From positions 115,764 to 179,763 of the forward strand of contig CAWCOX010000008.1 of the NCBI GenBank assembly GCA_963797235.1: DNA of 64,000 nt. Direction: 5' to 3'. Both the position numbers and the translations under genes were made by a program. The DNA is from an uncultured delta proteobacterium. GTDB lineage: Bacteria > Desulfobacterota > Desulfobaccia > Desulfobaccales > 0-14-0-80-60-11. Of the stretch, positions 1 to 64,000 are shown one piece after another. The notes beneath the pieces are model-generated. The model ran no database searches. It worked only from the letters and a program-made list of their open reading frames with translations, and was not told the DNA's origin. How positions within the stretch are numbered: position 1 is the stretch's first letter; every line of letters starts with the position of its first letter.

Positions 1-2
1 GC

Positions 3-449
3 GACAGCAGTGATTACTGCGAGGCCCGGGATCAGGCGGCCATCGACAATTGGGGCGAGCAGGCCCTGGACCTGGATTTACGCTACGGCTCCCCGGTAAT
101 CCTGGAAGATCCCGCCGCGGCCCAACTGCTGGCCACCCGGATGTTGCAGCGCCTGGCCCCGCCGCAGGAAGCGGTCGAAGTGGAGACCTGGCTGGAAGGG
201 GTGAGGATTGAACTGGGGGATACCGCGGCCGTGTCTTCCGATTTTCACGGCTGGGACCGGGAGGAGTTCACCGTATTGGGCCGGGACCTGGACCTGGGGC
301 ATCGCCGGGTGCGCCTGAAACTGACCCGGCCCCTGGACCGCACCGACCCCTTTGCAGTGGACGCGGGCGGCAGCGCCTCGGACGCCTGGGCCATTGACCA
401 GGCCAGCTCCTGGGACGAGAACTGGGACTCCCGGGCTTATGTTTATTGA
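3..449 (+). CDS. hypothetical structural protein, C-terminal part (5' end outside window); putative prophage tail-associated
   Basis: Frame 3 is open from base 3 to TGA 447-449 (DSSDYCEARDQAAIDNWGEQALDLDLRYGSPVILEDP...). It is followed by a tail-fibre-like ORF and two small membrane ORFs. No diagnostic motif was seen, so the product is contextual inference. Confidence 0.5.
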   Translation, partial: DSSDYCEARDQAAIDNWGEQALDLDLRYGSPVILEDPAAAQLLATRMLQRLAPPQEAVEVETWLEGVRIELGDTAAVSSDFHGWDREEFTVLGRDLDLGHRRVRLKLTRPLDRTDPFAVDAGGSASDAWAIDQASSWDENWDSRAYVY

Positions 450-472
450 TCGCCTCGGTGAAAATCTTTCAC

Positions 473-510
473 CACAGAGGCACAGAGGGCACAGAGAGAC
501 ACGGAGAGGA
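473..510. repeat. CACAGAG(G) short tandem repeat block
   Basis: caccacagaggcacagagggcacagagagacacggagagg sits in the gap before the 516 ORF. The same family, with the same aaaatct..cacca lead-in, occurs at 50356. Confidence 0.7.
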
Positions 511-515
511 GAACT

Positions 516-1574
516 ATGGGCTTGATTGAGCTCCCCCAGAGCAAATGGGGCAGCGGCACCGGCCGCCAGGTTATCCTGAAGAGCGACTTCGATAAAATCG
601 AACAGGGCCTGCTGGAGAGTTTCGAGCTGGCCGGGGCCCCGACCCTGGAGTACGTGGACTCGGCCACCTTGCAGGTCCGGGCTACTGCGAACTGCCCGGC
701 CCGGCTGATGATGTGCGGCTTTCCCTCGCCTCTGCACCCGGGCCAATGGCTGGACGCCGGGCTGAGCGACGGCCGCTACCGGGAGAACGCCGCCGGGGCG
801 ACTCTGAACCTCCCCACCGCCGGCAGTCTTTGGGGCACTGCCAAGGCCTCCCAATGGTACGCGGTTTACGCCCTGGCCGGGGCCACCGACACCATCTTCA
901 GCCTCAAGGCCATGCCGGTGCTGCGGGTGGCCTCCCAGAGCGGCCAGACCATCAGCCTGCGCAATACCGGCAATACCGCGGGTATCGGCTACGGCTGGGC
1001 CGCGGGTGAGCTGGTCGCCGGCCAGCTCCTGGTGCTGAGCGGCGCCTCGCGAGGGCTGGCCCGCGCCGTCAGCGGCCACAATACCGACAACGGCACCGGC
1101 GGCGCCATCACTTACGACGGCGGCGCCCTGACCCTGACCCAGGGGGATTGGTTCGTGGTACTGCCACCCAATACCAACTTCCGCTATCTGGGGATGGTCT
1201 TCAAGGACGCCGACGGCACCCTGGCCCCCTTTTATCAGGAGCACGGCCGGACCACCTGGCGCAACCCCAGACAGATCGTCTCCGGGGCTATCAACGGCTA
1301 CACCCTGACCGACCTGGCCCTGGCGGCGCCGCCCACGGCCCGGGGCGTGATAGGCCTGGCGTCGGCTGCCTCAGGCTATGACCTGAAACTGGCCATTTCC
1401 TATGACGGCAGCACACCGGCCTTGCTCCTGCACGGCGCTCCGCCCGCGGCTGATTTCCAGGGGGTGCGGGGGGCCCTGCCCTTCGACGTCCGGGTGCTGG
1501 AAGGTGACCAGCTTTATCTGAATAATGAAAACACCGCCAATCAGACGGTCAAAATCATCGGATGGAGGGAATAA
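516..1574 (+). CDS. hypothetical protein, phage tail-fibre-like (inferred)
   Basis: 352-aa ORF with SD ggagaggag 5 nt upstream. The N-terminus MGLIELPQSKWGSGTG...DFDKIEQGL resembles the short conserved N-termini of tail-fibre proteins. The remainder is Gly/Ala/Thr-rich. Confidence 0.6.
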   Translation: MGLIELPQSKWGSGTGRQVILKSDFDKIEQGLLESFELAGAPTLEYVDSATLQVRATANCPARLMMCGFPSPLHPGQWLDAGLSDGRYRENAAGATLNLPTAGSLWGTAKASQWYAVYALAGATDTIFSLKAMPVLRVASQSGQTISLRNTGNTAGIGYGWAAGELVAGQLLVLSGASRGLARAVSGHNTDNGTGGAITYDGGALTLTQGDWFVVLPPNTNFRYLGMVFKDADGTLAPFYQEHGRTTWRNPRQIVSGAINGYTLTDLALAAPPTARGVIGLASAASGYDLKLAISYDGSTPALLLHGAPPAADFQGVRGALPFDVRVLEGDQLYLNNENTANQTVKIIGWRE

Positions 1575-1576
1575 CC

Positions 1577-1789
1577 ATGCTGGACGGCAAGAAGACCTAT
1601 ATTTCCGCCCTGGTCCTGGGCCTGGCCACTCTGGTTCGGGCCCTGAACTGGGTCACCCAGGAACAGTACGAACTCATTATAGGACTGAGCGGCTCCGCCG
1701 GCCTGGCGGCCTTGCGGGCCGGGGTGGCCACTCCTAAGGCCGGCAGCACAGACGTCCCGCCGGTATCAAGCAGCGCCCCACCCGCTTAG
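1577..1789 (+). CDS. small membrane protein (prophage-associated)
   Basis: ATG 1577 is preceded by ggaggga and overlaps the stop of the previous ORF. It has one to two hydrophobic helices (YISALVLGLATLV, IIGLSGSAGLAAL). Confidence 0.5.
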   Translation: MLDGKKTYISALVLGLATLVRALNWVTQEQYELIIGLSGSAGLAALRAGVATPKAGSTDVPPVSSSAPPA

Positions 1790-1853
1790 GGTCGACTGGC
1801 AAGAGGTCCCTACGGGCAGGCGACAACCTTAATGGCGTTAAAGGATAAAGCCA

Positions 1854-2123
1854 GTGATGATGAACTATCAAGATCTGGGAGAACATGCCGGGGCCCTGGT
1901 CACCCTGATCGGGGTGTTCGCCGGGGTGAGCGGCATGCTCCTGTGGCGTATGCTGGTGCGCCTGGAGAAGAAGATCGACGAGATGTCCGAGCATTTTTGC
2001 GCCTGCCGGGAGGAGTTGCCGGAGCGCTTCGTCTCCCGCTTCGAACACGAAGTGGAGCATCAGGGTCTTTGGGAGGCCCTCAATTACCACCAGCATAGCC
2101 TCAGGGGCCGGGTAGTGCGCTAA
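1854..2123 (+). CDS. small membrane protein with one N-terminal TM helix (holin-like by size and topology only)
   Basis: 89-aa ORF with TM segment ALVTLIGVFAGVSGMLLW followed by a charged tail. It is the last gene before the repeat-rich junction. Confidence 0.45.
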   Translation: MMMNYQDLGEHAGALVTLIGVFAGVSGMLLWRMLVRLEKKIDEMSEHFCACREELPERFVSRFEHEVEHQGLWEALNYHQHSLRGRVVR

Positions 2124-2125
2124 GG

Positions 2126-2160
2126 CAGTGGTCAGTGGCCAGTGATCAGTGGTCAGTAAA
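2126..2160 (+). repeat. CAGTGGT heptamer array (5 units)
   Basis: cagtggt cagtggc cagtgat cagtggt cagtaaa starts 3 nt after the TAA of the 1854 ORF. Confidence 0.85.
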
Positions 2161-2404
2161 AACAGAAACAAATCAAAAGAAAATCTCGGGCGGCCAGGGA
2201 TGGCCGCCCCATCCCGGCCCCCGCCCGCCATATGTTTCGCCACCTCATCCCAACGGTCCCGCCGAAGTTAAGCGGCGGCCTCACCTACTCAGGGGCGGCT
2301 CGTCGAGCCGCCCACAGCGGCAGGCGGCAACCAGCCACTCAGTGCCATAAGCTTGACTGTTCCCGGTTTTTTTGATAGTTCCTGACTGCGAGGGACTGGC
2401 GCAC

Positions 2405-3007
2405 ATGAACCTGTTAGACCTGGGGATTTTGGTCCTGCTCGGCTTGGTTACGGTCAGGGGTTACTTTCGGGGCCTGTTTCAAGAGCTGGCAGTCCTGGTG
2501 GGGGTGGTCGGGGGAGTGGTGGTCGCCTCCCATACCTACCTGCAACTGGCAGAGGTCCTCTCCCGCTGGGTCACCGACCCCCAGTACGCCCGCATCATTG
2601 CCTTTGCCGTCATGCTGGTGGCTTTTTATTGGCTCACCCGCCTGGTGGCCCATTACCTCCAGCGGATCCTCTATCATCTCTATCTCGATTTTTTCGAGCG
2701 TCTGTTGGGGGCGGCCTTCGCCCTGGCCAAAGGCGCCCTGATCATGGGCTTCGGGCTGATGTTCATCGGCCTGGTCCTGCCCAAGGATTCGCAGTTGCTC
2801 AAGGAATCCCGCACCGCCCCGAAACTGGTCGGCCTCGCCCATCAATCCCTGGAACTGCTGCCCCCGGATTTCAAACAGCGGTTCGACGATACCTTGCAGA
2901 AGTGGCGTAAAGGAGGCAAGAAGACCGCTCAGGCGGCCGTGCAGGGAACCCGCCAGCAACTGGACGACCTCAGCCGTTCCTGGAAAGATCTGCAACGTGA
3001 GCCGTAG
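2405..3007 (+). CDS. cvpA: CvpA family membrane protein
   Basis: N-terminus MNLLDLGILVLLGLVTVRGYFRGLFQEL and four TM helices are typical of CvpA. ATG 2405 was chosen over the upstream TTG. Confidence 0.8.
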   Translation: MNLLDLGILVLLGLVTVRGYFRGLFQELAVLVGVVGGVVVASHTYLQLAEVLSRWVTDPQYARIIAFAVMLVAFYWLTRLVAHYLQRILYHLYLDFFERLLGAAFALAKGALIMGFGLMFIGLVLPKDSQLLKESRTAPKLVGLAHQSLELLPPDFKQRFDDTLQKWRKGGKKTAQAAVQGTRQQLDDLSRSWKDLQREP

Positions 3008-3062
3008 AACCGGTCCCTGGAACTGGCCCTGCGACGACTAATTAGAAAGGAATCTCCCGAAA

Positions 3063-3851
3063 ATGAACTCCAAAAACGGCGACCCCGGCGCCAGGCTCAA
3101 TGAATTCGCCGCCATCGTCCGGCGCCTGCGCGGCCCCGGCGGCTGCCCCTGGGACGCCCAGCAGACCCCGGAAACCTTGAAGACTTATGTCCTGGAGGAA
3201 GCCTACGAACTGATCGAGGCCCTGGACAGCGGCGACCCCGAGAAGGTTAAGGAAGAACTGGGCGACCTGCTCCTGCACCTGGTCTTCTTAAGCGACCTTT
3301 ACGAGGAGCGGGGCAATTTTTCCCTGGTGGAAGTGGTGGCCGGCATCGCGGCCAAGATGATTCACCGCCATCCCCACGTCTTTCAGGGGGAGGAGGCCAG
3401 GACCCAGGAAGATCTGCGCCGCCTCTGGCAACAGGCCAAGGTCCAGGAGGGGAAGGCCGCGCCCGGCGCTTTGGGCAAGGTGTCCCCGGCCCTGCCCGCC
3501 CTGGTCCAGGCCCAGCGCCTGGGCGAGGCCGCGGCCCGCCTGGGCTTCGATTGGCCCCATGTCCAGGGGGCCCTGGACAAGGTGGAAGAAGAGTGGGAGG
3601 AATTCCGCCAGACCCTGACCGGCCCGCCTAATCCGGCCCAGGAGGAGGAATTGGGCGACCTCCTGTTCGCCCTGGTGAACGTGGCCCGCTTTCTCAGCAT
3701 CGATTCCGAAGGGGCCCTGCGGCGCACCATCTACAAGTTCATCAAGCGCTTCAACGTGGTGGAGCGCACCCTGACCAAACAGGGCAAGACCCCGGAGACC
3801 GCCAGCCTGGAGGAGATGGAGGCCATCTGGCAGGCCAGCAAGAGGCAGTAG
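3063..3851 (+). CDS. mazG: nucleoside triphosphate pyrophosphohydrolase MazG
   Basis: Tandem MazG domains: LRGPGGCPWDAQQT, EEAYELIEAL, EELGDLLLHL and a second EELGDLLFALVN. Confidence 0.9.
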   Translation: MNSKNGDPGARLNEFAAIVRRLRGPGGCPWDAQQTPETLKTYVLEEAYELIEALDSGDPEKVKEELGDLLLHLVFLSDLYEERGNFSLVEVVAGIAAKMIHRHPHVFQGEEARTQEDLRRLWQQAKVQEGKAAPGALGKVSPALPALVQAQRLGEAAARLGFDWPHVQGALDKVEEEWEEFRQTLTGPPNPAQEEELGDLLFALVNVARFLSIDSEGALRRTIYKFIKRFNVVERTLTKQGKTPETASLEEMEAIWQASKRQ

Positions 3852-3999
3852 CCAGTGGTCAGTGGTCAGTAGTCAGTAAAACCAGCAATTATTACCCGCT
3901 ATAGTTTTCTTCTTTCCGCCAATTAAAAATGGTAAGCCAAAAATCCAAAAAACTGATCACTGATCACTGGCTACTGGCCGCTGACTACTGCCTACTGCT
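3846..3999. repeat. inverted pair of heptamer arrays flanking an AT-rich 70-nt core
   Basis: 3846-3880 reads cagtagc cagtggt cagtggt cagtagt cagtaaa on the + strand. 3951-3999 carries seven CAGTNNN-type units on the - strand (ctgatca ctgatca ctggcta ...). Confidence 0.85.
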
Positions 4000-4053
4000 T
4001 GCCAAGCCCCCCAAAGGATGATAAGCATAAATGGTTTAAGGGGTTATGCCAAG

Positions 4054-5877
4054 ATGGAACGAAGCCGGCACCGGGGGACTTTTACCCTGACAGTGAACAT
4101 TGCCGTCATCATAGCCGGCGCCGTGGTTATCTCCCTGCTCTTCTTTTCCTTCTGGCAGAAGCTCAATAATAAAGTCGAAGTCATCCTGAAAGACCAGTTC
4201 AACCAACAGCAATTGATGCTGGCCCGGAAGATCGCCGACAACATTGAATCCTATTTCGACTTTCTGGAAAACGCCCTGATGGGTTATGCCGGACTGTTTC
4301 AAGCCACCCCACCCGGGGAGCGGGAACTGGACGCGGCCCTGGCGGAGAGGTTCTCCCGGCACAAGCGCTTCGGCATCCTGGCCATTGTCCGCTACAATCC
4401 GGCCGGGACCGCGGCGCAGGTCTTCAGCACCGCAGCCGCGCCCCCGGGCGGCAGCCCGGCTCTGCCTCCTGCCTATCTCCAGTGGGCCCGGGACCCGGCC
4501 CACCGCGGCCGCCTCTTCCTGAGCAAGACCTTTGTTGATGCCGCCCCCCCCTGGCAGGGACGCAGGGTGATGCGCTTTCTCACGCCGCTCTATTGGGGAC
4601 CGGACCGGGTTTTTTCCGGGGTGCTGGAGTTTCTCATCGACCCGTTCTTCATCTGCGAAAAAGTCACGTCCGAGGTGCGCTCCGGCCAGACGGGCTATGC
4701 CTGGATCATCGACCAGGACGAAATCATGCTGGCCCATTATGAGAAGGACTTTGTCGGCCAGAAGGCCCTGGAAATCCGCCTGGCCCGCAACCCCAACATC
4801 GTCTTCCGGGGGCTGCAGGAACTCGACGACGCTCTCCTGGCAGGCAAAGAGGGGGTGACGGAATACGACTCCGGCTGGCACCGGCAGAAATTGGGGCAGA
4901 TGCCCAAGCTGGCGGCCTACACCCCCATCAATTTCAGCAAAGGCTTGATCACGGGAGTGACCGAGCTGGAGGACCCGGCCCACAACCGTTGGGGCGTTGC
5001 CGTGGTGGCCCCGGTGGAGGAAGTCTCCGGCCAGGTCAAGGAAGTACTGCATCAGGAGTTGTTCCTGGCGGGGCTCTTCTTTGTGGTGGTGCTGCTGGCC
5101 AGCAGCGCCCTGATCGTCGCCGCCCTGGCCTTTAACAAGAGATTGTCCCGCCAGGTGGAGCTCAAGACCAGGGAACTGCTGGATTCCCAGGAGCGCCTGA
5201 TGCATTCCGAGCGCTTCGCCGCGGTGGGCGAGGCTGCCGCCTATGTCACCCATGAGATTAAAAATCCCCTCATGGTCATCGGCGGCCTGGCCGGCCAGGT
5301 GGAGCGGCGCCTGACTGAGGATACCGGCGCCCGGGAAAAATTGCGCATCATTCAGGGGGAAGTGAGACGCCTGGAGTCCTTTCTGGGTGAATTGCGGGAT
5401 TTCCTGCGGCCGGTCCATCCCAACAAGCAGGAAGTCGACCTGAATGCGATCATTCTGGAAGTTAAGGCCTTGATGGGTCCGGCCGCCGAGGAAAAGGGCC
5501 TCAACCTGGAAGATGATCTGGACCCCCGTCTGCCGCGCCTGCAAGCCGACCCCAACCAGCTCAACCAGGTGCTGGTCAACCTCATCAAGAACGCCATGGA
5601 GGCCACGGAAAGCGGTGACCGCATCACCCTGTGCACCGGCTCCGAGGACGGCCAGGTGTGGTTTTCCATCCAGGACAACGGCAAAGGCATGAGCCCGGAG
5701 GTCCAGGAAAAGGTCTTCCACCCGTTTTTCACCACCAAAGAGAAGGGCACCGGCCTGGGGCTGGCGGTGATCCACAAGATCATCACCGATCACAACGGCA
5801 CCATCGCCCTGGAAACCGTCCCGGGCGTAGGCAGCACCTTCACCATTCGGCTGCCGCTAAAAGCTGATGCAAGCTAA
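4054..5877 (+). CDS. sensor histidine kinase with periplasmic Cache-like domain
   Basis: Two TM segments bracket a ~300-aa extracytoplasmic region. H-box AAYVTHEIKNPL; N/G boxes NLIKNAMEA, QDNGKGM, GTGLGLAV. ATG 4054 (aagggg SD) is preferred over ATG 4018. Confidence 0.85.
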   Translation: MERSRHRGTFTLTVNIAVIIAGAVVISLLFFSFWQKLNNKVEVILKDQFNQQQLMLARKIADNIESYFDFLENALMGYAGLFQATPPGERELDAALAERFSRHKRFGILAIVRYNPAGTAAQVFSTAAAPPGGSPALPPAYLQWARDPAHRGRLFLSKTFVDAAPPWQGRRVMRFLTPLYWGPDRVFSGVLEFLIDPFFICEKVTSEVRSGQTGYAWIIDQDEIMLAHYEKDFVGQKALEIRLARNPNIVFRGLQELDDALLAGKEGVTEYDSGWHRQKLGQMPKLAAYTPINFSKGLITGVTELEDPAHNRWGVAVVAPVEEVSGQVKEVLHQELFLAGLFFVVVLLASSALIVAALAFNKRLSRQVELKTRELLDSQERLMHSERFAAVGEAAAYVTHEIKNPLMVIGGLAGQVERRLTEDTGAREKLRIIQGEVRRLESFLGELRDFLRPVHPNKQEVDLNAIILEVKALMGPAAEEKGLNLEDDLDPRLPRLQADPNQLNQVLVNLIKNAMEATESGDRITLCTGSEDGQVWFSIQDNGKGMSPEVQEKVFHPFFTTKEKGTGLGLAVIHKIITDHNGTIALETVPGVGSTFTIRLPLKADAS

Positions 5878-8114
5878 CCGCCCCGAAACGAAGGAACAGC
5901 TCAGGGCAGACCGCAAGAAGCGCCGGGAACGGGCCCTGATCGTCATCACCCTGGTCTTGGTGGTGGCCATCACCTCCCTGGAAGTGCACCTGGTGCCCCG
6001 AGGCGACCAACCGGTCACCGACAGCCTGCTCGCCTACGGGCTGCTCAATATTGATTTCTTTTTGCTGCTGCTCTTCACCTTCCTCATCTTCCGCCATCTG
6101 GCCAAACTCTTCCTGGAGCGGCGTCGCAAGGTCTTCGGGTCCCGGCTGCGCACCCGCCTGGTGCTGACCTTCATCAGCCTGACCCTGCTGCCCACCCTGT
6201 TCCTCTTCATCATGGCCTGGCAGCTTATTTCCAGCCGGGTGGACCATTCTTTTGACCGACAGGTGGAGGAATCCCTGGATAAGGCGGTTGACCTGACCCG
6301 CACCTACTCCCTGGACATGGAGGACAACCTCAAGGCTTGTGGGCGTCTGTTCAGCCTGGAGCTGAAGGCACAGGGCGGCATAAGCTCTGAGCAGCGGGAG
6401 GCGCTCCAGGCCTTCGTGGACCGGAACCGCGCGGCCTACCACCTCAGCGGACTGGAGGTCCTGGACCCCGATAAGGGGCAACTGGCCGGCAGTTTCGACC
6501 CCCAGGCGGGCAAGCTGCCGGGCCTGCCGGCCCCGGAGGCCGGGACGGCAGCCCCGGGAGAGGCGATCATTCGGCAAAAGGCCGGGAACGCCGAGCTCTT
6601 GAGCTGGCTGGGGCCGGTATCCGATAGCGCCGGCGCCCTTCAGGGCTATGTCCTGGTGCGCAAAGGCATTCCCCAGACCCATCTGCTGCGCCAGGCCGCG
6701 GCGGAACGCAGTCTGCAGGATCTGCGCCAACGGCAATTGCAATACAGCCCGGTGAGGGTGAGCCATTACCTGGCTCTGGTCATCGCTACCCTCGTCGCCC
6801 TGATGGCTGCCATCTGGCTGGGGTTTTACATGGCCCGGGAGATCACCATTCCCATCCGCCGGCTGGCCGAAGGCGCTCTGAAGGTGGCCGGAGGCGACTA
6901 TGATATCCACATCGACCAGGAAGGTCGGGACGAAATCGGCTTCCTGGTGCGGTCCTTCAACAAGATGACCCAGGACCTGCAGCAGAGCCAGGCACAGTTG
7001 GCCGCGGCCTACCAGCAGTTGAGCCAGTCCCACGAACTCATCTCCACCCAGAAGCGGGACATGGAAATCCTCCTGAAGAACGTGGCCGCCGGGGTGATCG
7101 GCCTGGACGCCGAGGGCCGGGTCACTCTGATCAACGATTCCGCCGCCCAGATGCTGCAGCTCCAAAGGGAGGCGGTGCTGGGCCGGGAGGCCCGGGTGCT
7201 GCTGCCGGAAGCGGAATACCAGCGCCTGGCCGAAGTGGTGGCCGCAGCCCGCCGCGTGGCCCGGGGCACGGTGGAGAGGCCCCTGCACCTGGTCCTGCCC
7301 AACCAGACCCTTTATCTGCTGGTCAAGACCACGGTGCTCAAAGACGAAGCCGGCCGCGACCTGGGAGTGGTCATGGTCTTCGAAGACCTGACCGAGCTGG
7401 AGCGGGCCCAGCGCCTGGCGGCCTGGCGGGAGGTGGCCCGCCGCATCGCCCACGAAGTGAAGAATCCCCTCACCCCCATCAAGCTGGCGGCGCAGCGACT
7501 ACAGCGGCGTTACGCCGAGCGCCTGGGAGAGGATGGGCAGGTCTTCGACGAATGCACTCAGATCATCGTCAACCAGGTGGATGAACTCAAGAACCTGGTC
7601 AATGCCTTTTCGCGTTTCGCCCGGCTGCCCCAACTGACCCTGGCTCCCCAGGACCTCAACGCCCTGATCCAGGAGACCGTGGTCCTCTATCGTGAATCCC
7701 AACCCCGGGTGGCTCTGGAGTTTCATCCCGACCCCACGTTGCCCCCACTCCTCGTGGACCGGGAACAGGTGAAACGGCTGCTCCTCAATTTACTGGACAA
7801 CGCCCTGGCCTCCATCAACGGGGCCGGGACCATCACGCGTCTCGGTGCGGAGACATCCGGCCGACGGCCGGGTGGAACTCACCGTGGCCGACAACGGCGT
7901 GGGCGTCCCGGACCGGGACAAGGTGCGGATCTTTGAGCCCTACTTCTCCACCAAGCGGGGCGGCACCGGCCTGGGCCTGGCCATCGTCAACTCCATCGTG
8001 GCCGAGCACCAGGGGCATATCCGGGTGGAAAACAACGTCCCCAAGGGGGCGAAATTCATTATCGATCTTCCCATGCACAGGGCCGAATATGCCGGGAAAC
8101 CTGCTGATAGTTGA
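5867..8114 (+). pseudogene. NtrY-like sensor histidine kinase interrupted by one frameshift (about 7838); possibly a sequencing artefact
   Basis: Multi-TM N-terminus, HAMP, PAS, H-box RRIAHEVKNPLTPI and N-box LLNLLDNALASI. After ...NGAGTIT the conserved sequence continues in another frame (VSVRRHPADGRVELTVADNGVGVP...GGTGLGLAIV...). Deleting one base near 7838 restores a single ORF. Confidence 0.8.
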
Positions 8115-9489
8115 CGACGAGCCCCAGATCATCCAGGTGGTGAAGGGCATCCTGCAAGATGAGGGCTTTGAAGTTACCACGGCCCCGGATGGCGAAACCG
8201 CCCTCAAGCTGGCGGCCGCGGAGCCTCCGGACCTGGTGCTTCTGGACATCAACCTGCCGGGCCTCGATGGTCTGGAAGTGCTCAGCGAACTCAAGAAGCG
8301 GCAACCCTGGCTGCCGGTGATCATGATCTCCGCCTACGGTTCGGTGGAAAACGCCGTCAAGGCCACCCGCCTGGGGGCCTACGACTTCATTGAAAAACCC
8401 CCCAACGCCGACAAGATCATCCTGTCGGTGCGCAACGGCCTGGAGTTGGCTCGCCTGGCCGAAGAGAACCGCCGCCTCCGGCAGCAGAGCGGCCGGGTCA
8501 AGGAGATCATCGGCCAGAGCGACGCCGTCGGCCGCCTGCGGGAAAAACTGGCCCTGGTCGCCCCCACCAACGCCTCGGTGCTGATCACCGGCGAGAACGG
8601 CACCGGCAAGGAACTGGTGGCCCGGGCCCTGCACGCCCTGAGCCGCCGCGCCCCCCACGCCTTCGTGGAGGTCAACTGCGCCGCCATCCCCGAAGACCTC
8701 ATCGAAAGCGAGCTCTTCGGCCACGAAAAGGGCGCCTTCACCGGGGCCTCCAGCCGGCACCGGGGCAAATTCGACCTGGCCCACGAAGGCACCCTCTTTC
8801 TGGATGAAATCGGCGACATGAGCCTCAAGACCCAGGCCAAGATCCTGCGCATCTTAGAGGAGCAGCGGTTTGAGCGGGTGGGCGGCAGCAAGCCCATCCA
8901 GGTGGACGTGCGGGTGGTGGCCGCCACCAACAAGAACCTGGAGGAAGAAATCGCCAAAGGCGGCTTCCGGGAAGACCTCTACCACCGCATCAACGTCCTG
9001 CCGCTCACCGTGCCGCCGTTGCGGGAGCGCCGGGAGGACATCCCCCTGCTGGCGGCCCACTTCCTACGGGAACTTTCCGAAGGGGGCGACGCCCCGGCCA
9101 AGACCTTCTCCCCCGCCGCCCTGGAGGCGCTCACCGCCCTGCCCTGGCCGGGGAACGTCCGGGAGTTGAAGAACTTCGTCTTCCGCCTGGCCATCCTCAG
9201 CCCCGGGGCGGTCATCGACACGGCCGATCTGCCCCTGGCCGCCTCGGGCCTGGAGCCGGCGCCGGCCGCAGCCCCGGAGGGCAGCGAGGCCGACCTCCTC
9301 GACCCTTTCCTCCAGGTGCCCTCCTTCCGGGAGGCCCGGGCCCTGTTCGAAAAGCAGTTCCTGCGCCGCAAACTGGCCGAATGCCACGGCAACGTCAGCC
9401 TGCTGGCCGAAAAAATCGGCCTGGAACGCTCGAACCTCTATCGGAAGCTAAAGGCGTATGGGCTGGAACCGGGGAAGGAGGGGGAATGA
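8089..9489 (+). CDS. sigma-54-dependent response regulator (NtrX/NtrC family)
   Basis: Receiver domain LLIVDDEPQI...LLDINLPGLDG; AAA+ GENGTGKELVARALH; GAFTGA loop; C-terminal Fis-type HTH. ATG 8089 overlaps the kinase 3' end. Confidence 0.9.
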   Translation: MPGNLLIVDDEPQIIQVVKGILQDEGFEVTTAPDGETALKLAAAEPPDLVLLDINLPGLDGLEVLSELKKRQPWLPVIMISAYGSVENAVKATRLGAYDFIEKPPNADKIILSVRNGLELARLAEENRRLRQQSGRVKEIIGQSDAVGRLREKLALVAPTNASVLITGENGTGKELVARALHALSRRAPHAFVEVNCAAIPEDLIESELFGHEKGAFTGASSRHRGKFDLAHEGTLFLDEIGDMSLKTQAKILRILEEQRFERVGGSKPIQVDVRVVAATNKNLEEEIAKGGFREDLYHRINVLPLTVPPLRERREDIPLLAAHFLRELSEGGDAPAKTFSPAALEALTALPWPGNVRELKNFVFRLAILSPGAVIDTADLPLAASGLEPAPAAAPEGSEADLLDPFLQVPSFREARALFEKQFLRRKLAECHGNVSLLAEKIGLERSNLYRKLKAYGLEPGKEGE

Positions 9490-9578
9490 GAATAGAATAA
9501 CGAAGTAGAGGTTAATGAGCAAAATTAAGAAATATTTATATTGTACGCATAAGTTTAAGCTGCCTTAAGAGAGTAAAA

Positions 9579-10556
9579 ATGATTAAAACATTTTTCAATA
9601 AGCTATACGAGATCATCAAACGCAAATTACATATTTTGCGATGGATACTTTTAGGGATTTGTATCGTCTATACTGGCTGGTTTCTTTTTCATCATTTGAT
9701 GGATAAACCGCCAGAACCACGCGCCCTCCATTATTTAGACGAAGCAATTGTGATTGATCAGTTTAAAAAAAATAATAGTATTCTTCAAAATAATATCAAT
9801 GAAAAACTCAAATATTATCACGACAAAATATCAGAATTTTACAGAACAATATATTTCACTATAGCTCTTTGCATACTCGGCATTAATGTTGTGGTAAGTC
9901 ATGAAGCTATAGAGGTCCCTGGATTTCGTAGCATAAAGATTCCTACTTTTATTACTTATCTATTTATCCCCATTTTTCTGTGTTACTGCTGGCTTAGGTT
10001 TGGCTATTTATTGCATGATATTATTGGAGAACGGATTGCATTGATAAATTTAATCGATTGTCAATATGCCTTATGTAATAAGTTTCTTACTATACCGGCC
10101 ACATATATTGATTATAATTCAGTGACACTTGCTAACCAACTCAAAGATGCGTGTTTCCTTGATTCATGGTTTCTGGTGTTCTTACCAAAAAAATTATTTC
10201 CAACAGCACCACTATCAAATATGGATAACGTTATTTCTACTGCTGCTATGATATCAATAGCATGTCTACAAGGAATATCTCACGGTTTACAACTCGCTTT
10301 GCCGTTTAATTGGATTGAAAGGTTTAAGTATGTTGGCGTAGGTTATTTTTCAATTGGCCTCCTTTTTGCTATCATTTTTTTTATCGGTGGATCTCATTAC
10401 GCGTTCTATTACGTTGGACAAAATCCTAATTGGCTTCAGTTTATTATCCTTGGCGTAGCAATTGTAGCATTAGTATGTTTGACGCATAACAAAATACGCA
10501 CATTACATACCGCTGCTTTGCCAAAAGAAGGCGGTGGACAGGAAGATGGCGAGTAA
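9579..10556 (+). CDS. hypothetical polytopic membrane protein (orphan in AT-rich islet)
   Basis: 325-aa ORF with about 7 predicted TM helices and AT-rich codon usage unlike every neighbouring gene. No motif recognised. Confidence 0.6.
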   Translation: MIKTFFNKLYEIIKRKLHILRWILLGICIVYTGWFLFHHLMDKPPEPRALHYLDEAIVIDQFKKNNSILQNNINEKLKYYHDKISEFYRTIYFTIALCILGINVVVSHEAIEVPGFRSIKIPTFITYLFIPIFLCYCWLRFGYLLHDIIGERIALINLIDCQYALCNKFLTIPATYIDYNSVTLANQLKDACFLDSWFLVFLPKKLFPTAPLSNMDNVISTAAMISIACLQGISHGLQLALPFNWIERFKYVGVGYFSIGLLFAIIFFIGGSHYAFYYVGQNPNWLQFIILGVAIVALVCLTHNKIRTLHTAALPKEGGGQEDGE

Positions 10557-10729
10557 GGCGCACCCTATGGCTGGTAACTTAGGGCGTCTCGCCGATGGTC
10601 CAGAGTGGCGAGCAGGAACTGCACCCTCGCTATAGGCGCTGCTTTAAAGCGTTTTCACAGCAGATAGCTTGAGCTGGCGCAGGCGAGACGCCTGCGCTAC
10701 CATCTGCGTCAATCGGCGTTCATCGGCGG

Positions 10730-11773
10730 TTAAACATATTCGAGCGGTGGTTCGCCGTCTTTGCGGGCGGTGATTTCGCCGATGATGAAGGCCTGTTCGT
10801 TGAGGCCCTGGAGCCGGAGCAGGATGTCGGACACCTGGTCTTCGGCCACCACCAGGGTCAGGCCGATACCATTATTGAAGGTGCGCAGCATCTCGTCTTC
10901 CGGGATACTGCCCAGGGCGCGCAGCAGATGGAAGATGGGCGGCACCGGCCAGGACTGGCGCTGGATCACGGCCCGGCAGGTTTTGGGCAGGATGCGGGGC
11001 AGATTATCGGTGAGACCGCCGCCGGTGATGTGGCAGATGCCGCTCAGGGGGAAATCCCGCAGGAGGTTGAGAACCGTCTCCACGTAGATGCGGGTGGGCT
11101 TGAGGAGTTCATCCCCCAGGGAGCCGCCCAGCTCCGGGAAATCTTCGCTGATCTGGAAGCCGTGGCGTTCCAGGAAGACCCGGCGCGCCAGGGAGAAGCC
11201 GTTGGCATGGAGACCGCTGGAGGCGAGGCCGATGATCTTATGGCCCACGGCGATGTCGGAGCCGTCGATGATCTGGTCCCGCTCGACCACGCCCACCACA
11301 AAGCCGGCCAGGTCGTAGTCGCCGGCCTGATAGATCCCCGGCATCTCGGCGGTTTCGCCGCCGATCAGGGAGCAGCGGGCCTGCCGGCAGCCATTGGTGA
11401 CGCCCTCGATGATCTGGGTGGCAACGGTGGTGTCGAGGCTCCCCATGGCCAGGTAGTCCAGAAAGAAGAGCGGCGTGGCGCCGTGGGTGATGATGTCGTT
11501 GGCGCACATGGCCACCAGGTCGATGCCGATGGTGTCATGGCGGTCCATCAGGATGGCGATCTTGATCTTGGTGCCCACCCCGTCGGTGGAGGACACCAGC
11601 ACCGGGTCGCGGTATTTGTCGGCGCCCAGGTGAAAGAGGCCCCCGAAGGCGCCGATATCGCCCAAGACGCCGGTGCGGTAAGTGGATTTGACCAGGGGGC
11701 GGATCTGCTGGATAAAGTCGTCCGCCTTGTCGATGTCGACCCCGGCCTCCTTATAGGTGGTAATATCGGCCAT
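10730..11773 (-). CDS. purM: phosphoribosylformylglycinamidine cyclo-ligase (AIR synthetase)
   Basis: MADITTYKEAGVDIDKADDF, GAFGGLF, SSTDGVGTK, GGETAEMPG. The start is ATG 11773 or TTG 11794. Confidence 0.9.
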   Translation of the reverse strand: MADITTYKEAGVDIDKADDFIQQIRPLVKSTYRTGVLGDIGAFGGLFHLGADKYRDPVLVSSTDGVGTKIKIAILMDRHDTIGIDLVAMCANDIITHGATPLFFLDYLAMGSLDTTVATQIIEGVTNGCRQARCSLIGGETAEMPGIYQAGDYDLAGFVVGVVERDQIIDGSDIAVGHKIIGLASSGLHANGFSLARRVFLERHGFQISEDFPELGGSLGDELLKPTRIYVETVLNLLRDFPLSGICHITGGGLTDNLPRILPKTCRAVIQRQSWPVPPIFHLLRALGSIPEDEMLRTFNNGIGLTLVVAEDQVSDILLRLQGLNEQAFIIGEITARKDGEPPLEYV

Positions 11774-11810
11774 CTCCTTTGTTTCCCCCTTCAAAGGAAT
11801 GCCTGAGATC

Positions 11811-11845
11811 TAGTGGTCAGTGGTCAGTGGCCAGTTGTCAGTAAA
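11811..11845 (+). repeat. CAGTGGT heptamer array (5 units)
   Basis: tagtggt cagtggt cagtggc cagttgt cagtaaa lies between purM and the DUF134 gene. Confidence 0.85.
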
Positions 11846-11873
11846 AAAAGGCGACTAACGTCCCGCCTATAGT

Positions 11874-12269
11874 CTAAGCCTTATCCTCATCTTCTGCCGC
11901 CGCCTGCTGGCAGCAGCACTCGGGCCGGGGCTCGCCGCCCTCCGACTCCGTCCACTGGCCGCAAGAGGCGCACTGCTGCCCCAGGCGGTAATCCCCGCCT
12001 TGAATGCAAATGGCCTTGCCCTGCACCAGGGCCTCGGCCACGGTACGGTGAGCCCGGGCCAGCATCCGCGTAACCGTGGGGCGGGAGACTTGCATCTTCT
12101 GGGCCACTTCCTCCTGGGTCATCTCCAGGTAATCGGCCAGACGCATGGCCTCCAATTCGTCCACGGTAATAACTGCCTGTTCCAAGGCCCTGAGGGGGAT
12201 GCCCCGGGGTTTGAAGAAGGTCACCCCCGGTTCGGTTTCCACCCAGCGGCACTTTTTGGGTCTGCCCAT
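11874..12269 (-). CDS. DUF134 (UPF0251) family DNA-binding protein
   Basis: MGRPKKCRWVETEPGVTFFKPRGIP plus an HTH (MTQEEVAQKMQVSRPTVTRML) and a Cys-rich tail. Confidence 0.8.
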   Translation of the reverse strand: MGRPKKCRWVETEPGVTFFKPRGIPLRALEQAVITVDELEAMRLADYLEMTQEEVAQKMQVSRPTVTRMLARAHRTVAEALVQGKAICIQGGDYRLGQQCASCGQWTESEGGEPRPECCCQQAAAEDEDKA

Positions 12270-12427
12270 GGCTTCCTATCTGACGTTAATAATATTGTCT
12301 GTATTTTTAAAGTAATTCTGGCCCCTGTCAAGGGCAAAGCGAAATTTGGCCGGCGGCGCCGACGGACATTGACGCGGCCGGTAAAGGGGCTTATCCTTAA
12401 AAAACTGAGCGTCGCAAAGGAGCGCCA

Positions 12428-13255
12428 TTGACTCAAACATACCGGGAACAGGTGGAGGAATGCGCCCGTTTCGTAGCCCCCCGGCTGGAGGAGAAGCCGG
12501 AGTGGGGCCTGATTTTAGGAACCGGCCAGAAACTGATGCCGTCTAAAATGATGGGCGGGGGGTCTCTGTCCTATGCCGAGCTGCCCCACTTCCCCCGGGC
12601 CACCAGCCCCAGCCACCGCGGCACCCTTTATTGGGGCCGGCTGGGGGGCAAACCGGTCCTCCTGTCCCACGGCCGGGTCCATGCCTATGAAGGCTATTCC
12701 CTGGCCCAGGCCACCTTCTCAGTCCGGCTGATGGCGGCTCTGGGCGTCAAGACCCTGGTGCTCACCAATGCCGCGGGCGGACTCAATCCGCAGTTCCGGG
12801 CCGGGGAATTGATGCTCATCTGCGACCAGATCAACTTTATGTGGGACAATCCCCTGATTGGCGAGAATGTCGAGGCCTGGGGGCCCCGTTTCCCCGACAT
12901 GAGCCGGGTGTACGACCCGGCCTGGCGGGATCTGACCGCGGCAGTGGCCCGGCGCCAAGGGCTGACCTTACGCCAGGGGGTCTATGTGGCCCTCAAGGGA
13001 CCCAGCCTGGAAACCCCGGCGGAAACCCGGATGCTGCGAATCATCGGGGCCGACGCGGTGGGCATGTCCACCGTGCCCGAGGCCATCGTGGCGGTGCACG
13101 CCGGGCTCAGGGTCCTGGGAATTTCGGTCCTCAGCAATCTCAATCTGCCGGACGCCATGGCCCCCATCGCCCTGGAAGAGATCATCGCCACCGTGGCCGG
13201 GGCCGAGCCCCAGTTGGTGGAGTTGCTGTTGGGGGTGTTGCAAGAGGCGGATTAG
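12428..13255 (+). CDS. purine nucleoside phosphorylase (PNP/MTAP family 2)
   Basis: HRGTLYWG, GRVHAYEGY, VLTNAAGGLN, GMSTVPE. TTG start with an aaaggag SD. Confidence 0.85.
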   Translation: MTQTYREQVEECARFVAPRLEEKPEWGLILGTGQKLMPSKMMGGGSLSYAELPHFPRATSPSHRGTLYWGRLGGKPVLLSHGRVHAYEGYSLAQATFSVRLMAALGVKTLVLTNAAGGLNPQFRAGELMLICDQINFMWDNPLIGENVEAWGPRFPDMSRVYDPAWRDLTAAVARRQGLTLRQGVYVALKGPSLETPAETRMLRIIGADAVGMSTVPEAIVAVHAGLRVLGISVLSNLNLPDAMAPIALEEIIATVAGAEPQLVELLLGVLQEAD

Positions 13256-13349
13256 CGGACAGGTTTCGGGTTGAGCCAACCGTCATTCTGAGCCAGGAAC
13301 GCAGGCCGCGGCCCTGGTCAGAATGGCGACTGAATGCAGTCGAAAAACG

Positions 13350-13616
13350 CTAGCCCTTCTTCTTGCGCGGCTTCTTAGGCTTAGACACTGGCGCCTGGGG
13401 AGCCTTCGGGGCAGCAGGAGCCGCCGTGGCGACGGGAACCGCCGCCTGGGGGCGAGTCGCCGGGTGGGCGGCCGGAGCCGCCTCGGCCCGCGGACCAAGA
13501 ACATAAACCCGCTCCGCCGGCGGGAGATTATCCAGGGACCGCCCACATTTGGGGCAGACCCGCAGGGACAGGGGATTCGTGATGTTGCACCCCGGACATT
13601 TCAACCACAGACCCAT
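13350..13616 (-). CDS. small zinc-ribbon protein with Pro/Ala-rich basic tail
   Basis: CPGC-x13-CPKC zinc ribbon. AGGAG lies 8 nt upstream of ATG 13616. Confidence 0.55.
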   Translation of the reverse strand: MGLWLKCPGCNITNPLSLRVCPKCGRSLDNLPPAERVYVLGPRAEAAPAAHPATRPQAAVPVATAAPAAPKAPQAPVSKPKKPRKKKG

Positions 13617-13867
13617 GGGCATTCTCCTGAATATTTCATTACCATTGTTAGGTTTCCATTATCATTAGCAAAACCGGCGGCATTCTTCAAGAGTTTTATG
13701 TTGTTAGCCGTCCAGAGAGAGCAGGGGGCAATTAGCAAATAACCAGCTATTTCATATTCTTAGTTCACTTAGAAATTCATTCTGGTGCAGACTGCAATAA
13801 CCTGGGCTTTGGCTGGAGGCAGGAATTTTCCGGGCAATTTTGCCAACCTCTGAGAAGGAGATGACGT

Positions 13868-14260
13868 ATGAAGAAAATCGCCATTGAGACCAACCAGGCT
13901 CCGGCCGCCATCGGTCCTTACACCCAGGCCCTGGCCGTGGGCCCCTTTGTCTTTGTGTCCGGGCAGATTCCCGTGGATCCGCAAGGCAACGTGGTGCCTG
14001 GGGATATCGTGGTCCAGACCTGCCAGGTGATCGCCAACCTCAAGGCCATCCTGTCCGCCGCGGGCCTGGGCTTAAAAGACGTGGTGAAAACCACGGTCTA
14101 TCTCACCGATCTGGCCGATTTCCAGGAAATGAACCGGGCCTACGCCGAATTTTTTCCGGGGCATCCGCCGGCCCGCAGCACCGTGCAGGTAGGCGGCCTG
14201 GCCCGGGGCGTTTCCATCGAGATCGACGCCATTGCCGCCAAACGGGACTGGCCGACTTGA
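13868..14260 (+). CDS. ridA: RidA/YjgF family reactive-intermediate deaminase
   Basis: APAAIGPYTQA, VFVSGQIP, KTTVYL, PARSTVQV. SD aaggag. Confidence 0.9.
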   Translation: MKKIAIETNQAPAAIGPYTQALAVGPFVFVSGQIPVDPQGNVVPGDIVVQTCQVIANLKAILSAAGLGLKDVVKTTVYLTDLADFQEMNRAYAEFFPGHPPARSTVQVGGLARGVSIEIDAIAAKRDWPT

Positions 14261-14310
14261 GCCGGGAAAATTAAGGAACCACCAGGGGCGCGGCTGCTTA
14301 GAGCCGCGCC

Positions 14311-14352
14311 TGAAAAAAAGAAAGGGCGGACTCAAAGTCCGCCTTCTCTTTT
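14311..14352. terminator. bidirectional rho-independent terminator
   Basis: Stem ggcggac/gtccgcc (14325-14343) has an A-run upstream and ttctctttt downstream. It serves ridA (+) and the 14866-14471 unit (-). Confidence 0.7.
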
Positions 14353-14470
14353 GCCGCGGCTCCGGCGGCAAGATCCTTGGCGAGATGATTTTTCCCGCGG
14401 CCCCGCGGGGGCAGGGGCGGCTGGGGGGGAAAGTTCGCCGGTTTCCCGCTTGGGATTTAGGGGCCCAATC

Positions 14471-14527
14471 TCAGCCGGTCGTCAACATCAGCAACGCCAG
14501 AATGATCACCATCACCCACTTTCTCAT
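14471..14527 (-). CDS. 18-aa hydrophobic peptide (MRKWVMVIILALLMLTTG)
   Basis: ATG 14527 is preceded by GGAGGTG (14532-14538) at 4-nt spacing. It lies between the coiled-coil gene and the terminator and is below the ORF-track length cut-off. Confidence 0.45.
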   Translation of the reverse strand: MRKWVMVIILALLMLTTG

Positions 14528-14581
14528 GCCGCACCTCCAAACTCCTTGCCAGTGGCGCTGCCGCTGGACAACCTATCGGGA

Positions 14582-14866
14582 TCAATCGTGTTTTGATTTG
14601 GAGGACTCCCAACCCTTCTTCAAGTCTTCCAGGGCCTTTTCAAAACCTTCCTTGAGGTTTTCCCAGGCTGGGCCGCTGGCGGCCTTAAGGTCTTTAAGCT
14701 TCTGCTGAGCCGCCTCCAGCTTGGGTTTCAGGGCATCTATCTGTTTATTCATTTCGATCTTGGCCTCGACGCTGGCTACGTTGGCCTTGGCCCTCAACAC
14801 CTCCAGATGGGCCCTCAACTCCGCTATCTGGGCCTCTTTCTTCTCCTGATATAATTTCATATCCAT
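14582..14866 (-). CDS. coiled-coil protein, function unknown
   Basis: 94-aa Lys/Glu/Ala-rich heptad sequence. AAGGAG lies 6 nt upstream of the ATG. Confidence 0.65.
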   Translation of the reverse strand: MDMKLYQEKKEAQIAELRAHLEVLRAKANVASVEAKIEMNKQIDALKPKLEAAQQKLKDLKAASGPAWENLKEGFEKALEDLKKGWESSKSKHD

Positions 14867-14957
14867 GGCGGACTCCTTGTAATCATCGGTTTAGAGGTAG
14901 AATTCAGATAATCATTTTTCACCCCTTGTCAATGGGCTGTTCCTGTCGGTCTCGGTA

Positions 14958-14993
14958 CTTAACATCTGATAAATTAATTAAACAAGTGTTAAG
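14958..14993 (+). promoter_or_regulatory. inverted repeat CTTAACA-N22-TGTTAAG, candidate enhancer (UAS) for the hdr-type operon
   Basis: 7-bp inverted repeat centred about 100 bp upstream of the -24 element at 15077. A related TTAACA motif is duplicated at 22802-22823 next to the EBP gene. Confidence 0.3.
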
Positions 14994-15076
14994 GAGAGGT
15001 TTTTCCCAGGCCTGGGATGGGATTTGCAACTAACTAAATTTCTTGCTCAATTTTTATGCAGCGGCATTCGGGCTCT

Positions 15077-15092
15077 TGGCATTGATATTGCT
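15077..15092 (+). promoter_or_regulatory. sigma-54 (-24/-12) promoter
   Basis: TGGCAT-tgata-TTGCT with exact GG-N10-GC spacing, 60 nt upstream of the tusA ATG. Confidence 0.75.
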
Positions 15093-15152
15093 TTATTAAA
15101 ACCCGAACCCCCCGGCGAACAGACCGGGATCAGCAATTAGAAGGAGAAAACG

Positions 15153-15404
15153 ATGGCAACCGATCTGACGACTCTGCAAGCCGCCGTGGTGGTGGACTGC
15201 CGGGGCAGCGCCTGCCCGGGGCCACTCCTGGAGGCCAAGAAGGCCATTGGCCGGGTGAAAGTGGGCGAGATCCTGGAGGTGCTCTCCAATGATCCGGGCA
15301 CCAAGAGCGATATGCCCCTGTGGGCCATGAAAGTGGGTCACGAATTCCTGGGCTCCCTGGCCGCGGACGGCTACGACCGGATTTTTGTGGTCCGAAAGAA
15401 ATAG
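15153..15404 (+). CDS. tusA: sulfur carrier protein TusA/SirA family
   Basis: DCRGSACPGPLLEAKKAI (CPxP active-site motif). SD gaaggag. Confidence 0.85.
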   Translation: MATDLTTLQAAVVVDCRGSACPGPLLEAKKAIGRVKVGEILEVLSNDPGTKSDMPLWAMKVGHEFLGSLAADGYDRIFVVRKK

Positions 15405-15475
15405 GCTGGACCTCAGGGCAAGGGGGCGCTGACCCTGGCAACCACCGGGAGATTGGCTATCTGATAGGAGGCCGC

Positions 15476-15937
15476 ATGGGGGCCGAGAAGTACGCCGGCA
15501 AAATATTGATTCTGGCCACGGAAAGCTGCGCCTATCCAGGGGCCGACGCCGTGGGCCAGGGGCACCAGAGCTATCCGGCCAATACCTTCATCCTCCGGGT
15601 CAAGGACCCGGTGCTCTTCCCGGAGAAATTTTATCTGGATTGCTTCGCCAAGGGCATCGCCGGCATCATCATCATGTCCTGCGGGGTGGAGTCGCCCTAC
15701 CCGGGGTCCTATGAAGCCCTGGCGAAGCGCATCGACCGGGTCTATCCCCTGATGAGGGCGAGCGGCCTGGATATTCGCCGGCTGCGGCTGACCGCCATCT
15801 GCACGGTCTGCACCCGGGCCTTTCTGAACGAAGTGCGGCTGATGAACGACCTGGTCTCGGAGTTGGGACCGCCCGGCCGGGAGCGGCCGGCGGCGGCCGT
15901 TCAGGAGCAGCAGGCATGGGTCCGCAGCCAAACCTGA
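15476..15937 (+). CDS. MvhD/FlpD-like protein (Cys-depleted variant)
   Basis: KILILATESCAYPGADAVG...YPANTFILRV...GIIIMSC follows the FlpD fold pattern. Several cluster-binding Cys of canonical MvhD are missing. SD aggagg. Confidence 0.7.
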   Translation: MGAEKYAGKILILATESCAYPGADAVGQGHQSYPANTFILRVKDPVLFPEKFYLDCFAKGIAGIIIMSCGVESPYPGSYEALAKRIDRVYPLMRASGLDIRRLRLTAICTVCTRAFLNEVRLMNDLVSELGPPGRERPAAAVQEQQAWVRSQT

Positions 15938-17541
15938 AATTTGACGCCCTGGTCCTGGGCGGGGGCATCGCCGGGTTGGAGGCGGCCCTGAACCTGGCGG
16001 AGCAGGATTTTTCGGTGGCCGTCGTCGAAAAGGACGCCTCCATCGGCGGCAAGATGATCCGGCTCTCCAAGGTCTTCCCCACCCTGGATTGCTCCAGTTG
16101 CATCACTACTCCCAAGATGGCCGCGGCGGCGCATCATCCCAGGATCACCCTGCTCACTTACTGCGAGCTGCAAGCGCTGGCCCGCCGGGGCGACGAGCTG
16201 GTGGCGTCGATCACCCAAAAGCCGCGCTACGTGGACCTGGAGAAGTGCATCGGCTGCCGCCAGTGCGAATATCAGTGCCCGGTGCTGGCCGCCGATGGCG
16301 AGCAGGGTGGCTTTGCGGGCCGGAAGGCCATTTATATCCCCTTCTCCAACGCCATTCCTCCCAAGGCCCTGATCGATCCGGAGAACTGCATCCTGTGCGG
16401 CCGCTGTGCCAAGGCCTGCCCCACCGGAGCGGTCAATTACTTCCAGGAGCCGGAGGACTTCACCCTGACGGCGGCCACCGCGGTGATTGCCACCGGCTTC
16501 GAGATGATACCGCTGGAAGATAAGGTGCAGTATGGCCAGGGCCGGATTCCCGATGTGATTACGGCCTTGCAGATGGAGAGGCTGCTGGCGCCCCACGGGC
16601 CTTATAACCGGGTCCTGAGGCCTTACGACGGCAAGGAGCCCGATTCCGTGGCCTTTATCCAGTGCGCCGGTTCCCGGGACCAGAGTATGGGGGTGCCGTA
16701 TTGCTCCCGGGTCTGCTGCATGTACGCCATCAAACAGGCCATGCTGCTGTCCGGCTCGCTGCCCCTGGCGGACCTGACCGTCTACTATATGGACATTCGG
16801 GCCTTCGGCAAGGGCTATGAGCAGTTCTTCCAGAACGCCCAGGCCATGGGGGTCAATTTCGTCAAAGGCAAGGTGGCTTACGTGGAGCCGGGCGCAGACG
16901 GAGCGGTGCGGCTGCGCTACGAATCCCAGGAGGCCGAGGGCGGAGTGCAGGTGGCCGAACACGACCTGGTGGTGCTATCCCTGGGCCTGCTGCCGGGGTG
17001 GCTGCCGGACGGCCGCTGTGCCCTGGCCACCGGGGCGGATAACTTCATCAAGACTGTGAAACCAAAGCTGGCGCCGACCCTGACCGGGCTGGACGGGGTA
17101 TTTGTCGCCGGCGCCGCGGCCGGACCCAAGGATATCGTGGACAGCATCGTGGAGGCAGGCGCTGCGGCCATGGAGGCCTGCCGGTATTTAAGTAGCACCA
17201 GAAATAATGTAGGACAGGCGCCCTCGCCTGTCCAGGACAGCCGGAGGGCGGCTGTCCTACATGCAATTGCCGGAGAAAGCTTAATGGCGAAGACCAAGAA
17301 CCCCAACCCCGCTCCTGAAGCCAAAGTCGGGGTCTACGTCTGTCATTGCGGCGGCAACATTTCCGACGCCGTGGACGTGGCCCAGGGTTTGCGAGCAAGC
17401 CCGCAAGGTGCCAGGGGTGGTGGTGGCCCGGGACCATATGTTCATGTGCTCCGATCCCGGCCAGGAACTGATTATCGGGGACCTGCAGAGCGGGGTGGTG
17501 GACCGGGTGGTGGTGGCCTCCTGCTCGCCCAGTCTGCATGA
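15916..17541 (+). CDS. HdrA/QmoA-like FAD and FeS oxidoreductase (paralogue 1); the conserved part ends near 17180 and no in-frame stop follows
   Basis: VLGGGIAGLEAAL, TLDCSSCITTPKM, CIGCRQCEYQCP, CILCGRCAKACP, CAGSRD, YCSRVCC. As written, the frame runs on through a hairpin repeat and the start of the next gene to 17541. Confidence 0.75.
   Translation: MGPQPNLKFDALVLGGGIAGLEAALNLAEQDFSVAVVEKDASIGGKMIRLSKVFPTLDCSSCITTPKMAAAAHHPRITLLTYCELQALARRGDELVASITQKPRYVDLEKCIGCRQCEYQCPVLAADGEQGGFAGRKAIYIPFSNAIPPKALIDPENCILCGRCAKACPTGAVNYFQEPEDFTLTAATAVIATGFEMIPLEDKVQYGQGRIPDVITALQMERLLAPHGPYNRVLRPYDGKEPDSVAFIQCAGSRDQSMGVPYCSRVCCMYAIKQAMLLSGSLPLADLTVYYMDIRAFGKGYEQFFQNAQAMGVNFVKGKVAYVEPGADGAVRLRYESQEAEGGVQVAEHDLVVLSLGLLPGWLPDGRCALATGADNFIKTVKPKLAPTLTGLDGVFVAGAAAGPKDIVDSIVEAGAAAMEACRYLSSTRNNVGQAPSPVQDSRRAAVLHAIAGESLMAKTKNPNPAPEAKVGVYVCHCGGNISDAVDVAQGLRASPQGARGGGGPGPYVHVLRSRPGTDYRGPAERGGGPGGGGLLLAQSA
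17209..17260. repeat. double GGACAG hairpin element bounded by GTAG...CTAC
   Basis: gtaggacaggcgccctcgcctgtcc aggacagccggagggcggctgtcctac. Related hairpins occur at 24785 and 35120. Confidence 0.8.
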
Positions 17542-19222
17542 GGCCACGTTTCGCCACGCCCTGGCCCGGGCCGGAGCCAACCCTTACGTGTACGAACAGG
17601 CCAATCTGCGGGAACAGGTGAGTTGGGTGCATCACGGCGCCGAAGCCACGGAGAAGGCCAGCCGGCTGGTGGCCGCGGCCGCGGGCAAGGCCAGGAGGCT
17701 CAAGCCCCTGGAACCCATCCGGGTCGAGGTCGAGCGCCGGGCGGTGGTGCTCGGGGGCGGCGTAGCCGGGCTCAAGAGCGCCCTGGAACTGGCCGAGCGT
17801 GGCCTGGCGGTGACCCTGGTGGAGAAGAGCCCCTTCCTGGGGGGGCAGGTGGCGCAGTTAGCGCGTCTGGCGCCTGACGGCGAAACCGCCGCAGCAGTCA
17901 TCGGCGAGCTGGCCGGCGCAGTCCTGCGGCATCCGGCCATCACGGTGCTCACCTGCGCCCGGGTGGAAGAGTTCGGGGGCTATATCGGCAATTTCAAGCT
18001 CAAGGTGGTCAGGCAGACACCGACAGGCGAGGACTATGCCGAGCGCTGGGCCAGGCTGAGTCAGTCCGGGCGGGGCCTGGGGGAATATGTGCCCTTCGTG
18101 GGGGTCATGCCGACGGCCCTTCCCGAAGTCACTGAGGAGTTTGACCTGGCGGCCGGGGTTATCGTCGTGGCCACGGGTTTCCGGCCTTACCGACCCCGGC
18201 GGGGGGAATACGGCTATGGCGACTTTCCGGAGGTGGTGACCCTGCCGGAGTTCATCCGCCTGGTAGCCGAGGCCGAGGCCGGCGACACCCTGGTGTTAAA
18301 CGGCCGGGTTATCCGCCGGGCCGCCCTGGTCCACTGCGTGGGCAGCCGCCAGATCCCGGGCATCCATGCAGAGAATGACGGCGGCTACCTGAACGAGTAT
18401 TGCTCCCGCACCTGCTGCAGCGCCACGCTCTACGCCGCCAACCAGATTCGGGAGCAATACCCTAAAACGCGGCTATTCGATTTTTACCGGGACATTCGCA
18501 CCTATGGCCGGGGGCAGGAGGAGCTTTACACCCAGGCGGCCCAAAACGGCACCCTGTTCTTTCGCTTCGAGGCTGGCGAGGAGCCGCAGGTCTGGAGGAA
18601 TCCCGACCCCCAAGGGCCGCCGCTGCTGGTCAGGGTGAAGGATGTCTTGACCTTCGGCGAAGAATTAGAGGTGCCGGTGGACCTGGTGGTGCTGGCGGTG
18701 GGCCAGGAGCCCAATGACCTCGCCGACCTGGTGGAGAAGCTGAAGATCCCCGTGGGCGCCGACCGTTTCCTCCAGGAGGTCCACCCCAAGCTGCGCCCCG
18801 TGGAAGTGTCCGTGGCCGGCATCCTGCTGGCCGGGACCTGCCAGGCCCCCTTTGACGTGGGCGAAAGCTGTGCGGCAGCCGGGGCCGCGGCGGTCAAGGC
18901 CGCGGCGATCCTGACCCGGGGTTATGTGGAACTGGACCCCTTTGTTGCGGAGGTGGATCTCAGCCAGTGCGTGGGCACCGGCGCCTGCGTCGAGGCCTGC
19001 CTGGCCGATGGGGCCCTGGCTATGGTTGAGGTTGAGGTGGCGGGCGAGAAGGTGCGGCGCGCCCGGGTCAATCCGGCCCTGTGTCTGGGCTGCGGCGCCT
19101 GCGTGGCCGTCTGTTCGGAAAACGCCATCAACCTCCAGGGCTGGACCCTGAAGCAGTACGAGGCCATGGTGGAGATGATCGTCTCGGACGATTATCTGGA
19201 AGAGGCTGAAGGGGTTGGATGA
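17284..19222 (+). pseudogene. HdrA/QmoB-like FAD and FeS oxidoreductase (paralogue 2) with one frameshift at the GGG run 17385-17387
   Basis: The N-terminus MAKTKNP...VGVYVCHCGGNISDAVDVAQ is in one frame. VCEQARKVPGVVVARDHMFMCSDPGQ...VLGGGVAGLKSALELA...YCSRTCC...CVGTGACVEAC...CLGCGACVAVC is in the next frame. Removing one G joins them. Confidence 0.8.
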
Positions 19223-19311
19223 GCACTTTAAAATCCCCCTAAATCCCCCTTTTTCAAAGGGGGACTTAAATACGGGCCGTACCCTCAGCTTGGTTCGCCT
19301 TGAGGTTTCCT

Positions 19312-19641
19312 ATGGTGAATGAATTGACAGGACAAGAATCCGTGAAAGAGGCGCTGAAGAGACTGAAGGCGGCCCGGAAGGCGCAGATTGCTGCGGCCAC
19401 CGGGCGGATGCAGGAGCAGCGGCGGGCGGTGCAGGCGATCAAGGCGCGCCTGGCCGGGGCGGAACTGACTGTGCCCGAGATCGCCGCAGGCACGGGTCTG
19501 CCGGTCTCCGAGGTGCTGTGGTATGTGGCGACGTTAAAGAAATACGGGGAGATTCTGGAAGGAGCGAAGGCCGGCAGTTATTTTCGTTACCGGCTGGGGG
19601 AAGCGGCGGCCGCAGAGACGGAAGGGGGCCAGGATGAGTAG
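19312..19641 (+). CDS. hypothetical winged-helix-like protein
   Basis: About 110 aa; the segment LTVPEIAAGTGLPVSEVLWYVATLKKYGEI looks like a wHTH. It is embedded in the operon. Confidence 0.55.
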   Translation: MVNELTGQESVKEALKRLKAARKAQIAAATGRMQEQRRAVQAIKARLAGAELTVPEIAAGTGLPVSEVLWYVATLKKYGEILEGAKAGSYFRYRLGEAAAAETEGGQDE

Positions 19642-19668
19642 GCGCGCCTCCTGGCAAGAGGACCGGAC

Positions 19669-19971
19669 ATGACCCGGGTAGATCCCGATTTTGCCGAAGA
19701 GCTCAAGTTCTACGGGGTGGATACGGCCCTGGAGTGCTTTAACTGCGGCACCTGTGCGGCCATCTGCCCGTTGGTCTACGAGCATTTTCCCCGGAAGATG
19801 ATCCGCTACGTCCAGGTGGGGGCCAAAGAGAAGATCCTGCAGAATGGCGCGGAACTCTGGAGGTGCCTGCACTGCGGCCTGTGCACCCGGACCTGTCCCC
19901 GCCAGGCCAACCCCGGTGAACTCATCCTGGGGCTGCGCCGCTACGTGGTGGCGCACTCACGGAGGAAGTAA
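19669..19971 (+). CDS. hdrC: HdrC-like 4Fe-4S dicluster protein
   Basis: CFNCGTCAAICP and CLHCGLCTRTCP. Confidence 0.8.
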   Translation: MTRVDPDFAEELKFYGVDTALECFNCGTCAAICPLVYEHFPRKMIRYVQVGAKEKILQNGAELWRCLHCGLCTRTCPRQANPGELILGLRRYVVAHSRRK

Positions 19972-19975
19972 GTTA

Positions 19976-20930
19976 ATGTTTAACCCCAGGGACATCATCG
20001 ACCTTATCGCCGCCAATGTGCGGCGGAGCCGCAATCCTTTCGGGGCGCCCGCCTCCCGGCTCAACACCTGGTGGCGAAAGAATGGCGGCTTTACCCGGCG
20101 GCCGGGGGACGCCCTGCTCTTCACCGGGCTGATGTACCAGGCCATCCCTTATATCGAGGCCACCACCCGTTACCTGGAGCGCCTGGAGGGCAGCCGCTGG
20201 GCGGATTATCTGCGGTTCGGCCGCTATCTCCCCGGCGTCGCTCACGGGTTGGGGATTATCCTTGCTGACCTCGGGGGCGGAAAAGCAGAAATTTGACGGC
20301 ATCCTGCGGTCCATTTGCCGTCTCCTGGACAAATCGGGGGTGGACTTTTTCTATCATCCCGAGATGGATTTCTATAGCGGCATCCTGCTTTACGACCTGG
20401 GGGACCAGGAGGGCTTTGCGGCGCACGCCCGGTTCGTGGCCCGGAATTTGAAGCTGCACGGTGTCAAAAAGCTCATCACCGTTGATCCGCATACCACCTA
20501 TGCCCTGAAAGAACTGTATCCGCAATACACCGGGGAGACTTTTGAGGTGCAGCCGTACTTCAGCCTGCTGAAGCTCGGCAAGGCCGGCGGCGGCAACGGC
20601 CGGGGGCCGGTGACCATCCACGACCCCTGTTTTTACGGGAGATACCTGAAGCTCTCGGCAGGGCCCCGGCAGGTGCTCAGCAGCCTGGGTCTGGAGTATG
20701 TGGAAGTGCGCAACTGCGGCGAGTTCACCTCTTGCTGCGGCGGCCCGGCGGAGTCGGTGTCCCCGGCCCTGAACCGGGAGATTTTGGGGCGGCGGGTGGC
20801 GGAACTACAGGCCAACGGCGCCCCGGTGGTCACCTTCTGTCCCATCTGTCTGGCCAACCTGCTCAAGGCGGGGGTGGCCGTGGAAGACCTGGCCAGCCTG
20901 GCGGACCGCTATGTTGAAGGCGAAACTTAA
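19976..20930 (+). pseudogene. hdrB: HdrB-like CCG-domain protein with one frameshift in the G5 run 20273-20277
   Basis: ATG 19976 after ggaggaag. The N-terminal part ends ...GLGIILADLGG; the continuation AEKQKFDGILRS...HDPCFYGRY...CCGGP...FCPICLANL is in the next frame. Confidence 0.8.
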
Positions 20931-20963
20931 CACAGCCCGAAATCCAAATAAGGAGGGTTTGAT

Positions 20964-21335
20964 ATGGCGGAAGAAAAAGAAAAAATGGTTTTAGTCGCCA
21001 CCCACGCGGGGGAGGACCCGGAGCGGGCCCTTTTTCCCCTAATGCTGGCCACCGCGGCCCAATCCATGGACGTGGAAGCCGTGGTGGTCTTACAGGGTAA
21101 CGGGGTCTATCTGGCCAAGAAAGGCTATGCCGACGACATCACCTTTCCCGGCCTGACCCCCATGAAGACCCTGGTGGAAAGCTACGTCGCCAACGGCGGC
21201 ACGTTCCTGGCCTGAATTCCCTGCCTCGCGGAGCGCAAGATCAGTCAGGCTGACTTGATCCAGGGAGTAGAGTTGGTAAAGGCGGGACGGTTGGTAGTGG
21301 AGATGACCAGCGCCAAATCCACGGTGGTTTATTAA
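20964..21335 (+). CDS. DsrE/DsrF-family selenoprotein (in-frame UGA at 21213-21215 read as Sec)
   Basis: MVLVATHAGEDPERALFPLMLATAAQ...GGTFLA-[UGA]-IPCLAERKISQADLIQGVELVKAGRLVVEMTSAKSTVVY. The same frame stays open for 39 more conserved codons. The UGA sits where family members carry the first Cys of CxxC. SD aaggagg. Confidence 0.75.
21239..21260 (+). other. candidate SECIS stem-loop
   Basis: gatcagtca-ggc-tgacttgatc is a 9-bp stem with one bulge and a G-rich loop, starting 24 nt after the UGA. It was not folded computationally. Confidence 0.4.
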
Positions 21336-21346
21336 ACATTTGAGCT

Positions 21347-21406
21347 AGTGGCACAGGCTTCTCCCAGCCTGGGTTCCTCACAGGCCAGAGGCCTGTGCCA
21401 CTTAAG
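21347..21406. repeat. AGTGGCACAGG...CCTGTGCCACT structured 60-nt element (copy 1)
   Basis: Long hairpin with 11-bp terminal stems. A second copy of about 75% identity, in opposite orientation, lies at 51034-51094. Confidence 0.75.
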
Positions 21407-21407
21407 C

Positions 21408-22790
<1,383 letters not shown>

Positions 22791-22801
22791 AGCCTGGACC
22801 T

Positions 22802-22823
22802 TGTTTTAACAGATGTTTTAACA
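22802..22823. promoter_or_regulatory. tandem TGTTTTAACA-ga-TGTTTTAACA in the divergent EBP / tusA-like promoter region
   Basis: Perfect 10-bp direct repeat 12 nt upstream of the EBP start codon. Confidence 0.3.
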
Positions 22824-22869
22824 TTAAGATATCATAAAGCGCCCAGGATGAAAAGCTGGATTTAATCCC

Positions 22870-23106
22870 ATGAAAGCTAATCAACAACTGGATATTTGCG
22901 GGGAGATGACTCCCGTCAGCCTGGCCATCTGCAAATGCACCCTGGCCCGACTGGCGTCCGGGGCGGTCTTGGAAATCCGCCTGCGGGATCGAGATACCCT
23001 GGCGGATTTGCTGATGATCGTGGAGCGCTCCGGGGATCAGGTCCTGGCCTGGGAAAACCGGGAGGAGCACTACCTTTTGTGGGTAAGGAAAAGTATCCCT
23101 GGATAA
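22870..23106 (+). CDS. TusA-related small protein (non-canonical active site)
   Basis: LDICGEMTPVSLAICKCTLARLASGAVLEIRL has a TusA-like fold pattern, with CGEMTP in place of CPxP. Confidence 0.6.
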   Translation: MKANQQLDICGEMTPVSLAICKCTLARLASGAVLEIRLRDRDTLADLLMIVERSGDQVLAWENREEHYLLWVRKSIPG

Positions 23107-23116
23107 TACGGACATC

Positions 23117-23144
23117 GTAGGGACGGCTCGCGAGCCGCCCCTAC
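23117..23144. repeat. GTAGGG-hairpin-CCCCTAC REP-like element
   Basis: gtagggacggctcgcgagccgcccctac. Confidence 0.85.
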
Positions 23145-23157
23145 ACCCCAAATCCCC

Positions 23158-24705
23158 TCACAGCCGTTCCGCCACGCTCTGCATCTCCATAAACAGCCGC
23201 AGGTAGTCGGGGCCGCCGGCCTTGGCGTTGGTCCCCGAGAGCTTGAAGCCGCCGAAGGGCTGCACGCCCACCAGGGCGCCGGTGATCTTGCGGTTGATAT
23301 AGAGATTGCCGACGTAGAACTCTCGTTTGGCCCGCTCGATCCGCTCCCGGCTGCGGCTGCAGAGGCCGCCGGTGAGGCCGTAAGCGGTGCCGTTGAAGAT
23401 TTGCACCGCCTCATCGAAATCCCGGGCCCGGAGCACCGCCAGCACCGGGCCGAAAATCTCGTGCTGCGCCAGGCGTGACTCGGGAGGCGCCTCGGCAAAG
23501 ATAGTGGGCTCGAGATAGTAGCCCCCGTCCCGGTCCACGGCCTGGCCGCCCAACACGAGTCTGGCCTGGGAGCGCCCCTGGTCGATCTCGGCCAGGATGG
23601 CGCGGTGCTGGGTCTCCGAGATGACCGGGCCGACCGGGAAATTTTCTTCCGCCGGACCAATCCGGAGGCCGGCGGCGGCAGCCACCACCCGCTCCAGCAA
23701 CTCCTCATAAACCTCAGTCAGGATGATCAGCCGGGAGGCCCCCGAACATTTCTGGCCCGAATAGCCAAAGGCGCTGGGGATGATGGCGGCCACGGCCTCG
23801 TCCAGGTCGGCGGTTTCATCCACCACCAGGGCGTCTTTGCCGCCCATTTCCAGAAAGGCCCGCTTCAGCCAGACCTGGCCCGGATGGACCTGCGCCGCGT
23901 GCTCGGCGATGCGGAGGCCCACGTCCTTGGAGCCGGTGAAATTGATGAAGCGGCTGTGGACGTGGTCTACCAGGTAATCGCCTACCTCGCCGCCGTTGCC
24001 GGGTAGAAAATTGATGACGCCAGCCGGGAAGCCGGCGGCAGCCACCAGCTCCATGAATCTGGCGGCGACCACGGGAGTATAAGACGAAGGCTTCAACACC
24101 ACGGTGTTGCCGGCAGCCACGGGGCCGATAGTCATGCCCGCCAGGATAGCCAGGGGAAAATTCCAGGGGGGGATGACCACCCCGGCCCCCAAGGGCTGGA
24201 GCCGCGACTCGTTGATTTCTCCCGGATAGGGCCTGACCTTCAGGGGGCGGGCCAGGTCCAGGGCCTGGCGGGCGTAGTACTCGCAGAAGTCGATGGCCTC
24301 GCAGACGTCAGCTTCGGCCTCCAACCAGTTCTTGGCGGCCTCCAGGGTTTCCCAGGCGGCGAGTTCGTATTTGTGGCGGCGCAGCTCGGCGGCGAGCTTT
24401 AGGACGACGGCCACCCTCGCCTCGGGGCGGAGCCCCGCCCAGGCCGGAAAGGCCCGCCAGGCGGCGTCCAAGGCCTGATCCGCTTGCGGCGCCGTGGCCG
24501 AGGCTACGGTGCCCACCACTTCGGCAGGCCGGGCCGGGTTGAGGCTGACGATTTTCGATGCAGTGTCAACCGCCCGGCCGTCGAGGCTCAGAGGCCAATG
24601 GCGGCCCAGACGCCGGCGCACCTGGGCCAGGGCCTCCCGGTAGGCCGCGGCCGGGGCGGGATGGTCAAAATCGCTGAGGGGCTCGTTCCGGAATGGTGCC
24701 AACAT
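23158..24705 (-). CDS. pruA: L-glutamate gamma-semialdehyde (P5C) dehydrogenase, aldehyde dehydrogenase family
   Basis: FRNEPLSDF N-terminus, FTGS, EMGGKD and GQKCSGASR (catalytic Cys). ATG 24705 has an AAGGTGAG SD. Confidence 0.85.
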   Translation of the reverse strand: MLAPFRNEPLSDFDHPAPAAAYREALAQVRRRLGRHWPLSLDGRAVDTASKIVSLNPARPAEVVGTVASATAPQADQALDAAWRAFPAWAGLRPEARVAVVLKLAAELRRHKYELAAWETLEAAKNWLEAEADVCEAIDFCEYYARQALDLARPLKVRPYPGEINESRLQPLGAGVVIPPWNFPLAILAGMTIGPVAAGNTVVLKPSSYTPVVAARFMELVAAAGFPAGVINFLPGNGGEVGDYLVDHVHSRFINFTGSKDVGLRIAEHAAQVHPGQVWLKRAFLEMGGKDALVVDETADLDEAVAAIIPSAFGYSGQKCSGASRLIILTEVYEELLERVVAAAAGLRIGPAEENFPVGPVISETQHRAILAEIDQGRSQARLVLGGQAVDRDGGYYLEPTIFAEAPPESRLAQHEIFGPVLAVLRARDFDEAVQIFNGTAYGLTGGLCSRSRERIERAKREFYVGNLYINRKITGALVGVQPFGGFKLSGTNAKAGGPDYLRLFMEMQSVAERL

Positions 24706-24784
24706 GGCGGTTCTCACCTTACCCGAAAAATTCAATAACTAACTCCAAACAGAACTATGGAGAGCCGGCGCCCTCGCTGCAGAA

Positions 24785-24806
24785 GAACAGCCGAGGGCGG
24801 CTGTTC
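24785..24806. repeat. GAACAGCCG hairpin (GGACAGCC family)
   Basis: gaacagccg-aggg-cggctgttc lies between the oxidoreductase and pruA. Confidence 0.7.
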
Positions 24807-24877
24807 TCCACAGGACGCAATGATTTTTGAAGCAATTTCTGGAGAAAAGTTAATGAGCCCGGATGCAGACCGCAAGG

Positions 24878-26086
24878 TCAGATGACGAATTCCTCGGGGG
24901 GCAAGGTCCGGCCCTGAAGGCCGAGGTCCGCCACGTTTAAGGGTTTCCCATCTCCCAGCTCCACCTGGGACCGGCCAAAACAGAGCCCGGCCGCGGCCCG
25001 GCCCAGGGAATCGGCCTTCATGATGCCGCTGCCGCTGGCGCCGCCCACCACCAAGGCGCCGGACAGATGATCTACGAAGGCGATGCGGTCGGGCGGGTGA
25101 TCTTCATAGAGGCCCGCCCAAGACTGGCCGGGTAGAGCTCCGCGGAATATCGGCAAATAGCGCGCCAATTGAGGCAGGATACGCGCCTCGAAAAACTCCG
25201 GCTCGGCCACGGGCCGATCTTCGAGACCCGGGGGCTGGTCCTCATTGGCAAAGCCGACGATGAAGGCGTTCGCCGCGGGCGCCGGCCGCAAATAGGCCTC
25301 GCCCGGCAGGATGGTGAAAGGCAAGAGGCCAGGGGCATTGAAGCCCCGGCTATGGAGCAGGCGGTTCAAGGGTCCGGCTGGGGCCTTGAGGGCGAACAAC
25401 TGGCGCTTCACGGCCACCATCGGGACAGTGAGGCCGGCCAGGGCCAGGGTGGCTGCCAGCCAGGGGCCGGTGGCCACCAGGGTTTGCCCGGCCAGGATTT
25501 CCCGGTGGCCGATCTTGACCCCGCGGATGAGTCCCTGATGATCTTGGACGAAGCCGGTGACTTCGACACCGACCTGGAATTGACCGCCCAGCCGGGTTAC
25601 CTCCCCGGCATAAAAGCCGGCCAGCCGGTTGGGGTTGAGGATGCCGCACCTAATCCCGAAAATCCCCCGGAAGATATCGCCGATTTGCAGATCGGGCAGT
25701 CGCCGGGCCAGTTCCCGGGGCTCCAAGGTCTCAAAAGCCACTCCGGCGTCGGCCATGGCCTTCAGGGCGGGGCCGTAGCCGGCCATCTGGGCCGCGGTGC
25801 GCAGCCAGAGATAGCCGAGGCGCAGCAGGTCGAGCTGCACCCCGGATTCCTGCAGATTTTCGTAGAAGGTGAGACTGCCCTGAGCGAGATGGCGGTTCAC
25901 CGGGGTGGCGAACATATCGCGGTAGGCCGCGGCGCTCCTGGCCGTGGTGCCTCGGCCGGGGCCCGGGAGGCGGTCGAGGACCAGAAGATTCAGGCGCGAA
26001 TCTGCCTGCAGGATATGGTAGGCGCTGGCCAGGCCCAGGATGCCGGCGCCGACCACCACGACGTCAGGATTAGTGGCCACGTGCAT
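24878..26086 (-). CDS. FAD-dependent oxidoreductase (DAO family)
   Basis: VVVVGAGILGLASAY dinucleotide-binding fold, 402 aa. It is probably co-transcribed with pruA. Confidence 0.8.
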   Translation of the reverse strand: MHVATNPDVVVVGAGILGLASAYHILQADSRLNLLVLDRLPGPGRGTTARSAAAYRDMFATPVNRHLAQGSLTFYENLQESGVQLDLLRLGYLWLRTAAQMAGYGPALKAMADAGVAFETLEPRELARRLPDLQIGDIFRGIFGIRCGILNPNRLAGFYAGEVTRLGGQFQVGVEVTGFVQDHQGLIRGVKIGHREILAGQTLVATGPWLAATLALAGLTVPMVAVKRQLFALKAPAGPLNRLLHSRGFNAPGLLPFTILPGEAYLRPAPAANAFIVGFANEDQPPGLEDRPVAEPEFFEARILPQLARYLPIFRGALPGQSWAGLYEDHPPDRIAFVDHLSGALVVGGASGSGIMKADSLGRAAAGLCFGRSQVELGDGKPLNVADLGLQGRTLPPEEFVI

Positions 26087-26664
26087 GCCCTGCCGTAGAG
26101 AAGAAATGGCAACCTGAAGGGAAGATAATCATTCCGGGCGGCAAAGAAAGTTCACCTTACTTTTCCACCCGGCCGGGCAGCGCTGGGAGAAATCTTGAAT
26201 TCGGTCCTGGCCGGATTCCGGAAAAAATCCTGTAACGGGATTAGTCTTACTTGCAGCGCCGGCGTTCCAGTTCAGCCGCAGCCAATAAGAAGCAGGCCTA
26301 ACAGCCTTAAACAAAGATAGGCCTTACGAGTCCTGCAGGTCTACTGTGGTGCTGCTTTTGCCCCGAAACTTTTGGCCGCGCGCCCCCATAAACGCCGTCC
26401 AGGTCCCAGCAATTCGGTGCGAAACAATGTGCCGGATTCGGCCCTTGCGGTGCCTGACATTGCCGGGGCGTCTTAGATGAGCGTAGTCCGCTATTTGGTC
26501 AAAAAACCGCTTAATCGGATGAACCATATTTCTTTAGTTATTGGCGCACCCTATTTTAGTTTGTAACTTATTGAAATAAAATCCTTGACAAACATAAATA
26601 AATGACAATAAGTAACTTAATTAGATTGATAAATCCACCATGTCAAAGAGAAAGGAACATTCAA

Positions 26665-27099
26665 ATGGCCACTGAAATCATGAAATTGACCGCAGAGATC
26701 ATCGTTTCTCACGCCTCTATGTCGGAAATATCACCCCAACAATTGATCGAAGAGATTAAAGAGGTCTATGCTACTCTGGCCTCTTTGGAAACCGGTGTTA
26801 TGCCCGTTGCTCCCGAGAAGGTTGAAGAAGTTGAAGGGGTGAAAAAACCGACGATCCCTTTGAAAGACATCGTTAAAGAGAAGTATGTGGTGTGCCTGGA
26901 ATGTGGGAAAAAATTGCGGACCCTCAGGACTCATATCCGCAAGGCCCACAATTTAATGCCCAAAGAATATTTTAAGAGATTTGGACTGGACCCGAAAAAA
27001 TATCCTCTCGTCTGTAAGGAATATTCGGAGCAACGCCGGCAACTGGCGTTGGATAAGGGCCTGGGAGCGTTCCGGCGCAAAGCCGCCAAGAAGGCGTAA
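26665..27099 (+). CDS. MucR/Ros family zinc-finger transcriptional regulator
   Basis: VVCLECGKKLRTLRTHIRKAHNLMPKEYFKRFGLDPKKYPLVCKEYSEQRRQLA (C-x2-C-x9-H-x4-H). Confidence 0.85.
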   Translation: MATEIMKLTAEIIVSHASMSEISPQQLIEEIKEVYATLASLETGVMPVAPEKVEEVEGVKKPTIPLKDIVKEKYVVCLECGKKLRTLRTHIRKAHNLMPKEYFKRFGLDPKKYPLVCKEYSEQRRQLALDKGLGAFRRKAAKKA

Positions 27100-27215
27100 G
27101 TCCGGCAAGCCGCGAGGGCACTGGAAGGCAATTTGGCCGCGGCCCTTTGGCCGGTGAGAGCCGCGGCGCGGCCAGAAAGGCCAAAAATTCTCTGCCCCAA
27201 CGGTTACATCAGGGC

Positions 27216-27281
27216 CATTCTGAACGAAGTGCAGGAACTCGACCCTCGAAACCTACGAGATGCTGCGCTTCGTTCAGAATG
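27216..27281. repeat. CATTCTGAACGAAG(T/C)GCAG 19-bp inverted repeat (28-nt spacer)
   Basis: 27216-27234 is the reverse complement of 27263-27281 with one mismatch. Confidence 0.8.
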
Positions 27282-27594
27282 AGCCTCGCACCAGGGCAGG
27301 TTTGGCCAGGGCGGGTAGCTTCGTCCCCAACTTGCCCTGAAGGTCGGGATGATATTTTTGACCTGGGTCCCAGATCAGGGGGCGGACTCCGACCAGAGCA
27401 CGACCTTGCTCCGGGCCTCGACCTCCTGCCAAACGCCCCATCCGGTTCTCCCCCATTCAACTTGCCTCTTCTAAAGGTCCTGTCGTTTTTAGTCGATGGA
27501 GTGGGAGGAGCAGCCAAAATCCCGGCAGCAGACCGGCTTTTCAAGGCAATTTGTGTTATCCTGCTGGCAGAAAGTACGGCTGGGGAGAAGGATC

Positions 27595-28356
27595 ATGCCT
27601 CATCGCACCCTCATCGCCATTCTGGCGTTAGTGGTTCTTGGTTTAGGGGCGGACTCGGCTCGGGCCCAGGAAAATCTGCCCCAGCTGATCAAGAAAATTC
27701 AGCCGGCCGTGGTTACGGTCATAGGCTACAATGCCAATGGCAAGGTTATCCGCATGGGAAGCGGCTTTTTCATTAATAACCACGGCCAGGTCATTACCGC
27801 GGCGCATGTTATTTATGGGGTGGCTCGAGCCGAGATCAAGACCGCGGATGGGGCACATTATCCGCTCAAGATGATGGTGGCGGAAGATCGGGCCGCCGAC
27901 CTCGTAAAACTTGTGGCTGAGGGGCTCCAAGACAATCGCGCCTATCTGCCGGTGGCGCCAATCCTGCCGGAGGTGGGAGAGCGGGTGGTGGTCGTGGGCA
28001 GTCCCCTGGGTTTGGAGCAGACTGTAACTGACGGCATGGTGTCAGGGATTCGCCAGATCCCCGGGCGGGGGGAAATCCTGCAAATATCGGCGCCGATTTC
28101 TCCCGGCTCCAGCGGCGGCCCGGTGGCCAATCTTCGGGGCGAAGTGGTCGGAGTGGCCACCTTTCAGATGGGCAGAGGCCAGAACCTGAATTTTGCCATA
28201 CCCGGCAAACGGGTGGCCGCGCTGCGGGATTTTCCTCCCAGGCCGCTGCCTGAAATCGCAGCAGGGGAAACGCCGCCGCCCCAGCCGGGACTGAAGTCAT
28301 CGCTGCCACCCAGACCGCAAATTCTGGTGCCGCCGCCCAGAATGCAACTACCCTAG
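27595..28356 (+). CDS. secreted trypsin-like serine protease (S1C, no PDZ domain)
   Basis: Signal peptide, TAAHVI (His), DLVKL (Asp) and GSSGGPV (Ser). Confidence 0.85.
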   Translation: MPHRTLIAILALVVLGLGADSARAQENLPQLIKKIQPAVVTVIGYNANGKVIRMGSGFFINNHGQVITAAHVIYGVARAEIKTADGAHYPLKMMVAEDRAADLVKLVAEGLQDNRAYLPVAPILPEVGERVVVVGSPLGLEQTVTDGMVSGIRQIPGRGEILQISAPISPGSSGGPVANLRGEVVGVATFQMGRGQNLNFAIPGKRVAALRDFPPRPLPEIAAGETPPPQPGLKSSLPPRPQILVPPPRMQLP

Positions 28357-28624
28357 GCTCTCTCGCCATCCCTGCCCTGCGGATGATCGCCTGCGGGTCT
28401 TTTCTTCGGGCACCTGCGGCCCGGGGCCGCGAGATCAACCAGCCCGCATCATCACCAACTTCCTGGTCACCGCTTTATTTTTTAATAAATCGCTCCGGTT
28501 GAGGTCGATTCTGGGCCAACGAATGACTATTTTTTCGTAGTGGCGGTTCTCGTGCCGCCACGGCCGAGGGGGCTGTGGCATATTTTTCGGTAAGCGCTCC
28601 CTATCCCACTAAAAAGGCCGAGAC

Positions 28625-30760
28625 ATGGCAACCTCCGAGCTGAACCTCAGCACCCTCTTCGCCCCCCGGGCCGTGGCGGTCATCGGCGCCAGCGGCCGCC
28701 CCGGCAGCGTCGGGCAGGCGGTCTTCGGCAACGTCCTGCAGCACAGTTACGCCGGCGTGGTCTACCCGGTCAATCCCCGGGCCGCCAGCGTCATGAGCGT
28801 CAAGACCTTCCCGTCGGTCCTGGCTATCCCCGACGAGGTAGACTTAGGCATCATCATCGTCCCCCGGGAGGCGGTCCCCCAAGTCATGGCGGAGTGCGGC
28901 GACAAGGGCATCAAGGCGGCCATCGTCATCACCGCGGGGTTCAAGGAACTGGGCGGAGCCGGCGTGGACCTGGAGCAACAAGTCTTGCAAGTCGCCCGCG
29001 AGCGGGGCATCCGCCTCCTGGGGCCCAACTGCCTGGGCATCATCAATGCGGCCCCCGAGGTTTCCCTGAACGGCTCCTTCGCCCGGCTGATGCCCCGGCC
29101 CGGCAACATCGCCCTGGTCTCCCAAAGCGGCGCAGTCGGCGTGGCGGCCCTGGAATACGCCCAGGGCGAAGAGATCGGCCTCTCCAAGTTCGTCTCCGTG
29201 GGCAACAAGGCCGACCTCAACGAAAACGATTTCCTCGCTTACCTGAAGGACGATCCCCAAACGGACGTCATCCTTTTCTATCTGGAAGACCTGGCCGAGC
29301 CCCGGCGCTTCTTCCAGTTGGCCCAGGAAATAACCTCCCAGGGCCCCCGGCCCAAACCCATTCTGGCCATCAAATCGGGCCGCACCGCGGCCGGGGCGAA
29401 GGCGGCCTCCAGCCACACCGGCGCCCTGGCCGGTTCCGATGAGGCCTACGACGCCCTCTTCGCCCAGTGCGGCGTCCTCAGGGTGGAATCCCTGGAGGAA
29501 CTCTTCGACTATGCCCTGGCCTTCGCCAATCAGCCCCTGCCCCGGGGCAACCGGGTGGCCATCGTCACCAACGCCGGCGGCCTGGGCATCATGGCGGTGG
29601 ACGCCTCGGTGCGCTACGGCCTGGAGATCGCCGCCCTGAATGAGGCCACCATCGAGAAGCTGCGCCAGGGCTTGCCGCCCGCGGCCAATATCCACAACCC
29701 GGTGGACGTCCTGGGGGATGGCAAGGAGGACCGCTACCGGGTGGCGCTGGACAGCGTGCTCCAGGACGACCAGGTAGACGGGGCCATCGTCATCTCCACC
29801 CCGCAGTTGATGACCGACCTGCCGGCCATTGCCGCCACCGTGGCCGCAGTGACGCCGCAATACGGCAAGCCCACGCTGGTCTGCCAGATGGCTCTGGGGG
29901 AGATCGAGGAGACCCTGGCTATCTGGACGAAGGCCAGGCTGCCCCATTACCATTTTCCGGAGGAAGCGGCCCGCTCCATGGGCGCCATGGCCCGCTACGC
30001 CGCCGGTATCATGCCCGCCAGCCACGAAGTCAAGTCCTTTACCGACCTGGACCGGGAGGCCCTGAAAACCCTGCTGGCCAAGGTGAGGGCCGCCGGTCGC
30101 CGCCACCTCCTGGAGCCCGAAGCCCATGAACTTTTCCGGGACTACGGCTTTCAGGTGGCCCCGGGCCATTGGGCCCACAGCGCCGAAGAAGCGGTCTGGG
30201 CCGCGGATGATCTGGGTTATCCGGTGGCCGTGAAGATCGTTTCCCCGGAGGTCATCCACAAGTTCGACGTGGGCGGGGTGCGGCTGAACCTGCCGGATGC
30301 CAAAGCGGTGAGCCAGGCCTATCGGGACATCCTGGCCGCAGTGGCCGCGGCCATGCCTGCGGCCGACCTCCAGGGGGCGCTGGTCCAGAAGATGGCCGCC
30401 AGGGGCCGGGAGACCATCCTGGGCATGACCCGGGACCCGCAGTTCGGGCCGCTCCTGATGTTCGGCCTGGGCGGCACCTACGTGGAGATCTTCAAGGACG
30501 TGATCTTCCGGATCGCCCCCATCTCCGAGCATTGGGCCGACAAGATGATCCGGGACCTCAAGGGTTTTCAGATCTTCACCGGCTATCGGGGTGAGCCGCC
30601 GGCGGACCTGGCGGCCGCGGCCGCCTGCCTGGAGCGCCTGTCGCAACTGGTCCTGGACTTCCCGGAGATCAAGGAGCTGGACATCAACCCGCTTCTGGTC
30701 CTCCCCGAGGGCCAGGGGACTCTGGTCCTGGACGCCCGGGTGTTTATCAGTGAACAGTAA
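28625..30760 (+). CDS. acetyl-CoA synthetase (ADP-forming), fused alpha/beta subunits
   Basis: CoA-binding AVIGASGRPGSVG, SQSGA, HTGALAG (phospho-His loop) and a C-terminal ATP-grasp. 711 aa. Confidence 0.9.
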   Translation: MATSELNLSTLFAPRAVAVIGASGRPGSVGQAVFGNVLQHSYAGVVYPVNPRAASVMSVKTFPSVLAIPDEVDLGIIIVPREAVPQVMAECGDKGIKAAIVITAGFKELGGAGVDLEQQVLQVARERGIRLLGPNCLGIINAAPEVSLNGSFARLMPRPGNIALVSQSGAVGVAALEYAQGEEIGLSKFVSVGNKADLNENDFLAYLKDDPQTDVILFYLEDLAEPRRFFQLAQEITSQGPRPKPILAIKSGRTAAGAKAASSHTGALAGSDEAYDALFAQCGVLRVESLEELFDYALAFANQPLPRGNRVAIVTNAGGLGIMAVDASVRYGLEIAALNEATIEKLRQGLPPAANIHNPVDVLGDGKEDRYRVALDSVLQDDQVDGAIVISTPQLMTDLPAIAATVAAVTPQYGKPTLVCQMALGEIEETLAIWTKARLPHYHFPEEAARSMGAMARYAAGIMPASHEVKSFTDLDREALKTLLAKVRAAGRRHLLEPEAHELFRDYGFQVAPGHWAHSAEEAVWAADDLGYPVAVKIVSPEVIHKFDVGGVRLNLPDAKAVSQAYRDILAAVAAAMPAADLQGALVQKMAARGRETILGMTRDPQFGPLLMFGLGGTYVEIFKDVIFRIAPISEHWADKMIRDLKGFQIFTGYRGEPPADLAAAAACLERLSQLVLDFPEIKELDINPLLVLPEGQGTLVLDARVFISEQ

Positions 30761-30772
30761 GTGAAGTGAGCA

Positions 30773-30800
30773 GTAGGGGCGGCTCGCGAGCCGCCCCTAC
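30773..30800. repeat. GTAGGGGC-hairpin-GCCCCTAC REP-like element
   Basis: gtaggggcggctcgcgagccgcccctac is preceded by degenerate CAGTNNN heptamers (30748-30772). Confidence 0.85.
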
Positions 30801-30863
30801 AACGCCACATCTTGTTGCAGCCGCAGACTTTAGCCTGCCCCAGCAGCCCATGGAAGGAATAAA

Positions 30864-31712
30864 ATGGTCCAGCTTAGCAAACTGTTCAAGCCGGTGGCAT
30901 CCATGGAGGCCGACGAAGCCCGGGATTACATGGCCACCCATCAGGAAGGCGATTATCTCATCCTGGACGTCCGCCAACCCGGGGAATACGAAGAGGCCCA
31001 TATCCCCGGGGGCAAACTCCTGCCACTGCCGGAACTGGCCAACTCCTACCAGACCCTGGACCCGGAAAAGCCGACCATCGTGCATTGTGCCATTGGCGGG
31101 CGCAGCCGGGTGGCGGCCCAGATGCTCTCCGGCCTCGGCTTCAAAGAAGTCTATAACCTGGCCGGGGGCATCAAGGCCTATCAAGGCCAGAAGGCCGCCG
31201 GCCCCCAGGAACTGAACCTCGATCTGGTGCGGGGCGACGAAACCCCAACGGAAATCACCTCCCTGGCCTGCGGCCTGGAACGGACCCTGCAACTCTTCTA
31301 TGAGACCATGCTGGGCCGGACGCGGGATGCGGAACTCAAGGACCTGTTCGTGCAACTGGCCCAGGCGGAGGAACACCACCGGCAAAGGTTGCGGGAGCTT
31401 TATCAGCAGCTGGAGCCAGCCGGGCCGGAGGCGGCTGCCTGTTCGGGTACCGCGGCCTCCGAGACCCTGGAAGGCGGCTTCAACCTGAAGGAATTCCTGG
31501 CGGCTAACGAGGCTCACCTGGATACTGTGCCTCAGGTCCTGGATCTGGCCATGATGCTGGAGACCCAGGCCCTGGACCTCTACCTGCGCCTGGCCGACCG
31601 CTGCGCTCAGGCTGCCGCCAAGTCCATCCTGTTCGCCATCGCCGACGAAGAGAAGCTTCACCTGGCCCGGCTGGGGCGGCTCCTGGAAGAAAAACTGGCG
31701 GCCCGAGGCTAG
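30864..31712 (+). CDS. rhodanese domain fused to a ferritin-like four-helix domain
   Basis: Rhodanese loop IVHCAIGGRS. The C-terminal half carries E-x2-H pairs (LAQAEEHH, IADEEKLH). Confidence 0.75.
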   Translation: MVQLSKLFKPVASMEADEARDYMATHQEGDYLILDVRQPGEYEEAHIPGGKLLPLPELANSYQTLDPEKPTIVHCAIGGRSRVAAQMLSGLGFKEVYNLAGGIKAYQGQKAAGPQELNLDLVRGDETPTEITSLACGLERTLQLFYETMLGRTRDAELKDLFVQLAQAEEHHRQRLRELYQQLEPAGPEAAACSGTAASETLEGGFNLKEFLAANEAHLDTVPQVLDLAMMLETQALDLYLRLADRCAQAAAKSILFAIADEEKLHLARLGRLLEEKLAARG

Positions 31713-31715
31713 CTG

Positions 31716-32522
31716 ATGGCAATCACGGTAATGGAAGTCCTGAAACGCCTGCCCCGCACCAATTGCGGCGACTGCGGTCAGGCCACCTGCCTGGCCTTCG
31801 CCACCCGGGTGATCAAGGAAGGGGAAGACCTGGGGAAATGCCCGCACCTGATGGCCGGCGACGAATTCAGCCAATTGATCCGGTCCCAGCAGCAGGCCGG
31901 GGTCGGCCGGCGCCGGGAGTCCGTGGCCATCTCGCTGGAGGTTCTGCAGGAAAAAGTGGCGCCGCTGGACCTCAAAGCCCTGGCCGCCGGGCTGGGCGCC
32001 GACTATGGCGAGGAGGCCGGCCGGCCCTATCTGGCCATGCCTTATTTCGGCTTCTGCGTGCAAGTCTTCAAGGATGAATTGCGCTATCCCCCCGGGGCCC
32101 TGGCCGACCCCTGGGACGCCATCCTGCTCTATAATTACCTCGCCTCCGGGGGCAGCCGGGTGCCGGTGGGGGACTGGATCGCCTATAACAGCCTGCCCAA
32201 CTCCGTGTCCAAGACCAAGACCCTGGCGAGGCTGGAGCGGGAACTGGCGGCCCATTTCAGCGGCCGGGCTTCCGACTTAAAGGACCGGGCCGGCCAAATG
32301 GGAGCCGAACCGGTCGCGGTGGGCGGCGAAGACGCCGACGTTCAGGCCGTCTTCCGGCCGCTGCCGCGGGTCCCCGTCCTGCTGCTTTTCTGGGATGCCG
32401 ACCCGGAGGAAGGCTTCGAGGCCCAGGGCCGCTTCCTCTTCGACGCCAGCGTCACCGACTACCTGGACCTGGAGGCCATGCTCTTTCTGGTGGAGCACCT
32501 GCTGGCGAGGCTGATGAGTTGA
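31716..32522 (+). CDS. Fe-S-binding N-terminal domain plus DUF3786 protein
   Basis: RTNCGDCGQATCLAFATRVIKEGEDLGKCP (C-x2-C-x4-C-x16-C, as in corrinoid/FeS protein N-termini). Confidence 0.7.
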   Translation: MAITVMEVLKRLPRTNCGDCGQATCLAFATRVIKEGEDLGKCPHLMAGDEFSQLIRSQQQAGVGRRRESVAISLEVLQEKVAPLDLKALAAGLGADYGEEAGRPYLAMPYFGFCVQVFKDELRYPPGALADPWDAILLYNYLASGGSRVPVGDWIAYNSLPNSVSKTKTLARLERELAAHFSGRASDLKDRAGQMGAEPVAVGGEDADVQAVFRPLPRVPVLLLFWDADPEEGFEAQGRFLFDASVTDYLDLEAMLFLVEHLLARLMS

Positions 32523-32561
32523 GGTTGCCTAAAGGCGAACACAAGGTTCGCCCCTACTCAT

Positions 32562-34061
32562 CTAACCCAGCCGTTCCGGCCCGGCGGTAATGCTTTTGCC
32601 GGCTGCGGCGGCGATGGCCAGGAGCATTCCCCGGTAAATCCGGCGGTGAAACGGTTCCAGGGCATACCAATAGGCCAGGCCCCCCAGGCCCCGGGGCAGG
32701 AAGCGGGCCACCATGGTCAGCTCCGTCTCGCCCTCGCACCGGGAGGCGAGGCGGAATTCCAGGGTAGCCTCCCCGGGCAGCTTCATCTCCGCCAGCAGCA
32801 GCAAGCGCCGGTCCGGTTCCATCTCCAGAACCCGAAAGAAATCGAGGGCATCACCCACCTGAAGCTTTTGCGGCTGGCGCCGGCCCCGCTGCAACCCCAT
32901 CCCGCCGACCAGGCGATCCATCAGCCCCCGGAGCTTCCAGAGAAAATTGCCGAAATACCAGCCGGTGGCGCCGCCGACCCTGGTGATCTGCTCCCAGAGT
33001 TCCGGCGGCCCGGCGTGCAGCCGCAGGCGATAGCCCAGACTGAGTATGGTACCTCCGGCAAAGTCGGCGTCGCCGCATTGGGCCCACTCCGGCGGAATGA
33101 TACGGCCGGCGTCGCTCCAGCAGGTTTCCACCCGCTGCTGCTCGATCCGTTGCAGGGCCAGACGGATAGTGCTGCGGCAGTCCAAAAGCTCTTGGGGAAT
33201 CAGGGAGCGGATGCGATTGTCCCGGCAAACCACCGGGGTGGCCAAGCCTTCGGCCAGGGGCTGAGCCAGGGAGGCGGGCACCGGGGTGACCAGATGGATC
33301 CAGTAGGAGCTCAGTTTCGGGGTGAGCACCGGCACCGGAATGATGAGGCGCCGGGGCAGACGGGCCTCTGCGGCGTAAAGGTCGAACAGGCGGCGGTAAG
33401 TCACCACTTCGGGGCCCCCGATGTCGAAGGTCTGCCCCTTGACTGCCTCGACCTCCAGACAGCCGATCAGGTAGGCGAGGACGTTGCGGATGGCGATGGG
33501 CTGCACCGGGTTGTGGACCCAGCGCGGCGTGAGCATCACCGGCAGGCGGTCCACCAGGTAGCGCATGATTTCGAAGGAGGCGCTGCCCGACCCCAGGATC
33601 ATGGCGGCCCGGAGGACGGTGGCCGGCACCGGGCCGGATTGCAGTATCCTGGCCACCTCCAGGCGAGAACGGAGATGCTCGCTCAGGTGCGGATCGTCCC
33701 AATCTCCCAGTCCGCCCAGGTAAATGAGTCGCTCCAGGCCCGCACCCGCCGTGGCCTGGACCATGTTTTGGGCCGCTTGCCGATCGGTTTGGGCAAAATC
33801 ACCGCGGCCGCCCATGGAGTGCACCAGGTAGAAGGCCGCGGCGCAGCCCTGGGCCGCTCGTTGCAGGGATTCCAGGTCCAGGACATCGCCCTGGGCCACC
33901 TCCAGGTTGGGGTGACCACCCCAGGGGCGGCCTCTTAATTTGGCCACAGACCGTCCCAGAGCCCGGACCCGGTAGCCCGCTGCCAGCAAGCGGGGTGCCA
34001 GTCGGCCCCCCACGTACCCGGTAGCGCCGGTGACCAGGACGGGTTTTGGCGGCATAGTCAT
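32562..34061 (-). CDS. NAD(P)H-binding SDR/NmrA-like protein fused to DUF2867
   Basis: VLVTGATGYVGG. 499 aa. Confidence 0.75.
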   Translation of the reverse strand: MTMPPKPVLVTGATGYVGGRLAPRLLAAGYRVRALGRSVAKLRGRPWGGHPNLEVAQGDVLDLESLQRAAQGCAAAFYLVHSMGGRGDFAQTDRQAAQNMVQATAGAGLERLIYLGGLGDWDDPHLSEHLRSRLEVARILQSGPVPATVLRAAMILGSGSASFEIMRYLVDRLPVMLTPRWVHNPVQPIAIRNVLAYLIGCLEVEAVKGQTFDIGGPEVVTYRRLFDLYAAEARLPRRLIIPVPVLTPKLSSYWIHLVTPVPASLAQPLAEGLATPVVCRDNRIRSLIPQELLDCRSTIRLALQRIEQQRVETCWSDAGRIIPPEWAQCGDADFAGGTILSLGYRLRLHAGPPELWEQITRVGGATGWYFGNFLWKLRGLMDRLVGGMGLQRGRRQPQKLQVGDALDFFRVLEMEPDRRLLLLAEMKLPGEATLEFRLASRCEGETELTMVARFLPRGLGGLAYWYALEPFHRRIYRGMLLAIAAAAGKSITAGPERLG

Positions 34062-34124
34062 ACCCTCATGAATAGCAGGCAGCCGCAGGCTTTAGCCTGC
34101 GCCTCTCCGGGAAGAGATTGGCGA

Positions 34125-35073
34125 TCAGGCATGATGCCGCAGCCTCACTTCCAGGGGATGCGGGTTGAGATAGGTCTGCCCCTTGAGGTACGGCTCCTGA
34201 TACTGCCGCACATAATGATTGATCAGGGTTAGCGGCACGACCAAGGGCGCCTCGCCCCGCCGGTAAGAGTCGATGGCCGCCAGCGCTTCCTGCTGGTCAG
34301 TGCCGCTTAACTGCTTCTTGAAATAGCCCAGCAAGTGGTAGAGGACGTTGGCGTTTTTGCTGGCCGTGGCCTTGAGGCGCAAGGCCGCCAACGCCAGGGC
34401 CTGGTAGCCGGCCAACAGCTGCGGCATCGCCAACTCTCGCGCTTGAGCCACCCATTGGCCCATTTGGCGGTAATGCTCGGTGCTATGGGCCAGGAGCTGG
34501 TACTTGTGCCGCGTGTGGAAGGCTACCAGATCGCCGCGGCCGGGCTTTTTAGTCAGCAACTCCCGCCAGCGCCGCCAGAAAAAGAGCCGTTCGAGGAAGT
34601 TTTCCCGGAATTCCGGGTCATAAAGCCGGCTCTCGTCGGCCGCCGGCAATAGCGGGAATTGCACCATGAAGGCCCGGGCAAAGAGCCCAGCGCCCCGTCC
34701 CGCGATCCTCCCCTGGTCATCATGGAGCTTCACCCGGGCCGGACCGCAGCTCGGGGATTTGCTTTTAAAAATGAAGCCGGCCAGGTCCTCGGCTGCCAGT
34801 TCCGGTAACTTTCTGCCGGTCCAGGCCTGCAGGCGTTCGGTCAGTTCCTGCCCGGTACGCACCGTGAGGAGCCGCGGGGCCTCAGGGCCTCCCACCAGGC
34901 GCATGGGCTCCCGGGGCACTCCCAGGCCACACTCCGCCTCCGGGCACACCGGCACGAATTCCAGGTAGCGCCCCAGGGTGTCGGTGAGGAAGCGGTCCCA
35001 GCGGTAGTCCGCCGTCGTAGCGCACCTTTGCCCCTACGAGGCAGGCGCTGATGCCCAATTTAATTGGTGACAT
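34125..35073 (-). pseudogene. DUF523-DUF1722 (YbgA-like) protein with one frameshift near 35010
   Basis: MSPIKLGISACLVGAKVRYDGG in one frame. DYRWDRFLTDTLGRYLEFVPVCPEAECGLGVPREPMRL... continues in the next frame. Confidence 0.75.
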
Positions 35074-35119
35074 AGGTTCTTTTCCCTCAAAAATAAATAT
35101 ATAATAAATATTTTAAATT

Positions 35120-35147
35120 GGACAGCCAGGGCTCGGCCAGGCTGTCC
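35120..35147. repeat. GGACAGCC hairpin
   Basis: ggacagcc-agggctcggcca-ggctgtcc lies upstream of phaE. Confidence 0.7.
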
Positions 35148-35181
35148 CGTTAATCAATTACCTGGATCGTTGAAGACAAAC

Positions 35182-36064
35182 ATGGACCTGGAACGACCTC
35201 GAAAACCCGCCCCTGAGCCGCTACTGGCCGCCTGGATCAAGTGGACCATGGATTTTTGGGAAGACCTGGCCCATATGGGCCCGGGCCTGAACGGGACCGG
35301 AGCCGAAACCACCGGCTCCCAGGCCGAAGGCTCCCTGGCCGCCTTGACCCTCTGGCAGGCCTTCTTTTCCCTGCTCAGCGAACCGGAGACCGTGGCCGCG
35401 GTCTTTAACGGCATCAAGGCCCCTTCGGAGGTCATCCTAAAGATCGCCCAGGCAGGCTGGAGCGGCTATTTCTATCTGCACCAGCAATGGCTGGAGGGCC
35501 TCGACCCGGAGACTTCTCCGGATGAGTCTTGCGGTTTCGAAAACCTGGACCAGGAAATCTTCAAGATCTGCACCGAATTCTACGAAAAAGACTTCCGGGA
35601 ATTGCTGAACATGCCCCAGATGACCCGCCTGCCCCAAGAGGGGCTGAACCGGGCCATGGATAAATTCGGTCAGTTCCAGAGCGCCATGGCTGAATTCATA
35701 TACCTGCTCTTTCTGCCGCTGAAGAAGTCCCTGCGGGATATGCGCGGGGTGTTGGAGGAGGGCGGCCGCCCGCTGGAGGACTTTAAAGAATATTACCGCA
35801 AGTGGCTGCGGGTTCTGGAGGGCCATTACATGACCCTCTTCAAGTCGCCGGAGTGCACCCGCACCATGAGCCACACCTTGAACGTCCCTGGAAGATTTCA
35901 ACGTGGCCAAACAGGCCCTGCTGTCCGAGGCCCTGGCTGCTCTGCCCATCCCCTCCCACCGTGACATGGAAGACCTCTACCGGGAAATCTACCTGCTGAA
36001 AAAGCAGGTCAAGGCCCTGTCGAAACAGCCGGCGTTCCCGCCGGCCGGCCCTGGGGAATCCTGA
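35182..36064 (+). pseudogene. phaE: class III PHA synthase subunit PhaE with one frameshift at the CCC run 35886-35888
   Basis: After ...MSHTLNV the sequence continues in the next frame (LEDFNVAKQALLSEALAALPIPSHRDMEDLYREIYLLKKQVKAL...). It ends in a TGATG overlap with the phaC start. Confidence 0.65.
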
Positions 36065-37140
36065 TGGACCGGACCAAGATTCCCCTCGACCTGATCCGGG
36101 AGAAACTGGCCGTCGAGGCGGAACGGGCCAGGCACCGCCTGGAGAAGGCCAAAGATATCCTGCTGGGCCCCCTGAATACCGAGATCGGCGCCACGCCCTA
36201 CGAGGTCGTCTATGCCGAGGACCGCATCCGGCTGAAGCACTACCTGCCGACCGCCGCCCCGCGGCTTAAGACCCCCTTGCTCCTGGTGCAGGCCCTGTTC
36301 AACCGGGAAACCATCCTGGACCTGCAGCCGGACCGCAGCGTGGTGCGCAATTTCCTCAAAGAAGGAGTGGAGGTTTACCTCGTGGAATGGGGCGATCCCG
36401 GCCCGGTGGACCGCTACCTCACCCTGGACGACCATATCGGCGGCTATCTGAATAATCTGGTCGATTTCATTCGGCAGCGCCACGGCCTGCCCCGGGTAAA
36501 CCTGATGGGGGTCTGTATGGGCGGGACCTTCTGCGTCATGTACGCCGCCCTTTTCCCTGAGAAGGTCCAGAATCTGATCCCCACGGTGACCCCCACCAAT
36601 TTCGACACCGATAAGGGGCTGCTGCACCTCTGGCTCAAGGAGATCGACGTGGACCGCCTGGTGGGCGCCTTCGGCAATGTGCCCGGCAATCTCCTGACCA
36701 TCGGTTATCTCCTCCTCAATCCGGCCCGGATGCTTTTCGACAAGTACGTCGGCTTCCTGGAAAACATGGATTCCAAGGAGTTCGTGGAGAACTTCATCCG
36801 CATGGAGAAGTGGATCTTCGACACCCCGGCGGTGCCCGGCGAAACCCTCCGGCAGCTGATCAAAGACCTTTATCAACAGAATCTCCTCATTGAGAGCCGA
36901 ATGGAACTGGGAGGAGTGCGCCTCGACCTGCAGCGGCTCACCATGCCGGTATTGAATATTTACGCCAAATACGACCACCTGGTGCCGCCGGAGGCCTGCC
37001 AGCTCCTGACCCAGCGGGTGGGAAGCCAAGATACCGAGGACATCTGCCTGGACACCGGCCACATCGGCATTTATGTGGGGTCCCAATTTCAGAAGGAGTT
37101 GGTGCCCCGGATTGCTAGTTGGCTGATAGCAAGGGATTAA
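36064..37140 (+). CDS. phaC: class III poly(R)-hydroxyalkanoate synthase PhaC
   Basis: 358 aa with lipase-box variant GVCMGG. Confidence 0.85.
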   Translation: MDRTKIPLDLIREKLAVEAERARHRLEKAKDILLGPLNTEIGATPYEVVYAEDRIRLKHYLPTAAPRLKTPLLLVQALFNRETILDLQPDRSVVRNFLKEGVEVYLVEWGDPGPVDRYLTLDDHIGGYLNNLVDFIRQRHGLPRVNLMGVCMGGTFCVMYAALFPEKVQNLIPTVTPTNFDTDKGLLHLWLKEIDVDRLVGAFGNVPGNLLTIGYLLLNPARMLFDKYVGFLENMDSKEFVENFIRMEKWIFDTPAVPGETLRQLIKDLYQQNLLIESRMELGGVRLDLQRLTMPVLNIYAKYDHLVPPEACQLLTQRVGSQDTEDICLDTGHIGIYVGSQFQKELVPRIASWLIARD

Positions 37141-37242
37141 CGGAGTCGCTGGCTTGTGCCTGCGTTTGGTTGGCCCATGGTGCAAAGACGCAGGCTAAAG
37201 CCTGCGGCTACCAAAAGGATCTCGAAACTCAAAGGCGTTAAC

Positions 37243-38295
37243 ATGGCCCCCAAGACCAATTATTTCAAAACCATGTGTAATCTCGGCCGGGCCTTCGGGA
37301 CCGCCCGGGACCGCTACGAACTCCTGGATCTCATCTTCCAGAGCGCCATGGAGACCCTGAAAGGCAAGGCCGCCTGTCTCTACCTCATCGTCACCGGCCG
37401 AGAAGAACTGGTGCCGGTGGCCCAAAAGGGCCTGTCCGAGGCCTATTTCCGGTCCCGGAAGTCCAGGCTGGCTCGTGAGATTGTGCCCCTCCTCCAGGAA
37501 GAAGGCTATTTCTACACCCAGGTGGCCGCGGCCGACCCCCAGGTGGACCAGCCCGAAGCCAAGCTGGCGGAAGGCATCGCCGCCATCCTATCGGTGCCGG
37601 TGCTGGTCAAGGGGCGGATCATCGGGGTCTTTTGCCTCTTTACCGACAGCCCCAGGGAGTTCAGCGAAGACGAGCGGGAATTCCTCACGCTGCTGGCTCA
37701 GCAGGGCGGCGGGATTATGGAGCATGCCCACCTCATCGACCAGTTGCGCCAGGAAACCAAGCTCTTTTTCGACCTGGCGGTCAACCTCAGCAGCAGCCTG
37801 GACGTCAAAGAGATTCTCACGGGCATGACCAGCGAACTGGCCGTGGCCCTCAGAGTGAAGGCCGCTTCCATCCGTCTGCTGGATGAGCGCGAGGAAAACC
37901 TGGAACTGGTGGCCTCCTGCTGCCTGAGCGACCGCTACCTGAATAAAGGCCCGGTGGCGGCCAAAAAGAGCATCGCCCAGACCCTCTCCGGCGGCCAACC
38001 GGTCTTCATTGCCAACGCGGTCACGGACAGAAGGGTGCAGTACCGCAAAGAGGTCAAGGAAGAGGGCATCGTCTCCATCCTGTCCGTGCCCATCAAGACC
38101 AAGGAAAAGGTGATCGGGGTGCTGCGGCTTTACAGCGGGGTGCAGCGGCCCTACACCAAGGATGAGATTATGTTGGTCACCACCCTGGCCTATCTGGGCG
38201 GCCTGGCTATCCAGAACGCCTCCCTCTACCTGATGTGCCAGTCGGATATGAAGAATTTAAAGGACGAACTCTGGAGCCACCGTTCCTGGTTTTAG
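37243..38295 (+). CDS. tandem GAF-domain protein
   Basis: Two GAF-like halves (SVPVLVKGRIIGVFCLF..., SVPIKTKEKVIGVLRLY...). Confidence 0.7.
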   Translation: MAPKTNYFKTMCNLGRAFGTARDRYELLDLIFQSAMETLKGKAACLYLIVTGREELVPVAQKGLSEAYFRSRKSRLAREIVPLLQEEGYFYTQVAAADPQVDQPEAKLAEGIAAILSVPVLVKGRIIGVFCLFTDSPREFSEDEREFLTLLAQQGGGIMEHAHLIDQLRQETKLFFDLAVNLSSSLDVKEILTGMTSELAVALRVKAASIRLLDEREENLELVASCCLSDRYLNKGPVAAKKSIAQTLSGGQPVFIANAVTDRRVQYRKEVKEEGIVSILSVPIKTKEKVIGVLRLYSGVQRPYTKDEIMLVTTLAYLGGLAIQNASLYLMCQSDMKNLKDELWSHRSWF

Positions 38296-38302
38296 AAGCG
38301 GT

Positions 38303-38447
38303 CAGCTATCAGCCATCAGCTTTCAGCAAATGCTTAATTGAGGGGCGAACCTGGGTTCGCCCCGATTGGTTTGGGGATGAAAAAAAAGGGCGGTTCGAGG
38401 ACCGCCCCTGCAAAAGCTTGTCGATTTTTCGGCGGCCACAGGCCGCC
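38303..38447. repeat. CAGCNNN heptamer array followed by three GC hairpins
   Basis: cagctat cagccat cagcttt cagcaaa. Then ggggcgaacctgggttcgcccc, gggcggttcgaggaccgccc and ggcggccacaggccgcc-ctat. Confidence 0.8.
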
Positions 38448-38453
38448 CTATAA

Positions 38454-39164
38454 CTAAATCCCCAGGTAGGTGCGCCTGATCTCGTCGTTTTTGGCGAGGG
38501 CCCGGGCTTCGCCTTCCAGGTGCACCCGGCCTTCCGCCAGGACGTAGGCGTAATCGCTCACCGCCAGGGCCATGGTGACGTTCTGCTCCACCAGGAGCAT
38601 GGTGAGGCCGGTCTTCTTCAGGCGGGTGAGGCCCTCGAACAGGGTCAGGGCCAGCAAGGGGGAGAGACCCAGGGAGAGTTCATCCAGCATCAGGATCTCC
38701 GGCTCGGCCATCAGGCCCCGGGACACGGCCACCATCTGCTGCTCGCCGCCGCTCAGGGTGCCGGCCTTCTGCTTGGCCCGCTCCTTGAGCCGGGGAAAGA
38801 GTTCGAAGACCTTCTCCAGGTTTTGCTGGAAGGTGGCCCGGGCCCGGGCGGAGAAGGCGCCCATCTCCAGGTTTTCCAGGACCGTCATCTCGGTAAAGAG
38901 CTGGCGCCCTTCCGGCACCAGGACCATGCCGGCCTTGGCCCGGTTGTGGGCCGAAAGACCGGTGACGTCCCGGCCGGCAAAGGTCACCGTACCCTGCCAG
39001 GGCCGCAGCAGCCCCATCACGGTCTTGAGCAGGGTGGTCTTGCCCACCCCGTTGGAGCCCACCAGGGTGGTGAGTTTGCCCTGCTCCAGCTTAAGGTTGA
39101 CCCCCCAGAGAATCTGGACCCCTTCGTAGCCGGAGGTGATGTCACTAACTTCTAACAGGTTCAT
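38454..39164 (-). CDS. livF: branched-chain amino acid ABC transporter ATP-binding protein
   Basis: GSNGVGKTT, LSGGEQQ. Confidence 0.9.
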   Translation of the reverse strand: MNLLEVSDITSGYEGVQILWGVNLKLEQGKLTTLVGSNGVGKTTLLKTVMGLLRPWQGTVTFAGRDVTGLSAHNRAKAGMVLVPEGRQLFTEMTVLENLEMGAFSARARATFQQNLEKVFELFPRLKERAKQKAGTLSGGEQQMVAVSRGLMAEPEILMLDELSLGLSPLLALTLFEGLTRLKKTGLTMLLVEQNVTMALAVSDYAYVLAEGRVHLEGEARALAKNDEIRRTYLGI

Positions 39165-39177
39165 GTCGCCTTACCAA

Positions 39178-39921
39178 TCAATCGGCCAAAAGCCGGGCCG
39201 TCATTTCCGGATCGCCCAGGTAGGCCTCGATCACCTGGGGGTTGCTGGCCACTTCCTCAGGGGTGCCCGCGGCGATGAGCTGCCCGTAATCCAGGACGAT
39301 GACCCGGTCGGAGACGCTCATCAGGGCCTGCATGACGTGCTCGATCATCAGGATGGTGAAGCCCTGGTCCCGGATGGTCCGGATGGTCGCCATCATGCCG
39401 GCGATCTCCGAAGGATTCAGGCCCGCCAAAACCTCGTCCAGTAACAGCAGGTAAGGCCGGGCCGCCAGGGCCCGGGCCAGCTCGAGGCGCTTCTTCTGGG
39501 CCACGTTGAGGTTGAGGGCGAGCTGGTCGGCCCGATCCGCCAGGCCCACCTGGGTCAGGGCCTCGCCCGCAATGGCGGCGGCATTGCCCAGGGAGTGGCG
39601 TTCGCGGCCGAAGCAGGCCCCCACCATGACGTTTTCCCGGACGGTGAGATCGTTCAGGGGCCGGACCACCTGGTGGGCCCGGGCCAGGCCCCGCCGGGCC
39701 ACCTCATAGGAGGGCAGGCCGGTGATCTTCTCGCCCCGAAAGATCACCTGGCCCTGGGTCGGGACATAGACGCCATTAATCACGTTGAACAGGGTGGTCT
39801 TGCCGGCGCCATTGGGGCCGATGAGCCCCATGATCTGGCCCTCGGCGATCTCGAAGTTCACGTCCAACAGGGCCTGAAGCCCGCCAAATTTCTTGGAGAC
39901 TTCCTGAACCTGGAGAATCAT
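39178..39921 (-). CDS. livG: branched-chain amino acid ABC transporter ATP-binding protein
   Basis: GPNGAGKTT. ATGA overlap with the livM stop; SD GGAGGTG. Confidence 0.9.
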   Translation of the reverse strand: MILQVQEVSKKFGGLQALLDVNFEIAEGQIMGLIGPNGAGKTTLFNVINGVYVPTQGQVIFRGEKITGLPSYEVARRGLARAHQVVRPLNDLTVRENVMVGACFGRERHSLGNAAAIAGEALTQVGLADRADQLALNLNVAQKKRLELARALAARPYLLLLDEVLAGLNPSEIAGMMATIRTIRDQGFTILMIEHVMQALMSVSDRVIVLDYGQLIAAGTPEEVASNPQVIEAYLGDPEMTARLLAD

Positions 39922-40886
39922 TCCACCCACCTCCGCAACTGGGGGAAGCGCTCCCGGAACCAGCCCACCACGCCCCCGGGCACAAAGAGGACGATGAGGA
40001 GGAGGATGAGGCCGGAGAGCGCCAGGTGCAGGTCTTTGAAGATGGGGCTGGTAATCAGATAGCCCCGCAGCCGCTCATAAGCGAAGGCCCCGAAGATCGG
40101 CCCGAACAGCAGGCCCCGGCCGCCCAGCATCACCATTACCAGGATCTCCAGGGACATCTGGAACCGGAAGGCGTCGTCCGGCTCCACGTTGCCGTTCTTA
40201 AAGAAGTACAAGGTGCCGATCAGCCCCGGGAAGAAGGCTGAGATCATGAAGGCCTTGGTCTTGTCCTGGGGGGCCTTCACCCCCATGACCATGGCGGTGT
40301 CTTCGTCCTCCCGGATGGCGCTGAGCCCCAGGCCGAAGCGGGAGCGTTTCACCAGGTAGCTCACCACGATGACCGCCAGGGCCACCAGCCACAGCAGGAT
40401 GAAGGTGAACCAGAGGGCCTGGCCGGCCCCGCCGTAGCGGTCATAGGCGGAAAAGTTGACAAACAGCCCGGTGGAACCGCCGAAGGGTTCAAAATTGCTG
40501 ACAAAGGCCCGGGCCGCCTCGTTGACCCCGATGGTGGCCAGGGCGAAATAGGCCCCCCGGAGGCGCAGGACCGCGGCGCCGATGATATAGGCGATCACCG
40601 CCGACAGGACCCCGCCGCCCAGGGCCGCCAGGTAAACCGGCCAGTTCCAGGCACTCAGCAGGTAGAAGCCGAAATAGCCCCCCAGGCCGAAAAAGACGAT
40701 ATGTCCGAAGTTGACATAACCGGTGTAGCCCATGAGGATGTTCAGACTGGAGGCCAGGCCGATGAACATCAGCACCGTAAAGGCCTCCTCCCGCAAGGTG
40801 TCCTGCCTCAGGACCAGAATCACCAGGCCGCCCAGGAAGACCAGGAGAAAGCTGAGCCAGAAACCGGATTGCTTCCGGAGATTCAT
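39918..40886 (-). CDS. livM: branched-chain amino acid ABC transporter permease
   Basis: 322-aa polytopic permease. Confidence 0.85.
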   Translation of the reverse strand: MNLRKQSGFWLSFLLVFLGGLVILVLRQDTLREEAFTVLMFIGLASSLNILMGYTGYVNFGHIVFFGLGGYFGFYLLSAWNWPVYLAALGGGVLSAVIAYIIGAAVLRLRGAYFALATIGVNEAARAFVSNFEPFGGSTGLFVNFSAYDRYGGAGQALWFTFILLWLVALAVIVVSYLVKRSRFGLGLSAIREDEDTAMVMGVKAPQDKTKAFMISAFFPGLIGTLYFFKNGNVEPDDAFRFQMSLEILVMVMLGGRGLLFGPIFGAFAYERLRGYLITSPIFKDLHLALSGLILLLIVLFVPGGVVGWFRERFPQLRRWVE

Positions 40887-41738
40887 CTACTTGGACCCCA
40901 ACAGCCCAGTGGGCTTGACCACCAGGACCAGGACGAACAGGCCGAATTCCACCACCGGCACCCAACTCACCGGCATGAAGGTGGGGACCACCCCCTCCAG
41001 GGCCCCTAAAAACAGGCCCCCCACCAGGGCTCCCAAGGGATTGCCGAGGCCGCCCAGAACGCAGATGACAAAGGATTTCAACTGATAGGTGGCGCCGCTC
41101 AGGATGGTAAAGGGAAAGAAGGTGGCGGTGAGCCCGCCGGCCACCGCGGCCAGCATGGTGCCCAGGCCGAAGGCCAGGGCCAGAACGTGGGAGGATGGAA
41201 TGCCCATGAGCTCAGCCGCGGCCCGGTTGTCGGCCACCGCCCGGATGGCCTTCCCCGGCCGGGTGAAATAGAGAAACAGGTACAAGGCCGCGGTTATGAC
41301 CACCGCGGCCAGGGCCGCCAGCAGGCGGGTGCCCTGGAGGATAACCGGGCCCAGGGTAATGGAACCGGCGGAGAAATCGATATTCCGGGGCGAAGTGGTG
41401 AACGCGGCGGTGCCGATGCCGATGATGATCATATTCACCGCAAAGGTGGCCAGCAGGGTGGAGAGATACCCAGCCTGGATCACCCTTTGCAGGGCCACCC
41501 CGTAAATCAGGAAGCCGAACAGCAGGGCCAGGACTACCACCGCCACCAGCCCCAGATAGGGGTTCACCGCCAAATCGCTGAAGAGAAAGTAGGTGCCGAA
41601 CATCCCCAGGGCCATGGTGGCGCCGTGGCCCAGGTTGATGACCCGCATCACGCCCCAGATCAGGGTCAGGCCCATGGCGGCGACGCCGTAAACGAAGCCG
41701 ATGAGCAGACCGTCTATGATGGAAGGTAGCACATGCAT
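40887..41738 (-). CDS. livH: branched-chain amino acid ABC transporter permease
   Basis: 283-aa permease immediately adjacent to livM. Confidence 0.85.
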   Translation of the reverse strand: MHVLPSIIDGLLIGFVYGVAAMGLTLIWGVMRVINLGHGATMALGMFGTYFLFSDLAVNPYLGLVAVVVLALLFGFLIYGVALQRVIQAGYLSTLLATFAVNMIIIGIGTAAFTTSPRNIDFSAGSITLGPVILQGTRLLAALAAVVITAALYLFLYFTRPGKAIRAVADNRAAAELMGIPSSHVLALAFGLGTMLAAVAGGLTATFFPFTILSGATYQLKSFVICVLGGLGNPLGALVGGLFLGALEGVVPTFMPVSWVPVVEFGLFVLVLVVKPTGLLGSK

Positions 41739-41854
41739 CTGTCTAAGGTCTCTCGCCTGTCCGCCAAAATTTTTATTAAATAAACGGCTCTACGCCTTTC
41801 CGGAGCGGCCTCTCCTCAACTTGCCAAACCTTATCCGGAGAACAATCCCCTGAA

Positions 41855-41925
41855 AATCGGACGATTGCTGATTCTAGTGTAGGAAATTTTCCTAAACGGG
41901 CTCTGCAGCTTAACCCGAGTCAACA
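41855..41925 (-). repeat. 65-nt element with palindrome TAGGAAATTTTCCTA (copy A, between the binding-protein gene and livH)
   Basis: aatcggacgattgctgattctagtgtaggaaattttcctaaacgggctctgcagcttaac. About 80% identical to copy B. Confidence 0.8.
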
Positions 41926-41976
41926 AGGGGCACAGCAAGCTGTGCCCCCGCCTTAGATCAATCCGGCCCTCCGCTC

Positions 41977-43230
41977 TCAGTGAGCCGGATAGACAATGGC
42001 CTGGCCGGTGGCCGCGGCCTCCGGATAGACCGCCACCTTCTGGGGTTTGCCCTGCTGGTCCTTCTGCCATTGAATAATGATCATCTGGTGGCCAATTTGC
42101 AACCCGTGGGCCTTGGGCGTGGTGTCGAATTTGATGTGACCGTAAAAAGTGAACATGTCTTCGGCGTCTATAGCCGCCTTGACCTTGTCGGTCTCGGTGG
42201 AGCCGGCCTTTTCCATGGCCTTCTGCAAGATCAGGCCCGCGGCATACCCCCCGGCGCTATGGTAGGAGGGCTCTTCATTATTGTATTTGGCCTTATACTC
42301 CTTGACAAATTCCGGGATGGTGGGGCCGAACCATTCCACCCCCGCCGCCTTGGCCGCTTCCGGGCTGTATTTGGCAAAGGGCTCCCACATGCTGGAGCCG
42401 ATCACGCCGATGCAGGCCTCGCCCAGTTCGGCGAACTTGGGCTCCGGCGGGGCCACCAGCAAGGCAACCATCTTGGTCGGCACCTTTTTTTCATAGATCT
42501 GCCGGGTCAGGGTGGTGCCATCGGCGAAGTGGCCGCCGCCCATCACCGCATCCACCCCGGCGGGGATCTTGTTGATGAAGGGGGCGAAATCGGTGGTGCC
42601 GCTATCGTAGCCCTCAAACATCGCGACCTGATAGCCTTTCTCTTCAGCGTACTTCTTCAGACCATTCACCGAGTCGGTGGAGAACTTATCTTTTTCATTG
42701 ATGATGGCGATCTTCTTGCCCTGCGGGTCCAGCTTGCCCAGGAGGTCGATGGCGCCGTTCAGGTACTTGGACGCCGGGGTATAGGTCATATAGACCAGGG
42801 AGTAGCCTTTATACTGGGTAGAGTCCGAGGACGCCCCGGCGGTGACCATGATGCGCTTGTACTGCTGGGCGATGACCGCCGCCGCATCCGCCAGGCCGCT
42901 ACTGTAAGGGCTGATGAGGAAGTCGGCCTTGTCGTTGTTGATCAGGCGGGTATAGAGTTCCTGGACCCGGTCCTTGTTGCTTTCGTCGTCATAGAACTTG
43001 GCGGCCACTTTTACCACGGTGCCGTCCGCCAGCTTGATCCCTCCGGCCTTGTTCACCTGCTCGACCCAGAGGTTGATGCCATTGATCTGGCGGATGGCTT
43101 CCACGTTGAGCTTGCCGGTTTGCGAGGCGGTGAAGCCCAAGGTGACCGTCTTCTCCGCGGCCGCCGCCGGCCCCGCCACGAGCAAACCAATGATTGCCAG
43201 ACAGGTAAGGCCCATTCCCAAGCGTCGCAT
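41977..43230 (-). CDS. LivK/LivJ-type periplasmic amino-acid-binding protein
   Basis: Signal peptide MRRLGMGLTCLAIIGLLVAGPAAAAEK. SD aggagg at ATG 43230. Confidence 0.85.
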   Translation of the reverse strand: MRRLGMGLTCLAIIGLLVAGPAAAAEKTVTLGFTASQTGKLNVEAIRQINGINLWVEQVNKAGGIKLADGTVVKVAAKFYDDESNKDRVQELYTRLINNDKADFLISPYSSGLADAAAVIAQQYKRIMVTAGASSDSTQYKGYSLVYMTYTPASKYLNGAIDLLGKLDPQGKKIAIINEKDKFSTDSVNGLKKYAEEKGYQVAMFEGYDSGTTDFAPFINKIPAGVDAVMGGGHFADGTTLTRQIYEKKVPTKMVALLVAPPEPKFAELGEACIGVIGSSMWEPFAKYSPEAAKAAGVEWFGPTIPEFVKEYKAKYNNEEPSYHSAGGYAAGLILQKAMEKAGSTETDKVKAAIDAEDMFTFYGHIKFDTTPKAHGLQIGHQMIIIQWQKDQQGKPQKVAVYPEAAATGQAIVYPAH

Positions 43231-43374
43231 AGTTCCTCCTTCGTTGAGCGATTGTCTAAGCATACAAATTAGAAAATATGCCAATAAAATTTCTATATCC
43301 CATGAAATTGTCTCTTTATCAAGGGATATCTGGCAATAATTTTGAATATATCGGAGTGAAGTGGTCTAGAAATC

Positions 43375-43440
43375 GGACAATTACCGATTCTCTTGTAGGA
43401 AATTTTCCTACGAGGGCTGCGAGGCTTACAGTCTGGGTGA
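43375..43440 (-). repeat. 65-nt element with perfect 17-bp palindrome GTAGGAAATTTTCCTAC (copy B, upstream of the binding-protein gene)
   Basis: aatcggacaattaccgattctcttgtaggaaattttcctacgagggctgcgaggcttac. Confidence 0.8.
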
Positions 43441-43469
43441 GATTCAGTGATTACGGCCGAGCCGGAGAG

Positions 43470-44024
43470 TCAGTGCAGGTAGGGCTTCAGGAAATCCATG
43501 CCCTCCTGGGGCGAGGCTTCCCCCTGGAACCGGAAGGGGAGAGGAATAATTCCACCCAGCACCGAAGCCAGACGGAAGCTGCCGGCGATTTGATAGTGGA
43601 ATTTGCGCAGTGGCAGTTGTTGCTGCTGCTGACCCAGGAACTGGGGCAGGAACTGGGGCAAGAGCTCCATGACGGCAGGCAACTGCACCATAATGGGGAG
43701 TTCCGCCACCGTCTGCCCATTGGGGGGCAGGTTCACCGGTTGCTGGCTGGCGCCCTGGGCCACGCTCTTGCCTTCAATCCATAACTGGTAATCGTAACCC
43801 AACAGGTTAAGGGCCTGGTTATTGGGATTCTCCAGGAGCAGGGTGGCGCCCAGGGGCCAGCCCTGCGCAGTGGGCTGGTAGACCTTGAGACCCTGGTAGC
43901 TGACCTTGGGGGCCTGAATCTCTCCCCTGGCCATCTGCTGGAGCTGTGAGACCCCGCAGCCGGTAAGGCCGGCCAGCGCCGCTATCTGGAGGAAGAAGAT
44001 TAGAAATATTGTCGAGATTTTCAT
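43470..44024 (-). CDS. LEA type 2 (Water stress and Hypersensitive response, WHy) family lipoprotein
   Basis: Lipobox LTGC and a beta-rich LEA_2-like core. Confidence 0.65.
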   Translation of the reverse strand: MKISTIFLIFFLQIAALAGLTGCGVSQLQQMARGEIQAPKVSYQGLKVYQPTAQGWPLGATLLLENPNNQALNLLGYDYQLWIEGKSVAQGASQQPVNLPPNGQTVAELPIMVQLPAVMELLPQFLPQFLGQQQQQLPLRKFHYQIAGSFRLASVLGGIIPLPFRFQGEASPQEGMDFLKPYLH

Positions 44025-44135
44025 TTGCCCCTTTTTCCGATCTGAGCAATCTGGGCCAGCGGTGACCATGGAGCCTTATTGGTCCAGGCCTGGGCTCTCC
44101 TTTCTGCCGTCATGTTCTTAGAATGCCGTATCTAT

Positions 44136-44167
44136 GAAAAAGTTAAGGCCCGACTGACCGCCGGGCC
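44136..44167 (-). terminator. rho-independent terminator after nrfA
   Basis: On the minus strand, ggcccg-gcggtcagt-cgggcc is followed by ttaactttttc. Confidence 0.55.
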
Positions 44168-44213
44168 ATAAAATTTCAGAAAAACATGTGGAAAATGAGC
44201 AGTCGCTGTCAGC

Positions 44214-45758
44214 TTATTTGCCCGGGGGCGCCTGTGGCTTGCCTTGGGGGGCCTCAGGCTGGCCCGGGGGAGCGCCCGGCAGCCCCAAAGAAGCCTCCGG
44301 AGTCAGCATTGGCTGGATACCGAAGGGATCCTTGAATTCCTCGTCTGGCTTAAAATTCAGCTTTTTAACGCCGCGATTTTGGAGGTACTTGGCCAACTCC
44401 AGGTTGATATCGGCGGGTTCGGCCACTCCCGCCGCAGCCAAAATCTGGCGCAGCAAGCCGGAGCATTTCCCGGCAAAGGCCACCGTATCGGCGCAGATGC
44501 GCTCGGCTTCAGTGGGGTTGTGAAAGCCCACGGAATTCTCGGCGCCGATGTAATTAATGCGGTAAAAGGCCTCAAGGTAGAGGTCTTTGGCCTGGTCATA
44601 AAGTTTTTGGTCAATATTCTTGCCCTCGGTCTTGGCCTTATTGGCGGCCTCAAAGAGCTTGGTAGCCACCGCGGTGGCATAGCCCGCCCGGTTCAGAAGG
44701 GAGGTGGTGCGGTCCTGGATGGCGAAGACCTGGGCCTTGAGCCAGTCAGCGGATTCGGCGTGGCACTGAGCACAGGCCGTCATCCCCTGCCACACCGGGC
44801 TGCCCACGTTGTGGTTGGAAATCTTATTCGACCCCACCCGCTCATACTGCATATGGCAGTCGGCACAGGAGACTCCGGCTTTCCAGTGGACGCTGTTGCG
44901 GCTGTACACCTCATATTCAGGATGCCGTAAACCACCCAGTTTGATACCGGCGACGGCTTGGGTCCATTCGAGATTGGCTGGGTCGCTCTTCAGAACCTTG
45001 ATGATGTTCTCGATGGAGATGTCCCCCTCTTTGCTGCCCTGCCAGGGGAAGAAGACATCTACCGACTTCATTTGCGGGTCTTTCTTGATGACGTAAGTCA
45101 CGTGGCACTGGGCGCACACCAGGCTGCGTTTTTCCTGGCGGGTGACGCTGGCCGGGTCCTTGCCGATATCCTTCAAAGCCTTGATCAGGGTCCAGCGGGA
45201 AAACTTCAGGTCCATCGTTTTATTGTCATGGCAGTCGAGGCACATGACGCCCTCTTGATTGAACTGCTTCGGGATCTTGGCGTGCACCTCATCGTACGGG
45301 TCTTTGAAGTAGTGCTCACCCAGGTCTTGTTTGAGCTTCGGAGCAAAAGGCGTTTTGCAGGTGAGACAGACGCCGCCGGCCTTACGGCGGGAGGGGTCGA
45401 CCTCTAACTGGTCAATGAGCATGTAGTAATGGCCCCGGATTTCATTGAACTCAATGGCAAAACCCCAGCCGCTCTGGAGCATGGGCAGCCAAGGATATTC
45501 GCTCAGCTTGTCGAATTTGCCGTCCCCGGTCCAACCGCGCTTGTATTTACTCAGATTAGCCGGGTTGGGCTCCTTGCTCTTCAGCCAGGAGTCGTATTCC
45601 AGGGGATAGGCCTTGCCCCAAACCGCGGGATCGTATTCGCCGTCCGGGATGGTCACGGTCTTCACCGGCTCGGACTTGGGGGGCGAACAGGCGATAACCC
45701 AGGCCGCGCCCACGGCCACCGCCACCAGGATAATGAGAAATGGTCTGATCCGTTTCAT
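44214..45758 (-). CDS. nrfA: pentahaem cytochrome c nitrite reductase
   Basis: CLTCK (CxxCK active-site haem) plus CLDCH, CAQCH, CADCH and CAQCH. N-terminal signal anchor. Confidence 0.9.
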   Translation of the reverse strand: MKRIRPFLIILVAVAVGAAWVIACSPPKSEPVKTVTIPDGEYDPAVWGKAYPLEYDSWLKSKEPNPANLSKYKRGWTGDGKFDKLSEYPWLPMLQSGWGFAIEFNEIRGHYYMLIDQLEVDPSRRKAGGVCLTCKTPFAPKLKQDLGEHYFKDPYDEVHAKIPKQFNQEGVMCLDCHDNKTMDLKFSRWTLIKALKDIGKDPASVTRQEKRSLVCAQCHVTYVIKKDPQMKSVDVFFPWQGSKEGDISIENIIKVLKSDPANLEWTQAVAGIKLGGLRHPEYEVYSRNSVHWKAGVSCADCHMQYERVGSNKISNHNVGSPVWQGMTACAQCHAESADWLKAQVFAIQDRTTSLLNRAGYATAVATKLFEAANKAKTEGKNIDQKLYDQAKDLYLEAFYRINYIGAENSVGFHNPTEAERICADTVAFAGKCSGLLRQILAAAGVAEPADINLELAKYLQNRGVKKLNFKPDEEFKDPFGIQPMLTPEASLGLPGAPPGQPEAPQGKPQAPPGK

Positions 45759-45778
45759 GCCTTCATCCATCCTTCTAG

Positions 45779-46246
45779 TTATGGGGTCAGGGTCGCGATG
45801 GCGCCGGTGCTGCGATGGGACATGCGCCGGTGGCACTCCCAGCACCGCCGGTCTTCATTGATCCGGGCCACGAGTTCGTTATGGCAGCGCCGGCAATTGG
45901 CCACCACCGTTCGGGCCCCGGCGTCGGAGAGCTTGATGGGTTCGGGAACCCGGCCCGTGTGGAAGGCCACGACATCGCCCACGCCTTCCAGGCCCTTGGC
46001 CCATAAATGATGGGCCAGGTTGTCATTGGGCAGGTGGCAGTCGATGCACTTGATATTCTGGTGGGCGCCGGAGTGAAACCAGTTCTCGTATTCCGGCTGC
46101 AGGACGTGGCAACTGCCGCAAAATTCCGGGCTTTCGGACTTGGCGAAGAGCCCCGGTGGGCCAAAGGCGGTAAAGAGGCCCAGCGCCGCGACGATCACCA
46201 CCGCTCCCAGTACATACAGGCAGATTTTCTTTTTGGATGGGCTCAT
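45779..46246 (-). CDS. nrfH: tetrahaem quinol dehydrogenase NrfH (NapC/NirT family)
   Basis: TM anchor plus CGSCH, CIDCH, CRRCH and CWECH. Confidence 0.9.
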   Translation of the reverse strand: MSPSKKKICLYVLGAVVIVAALGLFTAFGPPGLFAKSESPEFCGSCHVLQPEYENWFHSGAHQNIKCIDCHLPNDNLAHHLWAKGLEGVGDVVAFHTGRVPEPIKLSDAGARTVVANCRRCHNELVARINEDRRCWECHRRMSHRSTGAIATLTP

Positions 46247-46695
46247 GGAGGCCTGGAAAGTTTGGTTTGCAGTTTTAAATAATACCGCTAAAGGGCGCTG
46301 TCAATTTTGCCTGATGGCTTTCTTACATAATTGACAACAGTTTTGTGGCAGTGAGGCTGAAAAGACGGCTAAATCCGGGCGGGCGGAGGCAAAAGGTACT
46401 TCGGTTGGGCTTATTTCCGGGATAAAAAGACCGGCTGACTTGCCATTCCTGCCCCCGGAAGGACCTTGGGGTCCCCCTGAGAGCGGGGAATTGTCGCAGA
46501 GAAAGAGATTGGCCGGTTCGTGATTGAGCGTCAGCGTGAAGCAGGGAGACCCAAAGGCTTCGAGCAGGCTACCCCACTCCCCGGCAAAAAGCAAATAGAT
46601 TTTTTTGCCAGATCATTAAGTTATGATTAATCTGAGGGAAAAAGCTTACTTTAGCGTTTCGGCGTCCGGCGTGAGGCCCGGCTTTTTCCCCAGCG

Positions 46696-47849
46696 CTAAT
46701 CCGCAAACCGCAGCGGCAACCGGTCCGCCACCACCAGCCCCTGGGCGGTAGCCGTCACCCGGCCGTCGGTCAGGCGAACCAACCCCGCCTGTACCAATTC
46801 TGACAAAGAAATCTGCCAGCGGGGGTGTCCCTGAATGACCTCCAGGGCGACCCCTTCCCGGGTCCGGAAGCCCAGATAGAGGGCCTCCAGCCGCAGTTGC
46901 TCCGGCGTGAGGTCCTCGCTTCCGGCCACCGGCGCCATGCCTGAGTTCAGGGCGGCGCCATATTGGGCCACCGACGAAAAATTCCACCAGCGCCGGCCCG
47001 TCCTTATAGGAGTGGGCCGCCGGCCCCAGCCCCAGGTACGGCGTATGGTTCCAGTACTTGCGATTGTGCCGGCTAAAGTACTCTTCGCCCCGGGCGAAGT
47101 TAGAAATCTCATACTGCAGATAGCCGCGGTCCTCCAAAAATTGCCGGGTCAGCAGAAAAAATTCCCGCTGGACTTCCTCATCCGGCAGGGTTAGTTCGCC
47201 CCGGGCCGCCCGCCGGGCGAACGGCGTGGGTGGGGCGGGCGTCTCGTGTGGGGCGGGCGTCTCGCCCGCCGCAATAGTCAATTGATAGCAGGAGAGATGC
47301 TCCGGCCTGAAACCCAGGGCCGTCTCCAGGGTTTGGAGCCAGGTGTCCGGCGACTGCCCCGGCAACCCGTACATCAAATCCAGCCCCAGGTTCTCGAAGC
47401 CCGCCGCCCGGATCAACTCCAGAGCCCGCCTGGTCTGCCGGGCCGTGTGCCGCCGTTGCAGGAAGACCAGTTCCGCCTCGTCGAAGGACTGGACTCCCAG
47501 GCTCAGGCGATTGATGCCCAACTCCCGCCAGATGCGCAGCTTTTCCGCCGTAATATCGTCGGGGTTGGCTTCGAGGGTAAATTCGGTGTCCGGCGTAAAC
47601 TTGAAATGCCGCCGCAGGCTGCTAACCAGGGCAGTCAGTTGTTCAGCAGTCCAGCAGGGAAGGGGTGCCGCCGCCCAGGTAGAGGGTATCGAAAGAGGCG
47701 AAGGAATCTTGATAGAGTGAGGCTTCTACTTCCAGGGCTTGCAGATAGGCTAAGGTTAAATCAGGGGAAGTAATGGAGTAAAAGTCGCAGTACGGGCACT
47801 TGGTTTGGCAGAAGGGGACATGGACGTAAAGGCCGGGGGCGGGGGTCAT
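46696..47849 (-). pseudogene. hemW: radical SAM haem chaperone HemW (HemN-like) with two frameshifts (about 47650 and 46997-46999)
   Basis: VPFCQTKCPYCDF...GGGTPSLL in one frame. AEQLTALVSSLRRHFKF...GINRLSLGVQSFD...AAHSYKDG in a second. RRWWNFSSVAQY...LRFAD in a third. Confidence 0.8.
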
Positions 47850-47996
47850 GATGTTCTTTTAGGGCGGACCGTGCCCGCCGGCTGACGGCGGCCACAGGCC
47901 GCCCTATTTCATCTTGAGCCCGGAAGGGGGGCGACAGCCCGCTTTCGGGCTCCCTTACACGGGTTGGGAGCGGCGGGGTTGTAAGAGCCTCTCGCC

Positions 47997-64000: not shown

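Follow-up and report, generated by a model that had tools for sequence, protein, structure and literature searches.

A predicted U-x-x-C selenoprotein of the DsrE-like family at the end of an Hdr-like gene cluster in an uncultured deltaproteobacterium

Described DsrE-like proteins and the present locus

DsrE-like proteins (Pfam02635) with a UxxC motif were reported in the Sargasso Sea selenoproteome as two sequences accompanied by a predicted SECIS element (Zhang et al. 2005, PMC1088965), and a DsrE-like selenoprotein was listed for Desulfovibrio vulgaris in a subsequent survey (Zhang et al. 2006, PMC1794560). The table of a 2026 review (PMC13188914) gives the DsrE-like family one Sec, the motif UxxC and an uncharacterised function, crediting its reference 12; the forms UxxU and CxxU are not listed for the family in that table. 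Selenoproteins of this DsrE-like UxxC family have been known since 2004, and the gene described here, which lies in a stretch of 64,000 nt (the window) of a 3.69-Mb genome assembly in 23 contigs, is a correct rediscovery and a further member of the family. Reference 12 of the review is reportedly the 2004 work of Kryukov and Gladyshev. Our gene shares with this family the Pfam family (PF02635), the U-x-x-C motif, the Sec/Cys pairing and a predicted SECIS just after the UGA, as well as a single Sec per protein and a host of the deltaproteobacterial anaerobe type, the likeness being drawn from family and motif. The orthologue group to which it belongs differs in being tied to an Hdr-like operon and in including UxxU and CxxU forms.

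The sulfane sulfur carriers DsrE (of DsrEFH) and TusD (of TusBCD) hold their persulfide on a single nucleophilic Cys (Cys78) (PMC3397948). The fold is the same as that of our protein, with Foldseek matches to 2hy5 and 2d1p at TM 0.74–0.79, and U84 would occupy the equivalent strand-to-helix junction according to the structural model. The present protein differs from both in its additional, presumably resolving, Cys and in having Sec in place of Cys; moreover, no DsrF/DsrH or TusB/TusC partner genes were found adjacent to it, the neighbors being hdr-like genes and a sigma-54 activator. YedF, which combines a SirA/TusA-like domain with a DsrE-like domain containing a CGxC motif, has been linked to selenium metabolism (PMC5322559). 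Both systems associate a DsrE-like domain bearing a C-x-x-C-type motif with a TusA-like module, but YedF is a fusion protein and not itself a selenoprotein, whereas TusA and DsrE are encoded here by separate genes of an hdr operon. The archaeal protein 3mc3 (Sulfolobus solfataricus) is likewise a small stand-alone DsrE domain and retains the Cys aligned with U84, but it has neither Sec nor the second Cys (VCVQSLK).

DsrE3-type proteins of sulfur oxidizers are encoded beside hdr and tusA genes, and the Hdr-like genes of these organisms characteristically follow the order hdrC1-hdrB1-hdrA-hyp-hdrC2-hdrB2. The proximity of dsrE to hdr and tusA is common to both systems; the clusters of sulfur oxidizers are, however, ordered differently from the arrangement found here (tusA, mvhD-like, hdrA-like, hdrA, 113-aa, hdrC, hdrB, dsrE), and the present host falls in a sulfate-reducer lineage (Desulfobaccales-type relatives). 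Another parallel is offered by DsrC with DsrK, in which a protein-bound di- or trisulfide is reduced by a CCG-domain subunit. In both cases an HdrB/HdrD-type iron-sulfur subunit with a CCG domain would serve, or be encoded together with, a small protein whose two chalcogen residues are redox-active, although the folds are unrelated and the link at our locus is suggested by gene order only.

Reading frame, fold and the residue 84 column

The dsrE-like gene starts with the ATG at 20964 on the + strand, 7 nt behind a Shine-Dalgarno-like AAGGAGG (20950–20956, +), and gene callers end it early, at codon 84 (83-aa ORF, 20964–21215). Read directly from the sequence, codon 84 is TGA (21213–21215, +), beyond which a further 39 codons follow in frame (IPCLAERKISQADLIQGVELVKAGRLVVEMTSAKSTVVY) before the TAA at 21333–21335. 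Translated with TGA as U, the full coding sequence (20964–21335, +) yields 123 residues with the motif U84-I-P-C87, where U84 replaces the invariant first Cys of C-x-P-C and codon 87 (TGC, 21222–21224, +) supplies the second Cys, the presumed resolving residue. The initial annotation had already given the 83-aa ORF stopping at this TGA, the 39 further open codons and the motif U-I-P-C, and its coordinates all check out.

The read-through product spans positions 2–113 of the 116 in the Pfam model DsrE (PF02635) with 53.4 bits, against a gathering cut-off of 22.7, whereas the 83-aa piece matches the first half only (26.9 bits). Matches of the protein in NCBIfam were all below threshold, and the search there returned no curated equivalog naming it. 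An AlphaFold2 model built from an alignment of 43 full-length homologues forms a complete DsrE domain (mean pLDDT, 93; pTM, 0.86), for which the best Foldseek match was 3mc3 (TM 0.86), with further matches to YchN, DsrEFH, TusBCD and MTH1491. Residue 84 ends strand 80–84 of the model and residue 87 lies within helix 85–90, while the 83-aa piece would be deprived of two strands and two helices of the fold. The frame and motif continue across the UGA, only the read-through product gives a full DsrE match and the predicted fold is confident and complete. Taking these points together with the Cys column, the conservation in relatives, the SECIS footprint and the Sec machinery described below, we consider it highly probable that 20964–21335 is one gene encoding a 123-residue DsrE-fold protein in which the UGA at codon 84 is decoded as selenocysteine.

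The UGA column corresponds to an invariant Cys in the full-length homologues (C-x-P-C), as had been anticipated for a selenoprotein; C84, P86 and C87 were invariant in all 43 full-length sequences, and codon 84 was TGC in 21 and TGT in 15 of the 36 related Cys-type loci. TGA occupied this codon in 29 genomes of the same order, and the downstream frame aligned to residue 123. A search of a large protein collection returned matches of two types, namely 123-aa C-x-P-C proteins and many entries of 82–83 aa that end exactly at residue 83. Since the DNA underlying the 83-aa entries runs on in frame, and TGA with its downstream frame recurs in 29 genomes, the short entries represent the same miscall rather than homologues ending at the UGA. 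Codons 101–123 of the Sec-type genes varied mostly synonymously with the amino acids fixed, which indicates that the tail is translated.

Among solved structures, the sequence search yielded 3mc3 as the sole relative (E = 1.2e-13), and its conserved Cys aligned with U84. The motif region of 3mc3 (VCVQSLK) has Ser instead of the second Cys. The earlier suggestion that DsrE/DsrF proteins normally carry C-x-x-C therefore does not apply generally, although its first Cys, the one replaced by Sec here, is also found in 3mc3; judging from these alignments, it is this subfamily, and not DsrE/DsrF proteins at large, that is characterized by the second Cys.

As regards annotation, this gene and dozens of similar database entries, including the UniRef entry of the cultured Desulfobacca acetoxidans, should be extended to 123 aa, with residue 84 given as Sec. 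The truncated calls drop the redox motif and one-third of the fold.

SECIS hairpin, Sec machinery and other readings of the TGA

A bacterial SECIS-type hairpin was recognized by folding and conservation at 21239–21260 (+), beginning 23 nt past the UGA. It consists of a 9-bp stem with one bulged U, formed by GAUCAGUCA (21239–21247) and UGAC-U-UGAUC (21251–21260), and an apical loop GGC (21248–21250), and thus presents a stem-loop soon after the UGA with a small, G-containing apical loop. Compared with the fdhF SECIS of E. coli, it differs in its apical loop of only 3 nt and in the bulged U on the 3' side. No Rfam family matched the hairpin, the matches obtained being of the miRNA/lncRNA type, at chance level and on the downstream inverted repeat. 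The 63-nt stretch folds at −19.8 kcal/mol, a value equaled in 42 of 200 shuffles (z = −0.83). As the hairpin is not thermodynamically exceptional, we turned to comparative evidence.

The hairpin was identical at the nucleotide level in nearly all Sec orthologues, with a C>U change in the loop of two, and this invariance left no covariation obtainable within the Sec clade. Synonymous variation was near zero at codons 86–100 (21219–21263, +) in the Sec-type orthologues, where the mean synonymous-codon entropy was 0.03, compared with 0.74 elsewhere in the gene (26 distinct Sec orthologues). No other stretch of 15 codons in the gene is as low, and 20,000 order shuffles never gave so low a value (permutation p ≤ 5e-5). 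The same codons were not frozen in the Cys-type orthologues (1.14 versus 1.37; 36 loci). On this comparison, the synonymous freeze is the footprint of a SECIS. The stem-loop proposed in the initial annotation is accordingly real and conserved as nucleotide sequence, while its folding energy does not confirm it by itself.

A relative with 58% identity (L080, 3995–4363; a single genome, from a long-read MAG) carries the motif C-T-P-U, with Sec at the second position, and a perfect 8-bp hairpin (AGAUCGCU-GAA-AGCGAUCU) located 13 nt past its UGA. This hairpin is encoded by the codons for K-I-A-E-S-D-L with the choices AGC, GAT and CTC, whereas Cys relatives with the same KIAESDL peptide use TCG, GAC and CTG and have no hairpin. 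An independent Sec form with a different hairpin at the homologous place supports the SECIS reading. In one Desulfobaccales species, the motif is U-I-P-U, the two TGAs lying 9 nt apart and upstream of the hairpin that our gene also has (L071, 4001–4369; L133–L140), and this form was identical in eight independent assemblies; one hairpin would then serve both UGAs. The motif is found as U-x-x-C in most Desulfobaccales, as C-x-x-U in one lineage with its own predicted SECIS and as U-x-x-U in one species.

Sec and Cys forms were observed among very close relatives. The 123-aa matches P0002 and P0003 are true Cys forms, and the possibility that they are Sec proteins written with C was ruled out by the TGC in their DNA. 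The gene of P0003 (L141) differs from its Sec sister L048 solely by TGA/TGC between 12 nt before codon 84 and 78 nt after it, and the first 83 residues of P0002 are those of the 83-aa D. acetoxidans entry (P0061). More broadly, the TGC forms (L141–L146, 301–672), compared with L048, L070 and P0061, are very close to their TGA sisters. The SECIS hairpin is still intact in the Cys forms P0002 and P0003, which suggests recent switches from Sec to Cys between closely related strains, in two separate sub-lineages. Such sister strains, with TGA exchanged for TGC and the SECIS kept, could be a natural system for studying Sec/Cys exchange.

The genome encodes the complete Sec machinery, with selB (358.6 bits), selA (596.5 bits), selD (309.7 bits) and tRNA-Sec (selC; 76.8 bits) all above their cut-offs, and ARAGORN likewise called the tRNA as SeC with anticodon TCA. 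An in-frame TGA was also present in selD itself and in three homologues of fdhA (formate dehydrogenase alpha). Besides the in-frame TGA, selD (G000 C8:373711–374609) and one fdhA (C4:53259–55269) each match as two adjacent pieces in different frames, for which assembly indels are the more likely cause. Frameshifted genes of this genome should not be taken for pseudogenes without consulting the raw reads. The proposal of a U-x-x-C selenoprotein truncated in the annotation is upheld: the UGA falls in a Cys column, coding conservation extends beyond it, the SECIS block is frozen at synonymous sites and the genome has all of the Sec machinery. These lines of evidence together argue for Sec decoding; selenium insertion at U84 is a prediction from sequence comparison. 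SelB with Sec-tRNA(Sec) would presumably be recruited by the hairpin at 21239–21260, which lies inside the coding sequence. Current knowledge of Sec decoding is unchanged by this finding.

If the TGA were instead a true stop, the gene would encode an 83-residue DsrE fragment, and the 39 downstream codons would be a decaying pseudogene tail. The gene callers and many database entries do give 83 aa, and TGA is common as a stop within the window; but the amino acid sequence of the tail is conserved in 29 genomes, where variation is mainly synonymous, the 83-aa piece falls short of the DsrE fold by two strands and two helices, the Cys forms are full length and the SECIS footprint is present, so that we hold a true stop to be very improbable. 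Equally hard to credit is low-efficiency read-through of the UGA by a near-cognate tRNA (Trp or Cys) outside the Sec pathway. Such an explanation could appeal to the leakiness of UGA known in bacteria and to the fact that Sec at U84 is deduced from sequence alone, but it is opposed by the complete set of selA, selB, selC and selD, by the synonymous freeze of the hairpin in TGA-bearing genes only and by the position of the codon in a redox-active Cys column, which is typical of a Sec/Cys pair. Wholesale reassignment of TGA to Trp or Gly was ruled out, as TGA closes many long frames (26 of 63 within the window) and the aligned residue is Cys.

The TGA might also stand for a TGC that was misread in sequencing or assembly, the assembly being prone to error: the hdrA and hdrB-like genes contain 1-nt indels, and selD and fdhA also look split across frames; sister strains with TGC exist as well. 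The errors observed are, however, indels and not substitutions, and TGA occurs in 29 genomes, short-read assemblies included. Furthermore, the TGA stands without any difference in contigs from four runs, three of DNA and one of a metatranscriptome, that cover 21180–21259 or more, the metatranscriptome contig spanning the UGA and most of the hairpin. Assembly error was ruled out by the 29 genomes and these four independent runs, and it is the least probable of the explanations considered. The nearby 1-nt indels do mean that the local sequence quality is imperfect, but for the TGA there is independent confirmation. In L101 and L115, two copies of the dsrE-like gene from long-read MAGs, frame changes show as scattered extra TGAs when a single frame is read; they are probably due to assembly indels and not to additional Sec codons.

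Hdr-like cluster and possible role

The selenoprotein gene predicted here is the last of a same-strand cluster, tusA-mvhD-hdrA-hdrA-113-aa-hdrC-hdrB-dsrE, all on the + strand. The cluster opens with tusA (15153–15404; Pfam TusA, 70 bits, with the CPGP motif), followed by an mvhD/FlpD-like gene (15476–15937; Pfam FlpD PF02662, 53.9 bits), two hdrA-like flavoprotein genes (15916–19222; Pfam Pyr_redox_2/FAD and Fer4 domains), a conserved 113-aa protein of unassigned role (19300–19641; sub-threshold HTH_IclR match only), an hdrC-like 2x[4Fe-4S] ferredoxin gene (19669–19971; Pfam Fer4_8, Fer4_17 and related models) and an hdrB-like CCG-domain gene (19976–20930; Pfam CCG). Convergent with dsrE is a gene for a PAS/sigma-54 activator/HTH_8 regulator (21408–22790, − strand; Pfam), which holds the same position in several relatives. 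Between these two convergent genes, a perfect 12-bp inverted repeat (AGTGGCACAGGC ... GCCTGTGCCACT; 21347–21402) with a 32-nt spacer was read from the sequence; no T-run follows it on the + strand, and it is probably a shared two-way terminator.

Two of the cluster genes are interrupted in this assembly. The second hdrA-like gene changes frame by 1 nt near 17385–17400, where a three-frame reading of the junction gave ...GNISDAVDVAQ in one frame and VCEQARKVPGVVVARDHMFMCS in the next; the site coincides with a C/G run (GGCCCAGGG), and the change is probably a 1-nt assembly indel. The hdrB-like gene appears as two ORFs (19844–20296 and 20262–20930), split by a 1-nt indel near 20236, and contigs of two other runs are one base shorter at 20236/20237. 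It is intact in the relatives L133–L139 as a single ORF of 318 aa.

The order hdrA, 113-aa protein, hdrC, hdrB, dsrE was found in most of 80 related loci, spanning Desulfobaccales, Syntrophobacterales, Desulfarculales, Desulfobacterales, Desulfatiglandales and Desulfomonilaceae, and a second arrangement among the relatives places dsrE directly 3' of the 113-aa gene. The 113-aa protein is encoded in nearly all of the related loci, always between hdrA and hdrC or dsrE, a conservation more suggestive of a structural component of the complex than of a regulator. Literature searches for this hdr-dsrE cluster found no description of it.

A functional model was drawn from the gene neighborhood and the motif position only. 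U84 lies in the structural model where strand 80–84 ends and helix 85–90 starts, and it aligns with the conserved Cys of 3mc3. The residue would be the sulfur-accepting or attacking nucleophile and C87 the resolving residue, such that U84 might accept sulfane sulfur, for example from a TusA persulfide, or form a selenenyl-sulfide with C87. The HdrB-like subunit of the Hdr-like complex, with its CCG domain, could in turn make or reduce this protein-bound Se-S bond, by analogy with the reduction of DsrC by DsrK. Sec, compared with Cys, would allow faster nucleophilic attack and re-reduction. A role of U84 as a sulfane-sulfur acceptor or Se-S former served by the Hdr-like complex is therefore put forward tentatively, as a possibility that we neither strongly favor nor dismiss. 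More doubtful, although worth stating, is the wider proposal that the orthologue group constitutes a dedicated protein substrate, carrying persulfide or selenenyl-sulfide, of an uncharacterised MvhD/HdrA/HdrA/HdrC/HdrB-type complex conserved across Desulfobacterota, with an unusually plastic catalytic pair.

In the predicted arrangement, the last gene of an Hdr-like operon encodes a DsrE-type sulfur carrier whose nucleophilic residue is selenocysteine, which points to a step of Se-S chemistry in Desulfobaccales and related sulfate reducers, within their energy or sulfur metabolism. The role of this Sec/Cys protein for the Hdr-like complex is the more interesting question. A second TusA-family ORF (22870–23106; 36.8 bits) was observed 3' of the sigma-54 activator gene; in place of the usual TusA active-site Cys-Pro it reads D-I-C-G-E-M-T-P, with the Cys three residues earlier.
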